Shown here in pieces: positions 1-64,000 of a DNA stretch of 64,000 nucleotides. The stretch's first letter is position 1. Each line of letters begins with the position of its first letter. Made by a program: the position numbers and the translations under genes. The notes under the pieces are model-generated. The model saw only the letters and a program-made list of their open reading frames with translations, was not told the DNA's origin and did no database searches. Origin of the DNA: a virus; the IMG/VR virus record IMGVR_UViG_3300042389_000724, positions 31,390 to 95,389 of that record, one strand, 5' to 3'.

Positions 1-89
1 GGACAGGTGGCAGAGTGGTCGAATGCGGCGGTTTGCTAAATCGCTGAAGGCAGATATGTCTTCCGAAGGTTCGAATCCTTCCTTGTCCG
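1..89 (+). tRNA. tRNA-Ser (anticodon GCT)
   Basis: Acceptor stem GGACAGG/CTTGTCC, anticodon arm GCGGT-TTGCTAA-ATCGC, long variable arm, GGTTCGAATCC T-loop, G discriminator; no encoded CCA. Confidence 0.93.
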
Positions 90-90
90 T

Positions 91-161
91 TCCCTTGTTG
101 TGTAAAGGTAGCACAGGAGATTTTGATTCTTCTAGTCTTGGTTCGAATCCAAGCGAGGGAA
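91..161 (+). tRNA. tRNA-Gln (anticodon TTG)
   Basis: Acceptor TCCCTTG/CGAGGGA, D stem GTGT/GCAC, anticodon arm GGAGA-TTTTGAT-TCTTC, T arm CTTGG-TTCGAAT-CCAAG. Confidence 0.9.
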
Positions 162-162
162 C

Positions 163-234
163 GCCACCTTAGCACAGCGGCAGTGCAGCGGTTTTGTAAA
201 CCGCAGGTCATCGGTTCGAATCCGATAGGTGGCT
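163..234 (+). tRNA. tRNA-Thr (anticodon TGT)
   Basis: Acceptor GCCACCT/AGGTGGC, anticodon arm GCGGT-TTTGTAA-ACCGC, T arm ATCGG-TTCGAAT-CCGAT. Confidence 0.93.
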
Positions 235-278
235 TTGTTAAGGGACTGTTCAAGCACAAGCGCGGATGAACATAGGGT

Positions 279-467
279 ATGGAAACACTGCAACTCACAT
301 CACTGGGAATCGGAGTAGTCGCCGCCGCCGTTGCGGGTCTACTGAAATTTTACAGCATCGCGTATTCGCGTGGCTATGAGGACGGCAAGCACTGTGGCTT
401 CACCGAAGGTCTGTATCGTGCTGCACAGCGGGAAGCGCGTAAGACTCGCATATTACAGAGTGTCTAG
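279..467 (+). CDS. Small predicted membrane protein (N-terminal hydrophobic helix then GxxxG repeats)
   Basis: 62-aa ORF with AGGG just upstream; hydrophobic LGIGVVAAAVAGLL, then RGYEDGKHCGFTEG; 4-nt convergent overlap with the next gene. Confidence 0.55.
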   Translation: METLQLTSLGIGVVAAAVAGLLKFYSIAYSRGYEDGKHCGFTEGLYRAAQREARKTRILQSV

Positions 468-1771
468 TATACATTTAGACCAAGTGTCAGGCTTGGTTTG
501 TTGTCTGCTATTGATACTTCTGTGTCCATGCCTATTCTATTTTCCGAAACTGTTGCTTCGTTGAAGAAAATTCTGATTCTGTTCTTGTGTCTAGTCTCAT
601 CAGACACCATTGCAACAGTGAAATCTTTTGAATTGTTTGTTTGTGATTGAGTGTAGTATCTGATTTTTAGTTTCTGATCTGGTACAAGGCTCATGCTTTC
701 CGTTTTGGTTTCTTCAGATGGATTTTCTATCTCTAAAAGATACGATCCTTGCGGAATAGTTGATTCTGTTGCTATCTCTACTGTTGTATTGTGTGTCGAT
801 ATTCCATTCGGCAAGGTAAATCCACTCAACAGCATGGAATCAGCAGACGGTTTGTCAACAACTGTGCATATTTTTGATCCCAACGAAACAGAATTGTTGG
901 TATCTGGATCAAAAATCTCTAGTGTGGAACCAACAGACATAGAAAATTGACATGAGTAGAACTGTTTTAGTCTGTTTTCGTCAGTTTCTTGTTGTGTTAG
1001 TAAAACATACTGACCATTTTCTGTCAGTTGTACATACACACCCTCGGTCTTGATGCTGTTTGTGTCTTCTGATCGAAGAAACTTGCAGTTCTTTAGTACT
1101 TCGTCTCCTAAAAACCCTTCATTTTCTTCCCAAGAGTGGAATGTGGCATACCCGTGTTCGGTTTCTCTGCTCTTGATGATCAGTGCTAGTTGATTATTCC
1201 CTGATGTTTGCCATAAATGACACTGATGTGTGATGTCAAATTCTATTTGACCATCAACAACAGAAGAAAACGACGAACTAGCATCCAATTCGTTTTCGAA
1301 TACCCCACCTTGAATCTCCCAGATATCATCTGATGCTTCTGATGGTTTATTCCAAGACACTGATGGGTCTATTCCCGATCCCAATCTCACAAGTTTTGCT
1401 TCAAACTCGGTTGTCGATGGTGTATCTGTGGACAGAATCAGGGATGCCCTGTCAATTCCATATGAAGCGGTTCCAATTTCTTTTTGAATCGCTTCTAGTG
1501 GATAGAAAAACAGAACAGAGCGATATGTGACATCACCACTGATTCCTGCTTTAAGATATTGTCTGTGTCTAATCAGAAGTTCGCCGTCTTCTCCCTCTGG
1601 TAAGAGGGTGAACTTCTTTGATATTGAGTCGAATACTGTTCTTGTTGATAGTGGAGAATTGGTTATGAATGTATCATTCTCGTCTATCCCACCAAAAATC
1701 TTCACCTCTACAGGTGTGTACTCGGATCTATGTGAGCCGCTTATGTTGTTTCGATATCGTTGAGACAGCAT
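464..1771 (-). CDS. Hypothetical protein with DNRLRE/CBM96-like domain
   Basis: 435-aa ORF. The motif series YRSVLFF ... SWN...W...GG ... FDIT...W...N..L.IK ... FHSWE resembles DNRLRE-type domains. Confidence 0.6.
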   Translation of the reverse strand: MLSQRYRNNISGSHRSEYTPVEVKIFGGIDENDTFITNSPLSTRTVFDSISKKFTLLPEGEDGELLIRHRQYLKAGISGDVTYRSVLFFYPLEAIQKEIGTASYGIDRASLILSTDTPSTTEFEAKLVRLGSGIDPSVSWNKPSEASDDIWEIQGGVFENELDASSSFSSVVDGQIEFDITHQCHLWQTSGNNQLALIIKSRETEHGYATFHSWEENEGFLGDEVLKNCKFLRSEDTNSIKTEGVYVQLTENGQYVLLTQQETDENRLKQFYSCQFSMSVGSTLEIFDPDTNNSVSLGSKICTVVDKPSADSMLLSGFTLPNGISTHNTTVEIATESTIPQGSYLLEIENPSEETKTESMSLVPDQKLKIRYYTQSQTNNSKDFTVAMVSDETRHKNRIRIFFNEATVSENRIGMDTEVSIADNKPSLTLGLNVY

Positions 1772-1779
1772 TCTTCATT

Positions 1780-3696
1780 TCAAGAGGCATAGAAGGAGAA
1801 TGTCAGTCCTGGACCAGTGTTGTGTGGTGCAGTTGAAGCGGAATACGGAGGATAGAAAACATAAACTTTGTTGATGTTGTCTACCTCTATAAACATTTCT
1901 TCTCCGTGATATAGCGTGTATGCGGCGGATGTTGCTGTAAGACCGTAAGCATTCGCGTCTTGAGCAGAAATCACACACATGAATTCGTTCGATGAAGCAG
2001 ATGCACCTGTTGCTACTCTTGAGGTTTTTATTCTCACACCCGTTGAACAGGTGAATCCAGGAGCAGAGTTGTATTCAGACAGATTCTTTGAAGCGTATCC
2101 GACAAATCCAGTTCTGGACATGAAGGTTGGCTGTTGCTTCACCGAAAGTACGGATACACCAATACTCTTCTGCGTTGAAACATTTACACCTTCTACAACT
2201 GCACTGTTAAGTACGGATTGGCTGACAGGAGTAATGTTGTTGTCTATTGCAGACTTTACGAGTGAATACAGTGATTCGCTGTATTTGAAATCCGTAGATC
2301 CAACAGACACATTTTGAGAATACAGTGCTGCCTTTAGAGCAGCCATGAAATCGGTGCCGTTTTTAATCTGTGACAGAGATGTTGTCAAACTGGATGACAC
2401 GCTCGACAGTGTTGTGTCCAGATTTGGCAGTTCTACTGGAAGAAGTCCTCCGCTGAATCCTTTCACTAGCACAGGACCGTTGGCAGTGTCTCCGACAACC
2501 CATACACCCACGGTTGATGATGTTGATCCTTTTACTGGAACTGGATTGTATGCTTCTTGAGAAATTCCTATTCCAGTGCTGAATGTGGCATATGCATTGA
2601 AAGATATTCCCGTGTTGACGAGATATACATTTACAGCAGATCCGCTCCATCCAGCACCAGTGAATCCTCCGACTCTCTCCATGTTTCCATTCGGTAGAAT
2701 GGTGTTCATGTAAGTTGGTACTGTAGACTTCGATTGGGTATCTGTGGCACCTTGTCCGACTACGGTGATCGTGTCTCTTGTGTAGTCTACGCTGCGAATA
2801 TCAAGACTTGCGCCACTTACTGTTATGCCAATCGAAGACTTGATATTCACATTCAGAGCGTTGTTTTCTGAATATATGGGAGCCGCTGTTGATCCCGTGA
2901 ATCCAAATAGACCCACCGACACGGTAGAAGCGGTTCCTCCACCATAAACAGTGACAGTATCCGATGCGGCAGTAAGACCTCGGATTACTATTGTTCCGAA
3001 TGTAACTCCGATAGCAGTGGCACCAGCGACACCGAATACTCCCAAGTCAGAGAAAGAAGATACTGTTACTGGCAGTGCTTGTGAAACAGTGATTCCGACA
3101 GGATACCCGCTGCAAATTCCCTGAATGCTAACATAGTCAATTGCTGATGTGTCACTGGTGACACCGATTCCACCACCTTGTAGTTTTCTGATGTTTAGGT
3201 TTGTGGAGTTTACCGTCAACTCACCTACGGTTATTCCGATTGGAGTTGCGCCAGACGCGCCTGTTACAGGCATATAGTCCATAGACGCGCCTAGACCGAC
3301 CAATGTGGTTGCTATGCTGTAGTAACCGCTGTTAGAGATGTAGTCGTATCTCTGTAGAGGACCGTCAATGGTTACATTAAGGGTCGTTCCTGTTGCAAAA
3401 CTGAGAGAAACGCCAGTAGCCCCCGCAATACTTACAAGTAGGGGTGATGTATTTGCGAATGAATTTACCTGAACTGGAATCGTTCCAACAGATGCTGTTG
3501 AGATATCAACAGCCAACGGACTAACATTGGTTACATTTACAGGAAGACCGTTGCCGCTAGTGACATCAATAGCAGAACCAGACGCTCCATATACAATTTG
3601 CACTCTCTGATGGTGTGCATCATTGACAAAACTGCTGGCTATGGTATAAGTAGTACCACTGGTTACAATGTCGTAGTTGTCGCTGGTTGCTCCCAT
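1780..3696 (-). CDS. Ser/Thr/Gly-rich putative virion protein
   Basis: 638-aa ORF with GGAG SD; beta-rich low-charge composition; many G-x-T tripeptides; late-promoter-like ATACATA upstream (3771-3765). Confidence 0.7.
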   Translation of the reverse strand: MGATSDNYDIVTSGTTYTIASSFVNDAHHQRVQIVYGASGSAIDVTSGNGLPVNVTNVSPLAVDISTASVGTIPVQVNSFANTSPLLVSIAGATGVSLSFATGTTLNVTIDGPLQRYDYISNSGYYSIATTLVGLGASMDYMPVTGASGATPIGITVGELTVNSTNLNIRKLQGGGIGVTSDTSAIDYVSIQGICSGYPVGITVSQALPVTVSSFSDLGVFGVAGATAIGVTFGTIVIRGLTAASDTVTVYGGGTASTVSVGLFGFTGSTAAPIYSENNALNVNIKSSIGITVSGASLDIRSVDYTRDTITVVGQGATDTQSKSTVPTYMNTILPNGNMERVGGFTGAGWSGSAVNVYLVNTGISFNAYATFSTGIGISQEAYNPVPVKGSTSSTVGVWVVGDTANGPVLVKGFSGGLLPVELPNLDTTLSSVSSSLTTSLSQIKNGTDFMAALKAALYSQNVSVGSTDFKYSESLYSLVKSAIDNNITPVSQSVLNSAVVEGVNVSTQKSIGVSVLSVKQQPTFMSRTGFVGYASKNLSEYNSAPGFTCSTGVRIKTSRVATGASASSNEFMCVISAQDANAYGLTATSAAYTLYHGEEMFIEVDNINKVYVFYPPYSASTAPHNTGPGLTFSFYAS

Positions 3697-3745
3697 TGGG
3701 TTCTCCGCTGTGCAGGCTGTGCAGGGGGTTTCCGACTCAATCCAA

Positions 3746-3771
3746 CTAAATAGGATTACTTACCTATGTAT
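3746..3771. promoter_or_regulatory. Divergent pair of T4-type late-promoter-like motifs (CTAAATA + strand 3746-3752; ATACATA - strand 3771-3765)
   Basis: Variants of the T4 late -10 element TATAAATA in the short divergent intergenic region. Confidence 0.5.
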
Positions 3772-4008
3772 ATTTCCGAAAGCAAGGCTAACATGGACAT
3801 CAACAACATCCGTTTTCCCCGTGAAGTAGAAACCCATGTCAAGAAGTATGAAGTTTCGTATATTGATGCGGTCATAGCCGTGTGTGAGCGGTTTGGTATT
3901 GAGCCACAGGTTGCTGCCAAATTCTTGAGCAAGCCCATCATTGAAAAAATCAAGGCTGAGGGGCAGGAATTGAACCTGCTTCCCAAAAAGTCAAAACTGC
4001 CTGTTTGA
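3766..4008 (+). CDS. gp33: Late transcription co-activator gp33 (start may be ATG 3793)
   Basis: SYIDAVIAVCE...IE...K.LSKPIIEKIKAE..ELNLL.K.SKLPV matches T4-like gp33; located upstream of gp32. Confidence 0.85.
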   Translation: MYISESKANMDINNIRFPREVETHVKKYEVSYIDAVIAVCERFGIEPQVAAKFLSKPIIEKIKAEGQELNLLPKKSKLPV

Positions 4009-4011
4009 CCA

Positions 4012-4039
4012 TTGACTACACACAGGCTTGTGGTATCTT
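4012..4039 (+). promoter_or_regulatory. Sigma70-like promoter for gp32 (TTGACT-N16-TATCTT, TG extension)
   Basis: -35 at 4012-4017, -10 at 4034-4039; a late-type CTACATA follows at 4042-4048. Confidence 0.6.
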
Positions 4040-4112
4040 ACCTACATACCTGTGACTGAATTGTTCGTCACACATTCAACACACAGCGTACACCTCGTAC
4101 AAGGAGACAACT

Positions 4113-5051
4113 ATGGGTTTTAAGGACATGAAGAGTGCATCAAAGAACGCCTATCAGACTCTTGCATCCGAAATGGACAAGATGGCAAAGAAGTCGGAGT
4201 CTTACAAGGACGACCGCCTTTGGAGGGCTGAAACTGACAAGACTGGCAACGGCTATGCGGAGATTCGGTTTCTCCCTGCTCCCGATGGTGAGGATCTGCC
4301 GTGGGCGCGGGTCTGGCATCACGGTTTCCGTGGTCCAGGTGGTTGGTACATTGAGAACTCACTCACCACGATTGGTCTGAAGGATCCAGTCAGCGAGATG
4401 AATTCCATGTTGTGGAACAGCGGTTCCGACAAGGACAAGGCTATTGCTCGTGATCGCAAGCGCAAGTTGTCCTATGTCAGCAACATTCTTGTGATCAGCG
4501 ACCCTAAGCACCCCGAGAACGAGGGCAAGGTGTTCCTGTTCAAGTACGGCAAGAAGATCTTTGAGAAGATTCAGGAAGCAATGAATCCGCAGTTCCAAGA
4601 CGAGAAGCCTCTGAATCCGTTTGATTTTTGGTCGGGTGCAAACTTCAAGTTGAAGATTCGTCAGGTGGATGGGTACACGAACTACGACAAGAGCGAGTTC
4701 GCTGCCCCCTCTGCTCTGCTTGGTGGCGATGACGCTGCGCTTGAGAAGTTGTGGAAGACGGAACACTCTCTGAAGGAGTTCACCGATCCGAAGTCCTTCA
4801 AGTCTTATGATGAACTCAAGGCTCGTCTTGAGATGGTTCTTGGTGGCAACATTCGCGCAACGGCTGATTCGGCTGAAGCAAAGGGTGGTGCTGAAAAGGC
4901 TTCGTTTGATGACGAAGACGAGACTCCTGCTCCAGTTGCGAAGAAGGCTGCTCCGCAGCCCCCGAAGAAGAGTGTGAAGGAAGCCGTCAGCAATGACGAC
5001 GATACTGAAGATGCACTCTCTTACTTTGAGAAGTTGGCTAGTGACGACTAA
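4113..5051 (+). CDS. gp32: Single-stranded DNA-binding protein gp32
   Basis: DDRLW...DKTGNGYAEIRFLP, WYIENSLTT, KYGKKIFEKI, NPFDFW.GANFKLKIR, acidic tail SYFEKLASDD; AAGGAG SD. Confidence 0.97.
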   Translation: MGFKDMKSASKNAYQTLASEMDKMAKKSESYKDDRLWRAETDKTGNGYAEIRFLPAPDGEDLPWARVWHHGFRGPGGWYIENSLTTIGLKDPVSEMNSMLWNSGSDKDKAIARDRKRKLSYVSNILVISDPKHPENEGKVFLFKYGKKIFEKIQEAMNPQFQDEKPLNPFDFWSGANFKLKIRQVDGYTNYDKSEFAAPSALLGGDDAALEKLWKTEHSLKEFTDPKSFKSYDELKARLEMVLGGNIRATADSAEAKGGAEKASFDDEDETPAPVAKKAAPQPPKKSVKEAVSNDDDTEDALSYFEKLASDD

Positions 5052-5078
5052 ATACTAGCAGCCTTCGGTTTCGCAGCA

Positions 5079-5110
5079 AGGGGCGCACTTCGGTGCGCCT
5101 CTTTCTTTTT
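5079..5110 (+). terminator. Rho-independent terminator after gp32 (possibly bidirectional)
   Basis: AGGGGCGCAC-TTCG-GTGCGCCTCT hairpin with a cUUCGg loop followed by a T tract; lies between convergent genes. Confidence 0.85.
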
Positions 5111-7316
5111 AGAAAGAGTGTGATGCTCTTTGCATCGTTAGTATTGTTGGTTCACTGTTTCGTAGTCTCAAATCGTCATTGAAGTTGTTGGTGGTGTTGT
5201 TGATCTTGGTTTGCACAACGGAGTTGACAGATGGAGCAGCAGGCTTCGCTGTCCCCACTGCTGCTGCTTTTTCTGCATCAAGAGCATTCATCTCATTATT
5301 GTACTGCTGAACCATCTTGCCTAGCGAAGTGTTTGGCGAGGCGGGAGCAGATATTTTCCCTTCAACCACAGAGGATTGATTTTGTCCCTGCTCTCCTTGT
5401 GATGTTGATACTGTTGAAGCACTTGCAATTCCTGCTGCTGCTCCTTCTGCCGCTTTTTCATTCTTCTGTTGCTCGGCTCCCCCAACATCAATGAGCGATC
5501 CGATTCCTGGAATAGATGAAACCATGTCATAGATTTTTCTTCCACCGACCGCTTCACCCAAATACTCTGCAATATTAGATCCTACCCATTCTCCACCCAG
5601 TGTTCCTACAAGCGTTCCTATTCCTGGAATTGGAATCATTGAGCCTAGGATACCGCCACCAACAGATCCGAGAACACTTCCCAAAACTTTAACCAGTCCT
5701 ACGCCTAGTTTTTCTTTCTTTTCGTCTGGTGACATTTCGGCATCATTTTTAATGCTTGCCAAATCTATTGCGCCCATGCCAGCAGTTATCAATGCCCCTA
5801 GACCTGGTATGGATACGATAGCCTTCAGAATTTTTCCTGAACTAGACTTTACTGCACTGCCTATAGCCTTTGCTGGACTCAGATTGCTTACTGCTCCAGA
5901 AACAGAACCCCATGCACGCGACAGCCATCCCCCCGCTTTGCCAGCGGTTGATGCTATTGAAGTTCCCATTCCTTTTGTTGCGGAAGCCACAGATGAACCA
6001 ACAGTTTTTGCAGCACCAACAACTTTTCCTCCAGCCTTTCCTATCATGCCACCGATAGACTTGGCATCTCGTACAAGAGGTGTATCTTTGATCAATCCGA
6101 ATGCCTTGCTTCCGAGACTTCCTATTGCTCCAAGAGCCTTGCCGCCTAGTTTTTTAGCACCAGATAGAATACCGCGACCCGTTCCCGCTAATCCTGTTTC
6201 AGTTAGCATGGACATTAGGTTTCCTAGAATACCGCTTTCGCCGTCTTGTTTTCCGAATCCTAGTAGTTTTGCCAAACCAGAAAGAAGACCACCGCTTTTT
6301 TGTGGTTTTTCTGATGCTGGTGTTGGTTTTATTCCAAGAGACTCTAGTTCTGCTTCTCTATCAGACAGTTCTTTTGTCTGTGGTTTGAATTGCTCTACTA
6401 GAAGTTTTCTTATCTCTGATATTTCTTTGTAGATTGAACCTAGAGTTGTGTCTTCTCTTCCAGAAATTAGACCTGGTATATCTGATGCCCGAGTGCCACC
6501 CGACATCTGACGGGGAATTCGACCACCAGCATAGATGTCGATGTCTGCGTTTCTCTTTCCTCTTCGTGCAATTGATCTCTGAAGACCCCCAGAATATCTT
6601 TCTAGTTCTTCCTGTGTTTCTCTTCTTTGCTTTAGGAACTCACCTAGAATTCCTCCAACAACTGGTATCTTTGAAGCCAGTCTTTCGGGAAGAGTCTTTC
6701 GGAAAGATTGTGCTTTTTCCTTGATGAACTCTTGGAAAGATGTTCTTTTCTTCAATTGCTCTTCTACGGGCGCAACAATCTCATCTAGTTTCGCTGCGAT
6801 GTCAGATTGTTCACCCTGAGTCTTCTTTGCCAACTCTCGGATGAATTTGATTTTAGCGTAGATTCGTTTTGCTTCATCGTATGATGCGCCGATAGATTGC
6901 TCGGATAACTGCGTGGCTTCATCCATCAATTCTCTTGCAGCCGCAGCAGCAGGATCTTGTCCCAAGAATCGACTTCTGTTTTGGGATATGTAATCTTCTA
7001 CGGTGGAGCGAACACCTTTCTGCCCTTCCATCCCGACAACATATTTGTCTAGTTCAGATGTTTCAAACCCCATCTCTTTTCTTCGTATCCCTATGGATTC
7101 CAGCAGACCAATTTCTTTTGGCTGATCTGTAGTCTGTTGGGTGTTCTCTGCTGATACTACTGTGGGTGCTGCTGTGGCTGAAGCAGGACTCATTACGGAT
7201 TCAAGAGTAGCAGTGGACGCTGATTTTTCGATGGGCATAAACCGACCCATAGCGTCTCTCTTTCGAGTCGCTGCTAGTTTCTGCCGTGTTGAAAGTTTAG
7301 ACCGTCTTCTAGCCAT
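5109..7316 (-). CDS. Baseplate hub / tape-measure-like protein (gp29-like)
   Basis: 735 aa: helical charged N-half, Gly/Ala-rich amphipathic and hydrophobic segments (IPIPGIGTLVGTLGG), C-terminal NNTTNN motif; downstream of gp26/gp51; AAAGGAG SD. Confidence 0.75.
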   Translation of the reverse strand: MARRRSKLSTRQKLAATRKRDAMGRFMPIEKSASTATLESVMSPASATAAPTVVSAENTQQTTDQPKEIGLLESIGIRRKEMGFETSELDKYVVGMEGQKGVRSTVEDYISQNRSRFLGQDPAAAAARELMDEATQLSEQSIGASYDEAKRIYAKIKFIRELAKKTQGEQSDIAAKLDEIVAPVEEQLKKRTSFQEFIKEKAQSFRKTLPERLASKIPVVGGILGEFLKQRRETQEELERYSGGLQRSIARRGKRNADIDIYAGGRIPRQMSGGTRASDIPGLISGREDTTLGSIYKEISEIRKLLVEQFKPQTKELSDREAELESLGIKPTPASEKPQKSGGLLSGLAKLLGFGKQDGESGILGNLMSMLTETGLAGTGRGILSGAKKLGGKALGAIGSLGSKAFGLIKDTPLVRDAKSIGGMIGKAGGKVVGAAKTVGSSVASATKGMGTSIASTAGKAGGWLSRAWGSVSGAVSNLSPAKAIGSAVKSSSGKILKAIVSIPGLGALITAGMGAIDLASIKNDAEMSPDEKKEKLGVGLVKVLGSVLGSVGGGILGSMIPIPGIGTLVGTLGGEWVGSNIAEYLGEAVGGRKIYDMVSSIPGIGSLIDVGGAEQQKNEKAAEGAAAGIASASTVSTSQGEQGQNQSSVVEGKISAPASPNTSLGKMVQQYNNEMNALDAEKAAAVGTAKPAAPSVNSVVQTKINNTTNNFNDDLRLRNSEPTILTMQRASHSF

Positions 7317-7345
7317 GTTACTCCTTTGGGATCATGGTGAATTGG

Positions 7346-7540
7346 TCACAATTGCTTTTGATTGCTAACCTTGTCTTTTTCTTTTTTCAGGTGAGCAATT
7401 AGCATTTGTATGTATACCTCTCTCTCCCAAGGTATCATGCTTTCTAATTCTGCAAGAGAATAGCCGTGGTGCTGTAGAAGGCTGAAATTCAACTGGAAGA
7501 ATGCCCCCAAGTCAGTATGACAGAGGGCTATTGAAAAAAA
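7346..7540 (-). CDS. gp51: gp51-like baseplate hub assembly chaperone ORF (not in ORF track; likely reached by -1 frameshift from gp26)
   Basis: Manual translation gives FFSIALCHTDLGAFFQLNFSLLQHHGYSLAELESMIPWEREVYIQMLIAHLKKEKDKVSNQKQL*. The NF.L.QHH.YSL.E.E.MIPWER..Y motif is typical of T4-like gp51-type small proteins. No ATG precedes the motif. Confidence 0.8.
   Translation of the reverse strand, partial: FFSIALCHTDLGAFFQLNFSLLQHHGYSLAELESMIPWEREVYIQMLIAHLKKEKDKVSNQKQL
7503..7540 (-). promoter_or_regulatory. Putative -1 programmed ribosomal frameshift signal
   Basis: mRNA reads GAU UUU UUU CAA UAG: slippery U-UUU-UUU (7540-7534), 5-nt spacer, then hairpin GCCCUC-U-GUCA-UAC-UGAC-UU-GGGGGC (7528-7503). 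Confidence 0.65.
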
Positions 7541-8238
7541 TCAGATACGCTCTTGAGTTCTACCTTTACCGCACTTCCACAAGATGGGCAATTGTAGTTG
7601 AATGAATACTTCAACTCGGGTGATGTCTGAATGAAGTCTATGAGTTTTGCAAACTGATCTGGCATCATGTTATCCACGAAGTCAGATATTTCTTTTGGAG
7701 ATATGTCTGATGCTTGATGGAGTTGATCGTTCAGCACTACCGCTTCTATGCACTTCTTTGAAAGTTCAAAAGCCATCTCTACTTCGTCTTTTGTGTAGTC
7801 AAAGTCATGGATGGATGGATACCGCATGATGAGAGATAGATTGTCGTTTATGATAACCGATGTGTCTTCCGCCTGTTCTTGTTTTTTGCCGATGGTTATT
7901 TCATCTAGTTTGATCTTGATGTTCGTTGATTTTTGGCAATTAGTGCAGGTCACTTGGGGTTTGACTTCCTCACCCACAGACTTGGATCGTATCTGTAGGA
8001 ATGCATACTCTGTGTCAGCAGCACACAACTTTCGTGTATCCAACACACCGTTTGTGCATACAGAAATGACATTTCGCATAGCGTCATTGATCTGATTTGG
8101 ATTTTTTGATTGGAGGGCGATAAGAAGTATCTTTTCTTCCTTTACGACGAACGGACGAAACTTTACTGTTTGGTTTGAAACAGGAAGCGTCATTGTATAT
8201 TGAGGAAGAGAAGCATTTTGTAAATTCAGTGTAGCCAT
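7528..8238 (-). CDS. gp26: Baseplate hub assembly protein gp26 (T4_baseplate family)
   Basis: LP.Y...LP.S...VKFRPFVVKEEKILL, EYAFLQIRSKSVGE, two CxxC motifs, MRYP, ends DFFQ. Confidence 0.9.
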   Translation of the reverse strand: MATLNLQNASLPQYTMTLPVSNQTVKFRPFVVKEEKILLIALQSKNPNQINDAMRNVISVCTNGVLDTRKLCAADTEYAFLQIRSKSVGEEVKPQVTCTNCQKSTNIKIKLDEITIGKKQEQAEDTSVIINDNLSLIMRYPSIHDFDYTKDEVEMAFELSKKCIEAVVLNDQLHQASDISPKEISDFVDNMMPDQFAKLIDFIQTSPELKYSFNYNCPSCGSAVKVELKSVSDFFQ

Positions 8239-8266
8239 AGTGATCCTTTCAATGAAGATGAACTAT

Positions 8267-9013
8267 TTATCGTCTTATTCTTGTGGGTGCGCCGCCATTC
8301 ATCAAGGAAAACGCTGTTTGTGGGTCGTATAGACCGTTCACGGTTCCGTCTGCACCTACTCGGTAGATTTTCCCGTCTGGTCCGTTTACGAACTTTTGAA
8401 CCTGTGCTTGTGGAGCAGATTGTGCTGCGGATGGATTTGCGGCGGCAATAGACGAGTTGATGCCTGGTCCGATGTATTGTGGTGTGTATTTTCTGAACGA
8501 TAGAGTAATGTCTTGGCGCATCACTTCGTTGTCTTTTTCATATCCTAATTGGATATCACCTAGTGCTTTGGGGTAGACTTCTTCCACTATGAATTTGTGT
8601 GTTGCAAAATCATTCTTTGTGATAACGCTTATTTCCATGTTGCTGATGTAGTCTTCGTAGTACGCAAATTTGTAGTTTGATGTGCTAGAGACAAGACTCA
8701 TCCATGTTTCAAAAAATGCTCGTTCTCGGAGATCAGCGGACAGAACCATCGACAAGTTTAGTTCTCCGCTATAGATTTGCTCGTATGGCATATTTCTAGC
8801 AGGACCATACAACCTGTACGGTGTTGTAGAGAACGATCTGCCTGGTATGGTTGCAGAATCGCAGCGGATCATGATTTGTCGTAGATCTTGAGGATCTTTG
8901 GTGGGAAATGTTTTGGGGTAGTTCACAAGCACTTCGTACCTGTTGCTGTACGCTATGCCAGTCTGCGATATAGAGTTGATCAATTCGTTGATGTTTGACG
9001 GAAGAAAGGTCAT
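8267..9013 (-). CDS. gp54: Baseplate tail-tube initiator gp54 (tube-protein family)
   Basis: SNRYEV...P, RCDSATIPGRS..T, YGP.R.MPY, R.FFETW, EEVYPK..G.I.L; synteny next to gp2/gp4. Confidence 0.8.
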   Translation of the reverse strand: MTFLPSNINELINSISQTGIAYSNRYEVLVNYPKTFPTKDPQDLRQIMIRCDSATIPGRSFSTTPYRLYGPARNMPYEQIYSGELNLSMVLSADLRERAFFETWMSLVSSTSNYKFAYYEDYISNMEISVITKNDFATHKFIVEEVYPKALGDIQLGYEKDNEVMRQDITLSFRKYTPQYIGPGINSSIAAANPSAAQSAPQAQVQKFVNGPDGKIYRVGADGTVNGLYDPQTAFSLMNGGAPTRIRR

Positions 9014-9015
9014 GG

Positions 9016-9600
9016 TTATCCTCGGAATGATTTGTGTAGTGTATCTCTGTACACTGTTGTGGCTCTTGCTTTAACGAATCTTGATGTCTCCGACTTTACC
9101 ATGTCTTCCCATATCTGAAACGGAATCACAACAGGTCGCCGTTTCATTCCACCCCAAGTGTATCTTCGGTAGCAAGGTTTGAAAAATCTGTATCGTCTGC
9201 TGGCATCTAGGCGATCATAATCAACCATCAATCTAGTTCTCCACTCATCTGACGCTTTTATTGTGGGTAGATTACGCATGATTGAATCGAACAGAAAGGT
9301 TCTGTGTTGGGGCATCAAAAAATGTAGATTGATACCTTCGAATCCTCCCCTATAAACATCGGTGATCAGTACTAGTGGAAAACTGTCATAGTATGTATTT
9401 CTCAAAATGAAAGATTGGCTTTCTGGTTTGTATTTGAAGAAAACCATCTGACCCTGAAATAGGCGGTTTGGTATGGACAGGGTTCCGTTTTTTTGCAGGG
9501 ATTGAATAAGACCGATGTAGGTTTGATCCGTTGCACCCAAAGCCGTTGTGGTTTCGGCTATTACGGACTGTATTTCTTTCTGTAGATCGGGCGTGTTCAT
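9016..9600 (-). CDS. gp2: DNA end protector protein gp2
   Basis: G.M.FF.Y.P, YYD.FPLV, GF.GINLH.L, PCYRRY motifs; start at ATG 9600 overlaps the gp4 stop (ATGA). Confidence 0.85.
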   Translation of the reverse strand: MNTPDLQKEIQSVIAETTTALGATDQTYIGLIQSLQKNGTLSIPNRLFQGQMVFFKYKPESQSFILRNTYYDSFPLVLITDVYRGGFEGINLHFLMPQHRTFLFDSIMRNLPTIKASDEWRTRLMVDYDRLDASRRYRFFKPCYRRYTWGGMKRRPVVIPFQIWEDMVKSETSRFVKARATTVYRDTLHKSFRG

Positions 9601-10034
9601 GGTTTTTTGAACAGGTCTTGTTCGGTAAGTATCTTGAATTCCCACCCCTTTGCTTCGGACACCCTCTTCGCTGCTTCCCACTTTGCACTATTTACGAGCC
9701 AGGTCTTTACTTCGGAGATGTATGTTCTTGTTACTTTGGTTTTCTTCTCTGGTTGTTTGCACTGCTTCATTGGCTTGATTTCTACCAACCAAGTCTTTAT
9801 ACCTTCTGGTGTTTTGACCTCAACTAAAAAATCTACAAAGTATCTGTGTTGTTTCTTGTCCACGGGGCTTACATATGGAATGACTACCTCTTCCGATGCC
9901 CAGCGAATAACATTGGAGTTCTGATCACAGAACTTCATGAATTTTCTTTCCCACATACTTCTGTACATGATCTTGGTGGGATCGCCCATGTATTTGGACG
10001 AATTATGAGGTTTAAAAAAGCCCTTGTATGCCAT
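9597..10034 (-). CDS. gp4: Head completion nuclease gp4 (TnsA-like PD-(D/E)XK)
   Basis: MAYKG.FKP.N..KY.GDP..I.YRS.WE.KFM, WASEE..IPY.SP.D, HRYFVDF, EIKP, N.AKW.AA; true start is MAYKG at 10034. Confidence 0.95.
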   Translation of the reverse strand: MAYKGFFKPHNSSKYMGDPTKIMYRSMWERKFMKFCDQNSNVIRWASEEVVIPYVSPVDKKQHRYFVDFLVEVKTPEGIKTWLVEIKPMKQCKQPEKKTKVTRTYISEVKTWLVNSAKWEAAKRVSEAKGWEFKILTEQDLFKKP

Positions 10035-10048
10035 ACATAAATATGTAG
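10033..10048. promoter_or_regulatory. Overlapping divergent late-promoter-like motifs (ATAAATA + 10037-10043; CTACATA - 10048-10042)
   Basis: Sits in the 35-nt gap between the divergent gp4 and gp48 genes. Confidence 0.6.
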
Positions 10049-10069
10049 CCGCACCAACATAGGATTTCA

Positions 10070-11596
10070 ATGCCAACACCCTCAAATCCATTTCCATCGA
10101 CACCACCTAGCGGAATAGTAACCTCTAGCGGTCGTCAGTTTGCTGCTAGCAATAAAACTACCCGCGTTTCGAAGGAATTGTTCAATCAACAGCAGCAAGA
10201 CAATGTTCTTCGTTCTTTAGAAGGAACGCCAAAACTAGAGAGGGGATCCAGGAGTAGACCTAGTGTTTTGAAATATCCTGTAGACATAGGCACAGGAGAG
10301 GTTCCCCATGTCATGCAGTTTAAAGTTTTCTGGCGGTGGGAGAACAAAGACCTGAAGGAGCAGATGGCTGGTGGCTTGAACGCAGCAAAACTGGAATCCG
10401 AAAAGAAGATTGGTGAATTGTCTACTCTCGCGGGTCTTATACAGAATGGAAACCTGACCAAAGAGATGCTTGAGCAGAGTGGTCTTCCCCGAGAGAATAT
10501 TGCCGCTCTTAAAGAACTGGCAAACAGCACCGAGTTACTGAAAATCGTAGACCCGTCAATCAAGGATAATTTGGCTACTCTGCTCCAAACCAATCCAGGA
10601 AAAGCCAAAGATATAATGGAGCAAACGATTAGTTCATATCAGACTCGGCTTTCCAGTATTGAGTCTGAACTTAATGGTTCTTTTGGTAAAGTTGGGCTGG
10701 ATGAACAAGAGCGGCTGATTGTTCAGAATAGATTGGGAGAAGACATATCTGGAACAAGTGTCGGTCAGTCCGCTATAACTGGTGCTGGATCTGGTGCGAT
10801 TGCGGGTGGTTTGATTGGGTTGCTGCTTGGCGGCGGAAAAGGTGCAGCAATAGGTGCAGCAGGAGGCGCAGCAGCGGGAGCAGTAGTTGCTCCTCTGGCG
10901 GTTGCGGGAGCAAAGGCATATCAGAATCAAGCGGTCTATGATCAAATGGTTTCTCTGTACTTGCCTTTCTGTACCAAGATAAACAACGAAGACACATTTC
11001 AGTATGAAGACTCAAGTCAGTCTGCTGCTGGTGCTGCTTTTGATTTTTTGGGAAGACCGATTGAAACTGCTGCTCAGGGTCTTGAAGTCGGAGTGGAAAA
11101 GGCAGCAGGAGCAGTTGGTGCAGCAGGAGCAGGCGCACTTGCTCGTGGAAAAGTTGTGAACCCTAGATTGGAGAAGTTGTTTCGTCAGAAAGACTTTAGA
11201 AACTTCTCGTTCAGTTGGGATTTCTATCCAAAGACAAAGGAAGAAACCGAAGCAATACGAAACATCATAGAGACATTCAGGTATCACGCTCATCCTGCAT
11301 CTGATGATACCAACGCAGGAGAGGGTGAATCAAAGGTAGAAGTGGTTCTTCGTGTTCCAGCAGAATTTGAGATTCGATTCTTGTCAAGCAATCCCAATCC
11401 AAATGTTGCTGGATTTGTTGAGAACGAGTACATACCCAAGATTGGTAGATGTGCTCTTAATTCTATTTCCGTGGACTACACATCAAACTCTATTTTTAGT
11501 TCTTTCGTTGACAATTCACCCACAGCAATCACACTAACACTACAGTTCAGCGAGATGGGTGTGCTGACCAGAGAAGTAGTAGACAAGGGCTTCTGA
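10070..11596 (+). CDS. gp48: Baseplate tail-tube cap gp48 with long internal insertion
   Basis: LKYP.D, NPRLE.LF....FRNFSFSW.F.PK...E...I..II..FRYHAHP, C.L.SI.VDY, LTLQFSE...LTR. Confidence 0.9.
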   Translation: MPTPSNPFPSTPPSGIVTSSGRQFAASNKTTRVSKELFNQQQQDNVLRSLEGTPKLERGSRSRPSVLKYPVDIGTGEVPHVMQFKVFWRWENKDLKEQMAGGLNAAKLESEKKIGELSTLAGLIQNGNLTKEMLEQSGLPRENIAALKELANSTELLKIVDPSIKDNLATLLQTNPGKAKDIMEQTISSYQTRLSSIESELNGSFGKVGLDEQERLIVQNRLGEDISGTSVGQSAITGAGSGAIAGGLIGLLLGGGKGAAIGAAGGAAAGAVVAPLAVAGAKAYQNQAVYDQMVSLYLPFCTKINNEDTFQYEDSSQSAAGAAFDFLGRPIETAAQGLEVGVEKAAGAVGAAGAGALARGKVVNPRLEKLFRQKDFRNFSFSWDFYPKTKEETEAIRNIIETFRYHAHPASDDTNAGEGESKVEVVLRVPAEFEIRFLSSNPNPNVAGFVENEYIPKIGRCALNSISVDYTSNSIFSSFVDNSPTAITLTLQFSEMGVLTREVVDKGF

Positions 11597-12519
11597 TGTA
11601 CTTCTCCAAATTTCCATTAGTAAAGTATCCGATCAAAGACGGAAACGAATTCAGGTATGTGTTTGTACGCAATCTTTTGCGTCGAGTTGCTTTGAGTGAT
11701 GAGTTAAAGAATGGCACGGACAGCGTTTTCTTGGAATATGACATCAAAGACGGAGAACGACCAGAACATATTGCCGAGCGTGTGTATGGAGATGCAACAT
11801 ACCATTGGTTGGTTCTGCTGACTAATGATGTGTTTGATGCTTTTCACGATTGGTATAAATCTGGTTCTGCTTTGGAAGACTATGTTCAGAAAAAACACGC
11901 AGGCACATCAGTCTACTTTACTACTGCATTGAATTCATTCTATTATGATTCACGAATTGTGAGTGGTGTGTGTTTCGGTCAAGGCGGATATACGACTGAT
12001 GTTTTGGATTATCATCCTACTCTATGCAAACTAGTTCTTCGGGGCGGACAATTTGCGGCGGGATCTGGTGTTCTGGGTTTCACTACAGGAGCAACCCTAT
12101 CAGTGAAAATTCATAGGTCGGAACCTTCATATCTTGCAGTGCATCACTTTGAGATAAATCGACCAGCAAACGATGAAACGGCTAACGACAAGTACACGGT
12201 AGACCCTCTTTCACAGCAGAGTTCTAGTTTTTCGGTTTTGGGAAGCGTTGTGGGCGTAACACAAGACGAGTATCCGACTCCCGCACAGGGATTGAACTAT
12301 AGTGGCTCTGGAGTGGTTGATTTCTACGAGACATATATTGGACAATACATGGGTGTCGGTTCAAATCCTGCCATTACAGGACAACCAGTAAATCTATACA
12401 ATATCTCAAATTACATACACGAAAACAGAATCAATGATGAAAAACGAACCATCAAGATTTTGCATCCACGATTCAAGCGAGCGGCTGCTCAAGAACTAGA
12501 ATCCTTGTTGAGGGTATAA
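11596..12519 (+). CDS. gp53: Baseplate wedge protein gp53
   Basis: MYFSKFP, Y.IKDGERPE.IA..VYGD..YHWLVLL.N, and C-terminal SNY.HE...N.EKR.IKIL. Confidence 0.93.
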   Translation: MYFSKFPLVKYPIKDGNEFRYVFVRNLLRRVALSDELKNGTDSVFLEYDIKDGERPEHIAERVYGDATYHWLVLLTNDVFDAFHDWYKSGSALEDYVQKKHAGTSVYFTTALNSFYYDSRIVSGVCFGQGGYTTDVLDYHPTLCKLVLRGGQFAAGSGVLGFTTGATLSVKIHRSEPSYLAVHHFEINRPANDETANDKYTVDPLSQQSSSFSVLGSVVGVTQDEYPTPAQGLNYSGSGVVDFYETYIGQYMGVGSNPAITGQPVNLYNISNYIHENRINDEKRTIKILHPRFKRAAAQELESLLRV

Positions 12520-12520
12520 C

Positions 12521-13852
12521 ATGGCAGATGGACAAGGACATGGTGGATCAGCACTCAAGGCTGGTGATTACAAACTAGAAAAGTTTGCAATGTATTCGTT
12601 GATAAACGGAAGCACTATAGATTTGTCTAATATGTTCCGATACATTGAAGTATACGAAGACATATTCTCTCCATACATTACAGCAAAGTTGTATATCGAA
12701 GACGCTTCAAATTTTCCTGAGAGATTCCCAATTGTCGGACAAGAGAAGATTGAGTTGTCTTTCAAATCAGATATAAACAGTCTTCCTCTTGTTGAGTTGG
12801 TTTTTCGTGTCTATAAGTTGGACGGACAGCAGATCAGCGAGACGGGGAAAACACAAACCTATGTTCTTCATCTCATGAGTGAAGCAGGCTATTTCAATTT
12901 TTCCGAATACTGTGGGTATGCATTGAACGGTAGTGTGACAGAGATGGTAAAAACCATCTTACATAAGCATTTTCCGTCTTCTGTGTGGAAAGATAAGGTT
13001 GAGGTCGAAGACAGTTCAGACAACTATTCATTTGTCTTACCTAGATCGTTTACTCCGCTGAAAGCGATATCTTGGCTGACTTCAAAGGCTTATTCTAAAA
13101 CAGGTGTTGACTATAGCCCGTATCTTTTCTATGAAACTCTTGATGGTCACAAATTCAAGAGTATTTCCAAGATCATAGAAGACGGATCTCGTACTCCCAT
13201 CAAGTATGTTTACACGCAGGCTAACATACCACTATTGGAAGGAGAGAAGGAGAATCTTGGGTTCAACAGCGTTCTTCCGAGCAGGTATCACAAGATTCAG
13301 AAGATTGAAGAGATGAGTCGTTTTGATGCTGCTTCGAACATAATGAATGGGGTGGTGTCGTCCAATCTAGTGGTACATGATTTGATGCGTAAAGAGTTTA
13401 GAAAGTCTGAATTGTTCGAGAGAGATGTGTTTGACACCATGAAGAAACTGGGAAGCGAAACACATTTTAGAGATTCCGACCCCGAATCATCTCGTGTCAT
13501 GGAAAAGGGTGCTGCTTATTACTATCTGCCAACAACACCTTACACTGTGCATAGCAAATACAACCCGATAGTGGACAATACACAGATCGAGTCTCTTTTC
13601 CTCAAGAGAAACTATCACATGAATTCTTTTCTCACACAGAGAATCATGATTCAAGTATTTGGAGACAGTCGTCGTAGAGTTGGAGACATCGTTTCTATAT
13701 CTGTTCCAAAGCCTCAGTCTGATGTCATGTATCAGTACGACAGAGATGACAAAAATATCAGCGGAGAATACATGATCACTAGCATCAAGCATAGCATATC
13801 TGGTTCTTATAGTTGCAAGTACGAACTCTCACGAAACTGTATGGGGGTATGA
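12521..13852 (+). CDS. Baseplate hub protein (gp27-like)
   Basis: IEVYEDIFSP..TA, PIVGQE, FYETLDG.KF.S, G....VGD.V, SGEYMITSIKH; located between gp53 and gp5. Confidence 0.8.
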   Translation: MADGQGHGGSALKAGDYKLEKFAMYSLINGSTIDLSNMFRYIEVYEDIFSPYITAKLYIEDASNFPERFPIVGQEKIELSFKSDINSLPLVELVFRVYKLDGQQISETGKTQTYVLHLMSEAGYFNFSEYCGYALNGSVTEMVKTILHKHFPSSVWKDKVEVEDSSDNYSFVLPRSFTPLKAISWLTSKAYSKTGVDYSPYLFYETLDGHKFKSISKIIEDGSRTPIKYVYTQANIPLLEGEKENLGFNSVLPSRYHKIQKIEEMSRFDAASNIMNGVVSSNLVVHDLMRKEFRKSELFERDVFDTMKKLGSETHFRDSDPESSRVMEKGAAYYYLPTTPYTVHSKYNPIVDNTQIESLFLKRNYHMNSFLTQRIMIQVFGDSRRRVGDIVSISVPKPQSDVMYQYDRDDKNISGEYMITSIKHSISGSYSCKYELSRNCMGV

Positions 13853-14952
13853 TGAAAGGGTTTTTAGGAAAAGAAGGTTTTGTTTGGTGGCATGGTGTCG
13901 TTGAAGACACAGCAGATCCTTTGCATCTTGGTAGATGTAGAGTTCGTGTTTATGGTTTTCATGTAGAAGATAAAACCGAACTACCAACATCTTCTCTGCC
14001 TTGGGCGTATCCCATGCAACCACTTACTAGTGCTGCTCTGTCTGGAGTTGGAACTTCTCCTACTGGTCTTCTAGTTGGATCTCATGTATTTGGGTTTTTC
14101 CGTGATGGAGAAGAGGCTCAAGATCCTGTAATGATTGGATCTTTTGGTGGAGTTCCAATGAAACCCGCCGATACTTCTGTTGGATTTTCCGATTCATCGG
14201 GAAAGTATCCAGCAACGAATGCTGGAATTGCTGCAAAACAATTTCCTCTTGGTGTTTCGGTGGTAGGAGAACAAGACACCAACAGGTTGGCTAGAAATTC
14301 TGATTCCGAGCAAATGAAATCTACTGTTGTGGCATACAAGACATCAACGGTAAAAACAGACATTCCCAGTACACCAGGTGTTCGTGGAGGAAAGAATTGG
14401 AGCGAGCCAGCAACACCGTACTCCGCTGTCTATCCCAAAAACCATGTTCGCTATACTGAGAGTGGTCACATTGAAGAATTTGACGATACACCAGGATCAG
14501 AGAGAATCCATCAGTTTCATTCCTCTGGTTCGTTTGTTGAAATAGGAAACGGATGGGATAGTAATCCAAATGGAACGAGAGTTCAGAGAATAGTTGGAGA
14601 TGACTACGAAATCGTACACGGAAATAAAAAGGTATACATCAGCGGCGGCGAGGGGCTGGATGTTGTTGTTTCTGGAGGAGTCAATCTAACAGTAAGTGGT
14701 GATTGCAGAATAGAATTGAATGGTAAAACCGACATACTAGCCACCAGCGATGTGAATCTTCAAATAGAAGGATCTCTCAAGGCTTCGGGAAAAACGATTG
14801 AGTTCTATGCGGATGGAGATATTGGATTCTCGGGCAGAACCATTTCATTCATCACCGATAGTAATATCATGGTGATGCAGCAGGGCAAGCGCATAGAGGT
14901 GAACTCTGGCGATGCCGTTCTGCGTCCTAAGCGCGTAAATGTGAAGGACTGA
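13849..14952 (+). CDS. gp5: Baseplate central spike gp5 (OB fold plus beta-helix, no lysozyme domain evident)
   Basis: FVWW.GVVED..DPL.LGR.RVR..G.H, LPWA, GFFRDG..AQ.P, YP.NHV..TESGH..EFDDTPG.ERI..FH. Confidence 0.92.
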   Translation: MMKGFLGKEGFVWWHGVVEDTADPLHLGRCRVRVYGFHVEDKTELPTSSLPWAYPMQPLTSAALSGVGTSPTGLLVGSHVFGFFRDGEEAQDPVMIGSFGGVPMKPADTSVGFSDSSGKYPATNAGIAAKQFPLGVSVVGEQDTNRLARNSDSEQMKSTVVAYKTSTVKTDIPSTPGVRGGKNWSEPATPYSAVYPKNHVRYTESGHIEEFDDTPGSERIHQFHSSGSFVEIGNGWDSNPNGTRVQRIVGDDYEIVHGNKKVYISGGEGLDVVVSGGVNLTVSGDCRIELNGKTDILATSDVNLQIEGSLKASGKTIEFYADGDIGFSGRTISFITDSNIMVMQQGKRIEVNSGDAVLRPKRVNVKD

Positions 14953-14956
14953 TCAT

Positions 14957-15175
14957 ATGAATTACCGAGGTCTTCACCGCAAATATCTTGAAGGTTCTTC
15001 TGTGTACGAGGTGTACAGAAGCGGCGATGTTGTGAAAAGGGGAGACAAGTTCTATGTTTGTGCTGTTGAAGAAACATCAGGATATCTTCCAGAAGACATG
15101 GATTCTGGTTTCGATATCATGTCTTATTTTGTAGATCCTTCTCCCAACAATATCATAGACGGGGGAAACTACTAA
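14957..15175 (+). CDS. Small hypothetical protein (Y..GDVV...G..YVC motif, C-terminal IDGG.Y)
   Basis: 72-aa ORF with AAGGA SD, translationally coupled to the PAAR gene. Confidence 0.7.
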   Translation: MNYRGLHRKYLEGSSVYEVYRSGDVVKRGDKFYVCAVEETSGYLPEDMDSGFDIMSYFVDPSPNNIIDGGNY

Positions 15176-15441
15176 TGCCAGGATTTGGGGTATGTAGAGC
15201 ACACATAGATACTGCTGGAGGCACTATTTTGATAGGCAATCCATTCTTTTTTGTTGACGGTTTCCCTGTTTCTGTTGAGGGTAATCCTGTACAAGATCAC
15301 GGCAACAACGAACACGATAACGCAGTCATGGTTCAGGGAAATCCTAATTTTGTGCTTGGGGGAATTCCTGTTTGTACTGTTGCGAGTCAGGCTAGTTGCG
15401 GTCATCCTCCAACAGGTTCGGGAACTTTTTTTGTGGGGTAA
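15175..15441 (+). CDS. PAAR-family spike-tip protein (gp5.4-like)
   Basis: 88 aa with DTAGG, V.DHG...H, ASCGH...GS..FFVG; follows gp5. Confidence 0.88.
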   Translation: MPGFGVCRAHIDTAGGTILIGNPFFFVDGFPVSVEGNPVQDHGNNEHDNAVMVQGNPNFVLGGIPVCTVASQASCGHPPTGSGTFFVG

Positions 15442-15444
15442 CAA

Positions 15445-16248
15445 ATGGCAGATCAGCAGTGTCCATGTAAACAAAAATTGAGCGAAGGCGAAAAGGGTAT
15501 TCTCAATTTTGGATTGAGCAGCGAGATGCTTAAAAATCCAAATGCTGCTGCTATCGGATTAACACGGCAGTTGGGTGGCTCGAATGGAAATCGTCTTGCG
15601 ACTATAATCGGCAATGCTACAGCGGTTCCTCCCGTTTCGTATTCGCAGCAAATCGCTCCTCTGCTTCCGTCTCTGAATGCTCTGAAAGACAAAATAGATC
15701 AGCAATCTGGAATTGTTGATGTCTTCGAAGCAGAGTGCAACAGGATGACTGATCCGCGATATCTTACCAGCATCATAAGCAGCCTTTCTCTTTATGGAGA
15801 ATTGTCCTGTGCTTTGGGAATCGAAGGTCTTGATATTGGTGTTGGTCTTAATGTGGTCAATCAAAATGGTCAGTTGTCCATACAGGCAGCAGTTGCCGCA
15901 AATGTAAACCTAGAAAAGATACTGAATCAGTTTGATTCTGGTCTTGGAACCGATGTTGCTAGTGCTGTGCAGAGCCTACAGGCTGGATTAGATGGCGCGT
16001 TTGCTGCTATAGATCAGGTAAACGGTGCTATCAATGGTGTCATGGCTGAAGCAGCAGCAATACAAAACGCAGTCGCAGACTTTATTCAAAAATACACAAA
16101 CATTAGTTCGCTCGCCAGCCTGGTGGATACTGCAAGCACAGATCCTTGTTTTAAACTTGGATCTACTCTCAATGGTAGTCTTGTTAGTCCAGGATTCTTG
16201 AATGTTGTTCGGGGAGGAACACCGACAGGATTTGGAACAACAAGATGA
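15445..16248 (+). CDS. Hypothetical baseplate-region protein
   Basis: 267-aa ORF tightly coupled to its neighbours; helical, with several Cys (CPC, ELSC, DPCF). Confidence 0.75.
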   Translation: MADQQCPCKQKLSEGEKGILNFGLSSEMLKNPNAAAIGLTRQLGGSNGNRLATIIGNATAVPPVSYSQQIAPLLPSLNALKDKIDQQSGIVDVFEAECNRMTDPRYLTSIISSLSLYGELSCALGIEGLDIGVGLNVVNQNGQLSIQAAVAANVNLEKILNQFDSGLGTDVASAVQSLQAGLDGAFAAIDQVNGAINGVMAEAAAIQNAVADFIQKYTNISSLASLVDTASTDPCFKLGSTLNGSLVSPGFLNVVRGGTPTGFGTTR

Positions 16249-16916
16249 TTTCCTCCGACAGCAACATCACCGAACTAAAGGATATCTCCCTTATGGTTGG
16301 AGAGATATTTGGTGTTTTTATTGTTGGGCTGGGTTTGGGGGCTTGGGGAATAATCAAGAAGCAAAACCTGAATTGGTCTTCTAGGTGGAAGGATGTAACG
16401 GAAAAGAGGTTTGTTCAGAAGCACACACAGATACATGAACTACTCACGGAGTTGAGGCTTACCTCTAGGTGCTGTCGGTGCTTGATTTTTCAATTTCACA
16501 ACGGCGGGTCTTTTGCCGATGGTAGTTCAATCAAGAGGTTTTCCGTAACCCACGAGTCGTGTGCCTCTGGGGTGGGAACTGTTATGCTTGACTCTCAAGA
16601 TGTGTTACTGACAAGGTATGCTGAATTGATACGAGTTTTAGAAGAACAACCTTCAAAAATTCTTTCGATTCGTGATGTTCCTTCTTCTGGATTCCGTTCT
16701 GGACTTGAGATAAATAGCGTAGATTACTTTACTCTGCTTCCTCTTAGATGTTCCGATGGTATTTCTCCTCTTGGTTTTGTGTGTTGTCAGTGGTGTTCTG
16801 GAGATGCACTAGATGATATTGAGAAAGAGGGTATTTCTCAAACGACTTTAGAGCAAGTGATCTCAGAGGCAGTAGAAAACATCAACGCACACATAAACTT
16901 CAAAAAGAACAAATAA
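16245..16916 (+). CDS. Membrane protein with GAF-like domain (holin T-like)
   Basis: N-terminal TM segment (IFGVFIVGLGLGAWGII), then L.ELR......IFQFHNGG.F.....RFS.THE and PLGFV motifs, a topology like T4 holin T. Confidence 0.55.
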   Translation: MISSDSNITELKDISLMVGEIFGVFIVGLGLGAWGIIKKQNLNWSSRWKDVTEKRFVQKHTQIHELLTELRLTSRCCRCLIFQFHNGGSFADGSSIKRFSVTHESCASGVGTVMLDSQDVLLTRYAELIRVLEEQPSKILSIRDVPSSGFRSGLEINSVDYFTLLPLRCSDGISPLGFVCCQWCSGDALDDIEKEGISQTTLEQVISEAVENINAHINFKKNK

Positions 16917-17323
16917 TGGCTCTACGCTTAACAGGAACATCCACATCGGTATACACGGACATAGATCCCATGTTTTCGAGGAATCCGAAAACTGGCGATC
17001 TTCTTCTTGTTCGTGACGATCAGGCGATACGAACTTCTTTGAAGAATCTACTCATGACTTCCTTTGGTGAACGGCTGTTTCAGCCGACCATAGGTGGATC
17101 TCTTCGTTCTCTGCTCTTTGAACCCATAGATGCAATCACGACTATGGAGATCAAAGACAGAATACTGAAAACTATATTGGATCATGAGCCAAGAGTTTCA
17201 AATGTTGTAGTTAGTATTAGTGCATCGGAAGATCAGAATGGCTACGGTGTTGAAATAGAGTATTCAATCGTTGCTGCTGGAAAAACTGATAGAGTGTCGG
17301 TTGTACTAGAAAGGGTGCGCTGA
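16916..17323 (+). CDS. gp25: Baseplate wedge gp25
   Basis: YTDID..F..NP.TGD, AI..SLKNL..T..GERLFQP..G..L..LLFEP, EPRV, ends LERVR. Confidence 0.95.
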   Translation: MALRLTGTSTSVYTDIDPMFSRNPKTGDLLLVRDDQAIRTSLKNLLMTSFGERLFQPTIGGSLRSLLFEPIDAITTMEIKDRILKTILDHEPRVSNVVVSISASEDQNGYGVEIEYSIVAAGKTDRVSVVLERVR

Positions 17324-19143
17324 TGTCCACTAACAATAACAACTTTAATATCATAGGACTTGATTTCGATGAAGCCAAGGCTTCTCTCAAGGCTTTCTTG
17401 CAGTCGCAGGATACACTCAAAGACTACAATTTTGACGGATCGGTATTGAGCACTATTCTTGATGTGTTGGCTTACAACACACACTATCAGGCATTTTATG
17501 CCAACATGGTAGCAAACGAAATGTTCTTGGACAGCGCAGTGCTTCGTCCTTCTGTGGTATCTCATGCAAAAACTCTTGGATATGTTCCTTCTTCTCGTAG
17601 AGCATCAAAGGCAGTTCTTACGGTGGATGCGCCTGGAGCAACGGACTCAACATATCTTGCTCGGGGAACTGAATTTGTAGGTACTAATGCTGCTGGAACT
17701 CAATACCGATTTGTTTTGCTTGATACGGTGTATGCAAATTCTACTACGGATAAATTTGAAGAAATTGAAGTGTATGAGGGGACTCTACGCAGGATGAGTT
17801 ATGTTTATGATCCGACAAAAAAGAGCGGATCGGTTCTACTCATACCAAACAACAAGATAGACACCACCACAATTAGAGTTCGAATCAAGAACTCTGCCAC
17901 AGACAGCACTGGAATTGGTGATGCATGGACTTATTCGGATTCATACATCGACCTGACTCCAACATCCAAGGTGTATTTTCTTCAAGAAAAAGAAACGGGT
18001 ATGTACGAACTGTATTTCGGGGACAACTTCCTTGGAATGCAGCCGCAGTCTGGTAGCATTGTTATAGTGGAATACTTGGAAACCAACGCTGACGAGGCAA
18101 ATGCCATCAGCAGATTTAGCACTGCGGTAAATGGTCTGCAAACCATTACTGTTGTGTCTTCTTCTTCTGGTGGAGTTGCCGAAGAAAGTGTTTCCAAGAT
18201 CAAATTTTTAGCCCCGAAGTATTACACAGCACAAAGCCGAGCAGTGACGGAAAACGATTACAAAGTAATGGTTTTGCGTGAGTATCCTAGTGCTAATTCT
18301 GTCTTTGTTTATGGAGGCGAAGATGTTGATCCGCCTCAGTATGGAAAGGTGTTTATTGCAATCAAACCTAGCACTGGTTCTGCGCTTACAAGCCAAGAAA
18401 AGATTTCTCTTGTAAAGCGTCTACGAGAAAATCGTTCTGTTGTTACCGTTACTCCAGAAATAGTAGATCCTGATTACATTGATCTAGTGATTGATTCTAT
18501 CGTGACATTCGATCCGTCTTTGACTAGCATCGGTGCAGGAACACTCAAGAGCATTATCGTGGCGTATTTGTACACATACTCTGCTTCTGTTTTGGAGTCC
18601 TTTGGATCTAATTTCTACTTGTCCAAGATCATTCAGGGCATCAATGGATTGAATGCGGGTATAATCAGCAACCAAACTACTGTGAAAATGAGAAAGACGA
18701 TTAATCTTTCTAGGCTTCTAGTCACAAAGGGGTTCAGCATTGACTTCAAAAATCCGATCAATCGGGTGAGTCACATGGAATCGGATATGCCGACACTTTC
18801 TAGTAGCCTGTTTTCACACAAAGATGTTTTTGGTGTCGTATACAACAATGTTAGTGCAGTGGACAATAGTGACGGAAGAATAGATTTGGTCAGGATTGAT
18901 GAAGAAGGAATGTCTAAACTCGTGTATCAAAACATAGGAAGCGTTGATTACGAAAAGGGAATCGTTCGCTTCAATACTAATTTCTCACCAACCAGCAGCG
19001 ATATTTTCTTGACCGTAACCGTAGAACCCCAAAACGATGATTTGTTTGTTTTCGAGAACAAGATGTTCCGTATCAGCAGAGCATATTCGGATTCGATTTC
19101 TGTTGACCTGACTACACAGAGCAATCGCAAGAAGGCACTATAA
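17323..19143 (+). CDS. gp6: Baseplate wedge gp6
   Basis: LDFD..K..LK.FL, DYNFDGS, LAYNTHY..FYANM..NE.FLDSA..R.SVVSHAK.LGY.P, Q.RAVT..DY, PPQYGKVFI. Confidence 0.97.
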   Translation: MSTNNNNFNIIGLDFDEAKASLKAFLQSQDTLKDYNFDGSVLSTILDVLAYNTHYQAFYANMVANEMFLDSAVLRPSVVSHAKTLGYVPSSRRASKAVLTVDAPGATDSTYLARGTEFVGTNAAGTQYRFVLLDTVYANSTTDKFEEIEVYEGTLRRMSYVYDPTKKSGSVLLIPNNKIDTTTIRVRIKNSATDSTGIGDAWTYSDSYIDLTPTSKVYFLQEKETGMYELYFGDNFLGMQPQSGSIVIVEYLETNADEANAISRFSTAVNGLQTITVVSSSSGGVAEESVSKIKFLAPKYYTAQSRAVTENDYKVMVLREYPSANSVFVYGGEDVDPPQYGKVFIAIKPSTGSALTSQEKISLVKRLRENRSVVTVTPEIVDPDYIDLVIDSIVTFDPSLTSIGAGTLKSIIVAYLYTYSASVLESFGSNFYLSKIIQGINGLNAGIISNQTTVKMRKTINLSRLLVTKGFSIDFKNPINRVSHMESDMPTLSSSLFSHKDVFGVVYNNVSAVDNSDGRIDLVRIDEEGMSKLVYQNIGSVDYEKGIVRFNTNFSPTSSDIFLTVTVEPQNDDLFVFENKMFRISRAYSDSISVDLTTQSNRKKAL

Positions 19144-19145
19144 TC

Positions 19146-22100
19146 ATGAGTGTAAGCAACATCATACTAAACACGAATGAGGAGACACTTGAAAACATAC
19201 TGTCTCCTTTTATAGAACAACAGTTTCCGCAGTTTGTTCGCACAGATCACAGAAAATTGGTTTTGTTTGTCAAGGCTTACTACGAGTGGTTGGAAAAGCA
19301 GGGCAATCCTGGATTTGTTGTTTCTCATCTTGATGAAGTTGCGGACATAGACGGCAACCTCGAACAGTTTTTTGATCATTTCAAACACACATATCTTGAG
19401 GGTTTTCCAGAACTACTTGCTACCACGGTCACGGGTAACAAACCGAACAAGAAAACTCTGCTCAAGAAGATCAGAGATTTTTACGGAAACAAAGGAACCG
19501 AGAGTGCGTATAAATTCTTGTTCAAGTTGCTGTATGACAGTGATTTGGAAATCTACTATCCTAACCGAGACATCCTAAAGGCATCGGATGGTATTTGGGT
19601 TGAGCCTTGTTCGATCAAGACAACTTCTGTGTCTGGTGCTGCTTTGTTCGGTGTTGAAGGTGGAAACATTTTGCAGTACACCGATGGAACTCTCACAGGC
19701 AGCGCATTCATTGAATCTGTAGTTCAATACGAATTCAGCGGATATTCTGTTACCGAATTTTTCATCAAAGATATCAACGGATCATTCGTTTCAAATCAAC
19801 AGGTAGTGCTTCAAAAAAATGCATTAGAGTACAGAGAGAATGCTTATTCGGTTTTGGGTGATTTCTTTGTTGAACTGCCAGGAGAAAATTACTCTATTGG
19901 TGATCGTGTGGTTGTGTATGATGATCGCGGAGTTGGTTTTTTGGCAAAGGTCGATCAGGTTGGATTGTTTGGAAATATCAAAAGACTCGGAATCATTAGT
20001 TCGGGTATCAACTATCCTACCAATATTGTTGTAGACATATTCAACGAACGCGGAGAACGAACCGCAAAAGTTCAAGCACTTGCTACTGCTGTTACAAAGT
20101 ATCCAGGATATTTTTCTGGAAACAGTGGTAAGATATCTTCAAACAAGCGTGTTCAAGACGGTAATTACTATCAGCCGTTTTCTTATGAATTGAGGGGTTC
20201 GGTGTCTTTAGACACCTACTTTGAGACTTTGAAATCCATTATTCACCCAGCAGGCATGAAAATGTTTGGGTCTATCTTGGTCAATGAAGTCCTGAAATCT
20301 TCTGCATATTCGTCTGCACAGGTAACGGTGTCTGAAACACCACTGATCGGTAGATATACCCCGTATACGCTTCGAACATTCAATGATTTGCGAGACAGTT
20401 ACTTTTTGCCTAATCAGGTTACTGGTTCCACCCTACAGGTTTGGTTGAGTGCCTACAACATTGATGGGTTTACTAGCACGGGCGTTACGAATGGCGTGTT
20501 TCAACTTTTTGGCAATAAAAAAGATGCTTACGGAATACGGTATTGGAGAAGCATCAATAATGGAATCACATTTGAGCCAGCAAATGCAACAGGTGTTTTC
20601 AATCAAGCAGAATCGGCACCGAGTTCCACTATTTGGCTTACTCCAAGACTGAAGGAGAATGCTGTTTCTACTCACAGCACGGTTGACATAAGACCATCCG
20701 ATTCCACATCTGAAATTTCTACTGGCAGCGGAAATGCTCGCTCTCTTGGTTTTGCTGCTTCTTCTGAGAGACTTTCCACACTAGGACTAACAATGTCTCG
20801 TTCATACTTCGTGGTCTTTAAGCCTAGAAGTGTTGGAGTGATTGGAAATCTGGGACTAGCCAGTTCAGAAACTCAGCAATGGCTATTGGGCGACGCTGGA
20901 GCATATCACGGAATTCTGCTTGGACGGACAGGTCCTTCCACAGATACTGCTCTGAAAGCCATAGCGTTTCAGTGGAACAGTGGTTCAAATAGACCATCGG
21001 TTACAGTACCAATCGGAAAAACTGGTGAATGGAAGTTGCTTGTAAACACATATGACCGAAACCCCGTAAGCGGAAACGGTCCTCTGTCGCTCTTTTTTAA
21101 TGGAGTGTGTGCTGGAACCGTAGCAAACGCAGTTCCTATTGCGGCGGCTGTACAGAATGCGGGTGCCACATTTGGAGTTGGTTGTGTAAACAATTCTATC
21201 ACCAGACAATTCGATGGAGAAATAGCAGAAGTTCTACTGTATCAGGGTGATGTTGGTCAACTGAACCGACAAAAAATAGAAGGATATCTTGCCCACAAAT
21301 ATGGTATATCCTCTGTTCTTCCGTCTACTCACCCGTACAAGTCTGCACCGCCAGGTGGATCGTTTGCTTCTGGTAAATGGTATGGAACCACTGGAGATTA
21401 CTATCCAAACGGATACAATCCATACATTGGTTCGACTTCCGATGTCGGTGTCGATGGACTCACAGCACCACCTGGTTCTGTATTCATCCGCAAATATGCA
21501 GGATACACATATACGGTTGCTCCTGAACTTGGAGTCACAAGCCACTCTCCTCTTGGCTCTCCGCTTGGCGGAATCACTTCTTGGCGTAGAAGGAAAGAAG
21601 TGAACAACGACATTTCGCAGATGAGTGGATTGGTGTTGTGGTTGAAGCCAGAAAACATTGGAGTGTGTGGATCTTTTGTCAACGGAGCAAGCATGGATGT
21701 GTGGAGAGATGCCTCTCCCTCTTCTAATGATGCAGTTCCACCAACATGGAATCGTTGGAATGGTATTGCTCACATAACAAAAACATCGGATGCAGCAAGC
21801 GATTGGGCGATGCAATCATATGCGGGCAACGCTCCCATCACTAAACTGTCGTTTTTGCTTAATGGATTGTGTGGAGGATACACTAAAGGTAGACTCTTGA
21901 TGGCTGGTTTGAATCAGAGTGGGGACATTGCCAATGCAAGTTATGCTGGAATTGATTATGCGTGGTATTCTGTTGGACCATATAGTACTGCTTTAACCCA
22001 GCAGCGAACTATGAGAATTTATGAGTCTGGAACCAACATTGGCATAATCATGAATGCTGGAAATGATATTTCTGCATACGATGATGTTGTTTTTGATGTT

Positions 22101-25001
22101 GAGTATGAAGAGCCTTATATCGTGTATAGAGCCGATGGTGTTGAAAAGCGCAAAGTGTTTTCTGGTTACGGCAAGCAGTTTTATTTTGATTCTTCTTTCA
22201 ATGCGACAACATCAACGGGTATTGAAAAGGGACACTCTATCACGATCAAGGAGATGAGTTATCGCGGTATACCCGTTGTGCCTGCATTCACCAACACTAC
22301 AGGAATAGAGACAAGAAATTACGCTGGTAGCACACTGGATCATCTCCGTCCAGTGATACAGTTTGCTTCTGCTGCTGGTGCAACTGGAATCAGTTTCAAC
22401 GGAGGGGTGATTTATTCTCCGAACAGTGTTTGGGGAGGTCAGACTCTTCTGGCAGATTCTATTGATTTCGGAAAAACCTTCGGCACAGGAACCACCGCAA
22501 GTAAAATACTGACGGGTCAGCACTTCTATCTCAGAACACCCCTAAAACTTTCTGAAGACGCTGATGTGTTCATGGTTTTCCGTAACACGGGAGAAACATG
22601 GGACAAGGGAGTTGGATTTGTTTGCTCTGAAGATGATTTGAGAAATCCTATCAACGACTCTGTGATTTTCCACAGATCATACAATTCAATTGATTCGGAT
22701 CTTTCAAAGCAAGCACTAGGAACCGTTTCGTCGTATTACAAGGTGACACCTGGCGGGACGATATTGTATCCGAGCAACACCCCAACTGGTCTTGTTGGAT
22801 TCCGCCCCGCTGGTGGAAGAACCGACTTGCAGTTGAACACCGTTGCATACGATCCTCATGTTTCTGGCGCTTGTTTGGGAACAGTGGTTGGGGAGTGGAG
22901 AAGAGGAGCGGACAACAAAATCGAGTCTTTCTTGAACGGAGATTTGTCAACCAACGAATCCAAGATTACTGGAAGGAAGATAGCCTCTACCAATTTCCTT
23001 GGTGGAGATGGATATGTTATTCGTAATGGTCTTCTTACCGAACTGGATGGAGTCACTTCGAATACTAGAAATCTTATTGCTGACTACGAAAACAATCTGC
23101 TTGCCCCGTATATTTCTGCGTGGCAACCAACTCCTGTGAACTGGTTGAATGAAACTCTTACTTGGACGGGAGATGGAACAGGAACATTTACGGCTGTTGA
23201 TGTCACTGATCAGTATGATCGTTACGGTTTGATTCCCGCTACCCGTTACGGAATGAATCAAACTTATGAGATTCGTCCCAAATCATCCAACAACGCTTAT
23301 TTGCAGTCGAACAACGACTGGATTGCTGGTTTCAATGCAAATGTGTGGACTTTCAATGTTTGGGTGAAGAGAATAGATGAAGTGGATCTTCCTGGTTCTA
23401 TGGGTGTGTATGTCTACTCTCATGGAGTTGTTAGTGGCGCAGCAGTCACTCCTGTAAAAGAACAAAACGGTTGGCACAGACTGTCTCTGACAAGAACTGG
23501 TGGAGCGTATTCAGCGACAAATACGAATTGGGCTACTTCTGCGTCTCTTGTTGGAGTCTCTGGTCTACCAGCAGGAATAACTCTTCTTTTTAGCAACCCA
23601 CAGTTGCTAAGTACAGGAACTGTTGCGGGTCAGTACTATTCTTCTAGTCTTGCTTCTAATGGCAGCAGCACTCCTGCAATATTCTCTAGTTTGCACAGTC
23701 ACCTCAATCTACCCACTGGATGGTCTGCATCTGGACCAATAGGAAATCATGAGATAGTGCATGGCTCTGACACAGAAGGATCAAACTTCAATCTCATATG
23801 GAGACTAAAGAATAGAGTGGGTGCAACAGCAGAACGAGGAGTTACAACTGGATTCCATAGTCCTCTTGTTTCTGTTGACAGAACAAAGACCTATAGAATT
23901 TCTACATGGGTTCGAAGAGTAAACACCACTTCGGATAGTGGAACCGTGCTTTTTGGAATCACTTTTGCTGGATTGAGTCCCATCACGACAAAGAGTGGTT
24001 CTGGTTTCTCTTTCGGAAACCAATACGAACCATATGCAATTGCATCCACATCTCACGAAACTGTTGGTGGTGGGGATTGGAACTTGTATGTTGCTCATAT
24101 TCATCCACACGGAAGTGCTATAGGTGAAAATCACTACGATACTGGACGATACCTATTTGATGTTGCATCAGCCAAAGGTATAAGTGCATCTCCTGAACCC
24201 GAAATTCTTGAGGATCTTGTTTGGGGAAGCGACACTTCTTCTGTTGGTGTTTCTTGTCTTGTTAGCGGAGCAGGCAACAAGAATTTGGAATTGTATTTCA
24301 CCCAACCAAGAATAGAACTGGTGGACGGAGCCGAGATATTTGTGAACGAATTGGTGAGTGCAAAAAACAGAAATTGGGAGGGGACTGGACTTGTTGGTGA
24401 TGATCCATATCTTTACAATGGAACCTATCCGTCTTCACAATTCGATGGTGTTTTGCAGTTTGATGGCAAGAACACAAAGGTACTGACTACCGATTTGCAA
24501 CAACTCACTGCAAACAGTTCATTCGAGTGTTGGGTTCGTTGTGATGAAATAGTGAATTACTACAATATGTTTGCGGGTTATTATGTTCCGTACATTGCAC
24601 TTTCATCCCCATCCGCTGGTAAGATCAGACCGAATGTGTGGAATAATTTTGGGGGTGTAGGCAAGAGTATCAGTACTCCATTGTTGTATGACATAAATCA
24701 GTGGCTTCACTTCGTGTATATCCAAGACTACGATGGATCAGCCAACACAAAGGCAAAAATATACATCAATGGATCAAAGACTATTGAAACTATATTTGCA
24801 GGCGCACCAAGATCAGTCAAAGACAATCCACTGACAATTGGTGATGGAGGATCAGCACGGGACTTCTTTGCCACAGGATTCCGTACATCGTGGTATCCGT
24901 TCAAAGGAAAAGTGTCTAATGTTCGTGTATACAATCGTGTATTGGCTGATGAAGAAGTCTTGCAAAACTTCAATTCTCTGAGAAACCGTTTCGGTGTGTA
25001 A
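19146..25001 (+). CDS. gp7: Baseplate wedge initiator gp7-like protein with multiple LamG/CBM-like insertions
   Basis: N-terminal IEQQFP.FV, F.KAYYEWLE, FY..KGT..AYKFLF, QD..YYQ.FSY, HPAG.K.FG, followed by concanavalin/LamG-like modules. Confidence 0.85.
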   Translation: MSVSNIILNTNEETLENILSPFIEQQFPQFVRTDHRKLVLFVKAYYEWLEKQGNPGFVVSHLDEVADIDGNLEQFFDHFKHTYLEGFPELLATTVTGNKPNKKTLLKKIRDFYGNKGTESAYKFLFKLLYDSDLEIYYPNRDILKASDGIWVEPCSIKTTSVSGAALFGVEGGNILQYTDGTLTGSAFIESVVQYEFSGYSVTEFFIKDINGSFVSNQQVVLQKNALEYRENAYSVLGDFFVELPGENYSIGDRVVVYDDRGVGFLAKVDQVGLFGNIKRLGIISSGINYPTNIVVDIFNERGERTAKVQALATAVTKYPGYFSGNSGKISSNKRVQDGNYYQPFSYELRGSVSLDTYFETLKSIIHPAGMKMFGSILVNEVLKSSAYSSAQVTVSETPLIGRYTPYTLRTFNDLRDSYFLPNQVTGSTLQVWLSAYNIDGFTSTGVTNGVFQLFGNKKDAYGIRYWRSINNGITFEPANATGVFNQAESAPSSTIWLTPRLKENAVSTHSTVDIRPSDSTSEISTGSGNARSLGFAASSERLSTLGLTMSRSYFVVFKPRSVGVIGNLGLASSETQQWLLGDAGAYHGILLGRTGPSTDTALKAIAFQWNSGSNRPSVTVPIGKTGEWKLLVNTYDRNPVSGNGPLSLFFNGVCAGTVANAVPIAAAVQNAGATFGVGCVNNSITRQFDGEIAEVLLYQGDVGQLNRQKIEGYLAHKYGISSVLPSTHPYKSAPPGGSFASGKWYGTTGDYYPNGYNPYIGSTSDVGVDGLTAPPGSVFIRKYAGYTYTVAPELGVTSHSPLGSPLGGITSWRRRKEVNNDISQMSGLVLWLKPENIGVCGSFVNGASMDVWRDASPSSNDAVPPTWNRWNGIAHITKTSDAASDWAMQSYAGNAPITKLSFLLNGLCGGYTKGRLLMAGLNQSGDIANASYAGIDYAWYSVGPYSTALTQQRTMRIYESGTNIGIIMNAGNDISAYDDVVFDVEYEEPYIVYRADGVEKRKVFSGYGKQFYFDSSFNATTSTGIEKGHSITIKEMSYRGIPVVPAFTNTTGIETRNYAGSTLDHLRPVIQFASAAGATGISFNGGVIYSPNSVWGGQTLLADSIDFGKTFGTGTTASKILTGQHFYLRTPLKLSEDADVFMVFRNTGETWDKGVGFVCSEDDLRNPINDSVIFHRSYNSIDSDLSKQALGTVSSYYKVTPGGTILYPSNTPTGLVGFRPAGGRTDLQLNTVAYDPHVSGACLGTVVGEWRRGADNKIESFLNGDLSTNESKITGRKIASTNFLGGDGYVIRNGLLTELDGVTSNTRNLIADYENNLLAPYISAWQPTPVNWLNETLTWTGDGTGTFTAVDVTDQYDRYGLIPATRYGMNQTYEIRPKSSNNAYLQSNNDWIAGFNANVWTFNVWVKRIDEVDLPGSMGVYVYSHGVVSGAAVTPVKEQNGWHRLSLTRTGGAYSATNTNWATSASLVGVSGLPAGITLLFSNPQLLSTGTVAGQYYSSSLASNGSSTPAIFSSLHSHLNLPTGWSASGPIGNHEIVHGSDTEGSNFNLIWRLKNRVGATAERGVTTGFHSPLVSVDRTKTYRISTWVRRVNTTSDSGTVLFGITFAGLSPITTKSGSGFSFGNQYEPYAIASTSHETVGGGDWNLYVAHIHPHGSAIGENHYDTGRYLFDVASAKGISASPEPEILEDLVWGSDTSSVGVSCLVSGAGNKNLELYFTQPRIELVDGAEIFVNELVSAKNRNWEGTGLVGDDPYLYNGTYPSSQFDGVLQFDGKNTKVLTTDLQQLTANSSFECWVRCDEIVNYYNMFAGYYVPYIALSSPSAGKIRPNVWNNFGGVGKSISTPLLYDINQWLHFVYIQDYDGSANTKAKIYINGSKTIETIFAGAPRSVKDNPLTIGDGGSARDFFATGFRTSWYPFKGKVSNVRVYNRVLADEEVLQNFNSLRNRFGV

Positions 25002-25016
25002 ACGAAAGGCGCAACC

Positions 25017-25556
25017 ATGCCAAGCGAAATAGTAGATCCCGATGACGAGTCACAGTTTCCCGCCGCTCCCGAGCAGTACAATTCTGCTCCTATTACTATT
25101 AGTAGGTTTGGTGCATATGTGCGTTCAACTGCTGAAAGCACATCATCTAGCCCTGTGTCTTCTTGGGTAAATGACCTCACAAACAACGCAACGAATCCTT
25201 CATTTTCTTTTTCGGGTGTTTTGAGTGAGGTAATAGTCTTCAATCGCAAACTGAATGAAACAGAAAGACAACAGGTATATGCCTATCTGTCGCAGAAATA
25301 CAATTTGAACGAAAGACTGCCAAAATCTTTTGATCAATCTAGGAATTCTGCATATCAGGCTGGTCTTACATTCTGGGATGTAGAGAATCACCCAAACAAA
25401 AAGAACTTGGACGAGTTGCCGTTTGTGTGTGAGTTTTCTGGTCTTACTTTGCAGTCGTTTTTCTCTATTCCTGATCTTGTGTATAAGTCTGTCGGAACTC
25501 GTCTGGCGGACGGAACTACTCTTTCGGGCGATACATATACAAACATAGGACTGTAA
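25017..25556 (+). CDS. In-frame continuation of gp7 (carries the C-terminal part of a LamG-like domain)
   Basis: FSGVLSEVIVFNRKLNETERQQVYAYLSQKYNL mirrors FDGEIAEVLLYQGDVGQLNRQKIEGYLAHKYGI in the upstream ORF; same frame, 15 nt after TAA. Confidence 0.8.
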   Translation: MPSEIVDPDDESQFPAAPEQYNSAPITISRFGAYVRSTAESTSSSPVSSWVNDLTNNATNPSFSFSGVLSEVIVFNRKLNETERQQVYAYLSQKYNLNERLPKSFDQSRNSAYQAGLTFWDVENHPNKKNLDELPFVCEFSGLTLQSFFSIPDLVYKSVGTRLADGTTLSGDTYTNIGL

Positions 25557-25565
25557 GGAGAAGAC

Positions 25566-27932
25566 ATGGCATTCGTAAAAGCATCACTGAAAAGATCATA
25601 CGCTGAGAGTTTCCTAGCCGAATTGGAGAGGAACGAAAATCAGTACTTCTTTTTTGTCGCCAAAGGCACTACATGGGAAAATGAAAACACTCCCAGTGAG
25701 TACATTGACACGATTTTGTCAGAAAATCAAGTCATGGGAGAGATCATCGGATACAAAAAGATCATCCCGCAGGATGTTGTGTTCGCTGTTCCGAGATACG
25801 AATGGATCAGTGGTGTTTCTTATGACCGATATGATGATTCTGTGGAACTGTTTTCCGAAGATGATCCAAAGCAATTCTATGTGGTCACATCTACAAATAC
25901 TGTGTACAAGTGTTTGGATAACAATGGTGGAGCAGTTTCTACCGTAGAGCCTACGATAACTTCTCCCACTCCTTTCACTACATCTGATGGTTATCGTTGG
26001 AAGTATTTAACCACACTTCAAGAATCTGACATTCCATACGAACTCACAGACTATATGCCTATCGACAAGGCTGTTAGTGCTGTTGATGTAAACACGGTCA
26101 ACCAGTTCAATACACAGATACAAGCCATTCCTGGTGAACTTGTTCGGGTTGATATTAGTAACGCTAGTGGTGCCTCTGCTGGTGTGTACCAAAATAGTGT
26201 GTTTAGAACCAATGAAAACATCGCCAACGCTTACATTCAAGTTGCTGCTTTCACCAAGATAGATGCTGAAACAAGCACTGTAAAGATAACAGATTCTGTG
26301 TCAATTGGTCGTATCAGACAGGCAAGCGTTTCTGGTTTTAGTGTGTCGAATTATGTTGGACACGCCATTCGTGTCGAAGCAAGTACGGTGAACTCTTCAC
26401 AGGTTGGAAATTACGGAATAATAAGCGCAGTTCAAGAGACAGCAAACGATATTACATTCACGGTGAAGAATGATGTGGTGAATTTCATAGTCAGTCCTTC
26501 CACGGGAACTGGATGGGCATCTGTGGAAATTCTTCCGTTCATCAATATTGTTGGTGACGGTGAAGGTGCTTATGTAAAGCCAGTAATGAATACTTCAAAG
26601 AATATCACTGGCGTGGTGGTAGTTAGTGGTGGAAAAAACTACAACAAAGTTTCTTGCGTTCTCAACAGCAATAAAAATGCTGTTACAGTGCATCCAACTT
26701 TAAGACCTGTTCTGTCTCCTAAAGAGGGTCATGGAAGCAATATTTTGAGTGAACTAAATGCTCAGGATGTGATACTCATCATTAATATTGGAGAAGAACA
26801 AGCAAACAAGATTATTGGGGGCGGATCTTACAGACAGTACGGAATCATAAAGAATCCTGTTTTGAGTAGTGGATTGAACAGAGTCGCTGGTACAGAAGAT
26901 CCTCTGTATAGAGATCTGACAGTGATATGTCCGACGCAGTATTTCTCTCCTAATCATTTTTCTGGTGATCTCTACAATTTTATCACTGGTATCGAAAGTG
27001 GTGCTTCCGCCAAGGTTGTCGAACTTCGTGCATATTCTTCTCCCAATCCATCAGAGACATGGGCTACCATAAAAACAGTGAAGTCTAGTCCAGAGTTTCT
27101 GACTCAGCGAGCAAACAGGGACATTTACTATTTGAGTCTTGATCGCAGCCCTGTCCCCTCTTTTATTCTTGGTGAAACAGTTCGGCAGTCTGTTCCCGCA
27201 GGGACTGCAATATTTCAAAGCGTTTCATATGGATTTGATGTGTTGAGTAGAGGAACCGTGTTGTCGGTTTCTGGAGCAACTCTTGAGATTCGTCTGACTA
27301 GTAACAGCGGATTTGTGGCTAATGTGCCTGGCGCGACTCTTGAGGCTGTTATTTCTGGTGTAACGGCTGCTATTACAGCAGTTTCTCCAAAGAATGGAGA
27401 GCGACTACTCATCTCTTCGGCTATCGGGGATTCTGCTCAATTTATTGAAGATGCAAGCGGTAATCAGACAGGATATTCGGTTTATGAAATTGGCTCTCCT
27501 TACAGCAACCAAAATGAAATCCCTTCATACAGCGGACTGTATGTCTTGAATCTTGTAACCAGTGCGAACGCTGCTACTGGTGGATTGGACTTGACATCAT
27601 CGCAGATGACTTTGAATTCATTTAGCAATGGAGACAAAATCGTTCAAGGCACTACAAGCGGCTATACCGATTACGCAACTGGTGATGTTTATTACTGGGA
27701 TTTTGTGAATCCTGCTTATGGCAGACTATATGTTTCCAATGTTCTTGGTGTATTCAGGAGCGTTCAAACACACGGACTGACTGGTACTACTTTGGGGGCA
27801 TTTGTGGTTGCCTCTGTTGACAAGCCAGAGATTAAACCTAATTCGGGTGAAATCTTATACATAGACAATGTACGACCCATTCAAAGAATTTTTGGTCAAG
27901 AAGAAGAATTCCGAGTCCGTCTTGGCTTCTAA
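25566..27932 (+). CDS. gp8: Baseplate wedge gp8 (expanded)
   Basis: KKI...DV...VPRY.W..G..YD.YDD, FYVVT....VYKCL.N, T.DGYRWKYL, RQYGIIKNP, SGEILYIDN.RPI.R...Q.E; AAGGAG SD. Confidence 0.9.
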   Translation: MAFVKASLKRSYAESFLAELERNENQYFFFVAKGTTWENENTPSEYIDTILSENQVMGEIIGYKKIIPQDVVFAVPRYEWISGVSYDRYDDSVELFSEDDPKQFYVVTSTNTVYKCLDNNGGAVSTVEPTITSPTPFTTSDGYRWKYLTTLQESDIPYELTDYMPIDKAVSAVDVNTVNQFNTQIQAIPGELVRVDISNASGASAGVYQNSVFRTNENIANAYIQVAAFTKIDAETSTVKITDSVSIGRIRQASVSGFSVSNYVGHAIRVEASTVNSSQVGNYGIISAVQETANDITFTVKNDVVNFIVSPSTGTGWASVEILPFINIVGDGEGAYVKPVMNTSKNITGVVVVSGGKNYNKVSCVLNSNKNAVTVHPTLRPVLSPKEGHGSNILSELNAQDVILIINIGEEQANKIIGGGSYRQYGIIKNPVLSSGLNRVAGTEDPLYRDLTVICPTQYFSPNHFSGDLYNFITGIESGASAKVVELRAYSSPNPSETWATIKTVKSSPEFLTQRANRDIYYLSLDRSPVPSFILGETVRQSVPAGTAIFQSVSYGFDVLSRGTVLSVSGATLEIRLTSNSGFVANVPGATLEAVISGVTAAITAVSPKNGERLLISSAIGDSAQFIEDASGNQTGYSVYEIGSPYSNQNEIPSYSGLYVLNLVTSANAATGGLDLTSSQMTLNSFSNGDKIVQGTTSGYTDYATGDVYYWDFVNPAYGRLYVSNVLGVFRSVQTHGLTGTTLGAFVVASVDKPEIKPNSGEILYIDNVRPIQRIFGQEEEFRVRLGF

Positions 27933-27941
27933 GAGGAACAC

Positions 27942-30900
27942 ATGGCATACGATCCAAGCATATTCAATATCAATCCTTACTACGATGACTTTGATGCAGC
28001 AAAGGGGTTTTTGCGTGTTCTCTTCAAGCCTGGATATGCAGTTCAGGCTCGTGAACTAACACAGGCTCAAACACTTCTACAGAATCAACTATCGAAAATA
28101 GGAGATCACCTTTTCAAGGATGGATCTCGTATTATCGGTGGTGGCATTTCTGTGAGAAATGCATCTTACATCATGGTAGATGCTGGAGTTTCTTCTCCTC
28201 TACTCGGTGCTACCAATTATGAAGACTTGATTGGTTCTGTTTTGACATCAAGTATTGATGGTGACCTGACCGAAGCACGGGTGGTTCATTATGTTGCTCC
28301 CGATGTGTCCTCGGATGGATTGCTGGTACTTATCGTTGATTTTGTCTCTGGATTTGCATTCGAAAGCAGTTTCAATCTCACGAAAGGATCTTTTCAGTAT
28401 AACGGCTTTGTTCCTGCTCCATCGGCTTTTTTAGACGGTGTTGAGTACCCATCAACAGGAACCTGCAAACTCGTATCCGTAAACGAGGGAGTCTTTTATA
28501 TTGATGGATTCTTTGTGCGTTCTTCCACGCAATTCTTCTCTCCATATGAGAAAAATGCTGTTCGTAGAGATTTTCGATTCGACGGTTTTAGTCAACTGAA
28601 TAAAAAGATTGGATTCTTGATTACCCGTGATGGTGTAACGGAACGAGATGACAATACTCTGAGAGATCCTGCAATCGGATCGTACAACTACAATGCGCCT
28701 GGAGCAGATCGTTACAAGATAACTCCTGTGCTTTCACAGGTAGAACTTTTAGATACACCTGATGATTTTGTTGAACTCGTTCGTTTTGAGGGCGGAAAGG
28801 TTGTAAAGAAAGCAGATCGAATTTCTTATGGCGAAATAGAAAAAACACTAGCCAGAAGAACATTCGATGAGTCTGGTTCATACAGCGTGAATCCTTTTGA
28901 TATCTCTATCAAGAGGACTGCTGACAGCACAGAGTATTTCAATCTTGTCATGGGTCAAGGTAAGGCTTACATTCTTGGGCAAGAGGTTGAAAATGCCTAT
29001 CCAAAAGTTTTGCCGTTTCCTAGAGCGCAGACCGTTCAAGAAGAGGGGACATCAAGTCCTCTTTCCTACGATTTCAGCACGGGAAACTATTTGGATGTAA
29101 CATTCAACTCAGATTCTCAAACACTATTCGCCAGCAATCTACCGTCTATTGCGTCAGGCTCTGTGCTTGCGAGATTTTTTGGAACAACCAACAACACCGT
29201 TGCAACTGGCTATGTTCATGGTGCAATTCCCACGAATGCAAACGGTGTATCAGCGAAAACATATAGGCTCTATCTGTACGGTATAAGCGGAGCAGTTCAG
29301 AGTGGAAGATCTGCTTGCATCTATCTCCACACAAACGGAAACACACTCGGAAGATTTGCTCCATCATCGGGAACAACATTTCCTTCTCCGTCTCAAACCG
29401 TACAGCAGTCTTTGGTTTACGAGGTTACTCCAGGATATGCAGTATCTGATTTTTCTTCTTTGAGGGTTGTTGGCAAACTTGTTGGTGGAAACACCAATCT
29501 TGTTGCTGCCTCGCACACTGCGCCAAACACCACATACAGTGTAACAAAAGATCACTTCAGTGATTCATTAGTGAGTCCGAGTTCTAGTGTTTTTTCTTTC
29601 TTCAATTACGGTTCTGGTGCTAACACTTCCTCAAGCGACACGCAAGAGATTGCTATCATTGATCAGAACGGAAATGCATTTGTTCCTCCAGCATCTGGAA
29701 CAATATTGTCCTCTGTTGACACATCTCAGTTTTCGTTGGTGATTACGAATGCTGCAAATGGATTCACCAGCGGTAGTTTCCGTATAGCCGCTCCCGTAAT
29801 ATACACTCCTGTTATCAGTGATGTGAATACCTACCGATACAAGACCACTGCTACTTCAACTCATCAATTTGTTACCAACTCTTTCAAGACAGATTCTGTT
29901 GGCAGAAAGTATTTTACGCTTCCGCACATTGATGTGTTCTCGATTTCTTCGATTGTAAATCAGGCTGATCAACAAATTTTTGCAGATGATTTTGAATTGG
30001 ATGATGGTCAACGCGAATCGCATTATGAAAATGCTAGACTGTATATCAAAGAGAATGCTTCTAGCAAGTCCGTTTACAATGGAACAGCAGGAACAGCGAT
30101 TACTCTTGTTGTGTCCTACTCCAGGTTTACCCACAATGGTTTGCAGTGTGCTCCATTCATAGGAAAACACTCATACACAGATCTTGAATATGAAAAGATT
30201 CCTCTTTACACAAATCCCAGAACAGGAAAGACCGTTTCTCTTGCAAATTGCATAGACTTCAGGCGGTCTGGTTTGACATCATCGGTGGCTATGCTCAAGC
30301 CATATGGTCGCTCCGAGTTTGGTACAATTGGCGACACGCAGATCAAGTACAGCCACTACTTGCCAAGAATTGACAAGATTTGTTTGAAGGCGGATGTAGA
30401 AGACGGATCTCCTCTGTTTTTCTTGGAATCTGGTACACCAGATATTTCACCCGTGTCTCCTTCAGATCCAGCAGACTCTTTGGTGCTAGCAACTCTCACC
30501 GTTCCTGCGTACACACATAATCCAGAAGACATCATGATCTCTCCCGTGAATTCGAAGAGATATACCATGTCTGATATTGGACGAATGGAGAAGCGTGTTG
30601 ATGATGTAGAGGTGTTTACTAAACTATCTCTATCTGAAACAGAATTGGAAACGCGATCACTGAAAACATCGGTTTCTCAAACAGAACCGCTGAAGACTTC
30701 TATCTTTGTGGATGAACTGTATGGACACTCTTCTTCGGATGTAGTATCCAATTTCCATTCATGTTCTATAGATTTGGAGCGATCTGAACTAAGACCATTC
30801 TTTGTTCCGTTTGATGTTGGTTTTGTGGAAGGTGTCACATCCGATACTCGTGAATCTGCTGATGGAATCGTTACACTAAATTACACATCAAAACTCTACA

Positions 30901-32873
30901 TCGACAACAAGAAGTACACCAAGACAATCAAGCCAAATCCTTCGAATAATGTAAACTGGTTGGGTTTCTTGAAGATCACTCCTCAAGTGACCACCATTTA
31001 TGACAAATCGGTAAGACCTGTTGTGAAAACCAATTCTCTCATGGAGAATGATAATTGGCTTTCATCTAACGCAAATGATGATCGTGGATTCGGTACTCAA
31101 TGGAACGATTGGGAGAGCATTTGGTTTGGGATTAACGATATAGAGGAAGAGCAGCAGGACATACAGAACCGAATTCTACAAACTCCTCGTATAAATTCCG
31201 AGTCTTCGGTTTCCAATATCAATTCTGGAAATGTCAAAGTTTCAGCAAGCAGAAACGCACAATCTGTGGATCAGCGCACAAGTAGTTTCATGCGTACCAG
31301 ATATCTGAAAAACCGAATCAAGACAAAAATCGAAAACAAAATAATCGACAGAAGTGTAATTCCATATATCCCATATCAAACTGTGTCGGGATTGGCTACT
31401 GGACTGAAGCCAAATTCTCAGAGTCTTTCTGTGTTCTTTGACAGTGATCTTGTGTTGTCTGGAGTTACGAGTGATGAAAACGGTACATCAAGGTTTTCGT
31501 TTGACATCATAAACTCTTCTGCGCTAGTAGGAAGCAGAACTGTTCGTATTTCTGATGCAGACGCAATTGAAAATTCTACTCTTTCTGCTGATGCGGTTTA
31601 CCACTGCTCTGGGATTTTGAATCAGAGAGATTCTGGATCTTTTTCTACAAGACCCCCAGAACTACGCAGGCAGTCTGTTAATAGTGAAACCATAGCAAAA
31701 GATCCGTTCAACCGCGATCTTGATACAATCGAAAACAATCAGTGGTCAGATCCTCTTTCACAAACATTCTTTGTCGATAAGAAAACGAATGCAGAAGGAA
31801 TTTTCCTTAACAGCGTTTCTCTATTCTTCTCGTCCAAGGATTCGAAACTGCCTGTTGCTGTTCAGATTCGTCCCACTCTTTCGGGATATCCTTCTCCATC
31901 TGTTGTTCTGCCTTTCAGTACAGTTGTCAAGATGCCTTCTGAAGTAAATGCATCTAGCGTTCCAGCCGAAACCAAGTTTGAGTTCAGCAGTCCTGTGTAT
32001 TTGGAACCTGGAGAATATTCGATTTGTGTTTTGACAAACAGCGATGACTATGAGTTGTTTGCTGCCGAGTCTTCGTTCAACTCCATACCAAATTCTTCTT
32101 CCACATCTGGAAGAGCAGGAAACAATCAATTGGTGGGAACGCTCTTTGTTGCACAGGGATTGGGTGCTGCTGTTCCAGACAATACCACGGATCTTATGTT
32201 CTCATTGGAACGCTGCGAGTTTGCTTCTCAAGGAACATATAGCATCAATGGTGCTACCAATCTTTCCGATGTTCAAGTAGTGAAGTTTTATTCGAGTGAG
32301 ATTATTCCGAGTGGTTGTTCGATCAGCCGACAGATCGGAACAACAGAATTTTACAATGGAGAGTCGATTTATCCAGAGACTGCTATTACACCAAACATAG
32401 TCTATACACTTCGTCGTGGTGCGAGTAATGCAGTTTCTCCAGTCTTCGACAGGCAGACTCTTGTTGGAACATCCGTTCAAATGTACACCAATCGCACCTC
32501 CACATCTCCTTATTCTGAATATGTGTCACGAGTTGTTGAGTTGCCCGACTACATTACTTCCAATGGTATTGCGGTTTTCGTGGATGAAAACACTCCCACT
32601 CAAACACAGATAAGCGTACAGTACCGATGCAGCGTTTCTGGCGAGACTGATATTTTTGACAAGCCTTGGGCGAATCTCAGTAGAAGTTTGAATACTCCAC
32701 AATTCACCAGTTCTTCGGATCTTGACTTCCGAGAGGCAGAGTTCAGGGGTGTTACCAGTTCATTCCAGTCCTATCAGATTAAAGTGAGACTGTCTTCTGC
32801 TGCATCCCCAACATATTCAAGAACTCCATCTGTTAGAAATATTCGTACCATCAGTTTCATACAACCAACCTAA
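27942..32873 (+). CDS. Large virion structural protein (DUF4815/VrlC-like)
   Basis: NPYYDDF, RVLFKPG..VQARELTQ.Q, GSYN.NAPGADR, LARRT.DESG.Y, YLPRIDK, DPLSQTF, F.F.SPVYL. Confidence 0.88.
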   Translation: MAYDPSIFNINPYYDDFDAAKGFLRVLFKPGYAVQARELTQAQTLLQNQLSKIGDHLFKDGSRIIGGGISVRNASYIMVDAGVSSPLLGATNYEDLIGSVLTSSIDGDLTEARVVHYVAPDVSSDGLLVLIVDFVSGFAFESSFNLTKGSFQYNGFVPAPSAFLDGVEYPSTGTCKLVSVNEGVFYIDGFFVRSSTQFFSPYEKNAVRRDFRFDGFSQLNKKIGFLITRDGVTERDDNTLRDPAIGSYNYNAPGADRYKITPVLSQVELLDTPDDFVELVRFEGGKVVKKADRISYGEIEKTLARRTFDESGSYSVNPFDISIKRTADSTEYFNLVMGQGKAYILGQEVENAYPKVLPFPRAQTVQEEGTSSPLSYDFSTGNYLDVTFNSDSQTLFASNLPSIASGSVLARFFGTTNNTVATGYVHGAIPTNANGVSAKTYRLYLYGISGAVQSGRSACIYLHTNGNTLGRFAPSSGTTFPSPSQTVQQSLVYEVTPGYAVSDFSSLRVVGKLVGGNTNLVAASHTAPNTTYSVTKDHFSDSLVSPSSSVFSFFNYGSGANTSSSDTQEIAIIDQNGNAFVPPASGTILSSVDTSQFSLVITNAANGFTSGSFRIAAPVIYTPVISDVNTYRYKTTATSTHQFVTNSFKTDSVGRKYFTLPHIDVFSISSIVNQADQQIFADDFELDDGQRESHYENARLYIKENASSKSVYNGTAGTAITLVVSYSRFTHNGLQCAPFIGKHSYTDLEYEKIPLYTNPRTGKTVSLANCIDFRRSGLTSSVAMLKPYGRSEFGTIGDTQIKYSHYLPRIDKICLKADVEDGSPLFFLESGTPDISPVSPSDPADSLVLATLTVPAYTHNPEDIMISPVNSKRYTMSDIGRMEKRVDDVEVFTKLSLSETELETRSLKTSVSQTEPLKTSIFVDELYGHSSSDVVSNFHSCSIDLERSELRPFFVPFDVGFVEGVTSDTRESADGIVTLNYTSKLYIDNKKYTKTIKPNPSNNVNWLGFLKITPQVTTIYDKSVRPVVKTNSLMENDNWLSSNANDDRGFGTQWNDWESIWFGINDIEEEQQDIQNRILQTPRINSESSVSNINSGNVKVSASRNAQSVDQRTSSFMRTRYLKNRIKTKIENKIIDRSVIPYIPYQTVSGLATGLKPNSQSLSVFFDSDLVLSGVTSDENGTSRFSFDIINSSALVGSRTVRISDADAIENSTLSADAVYHCSGILNQRDSGSFSTRPPELRRQSVNSETIAKDPFNRDLDTIENNQWSDPLSQTFFVDKKTNAEGIFLNSVSLFFSSKDSKLPVAVQIRPTLSGYPSPSVVLPFSTVVKMPSEVNASSVPAETKFEFSSPVYLEPGEYSICVLTNSDDYELFAAESSFNSIPNSSSTSGRAGNNQLVGTLFVAQGLGAAVPDNTTDLMFSLERCEFASQGTYSINGATNLSDVQVVKFYSSEIIPSGCSISRQIGTTEFYNGESIYPETAITPNIVYTLRRGASNAVSPVFDRQTLVGTSVQMYTNRTSTSPYSEYVSRVVELPDYITSNGIAVFVDENTPTQTQISVQYRCSVSGETDIFDKPWANLSRSLNTPQFTSSSDLDFREAEFRGVTSSFQSYQIKVRLSSAASPTYSRTPSVRNIRTISFIQPT

Positions 32874-32874
32874 C

Positions 32875-33060
32875 ATGAGAAAATATACTAGATCTAATAC
32901 GGGTGCGTTGATACTATCTGATCGGTCTGTTGTGCGTGAATATGTGGAGAAAAAGGAACAGCACGAACGAATAGAGTGTCTAGCCAGAGAGATAGATACT
33001 CTTAAGCAGCAGATTCTCGAACTTCAGAACACAGTACTCAGACTAACCAAGAGCGAGTAA
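32875..33060 (+). CDS. Small coiled-coil hypothetical protein
   Basis: R..TGALI motif plus coiled coil, typical of the small gene following DUF4815 proteins; coupled to both neighbours. Confidence 0.75.
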   Translation: MRKYTRSNTGALILSDRSVVREYVEKKEQHERIECLAREIDTLKQQILELQNTVLRLTKSE

Positions 33061-33062
33061 CC

Positions 33063-36000
33063 ATGCCAGTAGACACAGGACCAGACCGTATTGATTTCAC
33101 GATTCCAGAAGTGGATCTTGGTGATACCTTCAACACATGGAGGGACATTACTAATACATCTGTCTATAAACTCAATAAGGTCAAACTATATGAGGGATTG
33201 TCATCAGGTAGCGTGAATGTTATTGTGTCGGATGGGGGAACGGCTCAGTTCAAACTTCAAGACAATATTGTTGATGGTTTGTGTTTTACCGCTCATGTGG
33301 TGTTTGGGCAGGGAGTCACTTTCAACGGTCCTGTTACATTCAATGCGCCAACCTTTACGGTGAACGCAAACATCGTAACGATTGATGACTACAATCTGAT
33401 TCTAGGCGACACAAGCGCAGCGAGCGATGTAAACATTCAGGCTGCTGGAGGCGGCGGTCTTTTCATTAATCGTGGATCTGGAAAAACTGCCGAGTGGCTG
33501 TATCAACCAAAACTAGATGCTTATTCCAGCATTTACGGATTGTGTGGAGCGTGGTTGGGAAATGTCAATATTGGTTTGAGTGGTGCTTCGGCTGGTATTG
33601 TTCCTTTCCTTGGCACAACTCTTCCTATTCACGGATCATCAGTTCGTCTTGATGGAATATCCGCAGGTGAACACGGATTCCAAGTCAATCTTGTTGACAA
33701 TCCAGGAAAAACTGGAACTCGTAAGATAGAATTTTCTCGGTATTCTCCCACTGGCTCTACGGCTTTCATTGATGTAATGATGGAAGAGTCTGGAATTTCA
33801 TATGGAGGAAGACCATATGTATTCATCAAAGACGGTGTAAACCGAAAAACTGTGAGAACACCAAGCAACCACGGTTTTGTGGTTGGAACTCCAATCGTTT
33901 TGACAGGTGCTGGTGCATATGTCGCCGCCAAAGCAGATACTTCTGATAATGCAGAAGTCATCGGTATTGTTTCTCGTGTCGTTGACTCGGTGACATTTGA
34001 ACTAACATTCATCGGTGAAGTCTTCAACATCAATCCAACGGCAAATGTTGATGGAACAGGACTCATCACGGGTTCTGTTTACTATTTAAGTCCGTATGTT
34101 CAGGGAAAACTCACCGTCACGCAGCCGACTCAGCAGGGAGTCGTCCACAAAGCAGTTCTGATTGCTACTTCATCCACATCGGGAGTAGTAATTCCTTGGA
34201 CTGGTGGTGTGCTCACGCAACCACTGGTACTTGGTTCTTCCACCAATACTTCGGTCAGAATTTCACAATACAACAAGTTCCGTCTTGGAGATGTTGTACG
34301 CTATCGTGCGTTTGCTTCTCCAACAGGACTCACATACAACATCCCATCAGGTATCACAGGTGCTACCTACGATTACGGAATATTCGTGGTGGCTCAGGCA
34401 AACACCACCACTGAAGCAGAAGTTGCTGGTATAGTTGTTTCTACCGAACAAATTGCTGGCACATCGGTGAACCGCGCGTTCAACCTAATGATGGACGGAT
34501 TCTTTGAATTCCCGCAGGGGGTGTCTGCTGTAAACAATGGGTCTGTTGGAAACTTGCAGACAGGCACCGTTTATTTCTTGAACACAGATTGCGCGGGAAC
34601 CACACAGGCGTTTGAGGGTAGAACTGCTTGCTATAACAATTCGTCTCCTACTCAGGTGGGATATGTTCGCAAGCCGATGATGTATGCCATCAGCCCAACA
34701 AAGGGATATCTGTTCTCATATCGCGGTGATGTTACTGGTCTACCTGGTATTTCTGCCAATGTGCCTCTTGAAAGTCTTCTGATTCGTAATCTTGCCAGTG
34801 ATCAGAACGGAGATCTGGTATTCGGTGTCTACAGCGGAGGAGTTCAGGGTGGCAAGCAGGTCATGGTGTTCGACAACACCACAAAGGGAAATGTACGCAT
34901 AGGCGACAGCAATTTCACTAGCAGTTCTGTTGGTGCTGGTGCAACTCTGTCTGTTGCTGGCTCGATTTTTGCTGGCGATACATTTGCAACGAATGGTTCG
35001 GTGATGCTTGCTAGTCGTTACACGGGAGCATTCCCCACGACTTTGAATGTCATCGGCTCGGAATATAGCACGGGAAATACCGTGGTTGCTTACGGAGTTC
35101 GTCCGTCTTCCACCTCTTCCGCAGCGTCTTTCAAAAGCACATACGGTTCTACAAGCCTTGCACGAACTGCCATTGAGACAGGAGTTGTTGACGGAACATC
35201 GAATCCAAAGATGTCGTTCTTGGCGTACTACAACACTGCACACGCTGCTCCAGGCATCACCAATACAGCAGTGGGAACCGATGTTCCCATGTACGAGGTA
35301 ATGACCGTCACTCCTATTGGTCTTGGATTTGGATCCACGGCACCAGGGGCTTCGTTGGATGTTGTTGGCAGTGCAAGAGTTCGTACTCGTATGGGAATCG
35401 GCGCGAATTCAGACACATATCTTGCTGATGCGCTGCTTAATTTCGGAAACAATTACGAAAACACAGCCACACCTACTCCGAATCAGACCACATCAACCAT
35501 TCGTATGTACTCGGCTGCGGGTGCAACATATGGATTGAGTGTTTCCACAACAGCACTGAACATTGGAGCGCACCAGAGCGGTGCTTCCATCCGCCTCCAT
35601 GTTGATGGAGCGGAACGAGCCAGATTGACTGCTTCTGGTCTTGGTATAGGAACGGGTACTCCAGGCGCAAGTCTGGATGTGGAAGGTGATGCAATTGTTT
35701 ACGGAAAACTTTCCGTTGGCACATTTAGTGTTGCATCTGCTGGTGTACTGTACGGAAGTTGGCTTGGTGTGTGTGGTGGATCAATTCTATCCATTCCCAG
35801 AAAACTGGGAAGTGGGGGACGACAGTTTGTTTTCCGAGATGTAGTGTCTTGGGGCAGCAGCAGTTCTGATTTTGATGGTGCTCTTGTGATTGAAACGCCA
35901 CAGGTTTCATCAAAAAATCAAATGGACACCTATGTTATTCGTGGGTACAACTACGGACGACCATCGTCTGGCGAAGGTGCAGGCGAGTGGGAATGCGTGA

Positions 36001-37253
36001 TTGGTGGGTATAATTACTCAGCAGCAGATGCTGGTTGGTATGGACCTGCTGGTACAGGGTATCGTATCACTGGACGAGCACCGTTTACGAGCGTTCGTCT
36101 TACCACTCTTGCCACTGCTGGAGCCGCAGGTAAAAATGTAATCGTTCTCGGAGATGTGAATACTCACTGGCGGCATCCGTACATCACAGTTGATGTGATT
36201 ACTGGATATGCGGACAACACGGTTACATACGGAAGCGAAATTCCAGGTGGATGGTCTGCTGGTGTTTCCACAAACCTTAGTGCTTGCGGATTTACTGCAA
36301 ATGCAGGAGTTCCTGTCTATACATTCCCGCAGATGAACAGCGGATTGGTTTGTGGTTTGTGTGGATCTCACGGAGTGGGAGTCACTGGACCAGTTGGAGT
36401 TCTTGAAGTTTCTCGGCGGATATATGGCGTGTCTCCCACCAATGTGGCGGGCTTCACCTCCATGAATAATCTGTCAGTGTACAACCTTGTTCTGGATGGA
36501 TCCTCACAGAACGGCAGCGGCAACACTCCAAACTACAATGGAAACGGAATAGCATTTGCTGCAAGAGACAGCAGTTCCACTCTTCCATTTGCTGCAATCT
36601 ATATTGGAGGACGCGGCAGCGGCAGTTGCATGAATTTCGCACTGTCAAGCACATACGCACAGGGTTTGACGGCTCCCGTGATGACACTGTTCAACAACCA
36701 TGTAGGAATTGGAGTCACCACTCCCACTGGTCTGGGAAATACTGCTTCTCTTGATGTTCTGGGAATTGTCAAATCTAACACTATAGCCTTTAACATGAGA
36801 GCAACTACATCAAATCACCATGTTGTTCCTGCCAATACAACAACGGGAAGTATTGGTTTGACATATGACTCATCTCTTGTCAGCAGTCCTTATGCAAGCC
36901 CCTCTACTGGATTTTTTACTGCTCCAGTTTCTGGCTTGTATGAAATGAGGTTTGCATCCCTATGTACGAAGGGTGTAACAACTGGTGCGGGTGGAACAAC
37001 ATATGTTCAAGTCTACTTCACTAAGACGGGTTTCACTCAGGTTGGTTCATATGCAATCACTCCGAATCCATTTGTAACGAGTCAGGGAAATGATAGTTAT
37101 CAAATGGTATATCTTAATGATATAGTCAGCCTGACCGCTGGAGAAACGGTGGGAGTGAATGCACAGGTGCGGAGTGGACCAAATGTTACTGGAGTGGGGG
37201 TTTTCAGAGGGCAATATAACAGTTTTTCTGGAAGATACATCGGACGAGAATAA
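33063..37253 (+). CDS. Tail fibre-like protein with C-terminal C1q-like domain
   Basis: N-terminal L.DTFN.WR..TN, two A.A.....AEV.GIV repeat modules, GLGIGT.TP/ERAR fibre motifs, C-terminal TG.FTAPVSGLY...L.AG..V...FSG. Confidence 0.8.
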   Translation: MPVDTGPDRIDFTIPEVDLGDTFNTWRDITNTSVYKLNKVKLYEGLSSGSVNVIVSDGGTAQFKLQDNIVDGLCFTAHVVFGQGVTFNGPVTFNAPTFTVNANIVTIDDYNLILGDTSAASDVNIQAAGGGGLFINRGSGKTAEWLYQPKLDAYSSIYGLCGAWLGNVNIGLSGASAGIVPFLGTTLPIHGSSVRLDGISAGEHGFQVNLVDNPGKTGTRKIEFSRYSPTGSTAFIDVMMEESGISYGGRPYVFIKDGVNRKTVRTPSNHGFVVGTPIVLTGAGAYVAAKADTSDNAEVIGIVSRVVDSVTFELTFIGEVFNINPTANVDGTGLITGSVYYLSPYVQGKLTVTQPTQQGVVHKAVLIATSSTSGVVIPWTGGVLTQPLVLGSSTNTSVRISQYNKFRLGDVVRYRAFASPTGLTYNIPSGITGATYDYGIFVVAQANTTTEAEVAGIVVSTEQIAGTSVNRAFNLMMDGFFEFPQGVSAVNNGSVGNLQTGTVYFLNTDCAGTTQAFEGRTACYNNSSPTQVGYVRKPMMYAISPTKGYLFSYRGDVTGLPGISANVPLESLLIRNLASDQNGDLVFGVYSGGVQGGKQVMVFDNTTKGNVRIGDSNFTSSSVGAGATLSVAGSIFAGDTFATNGSVMLASRYTGAFPTTLNVIGSEYSTGNTVVAYGVRPSSTSSAASFKSTYGSTSLARTAIETGVVDGTSNPKMSFLAYYNTAHAAPGITNTAVGTDVPMYEVMTVTPIGLGFGSTAPGASLDVVGSARVRTRMGIGANSDTYLADALLNFGNNYENTATPTPNQTTSTIRMYSAAGATYGLSVSTTALNIGAHQSGASIRLHVDGAERARLTASGLGIGTGTPGASLDVEGDAIVYGKLSVGTFSVASAGVLYGSWLGVCGGSILSIPRKLGSGGRQFVFRDVVSWGSSSSDFDGALVIETPQVSSKNQMDTYVIRGYNYGRPSSGEGAGEWECVIGGYNYSAADAGWYGPAGTGYRITGRAPFTSVRLTTLATAGAAGKNVIVLGDVNTHWRHPYITVDVITGYADNTVTYGSEIPGGWSAGVSTNLSACGFTANAGVPVYTFPQMNSGLVCGLCGSHGVGVTGPVGVLEVSRRIYGVSPTNVAGFTSMNNLSVYNLVLDGSSQNGSGNTPNYNGNGIAFAARDSSSTLPFAAIYIGGRGSGSCMNFALSSTYAQGLTAPVMTLFNNHVGIGVTTPTGLGNTASLDVLGIVKSNTIAFNMRATTSNHHVVPANTTTGSIGLTYDSSLVSSPYASPSTGFFTAPVSGLYEMRFASLCTKGVTTGAGGTTYVQVYFTKTGFTQVGSYAITPNPFVTSQGNDSYQMVYLNDIVSLTAGETVGVNAQVRSGPNVTGVGVFRGQYNSFSGRYIGRE

Positions 37254-37262
37254 AGAGGAAAC

Positions 37263-39857
37263 ATGGGATCATCATTACTACTACAGGGCGGCGCAGCCAC
37301 ACAGAACACACTGAAGGAAACCTTCGTTCAGAGTGGTCACGGTCTAGCCGTTGGCAATGCCATTCGCTATAATTCGGTTTCGTCCAAGTGGGAAAAGGCA
37401 ATCGCAGACAGTGCCGCAAACGCAGAAGTTGTTGGTGTTGTTTCTGAAGTTTCAGACGCTGATACATTCACCGTTGTGTATCAGGGGTGGATTGATCTGC
37501 CTGCTTTCTCTGGCATTTCTCATCCTGCACTGTTTCTTTCCTCCACCACTGCTGGCGGTCTGACATTTTCTCCTCCGAGTGCAATCGGCACTGTTGTAAA
37601 GCCTGTTGCTGTTCGATCAAGCAATGGTCAAGGACACATTGTTGTAAACTATCTCGGCACTCAGATCGGTGGTTCTTCCACGGTTTCAATTGATCAGATT
37701 CAGCCTGTCGGCACAATCATGCCGTATGCAGGAACTGCAATTCCCGATACTTGGTTGGAGTGTGACGGAACATCCTATGGAATTTCCGACTACACGGACC
37801 TGTACAACAGAATTCTGTATGAGACTTCTCCTCGCGCTCCCATGTACGGTCATGTGGTTGAAATTCAGTTTAGTACTGGGTCAAGCACATGGCACGGAGG
37901 TGTTCAGGTCAACGATATTGTTCTCATAAACAACAGCGCAACCACTCCCACAACCACTGCGTTCGACATGATTGGGCGAGTTCTCACGAAGACCGCTCCA
38001 TCAATGGCTGGTTCAGTCGGCTTGACTGTTCAGATTCTTCCGAAATACGACAACAGCACGAAGACTCTTACTGTTCCCAATCGTGTGGTGGCAAACGCCA
38101 ACGCAGTGGTTGCATACGACACAATCACATTCTCTAATGCTCGCGCTGGCAGCGGAACAGTCAACACCGTAAATGTTACCCGCTTCAATGTGCCTGACTT
38201 GCGGTCGCGCTTTGTACTTGGGCGGAACGCTAATGCTATAGGTGAAATCGAAAACAACACGACAGACTTCTCGTCTTCTCTTTCTGCGTATTCACAGGGA
38301 GCGTTTGGCGGTCAGGAAAGCGTTCCTGCACCTGTAGTTGGTGTGGCTTCGGGATCAATCAATGTAGTCGCTCAGTTCACGAACAACCTCATGTCGAATA
38401 TGCCGCCGTTCCTTGCAACGCGGTACATTGTCAAGGCAAAACCGTACACACGGGCTGCGGTAATTGATGCGGTTGAGATTGACTACACTAAACTCCTTGT
38501 CACAGACTTGCGGTCGGGTCTTGTTCGTGGTTCTGGTGTGGGCGAAGCACTGGTGTTCAAGACGAACACCAGTCTTTCCACAAACGGCACCGAGCGGATG
38601 CGGTTGACGAATGCGGGAAATTTGGGAATCGGCACTGATGCGCCAGCAGCACCTCTGTCTGTCTGTACTTCCAGCGGTGGCGGATTAGAAATTGTTCCTA
38701 CTAGTGCTTATGCCATTTCTCAAGCATACAATCGAGCAACGGCTCAATACATCGAAAATGTGCTTCGTGGATCGTTTTTGAGTTTCTATACAGGGCAAAC
38801 CACCACCGAGCGGATGCGGATTGATACCAATGGCAGAGTCGGAATCGGAACAGCCTCTCCAACTGCAATTCTTCAGGTAGGTGGAGCAAACGGAACTCTG
38901 CCAGGATTGTTTGTTGATCAGACTGGAACCGATGCTGCAACGCTTTCAAAAGATCTTGCTGAATTGTCTGTTCGTTCTCCTGCACAGGTGAAGTGTTCTG
39001 GCACAAGCACACTGCGTTTGCTTTTGGGTGGCTTGAGTGGTCCAGTGAACGATTTGCCTGTAGGAATACAGGCAACGAACGGAACAGGAACCACGCCGTA
39101 TAATATTTCTATTGCACCTTTTGGTGGTTATTTGGGAGTCGGTTTGGGACTCAGTGCTGCCACATCAATGCTTGATGTTCGAACAGGAGTCGCCAAGCAA
39201 CAATTTGCCAAATTCTTTATTCCAGATGCGGGCAAAACTGCTGCTTGCCGTATTCGCGGAGACTCCACATACACTGGATTCCATACCGTATTGGATACAG
39301 AAAATACTACTGCTTCTTATGGATTCGGTCTGAATATTCGTCTCGGAAATCTTACGCAAACAGACAGAACTTCTTTTGCTATTGATGCAGCAACCTCGCC
39401 AACAAACGCAACACTTGTATCAACATTCAATGTTTACGGTGATGGTCGGGTCTATGCTCGTGGTCCTGTTCAGAGTGGAACCAATATAACCACAAGTAGT
39501 CCAAGCACATATTTGACCACCAAAGGGTATGTGGATTCCCGCGAATACACATTTACTTACGGCATCACACAAGTATTGGCGAGATATAGTCGTGTTGGGT
39601 TACAAGGCAATCCCACTAGTGAAGATGGTCACTTCTCTGCCAACTATTTTGATGTCTTCCCTCCTTCTGGAAAAGACATGAATAATCTGATTGCTTTCAT
39701 TCCTTCTCCCGCCAGAATATACTACGCTGGTGGTGTGGATGGAAACGATCAGATGTGGTGCTACTATAAAGTAAAAACAGATCGCATCAGAGTCTGGGTT
39801 TTCAATACGGAAAACAATGGACTTGCGATAGGAAACTGGTTTGCTGTTTGGAGATAA
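37263..39857 (+). CDS. Tail fibre protein with phage tail-collar domain
   Basis: QPVGTIMPYAG...WLECDG and FNVPDLRSRF collar motifs, NMPPF....YIVKA, TERMR..GN.GIGT repeats; GAGGA SD. Confidence 0.85.
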   Translation: MGSSLLLQGGAATQNTLKETFVQSGHGLAVGNAIRYNSVSSKWEKAIADSAANAEVVGVVSEVSDADTFTVVYQGWIDLPAFSGISHPALFLSSTTAGGLTFSPPSAIGTVVKPVAVRSSNGQGHIVVNYLGTQIGGSSTVSIDQIQPVGTIMPYAGTAIPDTWLECDGTSYGISDYTDLYNRILYETSPRAPMYGHVVEIQFSTGSSTWHGGVQVNDIVLINNSATTPTTTAFDMIGRVLTKTAPSMAGSVGLTVQILPKYDNSTKTLTVPNRVVANANAVVAYDTITFSNARAGSGTVNTVNVTRFNVPDLRSRFVLGRNANAIGEIENNTTDFSSSLSAYSQGAFGGQESVPAPVVGVASGSINVVAQFTNNLMSNMPPFLATRYIVKAKPYTRAAVIDAVEIDYTKLLVTDLRSGLVRGSGVGEALVFKTNTSLSTNGTERMRLTNAGNLGIGTDAPAAPLSVCTSSGGGLEIVPTSAYAISQAYNRATAQYIENVLRGSFLSFYTGQTTTERMRIDTNGRVGIGTASPTAILQVGGANGTLPGLFVDQTGTDAATLSKDLAELSVRSPAQVKCSGTSTLRLLLGGLSGPVNDLPVGIQATNGTGTTPYNISIAPFGGYLGVGLGLSAATSMLDVRTGVAKQQFAKFFIPDAGKTAACRIRGDSTYTGFHTVLDTENTTASYGFGLNIRLGNLTQTDRTSFAIDAATSPTNATLVSTFNVYGDGRVYARGPVQSGTNITTSSPSTYLTTKGYVDSREYTFTYGITQVLARYSRVGLQGNPTSEDGHFSANYFDVFPPSGKDMNNLIAFIPSPARIYYAGGVDGNDQMWCYYKVKTDRIRVWVFNTENNGLAIGNWFAVWR

Positions 39858-39859
39858 TC

Positions 39860-40366
39860 ATGTACAAGTATTTCTGTGTAGAAAATGGTCAGTTGATTTC
39901 TGTCCTGGAATACGAGCCGCAAGTTCCGCAAACCGTGTCTGTTGTTCCTGTTGGTATCGAACACGCTGCTTTGATGGAAAGTGGAACGCATTATTTTGAT
40001 TCTGCTCATATGAGGATAGTTCCCTATCCAAAAGGTCAGCAGCGGGATTTTGATGCTGAACAATCCAACCAAGTGGTTTCTCATACTCCTGTTTGCATTC
40101 CTATTAACAGCGGAAACACTCCTGATTGGGCAAAAGGAGAGTTGTTTTTTTCATATGCTTCTAGCCACGACAAATCTGGTGTGTTGTCTGTCATAAATAA
40201 CACTGGATTCACTGTTACTGCTTCTGCATCAACGAATGTGGGGGGGTTCACAGAAACAGTGATTCAAAGTGGACAACGATACGACCATGAATGCAAATTT
40301 TCAGACACTCCTATGGGATTTCTGATGTTCAGGGCAACAAGCACCAAGAAAAGGGTAAGTAAATGA
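39860..40366 (+). CDS. Putative tail fibre assembly/accessory protein
   Basis: Follows the fibre gene; Y.C.EN...ISVL.YEP.VP..V motif; GGAG SD before ATG 39860. Confidence 0.65.
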   Translation: MYKYFCVENGQLISVLEYEPQVPQTVSVVPVGIEHAALMESGTHYFDSAHMRIVPYPKGQQRDFDAEQSNQVVSHTPVCIPINSGNTPDWAKGELFFSYASSHDKSGVLSVINNTGFTVTASASTNVGGFTETVIQSGQRYDHECKFSDTPMGFLMFRATSTKKRVSK

Positions 40367-43300
40367 CACAGTTTGGATCACATCTACCATACCCATCGCA
40401 GTACAACATCGTTCCTGGGCAAAATGTGGTTGTTGCTCAGGACGCAACCCTGTACATTGGTCCGAGCGGAAGCGATGCTGTAGGAAACGGAACCGAGGCT
40501 GCGCCATTTGCTACCCTGAAGAAAGCGTGGGAAACCGCACAGACCTATGTGATTCGCGGAAACGCTATACTGTACATCACATTTCTTCGTGGCTATTACA
40601 ACATCACTTCTCATGAAGCGTTCTTTCCTGAAAATCTGTACCACCCACAGGGCGGGAATATCATTATTCAGGGTGATCCCCGTGCAGTAAAGCAGAGTTA
40701 CCTGTATCGGGTAAACCAGTACAGTTGGGATTACGGACGGTATTCACACCACGGACATACAGGCAGTGTGAAGTTGTGGTCGCGTGGAGCCACCACAGAC
40801 ATCAATTTGCAGACAGTGACGGGTGTTGGTACAACTGCTCACGGATACAGTGCAGGAGATGTTGGCGGATATGTTGCCATTTCTTCCCCTTTCTTTTCTA
40901 GTCCGACCCGTTACTATGATCTTCAAAACAGAATTTACTCCAATCGTTACTGCACTTTCCGAGATGGAGATATGAGCAACCAAACAACCAGTGCTTGGAC
41001 TCTTCACCGAGAATCCACATCCGAAGCGTACAAGAGCCTTTGGTACGGACATCAGCCAAGATCTAGTGGTCCAACAAAGCACGGACACCAATTTGGCATC
41101 ATTGGTCTTGCTCGAATTGAGGGAGCAAGCACCGATGCGTACAACCTTACACTTGCTTTCCGAAACTCCAACCTAGACCCCCGCGCACTAACATTCTTGG
41201 ATGAAAGTGCTGGTCGTGTAAACAGTGGCGCGGCTTCTTCTGCTCCATTGCACGGAGTAGCAGGAAACTTGCCCTCCAACCAATTGTACGATCCTGTTGG
41301 TTACTACGGAGCCACTTATGCGTGGGGTCGAAACAGCACTAGTGCTGTTCCTACTGGTCGTGAAGATTTAGATAATCAAACATACACCGCTGGAGTGAAC
41401 GGAAACGCTGGCACAGATCCGAGTGTGTATCCGTCTGGCGCATCGGCTTTTGATGGCGGTGCAGTTACTCATGTAACAGATGATACCCTGTTGGTCAGCA
41501 GTTATCCTGCGGTTCTGTCTTTGCAGGATTTTGGTCAATCCAACAGCAGACGAATCCCTTTCAACATCAAGGGATCACGGCTTCGTGCGCTACGCAATCT
41601 TTTTATACTAGACGCATCACTCAACGGAACAGCGGTTGGTGCAACCGCAGATCGCCGTTCTATTGGATGGGGTATGGCTGGTCGATCAAGTAACATTATA
41701 TCACTGTCTGCCAGTCCTTCTTGCATTAGTATTATTGATTCTGAAGTAAACATTCGACACATCGGAATTGAGTCAATGTCAACGAGTGATCCCGTGATTC
41801 AAATTATTCGATCAAAGGTTGGTGTGTACTCTGATTACAATGGCTGGCAACCAACCACGGCTGCTGCTGGATACGCAGCCGAGCGCAATGACTCTGCGGG
41901 ACCAGATGTTCGCGCACGACTTGGCAGCAGTAACAACACACCCGTACTCATGGTGGACGGAAGCAGATCCACAGCAGTGTATGTTCTTGATTCCGATGTG
42001 AAACTGACTGTCGGCTCTTCTCCAGAAACAGTAGACGCAAGTGATTCAATCGGTGTTGAAAGAAGAATAGAATCAAAACACGAAGTTGACGAAAGCGTGT
42101 GGATTCAAAATCACGGGTGCAGCACTATTTTTGCGTCAAACAGTAGCCTTGTTCTCGGAAGCGCAATCATCAATTGCAATTCACAGTTCCCGTCAAGGTC
42201 TTGGTATTTCTACCTTCCATACTGGTTTGGCATGACAGCAGAAGATATTGCTGGAGCAGTTGGAGCAGTGGGATACACTAGTGGAGCGTATTCTCCACTT
42301 AGTGGTCTTGGTAATGGTAGTCAACGAAGAAGCAATGTAGTGTACTACGAAACTCCAACTACACCCGCAGGAAGCAAGGGGTTCACTCTTGGTCGTATAT
42401 GGGCAAAGATATCGCAGAGTAATGACGAGCAGTCTACAGCATCATCTAGTTTCACGACAGCCACATTCCTAAAAAACGGAGCAGCAGATCCTGGTCCTTC
42501 TGCTGGAAACGGAAGTGGATGGAGGTATTTTGGTTTCTATTTCACAGGAGTTGGAACCGAAATCAACAAGATATGGGAAACTGGTGAAATCGACAGCACC
42601 GCAGCAACATCTCTCCTTGGTTCAGGGTTTACGCTAGCAATACACAGTTTCACCGACATGACGGAAACCACGGATACGAGTTCCTATGTAAAGATTCATA
42701 GAAATGGAATCATCATGAAGGCTCCTGGCGCAACATACGCCGCAAATGGAGCGAACATTGGATTGACTTCGGTGTCTATTGCTTATACGCTTCGTCCGTT
42801 TGAAAATGGGTCTACTCTGATTCCAGGCGAACCGAATAGGCATTCTTGCATTTCTCTTTCGTCTTCTCGGCTTATTCTGCGAAAAAATCTTGTCTTGAAG
42901 GGCGGTGCTTACGGAATAGCCGCACTAAACGGCTCTCACTTCACTCCTCGGTCAACCGACACCGCCAGTAGATTCCCTTATGCGTGTGTTATGAGTGAAA
43001 TGCAGACACAGGGTGGAGTTGCAGCCTTTGATGGAAGCCATGTTCGATTGCCATCGTATCTGACAAAAGATCCACCAGTAGTGGGAATCAATGGCAGTAG
43101 TTCTATAAAGTATCCAAGTGCAGGGTTTTTCCACCAGTTGTACGCTGCTCGTGGATCTCGCATTGAACTGATGGGAGATGCAATTTTGGTGTCTCCCACA
43201 CGAACACCAAACGAAGCGTGGACAACTCAAGGTGGAGTCAGACTTTCCTATGGTGCTGCTTCGGATACATCTTCCACAACTCCAAGCACAACAATGGAAT

Positions 43301-43971
43301 TGCACCAGAGAATTTCTCCTGTTCGCGTAGAGGCAAATTCTGTAATAACTTGTCCAGACATATCACGAAATGTGATCATACTGGCATCAGACGGATTGGT
43401 GTACAACAGCGGAACACTGTTGTCGGATTACAAAGATTCTAATGCAATATTTGTGAATCAGACAACTGGTTCAGTCGTTGGTCCTTTCCACACAGTTCCA
43501 GTTACTATTGTTGGCGGGATTTCTGGTTCAAATACTCCAGACGGAAACTTCAGAATCGGTGGATGGAGAGTTCTTGGGTGGTCTGGTCCTGTTGCGGGAA
43601 GTTCATACAAAATTCAGACGCGAGAAACAGATGCCACGAAGAAGTTCAGTGACCAGTTGCAGAGCAATCCACAATGGAGATTCTGGAACAACGGCTACGG
43701 ATTCACCACTGGCTCAACTCCAAGCACTGTGTCAAATGTGTTCTATCAGTTGCCAATCATGATCAACGATACTGTCAGTGTTTACTACGGACAGAGTTCA
43801 ACCGTTGCAGTTGACGGAACGCGGAGTGGTGGGCAGTCCCCGTATGGAGAACGAGTACTTGCTGCATCTCATGTGTTCCCAAGCACAGGAGTAAGTTACG
43901 CTTTTGTGCGCGGAACATCGTCCACGACTCTCAATGCTGACGGTGGAGCCATAACTAAATATCCACTGTAA
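40363..43971 (+). CDS. Large putative tailspike / beta-helix virion protein
   Basis: LYI.PSGSD..GNGT...PFATL.KA motif typical of right-handed beta-helix (pectin-lyase-like) proteins; 1202 aa. Confidence 0.7.
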   Translation: MTQFGSHLPYPSQYNIVPGQNVVVAQDATLYIGPSGSDAVGNGTEAAPFATLKKAWETAQTYVIRGNAILYITFLRGYYNITSHEAFFPENLYHPQGGNIIIQGDPRAVKQSYLYRVNQYSWDYGRYSHHGHTGSVKLWSRGATTDINLQTVTGVGTTAHGYSAGDVGGYVAISSPFFSSPTRYYDLQNRIYSNRYCTFRDGDMSNQTTSAWTLHRESTSEAYKSLWYGHQPRSSGPTKHGHQFGIIGLARIEGASTDAYNLTLAFRNSNLDPRALTFLDESAGRVNSGAASSAPLHGVAGNLPSNQLYDPVGYYGATYAWGRNSTSAVPTGREDLDNQTYTAGVNGNAGTDPSVYPSGASAFDGGAVTHVTDDTLLVSSYPAVLSLQDFGQSNSRRIPFNIKGSRLRALRNLFILDASLNGTAVGATADRRSIGWGMAGRSSNIISLSASPSCISIIDSEVNIRHIGIESMSTSDPVIQIIRSKVGVYSDYNGWQPTTAAAGYAAERNDSAGPDVRARLGSSNNTPVLMVDGSRSTAVYVLDSDVKLTVGSSPETVDASDSIGVERRIESKHEVDESVWIQNHGCSTIFASNSSLVLGSAIINCNSQFPSRSWYFYLPYWFGMTAEDIAGAVGAVGYTSGAYSPLSGLGNGSQRRSNVVYYETPTTPAGSKGFTLGRIWAKISQSNDEQSTASSSFTTATFLKNGAADPGPSAGNGSGWRYFGFYFTGVGTEINKIWETGEIDSTAATSLLGSGFTLAIHSFTDMTETTDTSSYVKIHRNGIIMKAPGATYAANGANIGLTSVSIAYTLRPFENGSTLIPGEPNRHSCISLSSSRLILRKNLVLKGGAYGIAALNGSHFTPRSTDTASRFPYACVMSEMQTQGGVAAFDGSHVRLPSYLTKDPPVVGINGSSSIKYPSAGFFHQLYAARGSRIELMGDAILVSPTRTPNEAWTTQGGVRLSYGAASDTSSTTPSTTMELHQRISPVRVEANSVITCPDISRNVIILASDGLVYNSGTLLSDYKDSNAIFVNQTTGSVVGPFHTVPVTIVGGISGSNTPDGNFRIGGWRVLGWSGPVAGSSYKIQTRETDATKKFSDQLQSNPQWRFWNNGYGFTTGSTPSTVSNVFYQLPIMINDTVSVYYGQSSTVAVDGTRSGGQSPYGERVLAASHVFPSTGVSYAFVRGTSSTTLNADGGAITKYPL

Positions 43972-43981
43972 CGAGGAATCT

Positions 43982-45910
43982 ATGCCTAAAACACTGCTCA
44001 AGGTCGAGGTCGGAAGTGGTCGTGTGGTTGAGTCCACGCGGAACTACGATTTTTCTAATTTCATTCCAGAGAACACGGATCGCTTCAAGTATCTTGTGGT
44101 CGATGACGGAATCAGTTCTATTTCAATTGAAGCAGGTTTTCAGACGGGAGTGGGTACTGGATTTTCTAGCGTGGAAAACACAGGCGCACTGAATGCGGAC
44201 GGAACACCAAACCTCACACCAGTGGTGGAAAGCGTGTCCACAGAATCTACAGGTATTCCCATTCTGCTTCCAATTGCTGCTGTTTCAGAGCAAGTTTTGA
44301 GTGGAAGTGCATATGGTGTTTTTAACGCTAATGAAATCTGTTTTCAGTCAAACATCACACCTGAAGTATTCAACTTTTATGCAGTTAACGGAGTCACGGT
44401 TGCGGAGTACACACCCACGGTTGGTTCCATTGGTGCTAGCACAACAACCATTGCTGGACAGCGCGCACTAAAGTTCAAAGGAACTTATCAAGATATACCC
44501 TCTGTTCGCGCTGGTGGACTGAAAGTTCCAGGTGGATACTCTTTGTCTGCTTGTCCGTATCACCTTGTCAGCGGACACATCTATCTTGATCAGTCTTTGC
44601 CGTCGGCATATGATCCTGTTTTGTTTAGTCTGTGTCGCAGCATTACTGCTGGTTCCACTCAAGATTCGTATGCTATGGTGTACGAAAACGGATCAAGCCG
44701 CTTGAAGTTCAACTTCTCAACGAGCGGGGACAGCGCAACTGGATTTGTGAACAGCATGAATGCTTCTCCTGTTGGCATAACTCTGAACCAATGGCACCAT
44801 GTTGCTGCTGCATTTTATTATGATGGTGTGTCTGCTTCAGTTGCCACATATTTCAATGGATCACGGGTAGCAACCATTTCGGCAGCGAGCAGTGGATACC
44901 TTCGTTCGACTAATGAGCCGTTCTGCATGGGTTCCGACCAATACGGAAATCATCCTTGGCGGGGTTGGGTTGATGACTGGATCATCAGTGGAGGAAATAC
45001 CCTTGCTGCTCTTCGTGGGTTTACTCAAGGAACAGGAGCATCACTTCCTACCAGGCATCAGGAAGCAGGAGATTACACCGTTGCGTATTTGAGCATGGAC
45101 GGTCCAGCAGGAACATCTTTGGTTCCTTGTGATCGTGGTCGAAGAGTTGCTGCTTGTGTTGACGGATTTGATCGTTTTGGAAATCTGTATGTCTCTTCTG
45201 TGGAAGTAGATGATTTTTCAGTACACGGAATAACTCTGTTTGTCGGTGTCGGTGGTGGATATCAGGTAAGTGGAGTTTGCGGTGCTGCTAATGTGTTTGG
45301 GTACAATAGTGGGGCTTGTCTTGTTGTTTCTGCCGTGGAACAGAAATTAGGACTAACTCAAGAAAAGGCATACAGACAAAATTTGGCAGATCTGTCTTAC
45401 CATCTTGTTCTTGGACAAGCCGAAATGAAAGGCGAGCGTGGAGGAAGAACAGGGGATTTTGCTAATCTGATGGCTAAGTCTCTTTCAGACTTTAACGGGT
45501 ATACATTTACATTCAAGCCCTCTCAGGATCAGATCAATCAGATAAAGTATCTGTACGATGACATCACAATCAATGGCAGGACTGCTTCCTATTTCTTGGA
45601 AGACACAAGTGGAAATCTGTTTACATTCAGCACAGGAGGCATAAAAGCCCTGTACACAGACATTGTGGATTATCATGCGATTGCATTGTCATCGGCTAAT
45701 TCTCTGAAGACTAGAATTTCTGGAAGCACGCAATCTGCACAATTGAAGAGGATTGATGGAATTACCAACGAGCAGATGGTTTTTAAGTTGGCTGCTTTTG
45801 CTGAACAAAACTCTTCGGTATACATCTCTACTAAAAGCAAACTGACTGGTTCTTTTCTGGAGCCAGAAAAGGTTTCTTTGGAAGATATTACTGCTCCACC
45901 GAGAAAGTGA
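43982..45910 (+). CDS. LamG-domain virion protein with DUF4376-like C-terminus
   Basis: LNQWHHVA...YFNG...G.VDDW.I LamG core; C-terminal helical region; GAGG SD and CTAAATA at 43955-43961. Confidence 0.75.
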   Translation: MPKTLLKVEVGSGRVVESTRNYDFSNFIPENTDRFKYLVVDDGISSISIEAGFQTGVGTGFSSVENTGALNADGTPNLTPVVESVSTESTGIPILLPIAAVSEQVLSGSAYGVFNANEICFQSNITPEVFNFYAVNGVTVAEYTPTVGSIGASTTTIAGQRALKFKGTYQDIPSVRAGGLKVPGGYSLSACPYHLVSGHIYLDQSLPSAYDPVLFSLCRSITAGSTQDSYAMVYENGSSRLKFNFSTSGDSATGFVNSMNASPVGITLNQWHHVAAAFYYDGVSASVATYFNGSRVATISAASSGYLRSTNEPFCMGSDQYGNHPWRGWVDDWIISGGNTLAALRGFTQGTGASLPTRHQEAGDYTVAYLSMDGPAGTSLVPCDRGRRVAACVDGFDRFGNLYVSSVEVDDFSVHGITLFVGVGGGYQVSGVCGAANVFGYNSGACLVVSAVEQKLGLTQEKAYRQNLADLSYHLVLGQAEMKGERGGRTGDFANLMAKSLSDFNGYTFTFKPSQDQINQIKYLYDDITINGRTASYFLEDTSGNLFTFSTGGIKALYTDIVDYHAIALSSANSLKTRISGSTQSAQLKRIDGITNEQMVFKLAAFAEQNSSVYISTKSKLTGSFLEPEKVSLEDITAPPRK

Positions 45911-45912
45911 TT

Positions 45913-46167
45913 ATGTCTAATCTTGTACATTATGGAAAAGAAGAGATTACACTTAATGATACAGACTATAGATTTTCTGATTTTTTGAAGTTAGATGGTG
46001 AGTATTGTGTTCCCTTTGGTTTCAATATTAGGGTGTATGAACGAGGAGTAGTTCACTACATTTCTGATGGATTCACCACCATTCATCTACCAAAGATTGA
46101 TTCATACTGTGACTCATTGTGTGCCAGAGAATCCGAACTTCGTAGGCTGATTCGCATCGACTCTTGA
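45913..46167 (+). CDS. Hypothetical protein
   Basis: Short ORF filling the gap between coupled genes on the coding strand. Confidence 0.6.
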   Translation: MSNLVHYGKEEITLNDTDYRFSDFLKLDGEYCVPFGFNIRVYERGVVHYISDGFTTIHLPKIDSYCDSLCARESELRRLIRIDS

Positions 46168-46211
46168 ACTGCATTCTGCCTCCAAGATAAATACTTCAAA
46201 AGGAGACAGGA

Positions 46212-46976
46212 ATGGCAAAGCCACGGTCAAGACAAGAATTCAAGGAATACTGCTTACGCGCACTAGGTGCGCCAGTTATCGAAATCAATGTTGATGATTC
46301 CCAAGTTGAAGACCGTATAGATCAGGCTCTACAGTACTTTGCTGATTGGAATTCCAATGGCGCACAGCGTGCATATTGGAAGTATCAGGTAACCGCTCAG
46401 GACATAGCAAACAAGTACATCAATACAGACACACTCAGTCCTGGTGGCTCGGATATTCTCACAGTCAGTCGTGTTTTTCAGATTGGTTTCAATCTTCAGG
46501 TCAACAATATTTTCAATGTTCGATATCAGATGGCATTGAACGACTTCTACGGTCTTCGTACAGGTCAGATGAATTTGAACTACTTTGTTTCCACCATGCA
46601 GTACATAGAGATGCTACAGCAATTGCTGGATCCAGAGAAACAGGTTCGATTCAACAAGTACAACAACAAGTTGCAGATTGATATGAACTGGGAAGATTTT
46701 GCGCCAGATCAGTATCTTCTGATTGAAGGATACGCTATTGTGGATCCAGAGACATACAGTGAGGCATGGAACGATCCCATGTTGAAAAAGTATGCCACGG
46801 CACTGATCAAGCAGCAGTGGGGTGCAAACCTGTCCAAGTTTGAAGGCATTCCCATGCCAGGCAACATTACATTCAATGGACAGAGGCTGTACGAGGAAGC
46901 CACGACAGCAATACAGAACATTGAAGAAGAGGTTCTGCTGAAGTATCAAGAGCCGCCCGACTTCATCACAGGATAA
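46212..46976 (+). CDS. gp13: Neck protein gp13
   Basis: P.SR.E.KEYCLR.LGAPVIEINVDD.QVEDRID, LKKYATALIK.QWG.NL.KF.G..MPG..T.NG; ATAAATA at 46187-46193. Confidence 0.96.
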   Translation: MAKPRSRQEFKEYCLRALGAPVIEINVDDSQVEDRIDQALQYFADWNSNGAQRAYWKYQVTAQDIANKYINTDTLSPGGSDILTVSRVFQIGFNLQVNNIFNVRYQMALNDFYGLRTGQMNLNYFVSTMQYIEMLQQLLDPEKQVRFNKYNNKLQIDMNWEDFAPDQYLLIEGYAIVDPETYSEAWNDPMLKKYATALIKQQWGANLSKFEGIPMPGNITFNGQRLYEEATTAIQNIEEEVLLKYQEPPDFITG

Positions 46977-46978
46977 AC

Positions 46979-47863
46979 ATGACAGTCAACCCTTACTTTC
47001 GTAGGAATAAAAAAGGCGAGCAATCGCTCATTGAATCACTCACGACCGAGGCGATCAAGATCCACGGTCATGAGATGGTTTACATTCCGCGAGAGAAGGT
47101 CACAGAAGACCTGATTCTTGGTGAAGAGGTATCGGAGTTCTTGGATGCGAACCGTATAGAGATGTACCTTGAGAACGCCGATGGATTTGAAGGCGATTCC
47201 GAGATGTCGCGGTTCGGTCTTGATGTGAAGGATTCCGCCACATTCATTGTGTCCCGCAAGCGATTCATGGATGTGATGGGACACCACCCCGAGATTCAGA
47301 AGAATGGTCGCCCCCGCGAAGGCGACATCATCTATTTTGACTATCCGTACACCATGTTTGAGATCAAGTTCGTGAAGCACGACAATCCGTTCTATCCAGG
47401 CGGTGATCGGTATTCGTTCAAGTTGAGTTGTGAAGCCTTCAAGTATTCCAGTGAGAAGATAGACACTGGCGAGTCTCAATTGGATGCGGTCATGAACATT
47501 GCATCGGATTACCTGATCGGCATCACGCTTGGCAGCGGCTCGGGAACATACACTTTGGGAGAAGAGGTCTACACGGGAACCACCGCAGACAAGCACGCCT
47601 ACGGGCGCGTCAACGAGTACACCGCTCCCATCATTGGTTCCAAGTCTGTGCGAATCAATACTGAGGAAGGTGTGTTTGAGGTGGGTGACATCCTTGTTGG
47701 ACTTGTCAGTGGTGCGTCTTACGCGATTGCTGGAATTTACGAAACAACTATTCGTGCCACGCATCAGCAGCAGCAGGACAACGAGCAACTGGAACTGGAG
47801 CAGAAGCGTGACAGCATCTTTGATTTCACCGAGCGTGATCCGTTCTCGGAGGGCGAATACTAA
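46979..47863 (+). CDS. gp14: Neck protein gp14
   Basis: NPYF, EQ.LIE.L..E.I.I.G....YIPR, IEMY, RPREGD.IYF, FEIKFV.H..PFY, DFTE.DPFSE. Confidence 0.95.
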   Translation: MTVNPYFRRNKKGEQSLIESLTTEAIKIHGHEMVYIPREKVTEDLILGEEVSEFLDANRIEMYLENADGFEGDSEMSRFGLDVKDSATFIVSRKRFMDVMGHHPEIQKNGRPREGDIIYFDYPYTMFEIKFVKHDNPFYPGGDRYSFKLSCEAFKYSSEKIDTGESQLDAVMNIASDYLIGITLGSGSGTYTLGEEVYTGTTADKHAYGRVNEYTAPIIGSKSVRINTEEGVFEVGDILVGLVSGASYAIAGIYETTIRATHQQQQDNEQLELEQKRDSIFDFTERDPFSEGEY

Positions 47864-48735
47864 TGTTCACAAACTTCTATAACGGTTCTATTCGCCGCAT
47901 GGTGGTTGCCTTCGGCTCCCTGTTCAATCAGATTTACATTGACAAGGCAGAGAGCAGTGGCACAAAGACCATGCTTGTGCCTATTTCGTATGCACCAAAG
48001 GAAAAGTACAAAGTTCGTCTCGCTGGCGATCCTTCGTTTCAAAATCCCAATCAGATCGTGCTGCCACGCATGGCGTTTGAGATAACTGGATATGTGTACG
48101 ATTCTGCTAGAAAGCGAAATAGTGTTTCGAAGAATGTGCTGCGACCGTCTGTGGAGAATCCTTCGGGGGTGGATTACACTTTTTCGGAAGTTCCATACAA
48201 CATAGATTTCGCTCTGTACATTTATGTTCGAAACATGGAAGACGGATTGCGAATCGTTGAGCAGATACTTCCTTTCTTCTCTCCTGAGTTTGTGGTTACT
48301 GTCAACTTTGACGATGTAAACAAAAAGATAGATGTTCCCATCTACTTGAATTCTGTTTCTTCCGAAGAAGACTATGAGGGAGATTTTGAGACTCGCCGCT
48401 CCATTATCTTTACTCTGAACTTCACGATGAAGACATATCTGTTTGGAGCAAAGAAGAACTACAAAGAAATTCGTGTGGTTCAAGCAGGGCTATGGAACTC
48501 TGATGTGTTCAATGATGATTTCGTTGGAGGTATTACCTACTATCCAGGAAGCACAACAGATGTTCCGAATTATGGAAATGTGATTACTGGTATTTCTGGA
48601 CCGAGCGGGGCTAGTTCTAATCTGAACAACTATAGCCCGTATGCCAAGGTGTATCAGAACGACCCTGGTGCGGGAGGCTCTACATACTCGGCAGGAATGA
48701 TTTCTGGTGGTATAACGGTCGATTGGGATATTTGA
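47863..48735 (+). CDS. gp15: Tail sheath stabiliser / tail terminator gp15
   Basis: FY...IRR.VVAFG.LFN, VPISYAPKEK, LPRMAFE, VPYN, QILPFF.P, DYEGDF..RR. Confidence 0.96.
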   Translation: MFTNFYNGSIRRMVVAFGSLFNQIYIDKAESSGTKTMLVPISYAPKEKYKVRLAGDPSFQNPNQIVLPRMAFEITGYVYDSARKRNSVSKNVLRPSVENPSGVDYTFSEVPYNIDFALYIYVRNMEDGLRIVEQILPFFSPEFVVTVNFDDVNKKIDVPIYLNSVSSEEDYEGDFETRRSIIFTLNFTMKTYLFGAKKNYKEIRVVQAGLWNSDVFNDDFVGGITYYPGSTTDVPNYGNVITGISGPSGASSNLNNYSPYAKVYQNDPGAGGSTYSAGMISGGITVDWDI

Positions 48736-48745
48736 GGAGTAGACC

Positions 48746-49240
48746 ATGAGCGGATTTGAAAATTTAGAAAAGGCTTTGGGAGCAGAGCCTAATAAGCCTG
48801 TCATTCCACCAAATGCAATAGTGGTTTCTGTAGATCCGATTCCGCTTACAGATGAAAAACTTGAGAAGGATCTCAAAACTGACTATGAGGTAGTCAGAGA
48901 AAATCTCAAAGAACTAGTGGACATGGGCAAGAACGCACTGGATGGTGTGATTCAGGTGGCACAAGAAGGCGATCAGCCCCGTGCTTATGAAGTGGTTGCA
49001 CAGATGATCAAGACTCTCTCTGAAACCAACCGCGAACTCATGGATCTCCACAATCGCGTGAAGACCATTCGCAAGATTGACCAAAGCGTTACAAACAACA
49101 CAACAACGAATCAGTCCATCTATGTGGGTTCCACGAAGGAACTACAGGATATCATCAACTCTGCCCGTTCTTCTACGAAGGCGTTTGACAATCGCCCCGA
49201 TGTTCGTGATGTGATCCAAGGTGACAAGAACAATGAGTAA
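48746..49240 (+). CDS. gp16: Terminase small subunit gp16
   Basis: DYE..R.NL..L...G..AL, PRAYEV....IK, TTN..IYVGST.ELQ. Confidence 0.93.
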   Translation: MSGFENLEKALGAEPNKPVIPPNAIVVSVDPIPLTDEKLEKDLKTDYEVVRENLKELVDMGKNALDGVIQVAQEGDQPRAYEVVAQMIKTLSETNRELMDLHNRVKTIRKIDQSVTNNTTTNQSIYVGSTKELQDIINSARSSTKAFDNRPDVRDVIQGDKNNE

Positions 49241-50903
49241 GAAAAGCACCAAGTACCTCGGCAACTCCAATCTCAAGGCAGCAGGCGTAAATGTAAACTT
49301 CTCTCCCGAACAGATTGAAGAATACATCAAGTGCGCCCAAGATCCGCTGTACTTCATCAAGAACTATGTGAAGATCGTGTCCCTTGACAAGGGCTTGGTG
49401 CCATTTGAGCCGTATGACTATCAGGAAAACATGATCCGCACCATTCACGAAAACCGCTTCGTGATCGGCAAACTGCCCCGCCAGACAGGTAAATCCACCA
49501 CGATCATCGCGTATCTGCTCCACTATGTGCTGTTCAATCAGAGTATGAGCGTTGCGATTCTTGCGAACAAACTGAACACAGCCCGCGAACTGCTTGGGCG
49601 ATTGCAGTTGGCATACGAGTATCTGCCCATGTGGTTGCAGCAGGGGGTGGTGGAGTGGAACAAGGGTTCCATTGTGTTGGAGAACGGCTCCAAGATTCTT
49701 GCCTCTGCCACATCATCGTCTGCGGTGCGTGGTGGATCGTTCAACTACATCTTCCTTGACGAGTTTGCGTATGTGCCGCAGAATGTCGCGGAAGAGTTCT
49801 TCTCGTCCGTGTACCCCACGATCACCAGTGGTCAAAGCACGAAGGTCACGATCATTTCAACGCCCAAGGGCTTGAATATGTTCTACCGCTTCTGGGTGAA
49901 TGCGAACAAGAAGCCAGGTGAAGAGGGCAAGAACGAGTATGTGCCGATGGAGGTGCATTGGAGCGATGTGCCTGGTCGTGACGACAAGTGGAAGGCACAG
50001 ACCATCGCCAACACCTCCGAGGAGCAGTTCCGCACCGAGTTTGAGTGCGAGTTCCTTGGCTCCATGCACACCCTTGTGCATCCTGAAAAACTTAAGTGCA
50101 TGGTGTACCGCACTCCCGAGTATTGGAACGGAGAGGGTCTGCGTGTGTATCAGAAGCCTGTTCCCGACCACAAATATGTGATTGTGGTTGACACAGCCCG
50201 TGGACAGGGACTGGACTATCACGCATTCTCGGTGGTGGATGTCACATCCATACCGTATCGGGTGGTGGCTACATTTAGAAATAATGAGATGCCGCCCATG
50301 TTGTATCCCAATGCCATCTACCCCATCTGCCGACAGTACAACAATGCGTACTGTCTGGTGGAGGTGAACGACATCGGGGGTCAGGTAGCCGACATTCTGC
50401 ACGATGAACTGGAGTATGACAACATCATCTATGTGTCCACTCAAGGACGCAAGGGACAGATAGTGAACGGCGGATTCGGCGGCAAGGGTGGAGCCATGAA
50501 GGGCGTGAAGACCTCTACTGCGGTGAAGCGCATCGGCTGCTCCATCCTGAAGAGCCTCATAGAAGACACCAAACTCATCGTAGAAGACTTCAACACGGTG
50601 GACGAGTTCTGCTCCTTTGTAGCCAAGGGTGACTCGTTTGAGGCAGAAGAAACCCACCATGACGATCTGGTGATGACTCTGGTGCTGTTTTCGTGGCTTA
50701 CCACACAGGCATATTTCAAATCTATCACAGGCAGCGACATCCGCAAAGACCTGTACGAGGAGCAAATGAAGAATTTGGAAGAAGAGATGACCCCCTTTGG
50801 ATTCGTGAATGACGGAAACGAGTACGAATCTTATACCGACAGGAGCGGAACCGCATGGAAAACGGGAAAGGGCGAAAACCTAGATATGGGGTGGAGTTTT
50901 TAA
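49233..50903 (+). CDS. gp17: Terminase large subunit gp17
   Basis: YLGN.NLK, Walker A KLPRQTGKST, Walker B IFLDEFA, ISTPKG.N.FY, VD.ARG...DY, HDDLVM. Confidence 0.98.
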   Translation: MSKKSTKYLGNSNLKAAGVNVNFSPEQIEEYIKCAQDPLYFIKNYVKIVSLDKGLVPFEPYDYQENMIRTIHENRFVIGKLPRQTGKSTTIIAYLLHYVLFNQSMSVAILANKLNTARELLGRLQLAYEYLPMWLQQGVVEWNKGSIVLENGSKILASATSSSAVRGGSFNYIFLDEFAYVPQNVAEEFFSSVYPTITSGQSTKVTIISTPKGLNMFYRFWVNANKKPGEEGKNEYVPMEVHWSDVPGRDDKWKAQTIANTSEEQFRTEFECEFLGSMHTLVHPEKLKCMVYRTPEYWNGEGLRVYQKPVPDHKYVIVVDTARGQGLDYHAFSVVDVTSIPYRVVATFRNNEMPPMLYPNAIYPICRQYNNAYCLVEVNDIGGQVADILHDELEYDNIIYVSTQGRKGQIVNGGFGGKGGAMKGVKTSTAVKRIGCSILKSLIEDTKLIVEDFNTVDEFCSFVAKGDSFEAEETHHDDLVMTLVLFSWLTTQAYFKSITGSDIRKDLYEEQMKNLEEEMTPFGFVNDGNEYESYTDRSGTAWKTGKGENLDMGWSF

Positions 50904-50988
50904 TCCATTCGTGAACCCTTCAAAATAATACATACACAGAGAAGCGCAGTCATACAGGCATTGACTTCTTCACGAAGGAGAGACAAAA

Positions 50989-53025
50989 ATGGCATTTAGA
51001 GTAAGCCCAGGCGTAAGCATCAAAGAAGTAGATCTGACCACAATCGTCCCTGCTGTAGCCACAACTCCAGGCGGGTTTGCTGGCTATTTCCATTGGGGAC
51101 CAGTGGAGCAAATGGTGACTGTCACCAATGAAAAAGAATTGGCTGACATCTTTGGCAAGCCAACCAACACCAACTTTGTAGATTTCTACACTCCAGCAAA
51201 CTTCCTGTCCTACGGGAACAACTGCCAAGTCGTTCGTGTTGTCGGTTCCACTGCTGCAAACTCTCAGGCAACAAAAGCAGGAGTGACTGCTTATCTTTCC
51301 GTTACTTTCAACAACGAAGTTCAGTTCAACCAAGTTAATTCTAGTTACACCGATGCACAGTTTGCAGGAAAATATCCTGGAGTCAAGGGTAATTCCATCA
51401 AGGTTGTTCTTACAACAGGAACTGGAATTTGTGGTGGGCAGACTCTCGCGGCTGCTGCTCCGCTTGGAGCAACATTCATTAATATGCAACTCGGTAGTGC
51501 ATCAGATGTTCGCTATCTGGCTGTTGGTGATGACATCATTTTCCACGATGGAACCACGGTAACAATTAATGGTGTTCAGAAAGCAAATTCTGGTGCAACT
51601 CCCACTGCAACTGTGCAGCCAGTGTTCGGAGATTTCTTTGGTGTTACGAGTGGAATGACTGGCGTTGGATCGGGAACTTCTGCGCTTCGTCTGGTTATTG
51701 ATGGTTATCTTCCAGTTGCTCAAGCAGTCGGAATGACATTCTCCATCAAGAGCCGTTACGCCAAACTCGTTTCTACGAACTCTCAGACAACCGCAAATGT
51801 TGCTGACAGCGGCGGTGCGAATGATCTGATCAATGTGCTTGTTCTTGACCGAGACGGGTCTTGGACTGGAACACAGAACCAAGTTCTTGAAAAGTTTGAA
51901 GCCCTGTCTCGTGCAACAGATGCAACGAAGACCGATGGTGGAAGTAATTACTATAGAACAGTTCTGAACGAGCAGTCCGATTATGTTTGGGCTGTTAGTG
52001 CCGATGTGAACAACAACACTGCTGGAAATAAGACCAAGACAGATTGGACTTTGCCAGGAATCGGACTATCGACTACTTCGGCAGTTGGTCACCTTGTGTC
52101 TAGCATTGGCTTGACTGGTGGTGCAGATGCGGCTCCAGACAACGCTCGCCGTTGGCAGAAAGGTTGGAGTATGTTTGCTGATTCTGACGGAGTAGATGTT
52201 TCTCTTCTTCCGCTCGGTGATGCAGACGAAGTTCTTTCGGCTCTCGTCATTCAGAATGTGTGCGAACGCCGTCTTGACTGCATGGCATTTGCTTCTCCCA
52301 AGAAGACAAATGTTGAAAACAAGATGCCGTATGAAGCACTGAACGAGATCAAGAACTATCGCAACAACAGTCTGAACATCAACTCGTCCTACGCAGTTCT
52401 TGACAGCGGTTGGAAGTATCAGTTGGACACATACAACAACATCGTTCGCGCTCTGCCTCTGAACGGAGACATTGCTGGTCTGGTTGCTCGCACAGAGTTT
52501 ACCAATGACGCTTGGTTCTCGCCTGCGGGATACAATCGTGGTCAGATCAAGAATGTTGTCAAACTTCTGTACAATCCCTCGGCAGAGGCTCACCGTGACG
52601 AACTGTATACTGCTCAGGTAAATCCAGTGGTATCTTTCCCAGGTGACGGAGTAATCCTGTTTGGTGACAAGACCATGCAGACTCGTCCGAGTTCGTTTGA
52701 CCGCATCAATGTTCGTCGTCTGTTCATCGTGCTTGAGAAGGCGATTGCAACAGCCGCCAAGTTCTTCTTGTTCGAGCAGAACGATGCGTTCACTCGCGCT
52801 CAGTTCAAGAACCTTGTTGTTCCGTTCCTCAAGACGGTTCAACAGCGTAGAGGCATCACTGACTTCAAGGTGGTGTGCGACGAAACCAACAACACAGGTG
52901 AAGTAATTGATCGCAACGAGTTTGTGGCGGATATCTTTGTGAAGCCCACTCGCAGCATCAACTTCATCCAGTTGAACTTTGTTGCCACAAAGACAGGCGT
53001 AAACTTCAGCGAAGTCGGTGGCTGA
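50989..53025 (+). CDS. gp18: Tail sheath protein gp18
   Basis: SPGV.IKEVDLT, WGP, NFLSYG, WFSPAG.NRG, GDKT, FDRINVRRLF, FEQND.FTR, KP.RSINFI.LNFVAT; ATACATA at 50928-50934. Confidence 0.98.
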   Translation: MAFRVSPGVSIKEVDLTTIVPAVATTPGGFAGYFHWGPVEQMVTVTNEKELADIFGKPTNTNFVDFYTPANFLSYGNNCQVVRVVGSTAANSQATKAGVTAYLSVTFNNEVQFNQVNSSYTDAQFAGKYPGVKGNSIKVVLTTGTGICGGQTLAAAAPLGATFINMQLGSASDVRYLAVGDDIIFHDGTTVTINGVQKANSGATPTATVQPVFGDFFGVTSGMTGVGSGTSALRLVIDGYLPVAQAVGMTFSIKSRYAKLVSTNSQTTANVADSGGANDLINVLVLDRDGSWTGTQNQVLEKFEALSRATDATKTDGGSNYYRTVLNEQSDYVWAVSADVNNNTAGNKTKTDWTLPGIGLSTTSAVGHLVSSIGLTGGADAAPDNARRWQKGWSMFADSDGVDVSLLPLGDADEVLSALVIQNVCERRLDCMAFASPKKTNVENKMPYEALNEIKNYRNNSLNINSSYAVLDSGWKYQLDTYNNIVRALPLNGDIAGLVARTEFTNDAWFSPAGYNRGQIKNVVKLLYNPSAEAHRDELYTAQVNPVVSFPGDGVILFGDKTMQTRPSSFDRINVRRLFIVLEKAIATAAKFFLFEQNDAFTRAQFKNLVVPFLKTVQQRRGITDFKVVCDETNNTGEVIDRNEFVADIFVKPTRSINFIQLNFVATKTGVNFSEVGG

Positions 53026-53053
53026 TCGTCTAAATAAGACTAAGGAGTAATCC

Positions 53054-53665
53054 ATGCCAGTAGATCCTACAAACAATATTTCAGGATTTGTAAACGCCTT
53101 CGCTGGCGGTGGTGTACGCACGAATCTGTTCATGGTCACGGGAAACATCCCTGGCTATTCAAACAATCGTGCCATCTCGTTCCTGTGCAAGGCTGCACAG
53201 ATTCCCGCTTCCTCGCTAGGAACTGTTGAAGTTCCCTATCGTGGTCGCCGCATCAAGTTGCCTGGTGATCGCACATTCCAAGACTGGACGATCACCGTTA
53301 TCTCTGATGCAAATCTCAGTCTTCGTTCAGGTTTTGAGTATTGGAGTTCAATCTTCAATTCCCATGTTGGAAATGTTGCATCAAACAACTTCATGCAGTT
53401 CATGCCCACATGGTCGGTGACGCAACTTTTCCGTGATGGCGAACCAATGCGTACCTACAACTTCATCGGTTGCTTCCCGAGTGAAGTGGGTGCTATTGAT
53501 CTCTCATACGAGAACAACGACAGCATTGCCGAGTTCCCCGTTACACTGAATTATTCTTGGTGGGAAGCCGCTCCTGGAGCCGCTGTTCCTGCCACTGGAA
53601 CTGGTCAGGAGAATATCCAAGCCTTGTTGCAGCAGGCTGGCATCAATATTGGTTCGGGCTTCTAA
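53054..53665 (+). CDS. gp19: Tail tube protein gp19
   Basis: GGG.R.NLF.V, FLCKAAQIPAS.LG..EVPYRGR.IK.PGDRTF..WT.T, FP..VG.IDLS; CTAAATA at 53030-53036. Confidence 0.97.
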   Translation: MPVDPTNNISGFVNAFAGGGVRTNLFMVTGNIPGYSNNRAISFLCKAAQIPASSLGTVEVPYRGRRIKLPGDRTFQDWTITVISDANLSLRSGFEYWSSIFNSHVGNVASNNFMQFMPTWSVTQLFRDGEPMRTYNFIGCFPSEVGAIDLSYENNDSIAEFPVTLNYSWWEAAPGAAVPATGTGQENIQALLQQAGINIGSGF

Positions 53666-53692
53666 GCCCATTTTTGACAGGATTCTTTATTC

Positions 53693-55339
53693 ATGGCAAT
53701 CAATCTATTTGGATTTTCTATTGGAAGGAAGGAGACTTCTTCGGAAGAATCGAAGAAGTCTCTATCCTTTGTTGCACCAGAGTATGATGATGGTGCTGTT
53801 CCGATAGAAGTTGGTGGTTATTTTGGAGCAGTAATAGATTTTGATGGAACGATAAAATCAGATATTGATCTGATGAAGAAGTATCGTGACATGGCTCTTC
53901 ACCCCGAGGTGGAGTCTGCAATCGCTGATATTTGTAATGAAGCGATTGTGTACGATGATACCTTTACCACAGTAAAGATAGACACCACAAATTTAAAGCA
54001 GTCCAAATCAATCAAGGACAAGATTGAGTCTGAATTTGAAGAGGTGCTTGGTCTTCTGGATTTTTCGCGGCGTGGTTATGAGATTTTTAGAAAGTGGTAC
54101 ATCGACAGTCGTTTGTACTATCACATTATAGTTGATGAGGGAAACAAGAAGCGTGGCATCAAAGAGTTGCGCCCTATTGATCCCACAAAAATTCGTAAAG
54201 TCAGGAAGATCACAAAAAAGCCACTAGAGAAAAATGCTCCTGCTGGTGTTCAAGTAGTAACATCGGTTGATGAGTTTTATATTTACAACGATCAAGAGCC
54301 TGCTTCATCGGCTCTTTCGATGCAGGGGCTGAAAATAAATCCTGATGCCATCTGCTTTGTCCATAGCGGACTGTTTGACGGCTACCACAAGAAGATCATT
54401 GGCTATCTGCACAAGGCTATCAAGGCACTGAACCAACTCCGCATGATTGAGGACGCTGTGGTGATCTACCGCATCACCCGCGCCCCCGAGCGGCGCGTGT
54501 TCTATGTGGATGTCGGAAACCTGCCTAAGCAGAAAGCAGAGGAATATGTTCGCGGCTTGATGCAGCGGTATCGCAACAAGTTGATGTACGATCCTAACAC
54601 TGGCGAGGTGCAGGACTCGCGCAAGCATATGTCCATGCTTGAGGATTTCTGGATGCCACGGCGCGAAGGCGGTCGCGGCACGGAGATTCAGACGCTTGAG
54701 GCAGGACAGAACCTGTCCGAGATGGATGATGTCAAGTACTTTCAGAAGAAACTGTTTCAATCTCTCAATGTTCCCGCCTCGCGGCTTGAGGAAACCACAG
54801 GTTTCAATCTAGGCAAGGCTTCTGAGATTTCACGCGATGAGGTAAAGTTCTTCAAATTCGTGGAACGCCTACGCATGAAGTTCTCTGAACTGTTCCTTGA
54901 ACTGTTGCGTGTGCAGTTGATTTTGAAGAATGTGATCAAAGAAGATGAGTGGGACGAGATTGAAGACCGCCTTGCCTTCAAGTTTGCGAAGGATTCACAT
55001 TTCTCCGAACTGAAGGAGAGCGAGATTCTGAAGGATCGCTTGCAGAGCGCACGGGACGCAGAGGATTTCGTTGGAAAGTACTACTCCCGCGAGTGGGTAC
55101 GCAAGAAGATCCTGCGTCAGACCGAGGACGATGTAGAGCAGATCGACAAGCAGATTGCTGCCGAAGAAAAGGCTGGCATCCTTATGCCGCCTGGTCAGGA
55201 CATGGGCATGGGTCAACCCATGCCAGGCGAACCACAGCCTGCTCCCGCTCCTGCTCCCGCTAGCAGTGGGGGTGGTGAACAGCCACAGGTAACGATAGGT
55301 GAAATCGTCCCTGCGGATGAGGAAGACTTGAACGATTGA
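53693..55339 (+). CDS. gp20: Portal protein gp20
   Basis: LFGFSI, YR.MA.HPEV..AI, WYID.RL, YLHKAIK..NQLRM.EDA.VIYR..RAPERR.FY.DVGNLPK.KAE, EDFW.PRREGGRGTEI. Confidence 0.98.
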   Translation: MAINLFGFSIGRKETSSEESKKSLSFVAPEYDDGAVPIEVGGYFGAVIDFDGTIKSDIDLMKKYRDMALHPEVESAIADICNEAIVYDDTFTTVKIDTTNLKQSKSIKDKIESEFEEVLGLLDFSRRGYEIFRKWYIDSRLYYHIIVDEGNKKRGIKELRPIDPTKIRKVRKITKKPLEKNAPAGVQVVTSVDEFYIYNDQEPASSALSMQGLKINPDAICFVHSGLFDGYHKKIIGYLHKAIKALNQLRMIEDAVVIYRITRAPERRVFYVDVGNLPKQKAEEYVRGLMQRYRNKLMYDPNTGEVQDSRKHMSMLEDFWMPRREGGRGTEIQTLEAGQNLSEMDDVKYFQKKLFQSLNVPASRLEETTGFNLGKASEISRDEVKFFKFVERLRMKFSELFLELLRVQLILKNVIKEDEWDEIEDRLAFKFAKDSHFSELKESEILKDRLQSARDAEDFVGKYYSREWVRKKILRQTEDDVEQIDKQIAAEEKAGILMPPGQDMGMGQPMPGEPQPAPAPAPASSGGGEQPQVTIGEIVPADEEDLND

Positions 55340-55349
55340 GGGGTACATC

Positions 55350-55514
55350 ATGCTACAGTCATATGAAGAATTCAAATCCGCAGTCACCGCCGCCTTGATG
55401 GACAAGGTTGCTCAACGGATTGAAGCAGAAAAAGAGCATATTTCAAATCAACTGCTTCATAGATCGGCAGCGGAATCCGAAGAACAATCCCAGTCAAACG
55501 CAGATGAAAACTAA
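55350..55514 (+). CDS. Small prohead core protein (gp67-like; not in ORF track)
   Basis: Manual translation MLQSYEEFKSAVTAALMDKVAQRIEAEKEHISNQLL...; GAGG SD; sits between portal and protease, the gp67 position. Confidence 0.7.
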   Translation: MLQSYEEFKSAVTAALMDKVAQRIEAEKEHISNQLLHRSAAESEEQSQSNADEN

Positions 55515-55541
55515 ATAATCGTGTCTGTAAAAGGAGAACAC

Positions 55542-55850
55542 ATGGATACCCACAAAAAGATTGCAAAGGCACTCGTCAACAAGAGTTTTGCTGAAGCCAA
55601 GGAACTGGTCTTCAAGTCGCTGTACGCCAAGGCATCACTCGCTCTTGACGAGGCTCGTTTTGCTGTGGCTAATGCTGTGTTCAATGAAGCCACCGAGCAG
55701 TTGGATGAAGTGTCTCCCCCTGATATGGAAAAGATGACAGGCTCTAAGAAGACCAAGGCTTCGTTTGCCAAGCAGTACGGCAAGCGCGGCAAGAGCGTCA
55801 TGTACGCCACCGCTTGGAAACTACACAATAAGAAGGCGGGCAAGGACTAA
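55542..55850 (+). CDS. Prohead core protein (gp67/gp68-like)
   Basis: AAGGAG SD, CTAAATA at 55511-55517; AK......L..K....L..ARF.VA..VF N-terminus and F.KQYG.RGKSVMYATAWK C-terminus. Confidence 0.7.
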   Translation: MDTHKKIAKALVNKSFAEAKELVFKSLYAKASLALDEARFAVANAVFNEATEQLDEVSPPDMEKMTGSKKTKASFAKQYGKRGKSVMYATAWKLHNKKAGKD

Positions 55851-56491
55851 TGAAACTCATTACCGAAACAGTTCAGGACATCAACATTCTGACCGAAACC
55901 AAAGACGGTCAGAAGCACTACTTCATTGAAGGCGTATTCATGCAGGCTGAAGCGAAGAATCGCAACGGTCGCGTGTACCCAATGGCTGTGATGGAGAAGG
56001 AACTCGGTCGGTATCAGAACGAATATGTGAAGACGAACCGCGCTATGGGAGAACTCGGTCACCCCGAAGGTCCGACCGTGAACCTTGAGCGCGTTTCCCA
56101 CCTTATCAAGGACTTGCGCCTTGAAGGTAACGATGTGTACGGCAAAGCCAAGATTCTTGACACTCCCTACGGCAAGATTGTCCGCAACCTCATTGACGAG
56201 GGCGTGAAACTGGGCGTTTCGTCCCGTGGCATGGGCAGTCTGAAGGAGCAGGACGGGGTAAATGTCGTGCAGGAAGACTTCATGCTCGCTGCGGTGGATG
56301 TGGTCGCTGATCCGTCTGCACCCAACGCTTTTGTCAACGGCATCATGGAAGGACGGGAATGGATTTGGGACGGTGGCGTTCTGAAGCCCGTGGAAGTGGA
56401 AAATTACAAGCGTATCATTGAGAAGACTTCCTCCAAAAATTTGGAGGAGCAGGCAATGAAACTGTTCAAGGATTTCATTTCAAAACTCTGA
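55850..56491 (+). CDS. gp21: Prohead protease gp21
   Basis: MKLITE, IEGVFMQ...KNRNGRVYP, GELGHP.GP, GVSSRG.GS, D.VADPSAP.AFV.GIME. Confidence 0.98.
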   Translation: MKLITETVQDINILTETKDGQKHYFIEGVFMQAEAKNRNGRVYPMAVMEKELGRYQNEYVKTNRAMGELGHPEGPTVNLERVSHLIKDLRLEGNDVYGKAKILDTPYGKIVRNLIDEGVKLGVSSRGMGSLKEQDGVNVVQEDFMLAAVDVVADPSAPNAFVNGIMEGREWIWDGGVLKPVEVENYKRIIEKTSSKNLEEQAMKLFKDFISKL

Positions 56492-56527
56492 CGGTTCTAC
56501 ATATTTCCTAGAAGGAGACTCACAGTC

Positions 56528-57745
56528 ATGGCTAACGAAAAGATCGAAGATGTCATCAAGAAGGTAATCCTGGGCGAAGGCTTCCTCGCGGAGAACGCCG
56601 AGGAGCAGAACATCCCCGAGGGCGACGAGGACACCTCCGATGAGGATGCCATCGCTGAGGAGGAAGTCTACGAGGACGCAGAAGAAATCGTAGAGGAAGA
56701 AGAACTCGAAGAAGCCAAGGACGAAGAGTCCGAGGAAGAAGACGAGGACGAGGAAGAAGAGGAAGAGGAAGAAGAGGAAGAAGAGGACTCCAAGGGCAAG
56801 AAGAAGATGCCCGCCTTCCTGAAGGGCAAGTTCGGTAAGAAGAAGGAGAAGGTTGAAGAATCCGCCTCCGACTACGCTTCCGAGAAGATGTACAAGACTG
56901 CCAACGGCAAGACCGCGCAGATTGCCGAGCCAACTGGCGATGCCAGCGGCAAGAACAAGGGAACCATCAAGGCGAAGCCATCGGCTGCGAAGGCTGAAAC
57001 CAAGATTCCAGAAGTCAAGCCCACCGTAAAGGAGGACATTGCTGTTCTTCTCAGCGGTCAGGAACTCTCTGAAGAGTTCAAGACTTCTGCTGCTACCCTC
57101 TTTGAGGCTCACCTGAACGAGCGCGCTCGTCAGATTGAGGAAGAGGTTCAGGCGAAGTACGAGGATCTGCTTGAGCAGCACACCGTTGCTGTTACAGAAG
57201 AACTCGTTGAGCGCATTGACGAGTATCTGAACTATGTGGTTGAGGAGTGGATGCAGGAGAATCGCCTTGCCGTTGAGCAGGGACTCCGCACTGAGATCAC
57301 CGAGAACTTCATCACGAACCTCCGTGGACTCTTTGCCGAGTCATACATTGAGGTTCCCGAAGAGAAACTTGACCTCTTTGAGTCCACCGTTGAGCAGGCG
57401 GAAGCCCTTGACGGCGAACTTCAGGAGCAGGTTGACAAGAACATCGAACTGGCTGAAGAAGTTGAGCAGTTGAAGTGCGAGATCGTTTTCCGCGAGATCG
57501 CAGAAGGTCTAACCGACACCGACAGCGAGAAACTTCGCCGTCTTGCCGAAGACCTTGAGTTCGATACCGTAGAGCAATTTGCCGAGAAGTTGGGTGTTCT
57601 CCGTGAGAACATCGAAACCATCGGCAACACCGTCACCGAGGGAGAAGCCGAAGAAGAGTCCCTAGAGGAATCTTTCGAGGACGCTTCCGAGGCTTCCCCA
57701 CTCGTTGAGGCATATGTGCGCTCAATGAGTAAGTCACGAGAGTAA
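56528..57745 (+). CDS. gp22: Prohead scaffold protein gp22
   Basis: Acidic N-terminus, LSEEFK..A.TLFEA, YLNYV.EEW..EN..A, F.E.YI.VP; CTACATA at 56497-56503. Confidence 0.95.
   Translation: MANEKIEDVIKKVILGEGFLAENAEEQNIPEGDEDTSDEDAIAEEEVYEDAEEIVEEEELEEAKDEESEEEDEDEEEEEEEEEEEEDSKGKKKMPAFLKGKFGKKKEKVEESASDYASEKMYKTANGKTAQIAEPTGDASGKNKGTIKAKPSAAKAETKIPEVKPTVKEDIAVLLSGQELSEEFKTSAATLFEAHLNERARQIEEEVQAKYEDLLEQHTVAVTEELVERIDEYLNYVVEEWMQENRLAVEQGLRTEITENFITNLRGLFAESYIEVPEEKLDLFESTVEQAEALDGELQEQVDKNIELAEEVEQLKCEIVFREIAEGLTDTDSEKLRRLAEDLEFDTVEQFAEKLGVLRENIETIGNTVTEGEAEEESLEESFEDASEASPLVEAYVRSMSKSRE
56687..56787 (+). repeat. Low-complexity GAA/GAG/GAC repeat encoding a poly-Glu/Asp tract in gp22
   Basis: EEEELEEAKDEESEEEDEDEEEEEEEEEEEED. 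Confidence 0.8.
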
Positions 57746-57790
57746 TATTCAGTCAATAGACTGTTAACACATTTCAAGGAGATAGAGAAC

Positions 57791-59230
57791 ATGGAAAATA
57801 AGTTTCTAACCGAGCAGGCACTCCGCAAGTGGAAGCCTGTCATCGACCACGCAGATATGCCTAAGATCGAAGACGCTCACAAGCGTGCTACCCTTGCCAC
57901 TCTTCTGGAGAACCAGGAGAAGGCAATCAAGGAGCAGATGCTTGTAGAGACTTCGAACATCGCTGGCGGCGGTATGTCGCCAGTTGTTGGTGGCGAAGGC
58001 AACATCAAGGGTTACGATCCAATTCTCATTCAGTTGGTTCGTCGCGCCATGCCCAACCTCATGGCTTACGATGTTTGCGGCGTTCAGGCTATGTCGGCTC
58101 CGACAGGCTTGATCTTCGCAATGCGTTCGCTGTACGGCAAGACTGGTTCGAGCAGCGGAACCTTTGGTAGCGAAGCGTTCTATAACGAGGCTCAGAGCAC
58201 CTTCTCGGGTGTAAACGCTCAGTCGGGTAACACTGGTTCGCCTGGCGCTTCGGCAACAGGTCTGACGATGGCAACCTTTGCGGTTGACCCACTTCTCGGA
58301 ACGAACCAAACTGGCGCTAGCGGTATCACCACTGGTACTGGTATGGCTACTTCGACAGGCGAAGCCATCGTTCCCGCTGAAATGGGCTTTGATATTCAGC
58401 GTATCGCTGTTGAGGCTCGTACCCGCGCTCTCGCCGCGTCGTACAGCATCGAACTCGCCCAAGACCTGAAGGCTATTCACGGTCTTGATGCCGAGACAGA
58501 ACTCAGCAACATTCTCAGCACCGAGATTCTTGCCGAGATCAACCGTGAGGTCGTTCGCACGATCTATCGCACGGCTACTCTCGGAGCACAGCAGACTGAC
58601 CTGTACTACAAGACCGTTGTTGGTGGTCTGACCACTGGCACATCGTCCACCGCCATCGGTGGAGTGTACGATCTTGTTCAGGACTCGGATGGTCGTTGGA
58701 GCGCGGAAAAGTTCCGTGGTCTGATGTTCCAGATTGAGCGTGAGTGCAACAAGATCGCCAAGGATACCCGTCGCGGTAAGGGCAACTTCATCATCTGCTC
58801 GGCAGATGTTGCTTCAGCCCTCGCAATGGGTGGCTTCCTGAACATCAGCCCCGCGCTGAATGTCAGCCTTGATGTTGATGACACTGGCAACACCTTTGCT
58901 GGTACCCTCAACGGCAAGATCAAGGTTTACATTGATCCTTATGTTGACACCGTTACGAGCGGTGCTGCCAGCAACTTCGTCTGCGTTGGATATAAGGGAA
59001 CCAGCCCGTATGATGCGGGTATGTTCTACTGCCCCTATGTCCCGCTACAGATGATGCGTGCTGTTGACACCAACACATTCCAGCCCAAGATGGCGTTCAA
59101 GACCCGCTACGGCATGGTTGCGAACCCCTTCGCTCCTGGATCAAGCATCAGCAACGGAAACCTCAACACTCGCAGCAATGTCTACTACCGCGTGTTCCGC
59201 GTGGACAACCTCCACGGTATCGCTTCGTAA
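57791..59230 (+). CDS. gp23: Major capsid protein gp23
   Basis: KW.P..D, LLENQ, DP.LI.LVRR.MPNL.AYD.CGVQ.M..PTGLIFAMR, ELAQDLKAIHGLDAE.EL.NILS.EI..EINREV, FYCPYVPL, FKTRYG. Confidence 0.99.
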   Translation: MENKFLTEQALRKWKPVIDHADMPKIEDAHKRATLATLLENQEKAIKEQMLVETSNIAGGGMSPVVGGEGNIKGYDPILIQLVRRAMPNLMAYDVCGVQAMSAPTGLIFAMRSLYGKTGSSSGTFGSEAFYNEAQSTFSGVNAQSGNTGSPGASATGLTMATFAVDPLLGTNQTGASGITTGTGMATSTGEAIVPAEMGFDIQRIAVEARTRALAASYSIELAQDLKAIHGLDAETELSNILSTEILAEINREVVRTIYRTATLGAQQTDLYYKTVVGGLTTGTSSTAIGGVYDLVQDSDGRWSAEKFRGLMFQIERECNKIAKDTRRGKGNFIICSADVASALAMGGFLNISPALNVSLDVDDTGNTFAGTLNGKIKVYIDPYVDTVTSGAASNFVCVGYKGTSPYDAGMFYCPYVPLQMMRAVDTNTFQPKMAFKTRYGMVANPFAPGSSISNGNLNTRSNVYYRVFRVDNLHGIAS

Positions 59231-59255
59231 TAGATACTGCACACAGCAAAGAATT

Positions 59256-59287
59256 GGGGAGGGCATCAAGCCCTCCCCTTTTCTTTT
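59256..59287 (+). terminator. Rho-independent terminator after gp23
   Basis: GGGGAGGGC-ATCAA-GCCCTCCCC followed by TTTTCTTTT. Confidence 0.9.
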
Positions 59288-59299
59288 CTACATACTTGT

Positions 59300-59827
59300 A
59301 TGTCATACCCATTTGATTTCACCGACATCCCCGAAGAAATAACCGCGCGGTATCCGCAGAGTATTAATCCTCTGCTTCCAACCTATTTTAGGTTTTCGAT
59401 TGCCCGTCTTCCAAAGACCACTTATTTTTGTCAAACTGCATCTCTACCAACCGTGACTATGGGAGAGATATTGATGCCCACTCCTTTTGTCTCCTTGAAG
59501 TCTCCAACGAAGATGGATTTTGATGAGTTGAGTATCACATTTATAGTGGACGAGCAGATGGGGAATTGGTTGGAAATATTCAACTGGATGCGCTCTGTGA
59601 CCAATGTGGAAAACTATGACGAGTTCAGGGCATCTAATACCCACCTGTCTACTGCAAATCTGATCATATTGAACAGCACAAAAAATCCAAAGATCAATGT
59701 GACTTTCTACGATTTGTATCCACGAACACTCGGTTCGATAGATTTTACATCTACCCTAGTTGATCCAGAACCGTTTCAATGCACGGCTACCTTCGCATAC
59801 CGAAACTACAATATAGAACTTCTGTGA
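59300..59827 (+). CDS. gp3: Tail tube terminator / tail completion gp3
   Basis: N.L.PT.F.F.I.RLP...YFCQ...LP, L.I.FIVDE...NW.EI.NW, F..LYP..L..I.F; follows gp23. Confidence 0.92.
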   Translation: MSYPFDFTDIPEEITARYPQSINPLLPTYFRFSIARLPKTTYFCQTASLPTVTMGEILMPTPFVSLKSPTKMDFDELSITFIVDEQMGNWLEIFNWMRSVTNVENYDEFRASNTHLSTANLIILNSTKNPKINVTFYDLYPRTLGSIDFTSTLVDPEPFQCTATFAYRNYNIELL

Positions 59828-59834
59828 TTGTGGC

Positions 59835-59862
59835 TTGACTCTGTTGCTGTAGTGTGTAAACT
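59835..59862 (+). promoter_or_regulatory. Sigma70-like promoter for uvsY (TTGACT-N16-TAAACT)
   Basis: -35 at 59835-59840, -10 at 59857-59862; same architecture as the gp32 promoter. Confidence 0.6.
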
Positions 59863-59880
59863 ACGCGAACGGAGATCTAT

Positions 59881-60315
59881 ATGACGCTAGATGACATCAG
59901 AAAAGAAATTGAACGGGATGTGAGATTGGACGAAACGGCTCTTGATCTTGAGTCGCTTAAGATTCCGCAACTGCACAGCAAGTACTTGAACTTTTTGACT
60001 GATGAAAAATTGTGTCTTCGAAAAATGGAAGGCGACTACTCTGTTCTCATGCGTGCTAAGTGGGAATACTACACGGGCAAGATGTCTCAAGAAGAATTGA
60101 CTGCCCGTGGATGGGAGCAGTTCCCTCTAAAGATTCTCCGTAATGATCTTGATCTGTATCTTCAGGGTGATTCGGATCTAAACAAAAGTAGACAAAAAAT
60201 GGAGTATCAAAAGGAAAAGATCTCCTTGCTTGAAGAAATAGTAAAGGAACTCAACAATCGTCATTGGAAGATTCGATGTGCGATTGATTGGAGAAAATTT
60301 GTCAATGGACAGTGA
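59881..60315 (+). CDS. uvsY: Recombination mediator UvsY
   Basis: D..LD...LD.ESLKIPQLH.KYL, KWEYYTGK, PLKIL..DL..YL..D, R.W.I..AI.W.KF..G. Confidence 0.93.
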   Translation: MTLDDIRKEIERDVRLDETALDLESLKIPQLHSKYLNFLTDEKLCLRKMEGDYSVLMRAKWEYYTGKMSQEELTARGWEQFPLKILRNDLDLYLQGDSDLNKSRQKMEYQKEKISLLEEIVKELNNRHWKIRCAIDWRKFVNGQ

Positions 60316-60856
60316 CTTTTCAAAAGTTCTTTCGGTTGACACCAAGAATTGGTGGGTTGATCGTATGTACTTGCAAGACGCTGTTCATGCGGCGAGACAC
60401 AGTACCGATCCAAGCACACAGGTAGGAGCAGTTCTTGTTGTTCCTACAGGCACTGGTGTAATCCTAAAGAACTGGAATCGTGTGCCTAATCGCTTGAAGC
60501 AGTCTGGCTACCCTTTAAATATTAGCGACAAGAATCACTGCACGGAACACGCAGAAAGATCTGTGGTATATGATGCACTGCAAAAAGGGATTCCTACTAC
60601 TGGACTCACCATGTATTGCACATGGGCTTCTTGTTCCGAGTGTTCTCGCGCAATCATTAGTTTTGGAGTAACCCGAGTAGTCACATTTACTCGTTTGGTT
60701 GAGCGCACACCAGAAAGATGGAAGACTAGTATATTTCAGGGTCTTCGTATGATGCGAGACTGTGGAATCTCTGTTGTTGGTTGGCACGGAGACATAGGTA
60801 CTAATGTTTGTCTCAAGTTTGATGGTGAGTACATAACGGAGAAGACACTAGAATGA
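60305..60856 (+). CDS. Zn-dependent cytidine/dCMP deaminase-family protein
   Basis: A..S.DP.TQVGAV, HAE, YCTW..C..C.RAI...G...V motifs. Confidence 0.85.
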   Translation: MDSDFSKVLSVDTKNWWVDRMYLQDAVHAARHSTDPSTQVGAVLVVPTGTGVILKNWNRVPNRLKQSGYPLNISDKNHCTEHAERSVVYDALQKGIPTTGLTMYCTWASCSECSRAIISFGVTRVVTFTRLVERTPERWKTSIFQGLRMMRDCGISVVGWHGDIGTNVCLKFDGEYITEKTLE

Positions 60857-62358
60857 TGTTTGACCTTGATGTGAGCGTAGTGGATTCGGTTTATGTTCGT
60901 GTGCAGTGCGACAGAGGAATCGCGCATGAACTGTCTGATTACTTCACATTCAAGGTGCCTGGCTACAAGTTCATGCCTGCATATCGTTCTCGTTTGTGGA
61001 ACGGTGAGATCAAACTGTACAACATCCATAGCCAACTCATCTACGCGGGTTTGGTGGACTACATCAAGAAGTTCGCGGACGAGCGACAGTACACCGTCAC
61101 CTTCCCTGCGCGAAACGAAATCAACATCACGCCTGACGCTGTGAGAAAGTTTATGCAGGACTTCTTACAGGTTCATGTTGGTGGCAAGAAGGTGGACGCA
61201 CACGATCACCAAGTAAACGCGGTGCATCATGCGATGCAGCAGGAGCGATGCTTGCTCCTGTCTCCCACAGGCAGCGGCAAGAGCCTCATCATCTACACGC
61301 TCCTGCGGTACTACTTGGACAAGATTCCATCGGACAAGAAGGTATTGATCGTGGTTCCAACGGTGTCTCTCGTAGAGCAGATGCTTTCCGATTTCACGGA
61401 CTACTCGTCTGCGAACGGGTGGAGCGTGAAGAGCAACTGCCACAAGATCATGTCGGGTGAGGAAAAGAACAGCGACAAGCGGGTAGTGGTGTCCACTTGG
61501 CAGAGCATATACAAGCAGAGCGAGAAGTGGTTTCAGCAGTTTGGTGCAGTGGTTGGTGATGAGGCTCACCTGTTCAAGTCAAAGTCTCTCACCGCCATCA
61601 TGTCCAAACTAAAGACCTGTCCGTATCGCGTGGGAACCACGGGAACACTGGACGGAACCAATACTCACAAATTGGTGCTTGAAGGACTTTTTGGAAAAGC
61701 CTATGAAGTCACCAAAACAAAAACCCTGATGGAGAAGCAAATACTCAGCGATCTAAAGATTGAGTGTTTGCTGCTCTCATATCCTGATCTTGATCGTGAG
61801 TCTGTGAGGCGAGCGAAATATCAAGACGAGATCAAGTGGATCATCGGCTCCAAGCGGCGCAACGCATTCATCGCTGGTATGTGTCAGCGACTGAAGGGCA
61901 ACTCCCTCATACTATTTCAATTCGTAGAAGACCACGGAAAGGTGCTAAATAGTCTTGTGAGGGCTTGCGTTCCTCCCGAGCGTAAGGTATTCTTTGTGCA
62001 TGGTGGTACGGAGGCTGCTGATAGAGAGGAGATTCGTAAGATTGTTGAAAGCGAGTCCGATGCAGTAATCATCGCATCATATGGCACATTCAGCACAGGA
62101 ATCTCTATCCGCCGCCTCCATAACATCATATTCGCCTCACCGTCCAAATCCCGCATTCGTGTCCTACAGAGCATAGGGCGACAGTTGCGGGTGTCACAGG
62201 ACAAAACGGTGGCGCGACTTTACGACATCGGTGATGACCTTTCGTGGAAATCTTGGAAAAACCACACGCTACGACACATGAACGAGCGTATGAGATTGTA
62301 CGAAACGGAAGGGTTTGAACACAAACTAGTCAAGATACAGTTAGGAGAAGACGCATGA
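60853..62358 (+). CDS. uvsW: DNA helicase UvsW
   Basis: F.F.VPGYKFMP.YR...W.G.I, SPTGSGKS, GDEAH, TGTL, IASYGTFSTGI.I, QSIGR.LR. Confidence 0.97.
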   Translation: MMFDLDVSVVDSVYVRVQCDRGIAHELSDYFTFKVPGYKFMPAYRSRLWNGEIKLYNIHSQLIYAGLVDYIKKFADERQYTVTFPARNEINITPDAVRKFMQDFLQVHVGGKKVDAHDHQVNAVHHAMQQERCLLLSPTGSGKSLIIYTLLRYYLDKIPSDKKVLIVVPTVSLVEQMLSDFTDYSSANGWSVKSNCHKIMSGEEKNSDKRVVVSTWQSIYKQSEKWFQQFGAVVGDEAHLFKSKSLTAIMSKLKTCPYRVGTTGTLDGTNTHKLVLEGLFGKAYEVTKTKTLMEKQILSDLKIECLLLSYPDLDRESVRRAKYQDEIKWIIGSKRRNAFIAGMCQRLKGNSLILFQFVEDHGKVLNSLVRACVPPERKVFFVHGGTEAADREEIRKIVESESDAVIIASYGTFSTGISIRRLHNIIFASPSKSRIRVLQSIGRQLRVSQDKTVARLYDIGDDLSWKSWKNHTLRHMNERMRLYETEGFEHKLVKIQLGEDA

Positions 62359-63251
62359 GAAGATCAAAGAAGTCGGAACTCAGAGTCTTCAAACTTCGTA
62401 GCGGTGAAGAGATTATTGCGAAGGTTGCTGGCAAGTCGAAGGACAAGATCAAGTTGCAGCGTCCGATGAAGATCGTGGAAAACTATCAGACCGATCCTTT
62501 CACGGGAGCAAAGCGGCAGTTTGTCTTCTTTACAAATTGGCTCGGAAACACCGCAGAACTGTCTGCTGATATTCCGCTTGACTTCATTGTGGTAGAACTG
62601 TCTCCTGATCCTGACATGATCTCGCTGTACTCCAAGCAGACAGAAATAGAAGACACGAACAACACCCCTGCTCCAAAGAATCCAAAGTCTCTGTTTCCGA
62701 ACATGAGCGAAGCAGACATTCAGAAAATGTCTGATGAGATTGACGAGAAACTAGAAGAGATGCTGAAGCAGTTGGCTAGCGAAGAACCGCAGGGATCTTC
62801 TGGAGGTGCCATAAATCCTATTCCAGTGGATTGGAATGCTTCAAATCCGCCCAATCCTCTTCCACTCACTCCACCGTTGCCGTTCATCAATCCTGGTATG
62901 GGAATTCCTCCGCGATTGCCAAATTCTATTCTGTTCAGCGTGAGCATTCCGCAGGACATACTTGCTGCTTGGGTAGAGAGTGGATTCATCGACTATCTCA
63001 AAGACAGCGTTCAAGATTTCATGACCACAGATTTTCTTGAAGAGATTATGAACGATGAAGAGGACGAGGTTCCGCAGAAGCCAAAGAAGAAGCGGAACAA
63101 GCGTGAAAAGATTTCCAAGGACGAGTGGAAAGAGCCGTCCGAAGATTTGAAAAAGAAGCCCAACTACGGGAACAGCCACGAAGACTGGTCGCCGTACCTG
63201 AAGGACTACTTGCCAGAGCAAGAGCCTCCAAAAAATGAAGATGAGGGTTGA
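62355..63251 (+). CDS. Hypothetical protein (Sm-like N-terminus, Pro-rich linker)
   Basis: KL.SGEEIIA N-terminal motif seen in the conserved gene between uvsW and gp55 of T4-like phages; AGGAG SD. Confidence 0.75.
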   Translation: MRRSKKSELRVFKLRSGEEIIAKVAGKSKDKIKLQRPMKIVENYQTDPFTGAKRQFVFFTNWLGNTAELSADIPLDFIVVELSPDPDMISLYSKQTEIEDTNNTPAPKNPKSLFPNMSEADIQKMSDEIDEKLEEMLKQLASEEPQGSSGGAINPIPVDWNASNPPNPLPLTPPLPFINPGMGIPPRLPNSILFSVSIPQDILAAWVESGFIDYLKDSVQDFMTTDFLEEIMNDEEDEVPQKPKKKRNKREKISKDEWKEPSEDLKKKPNYGNSHEDWSPYLKDYLPEQEPPKNEDEG

Positions 63252-63275
63252 CAAAAACACTACATGATGGATAAT
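63248..63275 (+). promoter_or_regulatory. Sigma70-like promoter for gp55 (TTGACA-N16-GATAAT)
   Basis: -35 at 63248-63253, -10 at 63270-63275. Confidence 0.65.
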
Positions 63276-63294
63276 GATCCGTGAAAGGCATACG

Positions 63295-63903
63295 ATGGCA
63301 AAAAAGAAAAGTGAACATTACATAGACAATCAGCAGTTTTTTGAAGAGATGCGCGAGTGGAAGACTCTTGTGAATGCAGCAGACAAGGCGGGGTCGCCGC
63401 ACCCGCCTGTCACGCACTACATTGGCGAGTGCTTTATGAAGATTGCGGAGAACCTGTCCCGCAAGCCGAACTTCATCAACTATCCGTATCGTGACGAGAT
63501 GATCTCTGACGGCATAGAGAACTGCCTGCTGTACGCATACAACTTTGATCCGTCCAAGTCCAAGAATCCATTCTCGTACTTTACGCAGATCATCTACTAT
63601 GCTTTCCTTCGCCGTATTCAGAAGGAAAAAAAGCAGGCATACATCAAACTGAAGAAGATTGAGATGAGCGATGTAGACTCGCAGATGAAGAAGTGGTTTC
63701 GTGAGAACTACCTGAAGGTTGGCGACAACTTTGAGACTCTGCCGACATTCCTCACCGAAAACGACATCAACTCGTTTGAGAAGAAGACAGGTGAGGCTGA
63801 AATCGTTGTGGACGAGCCACTAGAAAAGCCGAAGAAGACCACGAAGCCAAAGAAGCCTTCAAAGCCGAAGGCAAAGGTTTCAAAGAAAGGCAAGAAGAAG
63901 TGA
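63295..63903 (+). CDS. gp55: Late transcription sigma factor gp55
   Basis: HYIDN..F, YIGECF.KIA..LS.KPNF.NY.YR.EMISDGIENCL.Y..NFDP.KS.NPF.YFTQIIYYAFLRRI.KEKKQ. Confidence 0.97.
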   Translation: MAKKKSEHYIDNQQFFEEMREWKTLVNAADKAGSPHPPVTHYIGECFMKIAENLSRKPNFINYPYRDEMISDGIENCLLYAYNFDPSKSKNPFSYFTQIIYYAFLRRIQKEKKQAYIKLKKIEMSDVDSQMKKWFRENYLKVGDNFETLPTFLTENDINSFEKKTGEAEIVVDEPLEKPKKTTKPKKPSKPKAKVSKKGKKK

Positions 63904-64000
63904 AGATTGCCATCGTGACGGACACGCACTTTGGTGCGCGTAATGATTCCCCTGTATTCATGGAACACTTCATGCGGTTCTTTGACCGCGTGTTCTTTCC
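63900..64000 (+). CDS. gp47: Recombination endonuclease gp47 (Mre11/SbcD-like), 5' fragment
   Basis: GTG start overlapping the gp55 stop; MKIAIVTDTHFGARNDS...F...FF...FF; runs off the window end. Confidence 0.92.
   Translation, partial: MKIAIVTDTHFGARNDSPVFMEHFMRFFDRVFF

Follow-up and report, generated by a model that had tools for sequence, protein, structure and literature searches.

A gp26-like gene of a T4-type phage with a predicted -1 frameshift into a gp51-like reading frame

Genes and reading frames at the locus

The window, that is, the whole stretch of 64,000 nucleotides that was analysed (IMG/VR record IMGVR_UViG_3300042389_000724, positions 31,390 to 95,389), carries on its minus strand a gp26-like gene (7528-8238, from the ORF list), which in the zero frame encodes a short product of 236 aa ending in SVSDFFQ. 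The Shine-Dalgarno (SD)-like sequence AAGGA (8244-8248, minus strand) was located 5 nt 5' of its ATG (8236-8238). The gp26-like ORF matched PF12322 (T4_baseplate) over residues 12-235 with E 1.8e-56 and 191.7 bits (gathering score, 24.5 bits), covering positions 2-218 of the 219 in the profile, and the zero frame also matched positions 7-233 of 282 in phrog_150. The 3' end of the zero frame was read from the sequence as GAU UUU UUU CAA UAG; the heptamer U_UUU_UUU (7534-7540, minus strand) lies in the X_XXY_YYZ phase of this frame, and the stop codon UAG (7528-7530, minus strand) follows one codon later.

The -1 frame is open from the heptamer onward (7346-7540, minus strand) for 64 codons, closed by UGA (7346-7348), and this extension, referred to below as the gp51-like tail, supplies 62 new residues after DFF. 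The whole recoded gene occupies 7346-8238 on the minus strand, its predicted long product consisting of gp26 residues 1-235 joined to tail residues 3-64, with the predicted transframe peptide ...SVSDFFSIALCH... / ...SVSDFFSIALCHTDLG... across the slip site. An earlier note on this DNA had read the same gp26 3' end, the heptamer and a 64-codon open -1 frame with a gp51-like peptide, all of which were found again in the sequence, and had proposed a fusion of about 298 aa; its -1 architecture was upheld and its length corrected to 297 aa.

The gene upstream (8267-9013, minus strand, 248 aa) belongs to the tail-tube or baseplate tail-tube-initiator family (phrog_45 'tail tube', E 3.2e-35), and its syntenic counterpart in Mosig is annotated as 'baseplate tail tube initiator'. 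Downstream lies a gene for a protein of 735 aa (5109-7316, minus strand) with the SD AAGGAG (7321-7326), so that the order is tube-like gene, chaperone, gp51-like tail and long Gly-rich gene. The 735-aa protein is rich in Gly, Ala and Ser with zero Cys, and its homologues (454-1157 aa) are all 'hypothetical' or unnamed. It had previously been taken for a tape-measure-like gp29, a name for which profile, BLAST and PDB searches gave no homology support: the protein had no match to Pfam, PHROGs or PF24164; tblastn of the gene against 50,697 phage records returned no match; PF25671 (T4 gp29 tape measure) found nothing at E <= 1 in the phage's own record; BLASTP against T4 gp29 gave nothing below E 0.37; the ESM Atlas search returned only unnamed viral clusters; a profile of the homologues had no match in the PDB; and the downstream genes of five relatives showed no tape-measure match in Pfam. 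By its position and composition, the gene may possibly encode a tape measure protein.

Slippery heptamer and 3' hairpin

The heptamer, recognised from the sequence and from relatives, is proposed as the site of a tandem -1 slippage of two tRNA-Phe. Because a UGA codon closing the -1 frame (7541-7543, minus strand) sits immediately 5' of the heptamer, the zero and -1 frames overlap by 16 nt only (TGATTTTTTTCAATAG; the T7 run and its flanks), and a shift is therefore possible only at the U7 run. On both strands of the window, 6 T7 runs were observed against 21 +/- 6 expected; such runs are thus depleted, and the placement of the heptamer is therefore not due to chance.

After a 5-nt spacer, the heptamer is followed by a hairpin (7503-7528, minus strand) composed of a 6-bp stem (GCCCUC/GGGGGC) and a 4-bp stem (GUCA/UGAC) with 1-nt and 2-nt bulges between them. 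Its folding energy was -14.4 kcal/mol (z -3.77), 0 of 200 shuffles folded as well, and the same held for all 45-nt windows within gp26, none of which reached it; folded within its 76-nt context, the hairpin gave a z of only -1.36, which is not exceptional. The hairpin overlaps codons that are conserved within the window's clade.

At gp26 identities of 64% or more, all 15 distinct junction sequences of relatives retained at least 9 of the 10 hairpin pairs. Among 21 distinct sequences with at least 51% identity, codons of the arms were near-fixed at synonymous sites (GCC, CTC and TTG each in 19/21 and GGG in 18/18), against 4-5 synonyms used at comparable codons outside the arms. The hairpin is probably a frameshift stimulator, as judged from this pattern of base pairing and codon usage. 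As a universal element, the window's hairpin was rejected, since it is kept only at gp26 identities of at least 64%; different hairpins occur at the corresponding place in other lineages, and about half of the lineages have none. The hairpin described in the earlier note is accordingly present and conserved in its own clade, with synonymous change in the arms suppressed, but is confined to some lineages. An SD-like element about 10 nt 5' of the heptamer is absent in the window (best anti-SD duplex, -3.3 kcal/mol), and GGAGG stands 9-10 nt 5' of the heptamer in several other lineages of the gp26 family.

Conservation in relatives

The comparison set comprised 78 IMG/VR loci and 7 GenBank phages, which were reduced to 63 distinct genes in 13 lineages with gp26 identities of 22-98%. 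The tail was in the -1 frame relative to gp26 in 63/63 distinct relatives, and T_TTT_TTY was present in the same phase in 63/63 relatives and 13/13 lineages, of which the number of lineages is the fairer one, as shared ancestry means that the 63 are not independent events. Conservation of both the slippery heptamer and the -1 gp51 frame in related phages, which had been suggested as a check, was thus seen in every relative examined. The codon before the heptamer was NNT in all 63, though its amino acid varies among D, S, N, T and A, and the first Phe codon of the heptamer was invariably TTT (63/63), compared with 69% TTT elsewhere in those genes. The zero-frame stop followed 0 or 1 codon past the heptamer in 59/63 relatives. 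When 46 distinct -1 tails were aligned, they matched gap-free from FF on, well 5' of any start codon, and judged from the alignments the -1 frame is clearly under coding constraint from the slip site onward.

The tail stands in the frameshift arrangement in 530 GenBank records, and judging from sequence the frameshift seems to be used by cyanophages, pelagiphages, KVP40-like vibriophages, rhizobiophages and further groups. A word-based search for natural fusions, in which a longer protein would contain the tail in frame, found none; this negative result is weak evidence because T4 gp51, itself such a protein, is too diverged to share query words.

Proposed mechanism and alternatives

It is very likely, with the arrangement read from sequence, that the gp26-like gene gives proteins of 236 and 297 aa by a -1 ribosomal slip on the U run. 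The majority of ribosomes would read GAU UUU UUU CAA and stop at UAG, releasing the 236-aa protein, and a fraction would be held up by the hairpin 5 nt downstream. With two tRNA-Phe on UUU UUU, these ribosomes would slip back by one base, both tRNAs re-pairing with UUU, and would then add 62 further residues in the -1 frame, yielding the long product as gp26 extended by a three-helix gp51-type tail. We infer that the slip is ribosomal and that the two products arise in a fixed proportion.

Transcriptional slippage is one alternative: RNA polymerase, stuttering on the T7 run, would insert an extra U into a fraction of the mRNAs, and the 297-aa fusion would then arise with the ribosome staying in frame. 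The protein encoded after one added U is identical, and a homopolymer run is required for transcriptional and ribosomal slippage alike. The run is indeed T7 in 39/63 relatives, but the other 24/63 have TTTTTTC, a run of just six T's on which a polymerase would hardly slip efficiently; a length limit for this process is established in bacterial transcriptional slippage. Also against a stuttering polymerase, the run always keeps the X_XXY_YYZ phase, and the hairpin at 5-nt spacing and the GGAGG motif of other lineages are elements well known, for instance from dnaX, to promote -1 shifting by ribosomes. Two metatranscriptome runs cover a little of the stretch, solely in the form of assembled contigs, and in a relative with 93% identity a contig from an RNA library crosses the run without an insertion, although contigs cannot reveal rare variants. 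Transcriptional slippage was therefore regarded as improbable.

Separate synthesis of a small gp51, with TTG 7508-7510 (54 aa) or the ATG of codon 35 as its start, perhaps by termination-reinitiation after the gp26 stop, was judged less probable still. The -1 frame of the window offers as candidate starts TTG at tail codons 11 (7508-7510) and 17, with no ATG before codon 35; none of these starts is preceded by an SD-like motif, in agreement with an earlier remark that the upstream TTG has no SD, and the TTG at 7508-7510 is buried in the hairpin stem. AAGGA and AAGGAG, for their part, precede the ATGs of gp26 and of the downstream gene. Of 50 junctions of relatives, 49 had no start codon preceded by an SD-like motif ahead of tail codon 21, so that the relatives, too, are without an independent SD and start, and 7/50 had no start codon at all in this interval; SD-like motifs were present at 36/42 distinct gp26 starts and at 24/38 starts of the downstream gene in relatives. 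Independent initiation draws its support from S-PM2 and some Vibrio phages, in which an ATG lies 5-7 codons past the slip site, and from GenBank records that annotate a separate small gp51 (Mosig, 44 aa; S-PM2, 57 aa; phi-pp2, 39 aa; EniLVp02, 57 aa). However, the candidate starts fall at differing codons between lineages, and 5' of them the -1 peptide is already conserved and can be aligned with T4 gp51 from residue 201. Moreover, such initiation leaves unexplained why the heptamer is invariant, why an NNT codon precedes it and why T4 gene 26 lacks it. In 7 GenBank records of the frameshift type that were inspected, the tail is either unannotated or given as a 'gp51' of 39-57 aa from an arbitrary internal ATG, which amounts to an annotation gap for the gp51-type tail.

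Finally, a homopolymer sequencing error within a single 297-aa gene or a decaying tail remnant is hardly credible: homopolymers are error-prone in sequencing and the contig is a metagenome assembly, but the identical -1 break recurs in 63/63 distinct sequences, which come from cultured phages as well as from independent assemblies and include the TTTTTTC forms, and the coding constraint on the tail argues against decay.

Relation to T4 gp26 and gp51

The -1 peptide matched phrog_634 ('baseplate hub assembly catalyst') with E 4.4e-24 at profile positions 56-117 of 121, and the -1 frame covered phrog_150 positions 231-279, continuing the zero-frame match that ends at 233. In an hhalign comparison, tail residues 3-47 aligned with residues 201-244 of T4 gp51 (E 1.8e-5). 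T4 gp51 itself consists of a PF12322 domain over residues 1-201 (E 3.9e-52) and a C-terminus that aligns with the tail, and PF12322 is matched by T4 gp26 as well. By these alignments, the predicted 297-aa fusion is colinear with T4 gp51, so that T4 has a paralogous gene for each of the two forms, short and long. T4 gp26 (208 aa) resembles the short form and T4 gp51 (249 aa) the long form, their likeness to the gene described here being PF12322; a C-terminal YSL...MIP.ER module is common to T4 gp51 and the predicted long form.

One copy each of PF12322 was found in the complete genomes of four frameshift-type phages, Mosig, S-PM2, phi-pp2 and EniLVp02, compared with two in T4, on opposite strands. 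T4 thus has two divergently transcribed paralogues and no heptamer, whereas the present phage and its relatives carry a single gene, with the long form made by predicted recoding. As a negative control, T4 gene 26 was inspected and found to retain the FF dipeptide, spelled GAG TTC TTT, with the heptamer absent. Leiman et al. 2010 (PMC3004832, Table 2) count T4 gp26 and gp51 among the hub assembly chaperones, and T4 gp51 is needed for assembly yet missing from the particle (PMC3004832).

Predicted fold

The AF2 model of the gp26-like protein had a pLDDT of 86 and a pTM of 0.80, and the tail was modelled as three helices (pLDDT 86). When model residues 1-98 were compared with 48,161 PDB representatives, tail assembly chaperones (TACs) took ranks 1, 2, 3 and 5, namely 3FGX (Z 7.9), 2OB9 (HK97 TAC, 7.3), 3KLU (YqbN, 6.7) and 5IR0 (PLE1 TAC, 5.1), with 81-88 residues aligned at 4-12% identity and an rmsd of 4.0-4.6 A; all of these Z values are below 8, a range that is common for best hits and in which chance matches occur. 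The four structures have been described as tail assembly chaperones (PMC9603447, PMC12987554). Foldseek with the gp26 model gave no significant match, and a fold search with the tail alone brought up nothing but generic three-helix matches, all at Z below 6. In its model, the N-terminal domain of gp26 appears TAC-like, being most similar to solved tail assembly chaperones at Z below 8. HK97 gp13 (2OB9), YqbN (3KLU), Rbstp2171 (3FGX) and the PLE1 TAC (5IR0) are single-domain proteins of about 100 aa, whereas gp26 is about twice the typical TAC size, with an added zinc-ribbon-like and alpha/beta part.

Comparison with known systems

The -1 frameshift in genes for tail assembly chaperones ranks among the most conserved recoding events in viruses. 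A 2016 review held the G-T frameshift to be a conserved feature of long-tailed phages "except T4" (Atkins et al. 2016, PMC5009743). No report of a gp26/gp51 slip was found in the literature or in record annotations, a search that left most subscription journals outside and so is no proof of absence. On the present data, T4-type phages may not be an exception to the tail-chaperone frameshift. We lean, with moderate confidence, toward a broader reading, in which PF12322 proteins are the TACs of the whole T4 superfamily, a single G/GT-type frameshift gene is the usual and probably ancestral state, and the two genes of T4 and its close kin are derived. The data suggest that in T4 the frameshift was replaced by gene duplication. 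If this reading is true, the sole stated exception to the tail-chaperone frameshift vanishes, and the long-unexplained 'catalytic' role of gp51 would be that of a GT-like minor form. A role as counterparts of gpG and gpGT is a testable function for gp26 and gp51.

In E. coli dnaX, the heptamer A_AAA_AAG is accompanied by an upstream SD and a 3' hairpin, and the shifted product is the shorter one. The present locus resembles dnaX in the order of heptamer and 3' hairpin, with GGAGG upstream only in other lineages of the gp26 family; it differs in that the window has no upstream SD-like element and in that the shifted product is the longer one. Phage P2 E/E+E', in work attributed to Christie et al. 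in 2002, reportedly makes a -1 shift on a T run. Here, the likeness lies in the contractile tail and the -1 shift on a T run, and it is one of mechanism only, the P2 protein family being different from the gp26-like family and smaller. The frameshift efficiency of P2 is higher (Atkins 2016, PMC5009743).

The closest parallel is the gpG/gpGT frameshift of lambda (Levin 1993; Xu 2004; both as reviewed in PMC5009743). There is no sequence similarity between lambda gpG/gpT and gp26 or its tail, and the lambda site is G_GGA_AAG, as against U_UUU_UUU here. Lambda needs G and GT in a set ratio. The locus nevertheless has the elements of the lambda G/GT type: a start-less -1 ORF overlaps the 3' end of the first ORF, a conserved X_XXY_YYZ heptamer lies in the overlap, and the first ORF has a modelled TAC fold, with Z below 8 and Foldseek not significant. 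The proposal that gp26/gp51 is the T4-superfamily equivalent of G/GT, put forward in the earlier note, gains support from the conservation of the heptamer, the colinearity with T4 gp51 and the TAC-like modelled fold. By analogy, the short and long forms are inferred to work like gpG and gpGT: in a G/GT-type model, the TAC-like body common to both forms would hold the protein that sets tail length in the hub, another tail or hub component would be recruited by the gp51-like tail of the minor long form, and T4 would reach the same end via its two paralogous genes, 26 and 51. As in lambda, a -1 shift near the end of the first ORF would lead onto a start-less second ORF, a short major and a long minor product are predicted, and a gene with a TAC-like N-terminal domain in its model stands between a tube-family gene and a long Gly-rich gene.

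Frames of the gp26 gene

A gp26-like ORF of 236 aa (7528-8238, minus strand) was matched to PF12322 'T4_baseplate' (E 1.8e-56) and to PHROG 150 'baseplate hub' (profile positions 7-233 of 282), and its 3' end was read as GAT TTT TTT CAA TAG. The -1 frame is closed by a TGA (7541-7543, minus) directly 5' of the run of seven T (the heptamer T_TTT_TTT; 7534-7540, minus) and is then open for 64 codons up to a terminating TGA (7346-7348, minus). Because the zero and -1 frames are both open for merely 16 nt, TGATTTTTTTCAATAG, the frame can be changed only on the T7 run. The -1 peptide (hereafter the tail) was matched to PHROG 634 'baseplate hub assembly catalyst' (gp51; E 4.4e-24) and also to positions 231-279 of PHROG 150, a profile matched by the zero frame up to 233, and one family-profile match therefore runs colinearly across the frame change. 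No Shine-Dalgarno (SD)-like motif was found before any candidate start of the tail in the window (TTG at codons 11 and 17, first ATG at codon 35); such motifs are present before gp26 (AAGGA) and the downstream gene (AAGGAG). The earlier note had described this gp26 end, the U7 run, a hairpin five nt further on, the gp51-like frame and its starts lacking an SD, and all were found again; of its two predicted products, the 236-aa form stands, and the predicted fusion of gp26 and tail is 297 aa rather than about 298 aa.

T7 runs are scarce in the window (6 on both strands versus 21 ± 6 expected); compared with dinucleotide shuffles, stretches of seven T (or A) are depleted about 3.5-fold, suggesting that this phage avoids slippery homopolymers in general. 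The IMG/VR record is 95 kb long and estimated to be 53% complete. Among cultured phages, Pelagibacter phage Mosig (Kyanoviridae) is closest to it in DNA sequence, and the annotation of Mosig treats the two ORFs as genes of their own.

Conservation in relatives

Seventy-eight IMG/VR loci obtained by a scan with gp26 and seven GenBank phages were compared (gp26 identity to the window, 22 to 98%), yielding 63 distinct gene sequences, 50 distinct junctions, 46 distinct tails and 13 lineages. Every relative has its tail in the -1 frame, with a tblastn match that sets in at the slip-site FF, and the zero frame reads NNT TTT TTY in all 63 genes (T7 in 39, T6C in 24). The first Phe codon of the site is TTT in 63/63, while elsewhere in the same genes TTT and TTC number 410 and 182. 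The codon before TTT TTY ends in T throughout while encoding Asp, Ser, Asn, Thr or Ala, so it is the nucleotides that are constrained and not the protein. The zero-frame stop follows the heptamer after 0-1 codon in 59 of the 63.

The 46 tails were aligned without gaps from FF on (consensus FF.i.L.H..L..yy..NF.LmqhhkysL.Ele.M.PWERevYi), and at the columns where Met occurs, it alternates with Leu, Ile or Ala. An independent SD and start for gp51, which would have spoken against the earlier note, is absent before tail codon 21 in 49 of the 50 junctions, and in seven there is no ATG, GTG or TTG at all in this stretch; in contrast, SD-like motifs precede 36/42 gp26 starts and 24/38 downstream starts. 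When GenBank phages were searched with the tail (tblastn), 530 records were matched, including phages of Synechococcus (372), cyanophages (61) and phages of Vibrio (33), Prochlorococcus (24) and Sinorhizobium (9), with smaller numbers from Methylophilales, Pseudomonas, Pelagibacter and Caulobacter phages. Among the 60 matches listed, all begin at query residue 1, and in nearly all the matched stretch overlaps an annotated gp26 gene.

Candidate stimulatory elements

The hairpin (7503-7528, minus) lies five nt 3' of the T7 run and has a folding energy of -14.4 kcal/mol (z -3.77; 0/200 shuffles and no 45-nt window inside gp26 fold as well), with z only -1.36 when embedded in 76 nt. At least 9 of its 10 pairs are kept in all 15 distinct junction sequences from relatives with gp26 identity of at least 64%. 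In 21 distinct sequences from relatives at 51% identity or more, the arm codons are near-fixed at synonymous sites (Ala GCC 19/21, Leu CTC 19/21, Leu TTG 19/21, Gly GGG 18/18), and four or five synonyms are in use for Leu, Ser and Ala further along the tail; the exceptions within the 21, loci L035 and L037, have another hairpin, CUGCCA/UGGCAG, in almost the same position. Other lineages carry hairpins of their own (GCCUGU/ACAGGC against GCCUCU/AGAGGC; CCCUCU/AGAGGG in S-CAM4; a 14-bp stem in S-PM2), and none was seen at the junction in about half of the lineages. Thus, of the elements expected to be shared by relatives, the heptamer and -1 frame proved conserved and the hairpin lineage-specific.

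In many lineages other than that of the window, GGAGG, AGGAG or AAGGGAG lies 9-10 nt 5' of T_TTT_TTY (loci L046, L047, L054, L064, L066, L067 and L071, S-PM2 and Mosig); the energy of its duplex with the anti-SD is -7.6 to -11.5 kcal/mol, and the motif tends to occur where no 3' hairpin was seen. Its coding and RNA roles are confounded, since the same stretch encodes a conserved Leu-Glu-Gly. The spacing is that of the upstream stimulator of dnaX; the window has no such element 5' of its heptamer.

Probable mechanism of the frame change

Judged from the sequences compared, the slip site is real and strongly conserved, and very probably serves recoding. Two tRNA-Phe would slip in tandem on U_UUU_UUU, helped by the 3' hairpin; such ribosomal -1 frameshifting is very probably the mechanism and best accounts for a heptamer always in phase, for the stimulatory elements and for the T6C forms. 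Transcriptional slippage on the run, which would give the same protein, is improbable. Less probable still is a small separate gp51 made by independent initiation or reinitiation; it matches the database annotation and leaves unexplained why the peptide is conserved upstream of starts that vary, why the heptamer is invariant and why the fusion is colinear with T4 gp51. As the source of the frame break, both sequencing error and decay were excluded by the comparative data.

Gene order and the downstream gene

The order on the minus strand is DNA end protector gene, tail-tube/tube-initiator family gene (phrog_45), gp26, tail and a 735-aa gene (5109-7316, minus), the last being a candidate tape measure by place and composition. 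Its protein is rich in Gly/Ala/Ser and contains no Cys; homologues (454-1157 aa, all unnamed or 'hypothetical') have conserved ends, with the N-terminal 345 residues conserved, a variable, Gly-rich middle and an almost invariant extreme C-terminus (...NNFNDDLR.RN.EPT...Q). The earlier note had called it a tape-measure-like gp29, a label not borne out by searches of tape-measure profiles, cultured phages and solved structures, which gave no match. If the 735-aa protein is taken as the tape measure, the order recalls V-G-T-H of lambda.

In Synechococcus phage S-PM2, the gene after gp51 (1682-3178 of its locus) encodes a 1167-aa protein whose N-terminal part was matched to ADP-ribosyltransferase families (PF01129, E 4.2e-6; PF03496, E 2.1e-5), which is unexpected where a tape measure would be sought. 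The DNA end protector ORF (9016-9681, minus) matches phrog_429 at residues 71-214; as listed from GTG it overlaps the upstream 169-aa ORF by 85 nt, and translation probably begins within it, at the ATG of residue 28 (MNTPDLQ...).

Structure model of gp26

An AlphaFold2 model of gp26 from a 47-sequence alignment was confident (pLDDT 86, pTM 0.80). No significant match was obtained by Foldseek against the PDB. When VIA-align was run exhaustively over 48,161 representative chains, tail assembly chaperones (TACs) took ranks 1 (3FGX, Z 7.9), 2 (2OB9, HK97, Z 7.3), 3 (3KLU, YqbN, Z 6.7) and 5 (5IR0, Z 5.1), all on residues 1-98, these Z values falling in a range that the tool warns is common. 2OB9, 3KLU and 3FGX are phage TACs (PMC9603447), and 5IR0 is the TAC of satellite PLE1 (PMC12987554). 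The informative point is that four of the five best matches among the 48,161 chains come from one small functional class. The gp26 products may act as chaperones of the tape measure. Within residues 94-236 there are two CxxC knuckles that gave weak matches to zinc ribbons. Modelled by itself, the tail forms three helices (pLDDT 86), for which the structure search gave no informative match.

Comparison with T4 and with tail chaperone systems

In T4, genes 26 and 51 are on opposite strands, so no fusion of the two is possible. T4 gp51 (249 aa) was matched to PF12322, the family of T4 gp26, over residues 1-201 (E 3.9e-52), and window tail residues 3-47 were aligned by hhalign with its residues 201-244 (E 1.8e-5); T4 gp51 is therefore colinear with the predicted fusion. 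PHROG 634 covers both T4 gp51 and the window tail, and by BLASTP gp51 residues 15-248 correspond to fusion residues 26-290. From these alignments, T4 gp51 is the colinear homologue of the predicted frameshift product and T4 gp26 that of the unshifted one, which fits the number of PF12322 genes per complete genome (two in T4; one each in Mosig, S-PM2, phi-pp2 and EniLVp02). T4 gene 26, taken as a negative control, keeps the FF dipeptide, spelled GAG TTC TTT, and has no heptamer. The T4 record also annotates 26' (5803-6090 of its locus), an internal in-frame product of gene 26, so T4 already makes more than one form from the gp26 family by another route.

No report of a gp26/gp51 frameshift was found in a full-text literature search, and none of the seven frameshift-type GenBank records examined annotates one. 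The tail-chaperone frameshift has been described as conserved among long-tailed phages "except T4" (Atkins et al. 2016, PMC5009743), and the -1 frameshift predicted here falls within the only group of phages believed to be without it: T4 would have its short and long forms from two genes, whereas the phage of the window would have them from one gene with a -1 tail.
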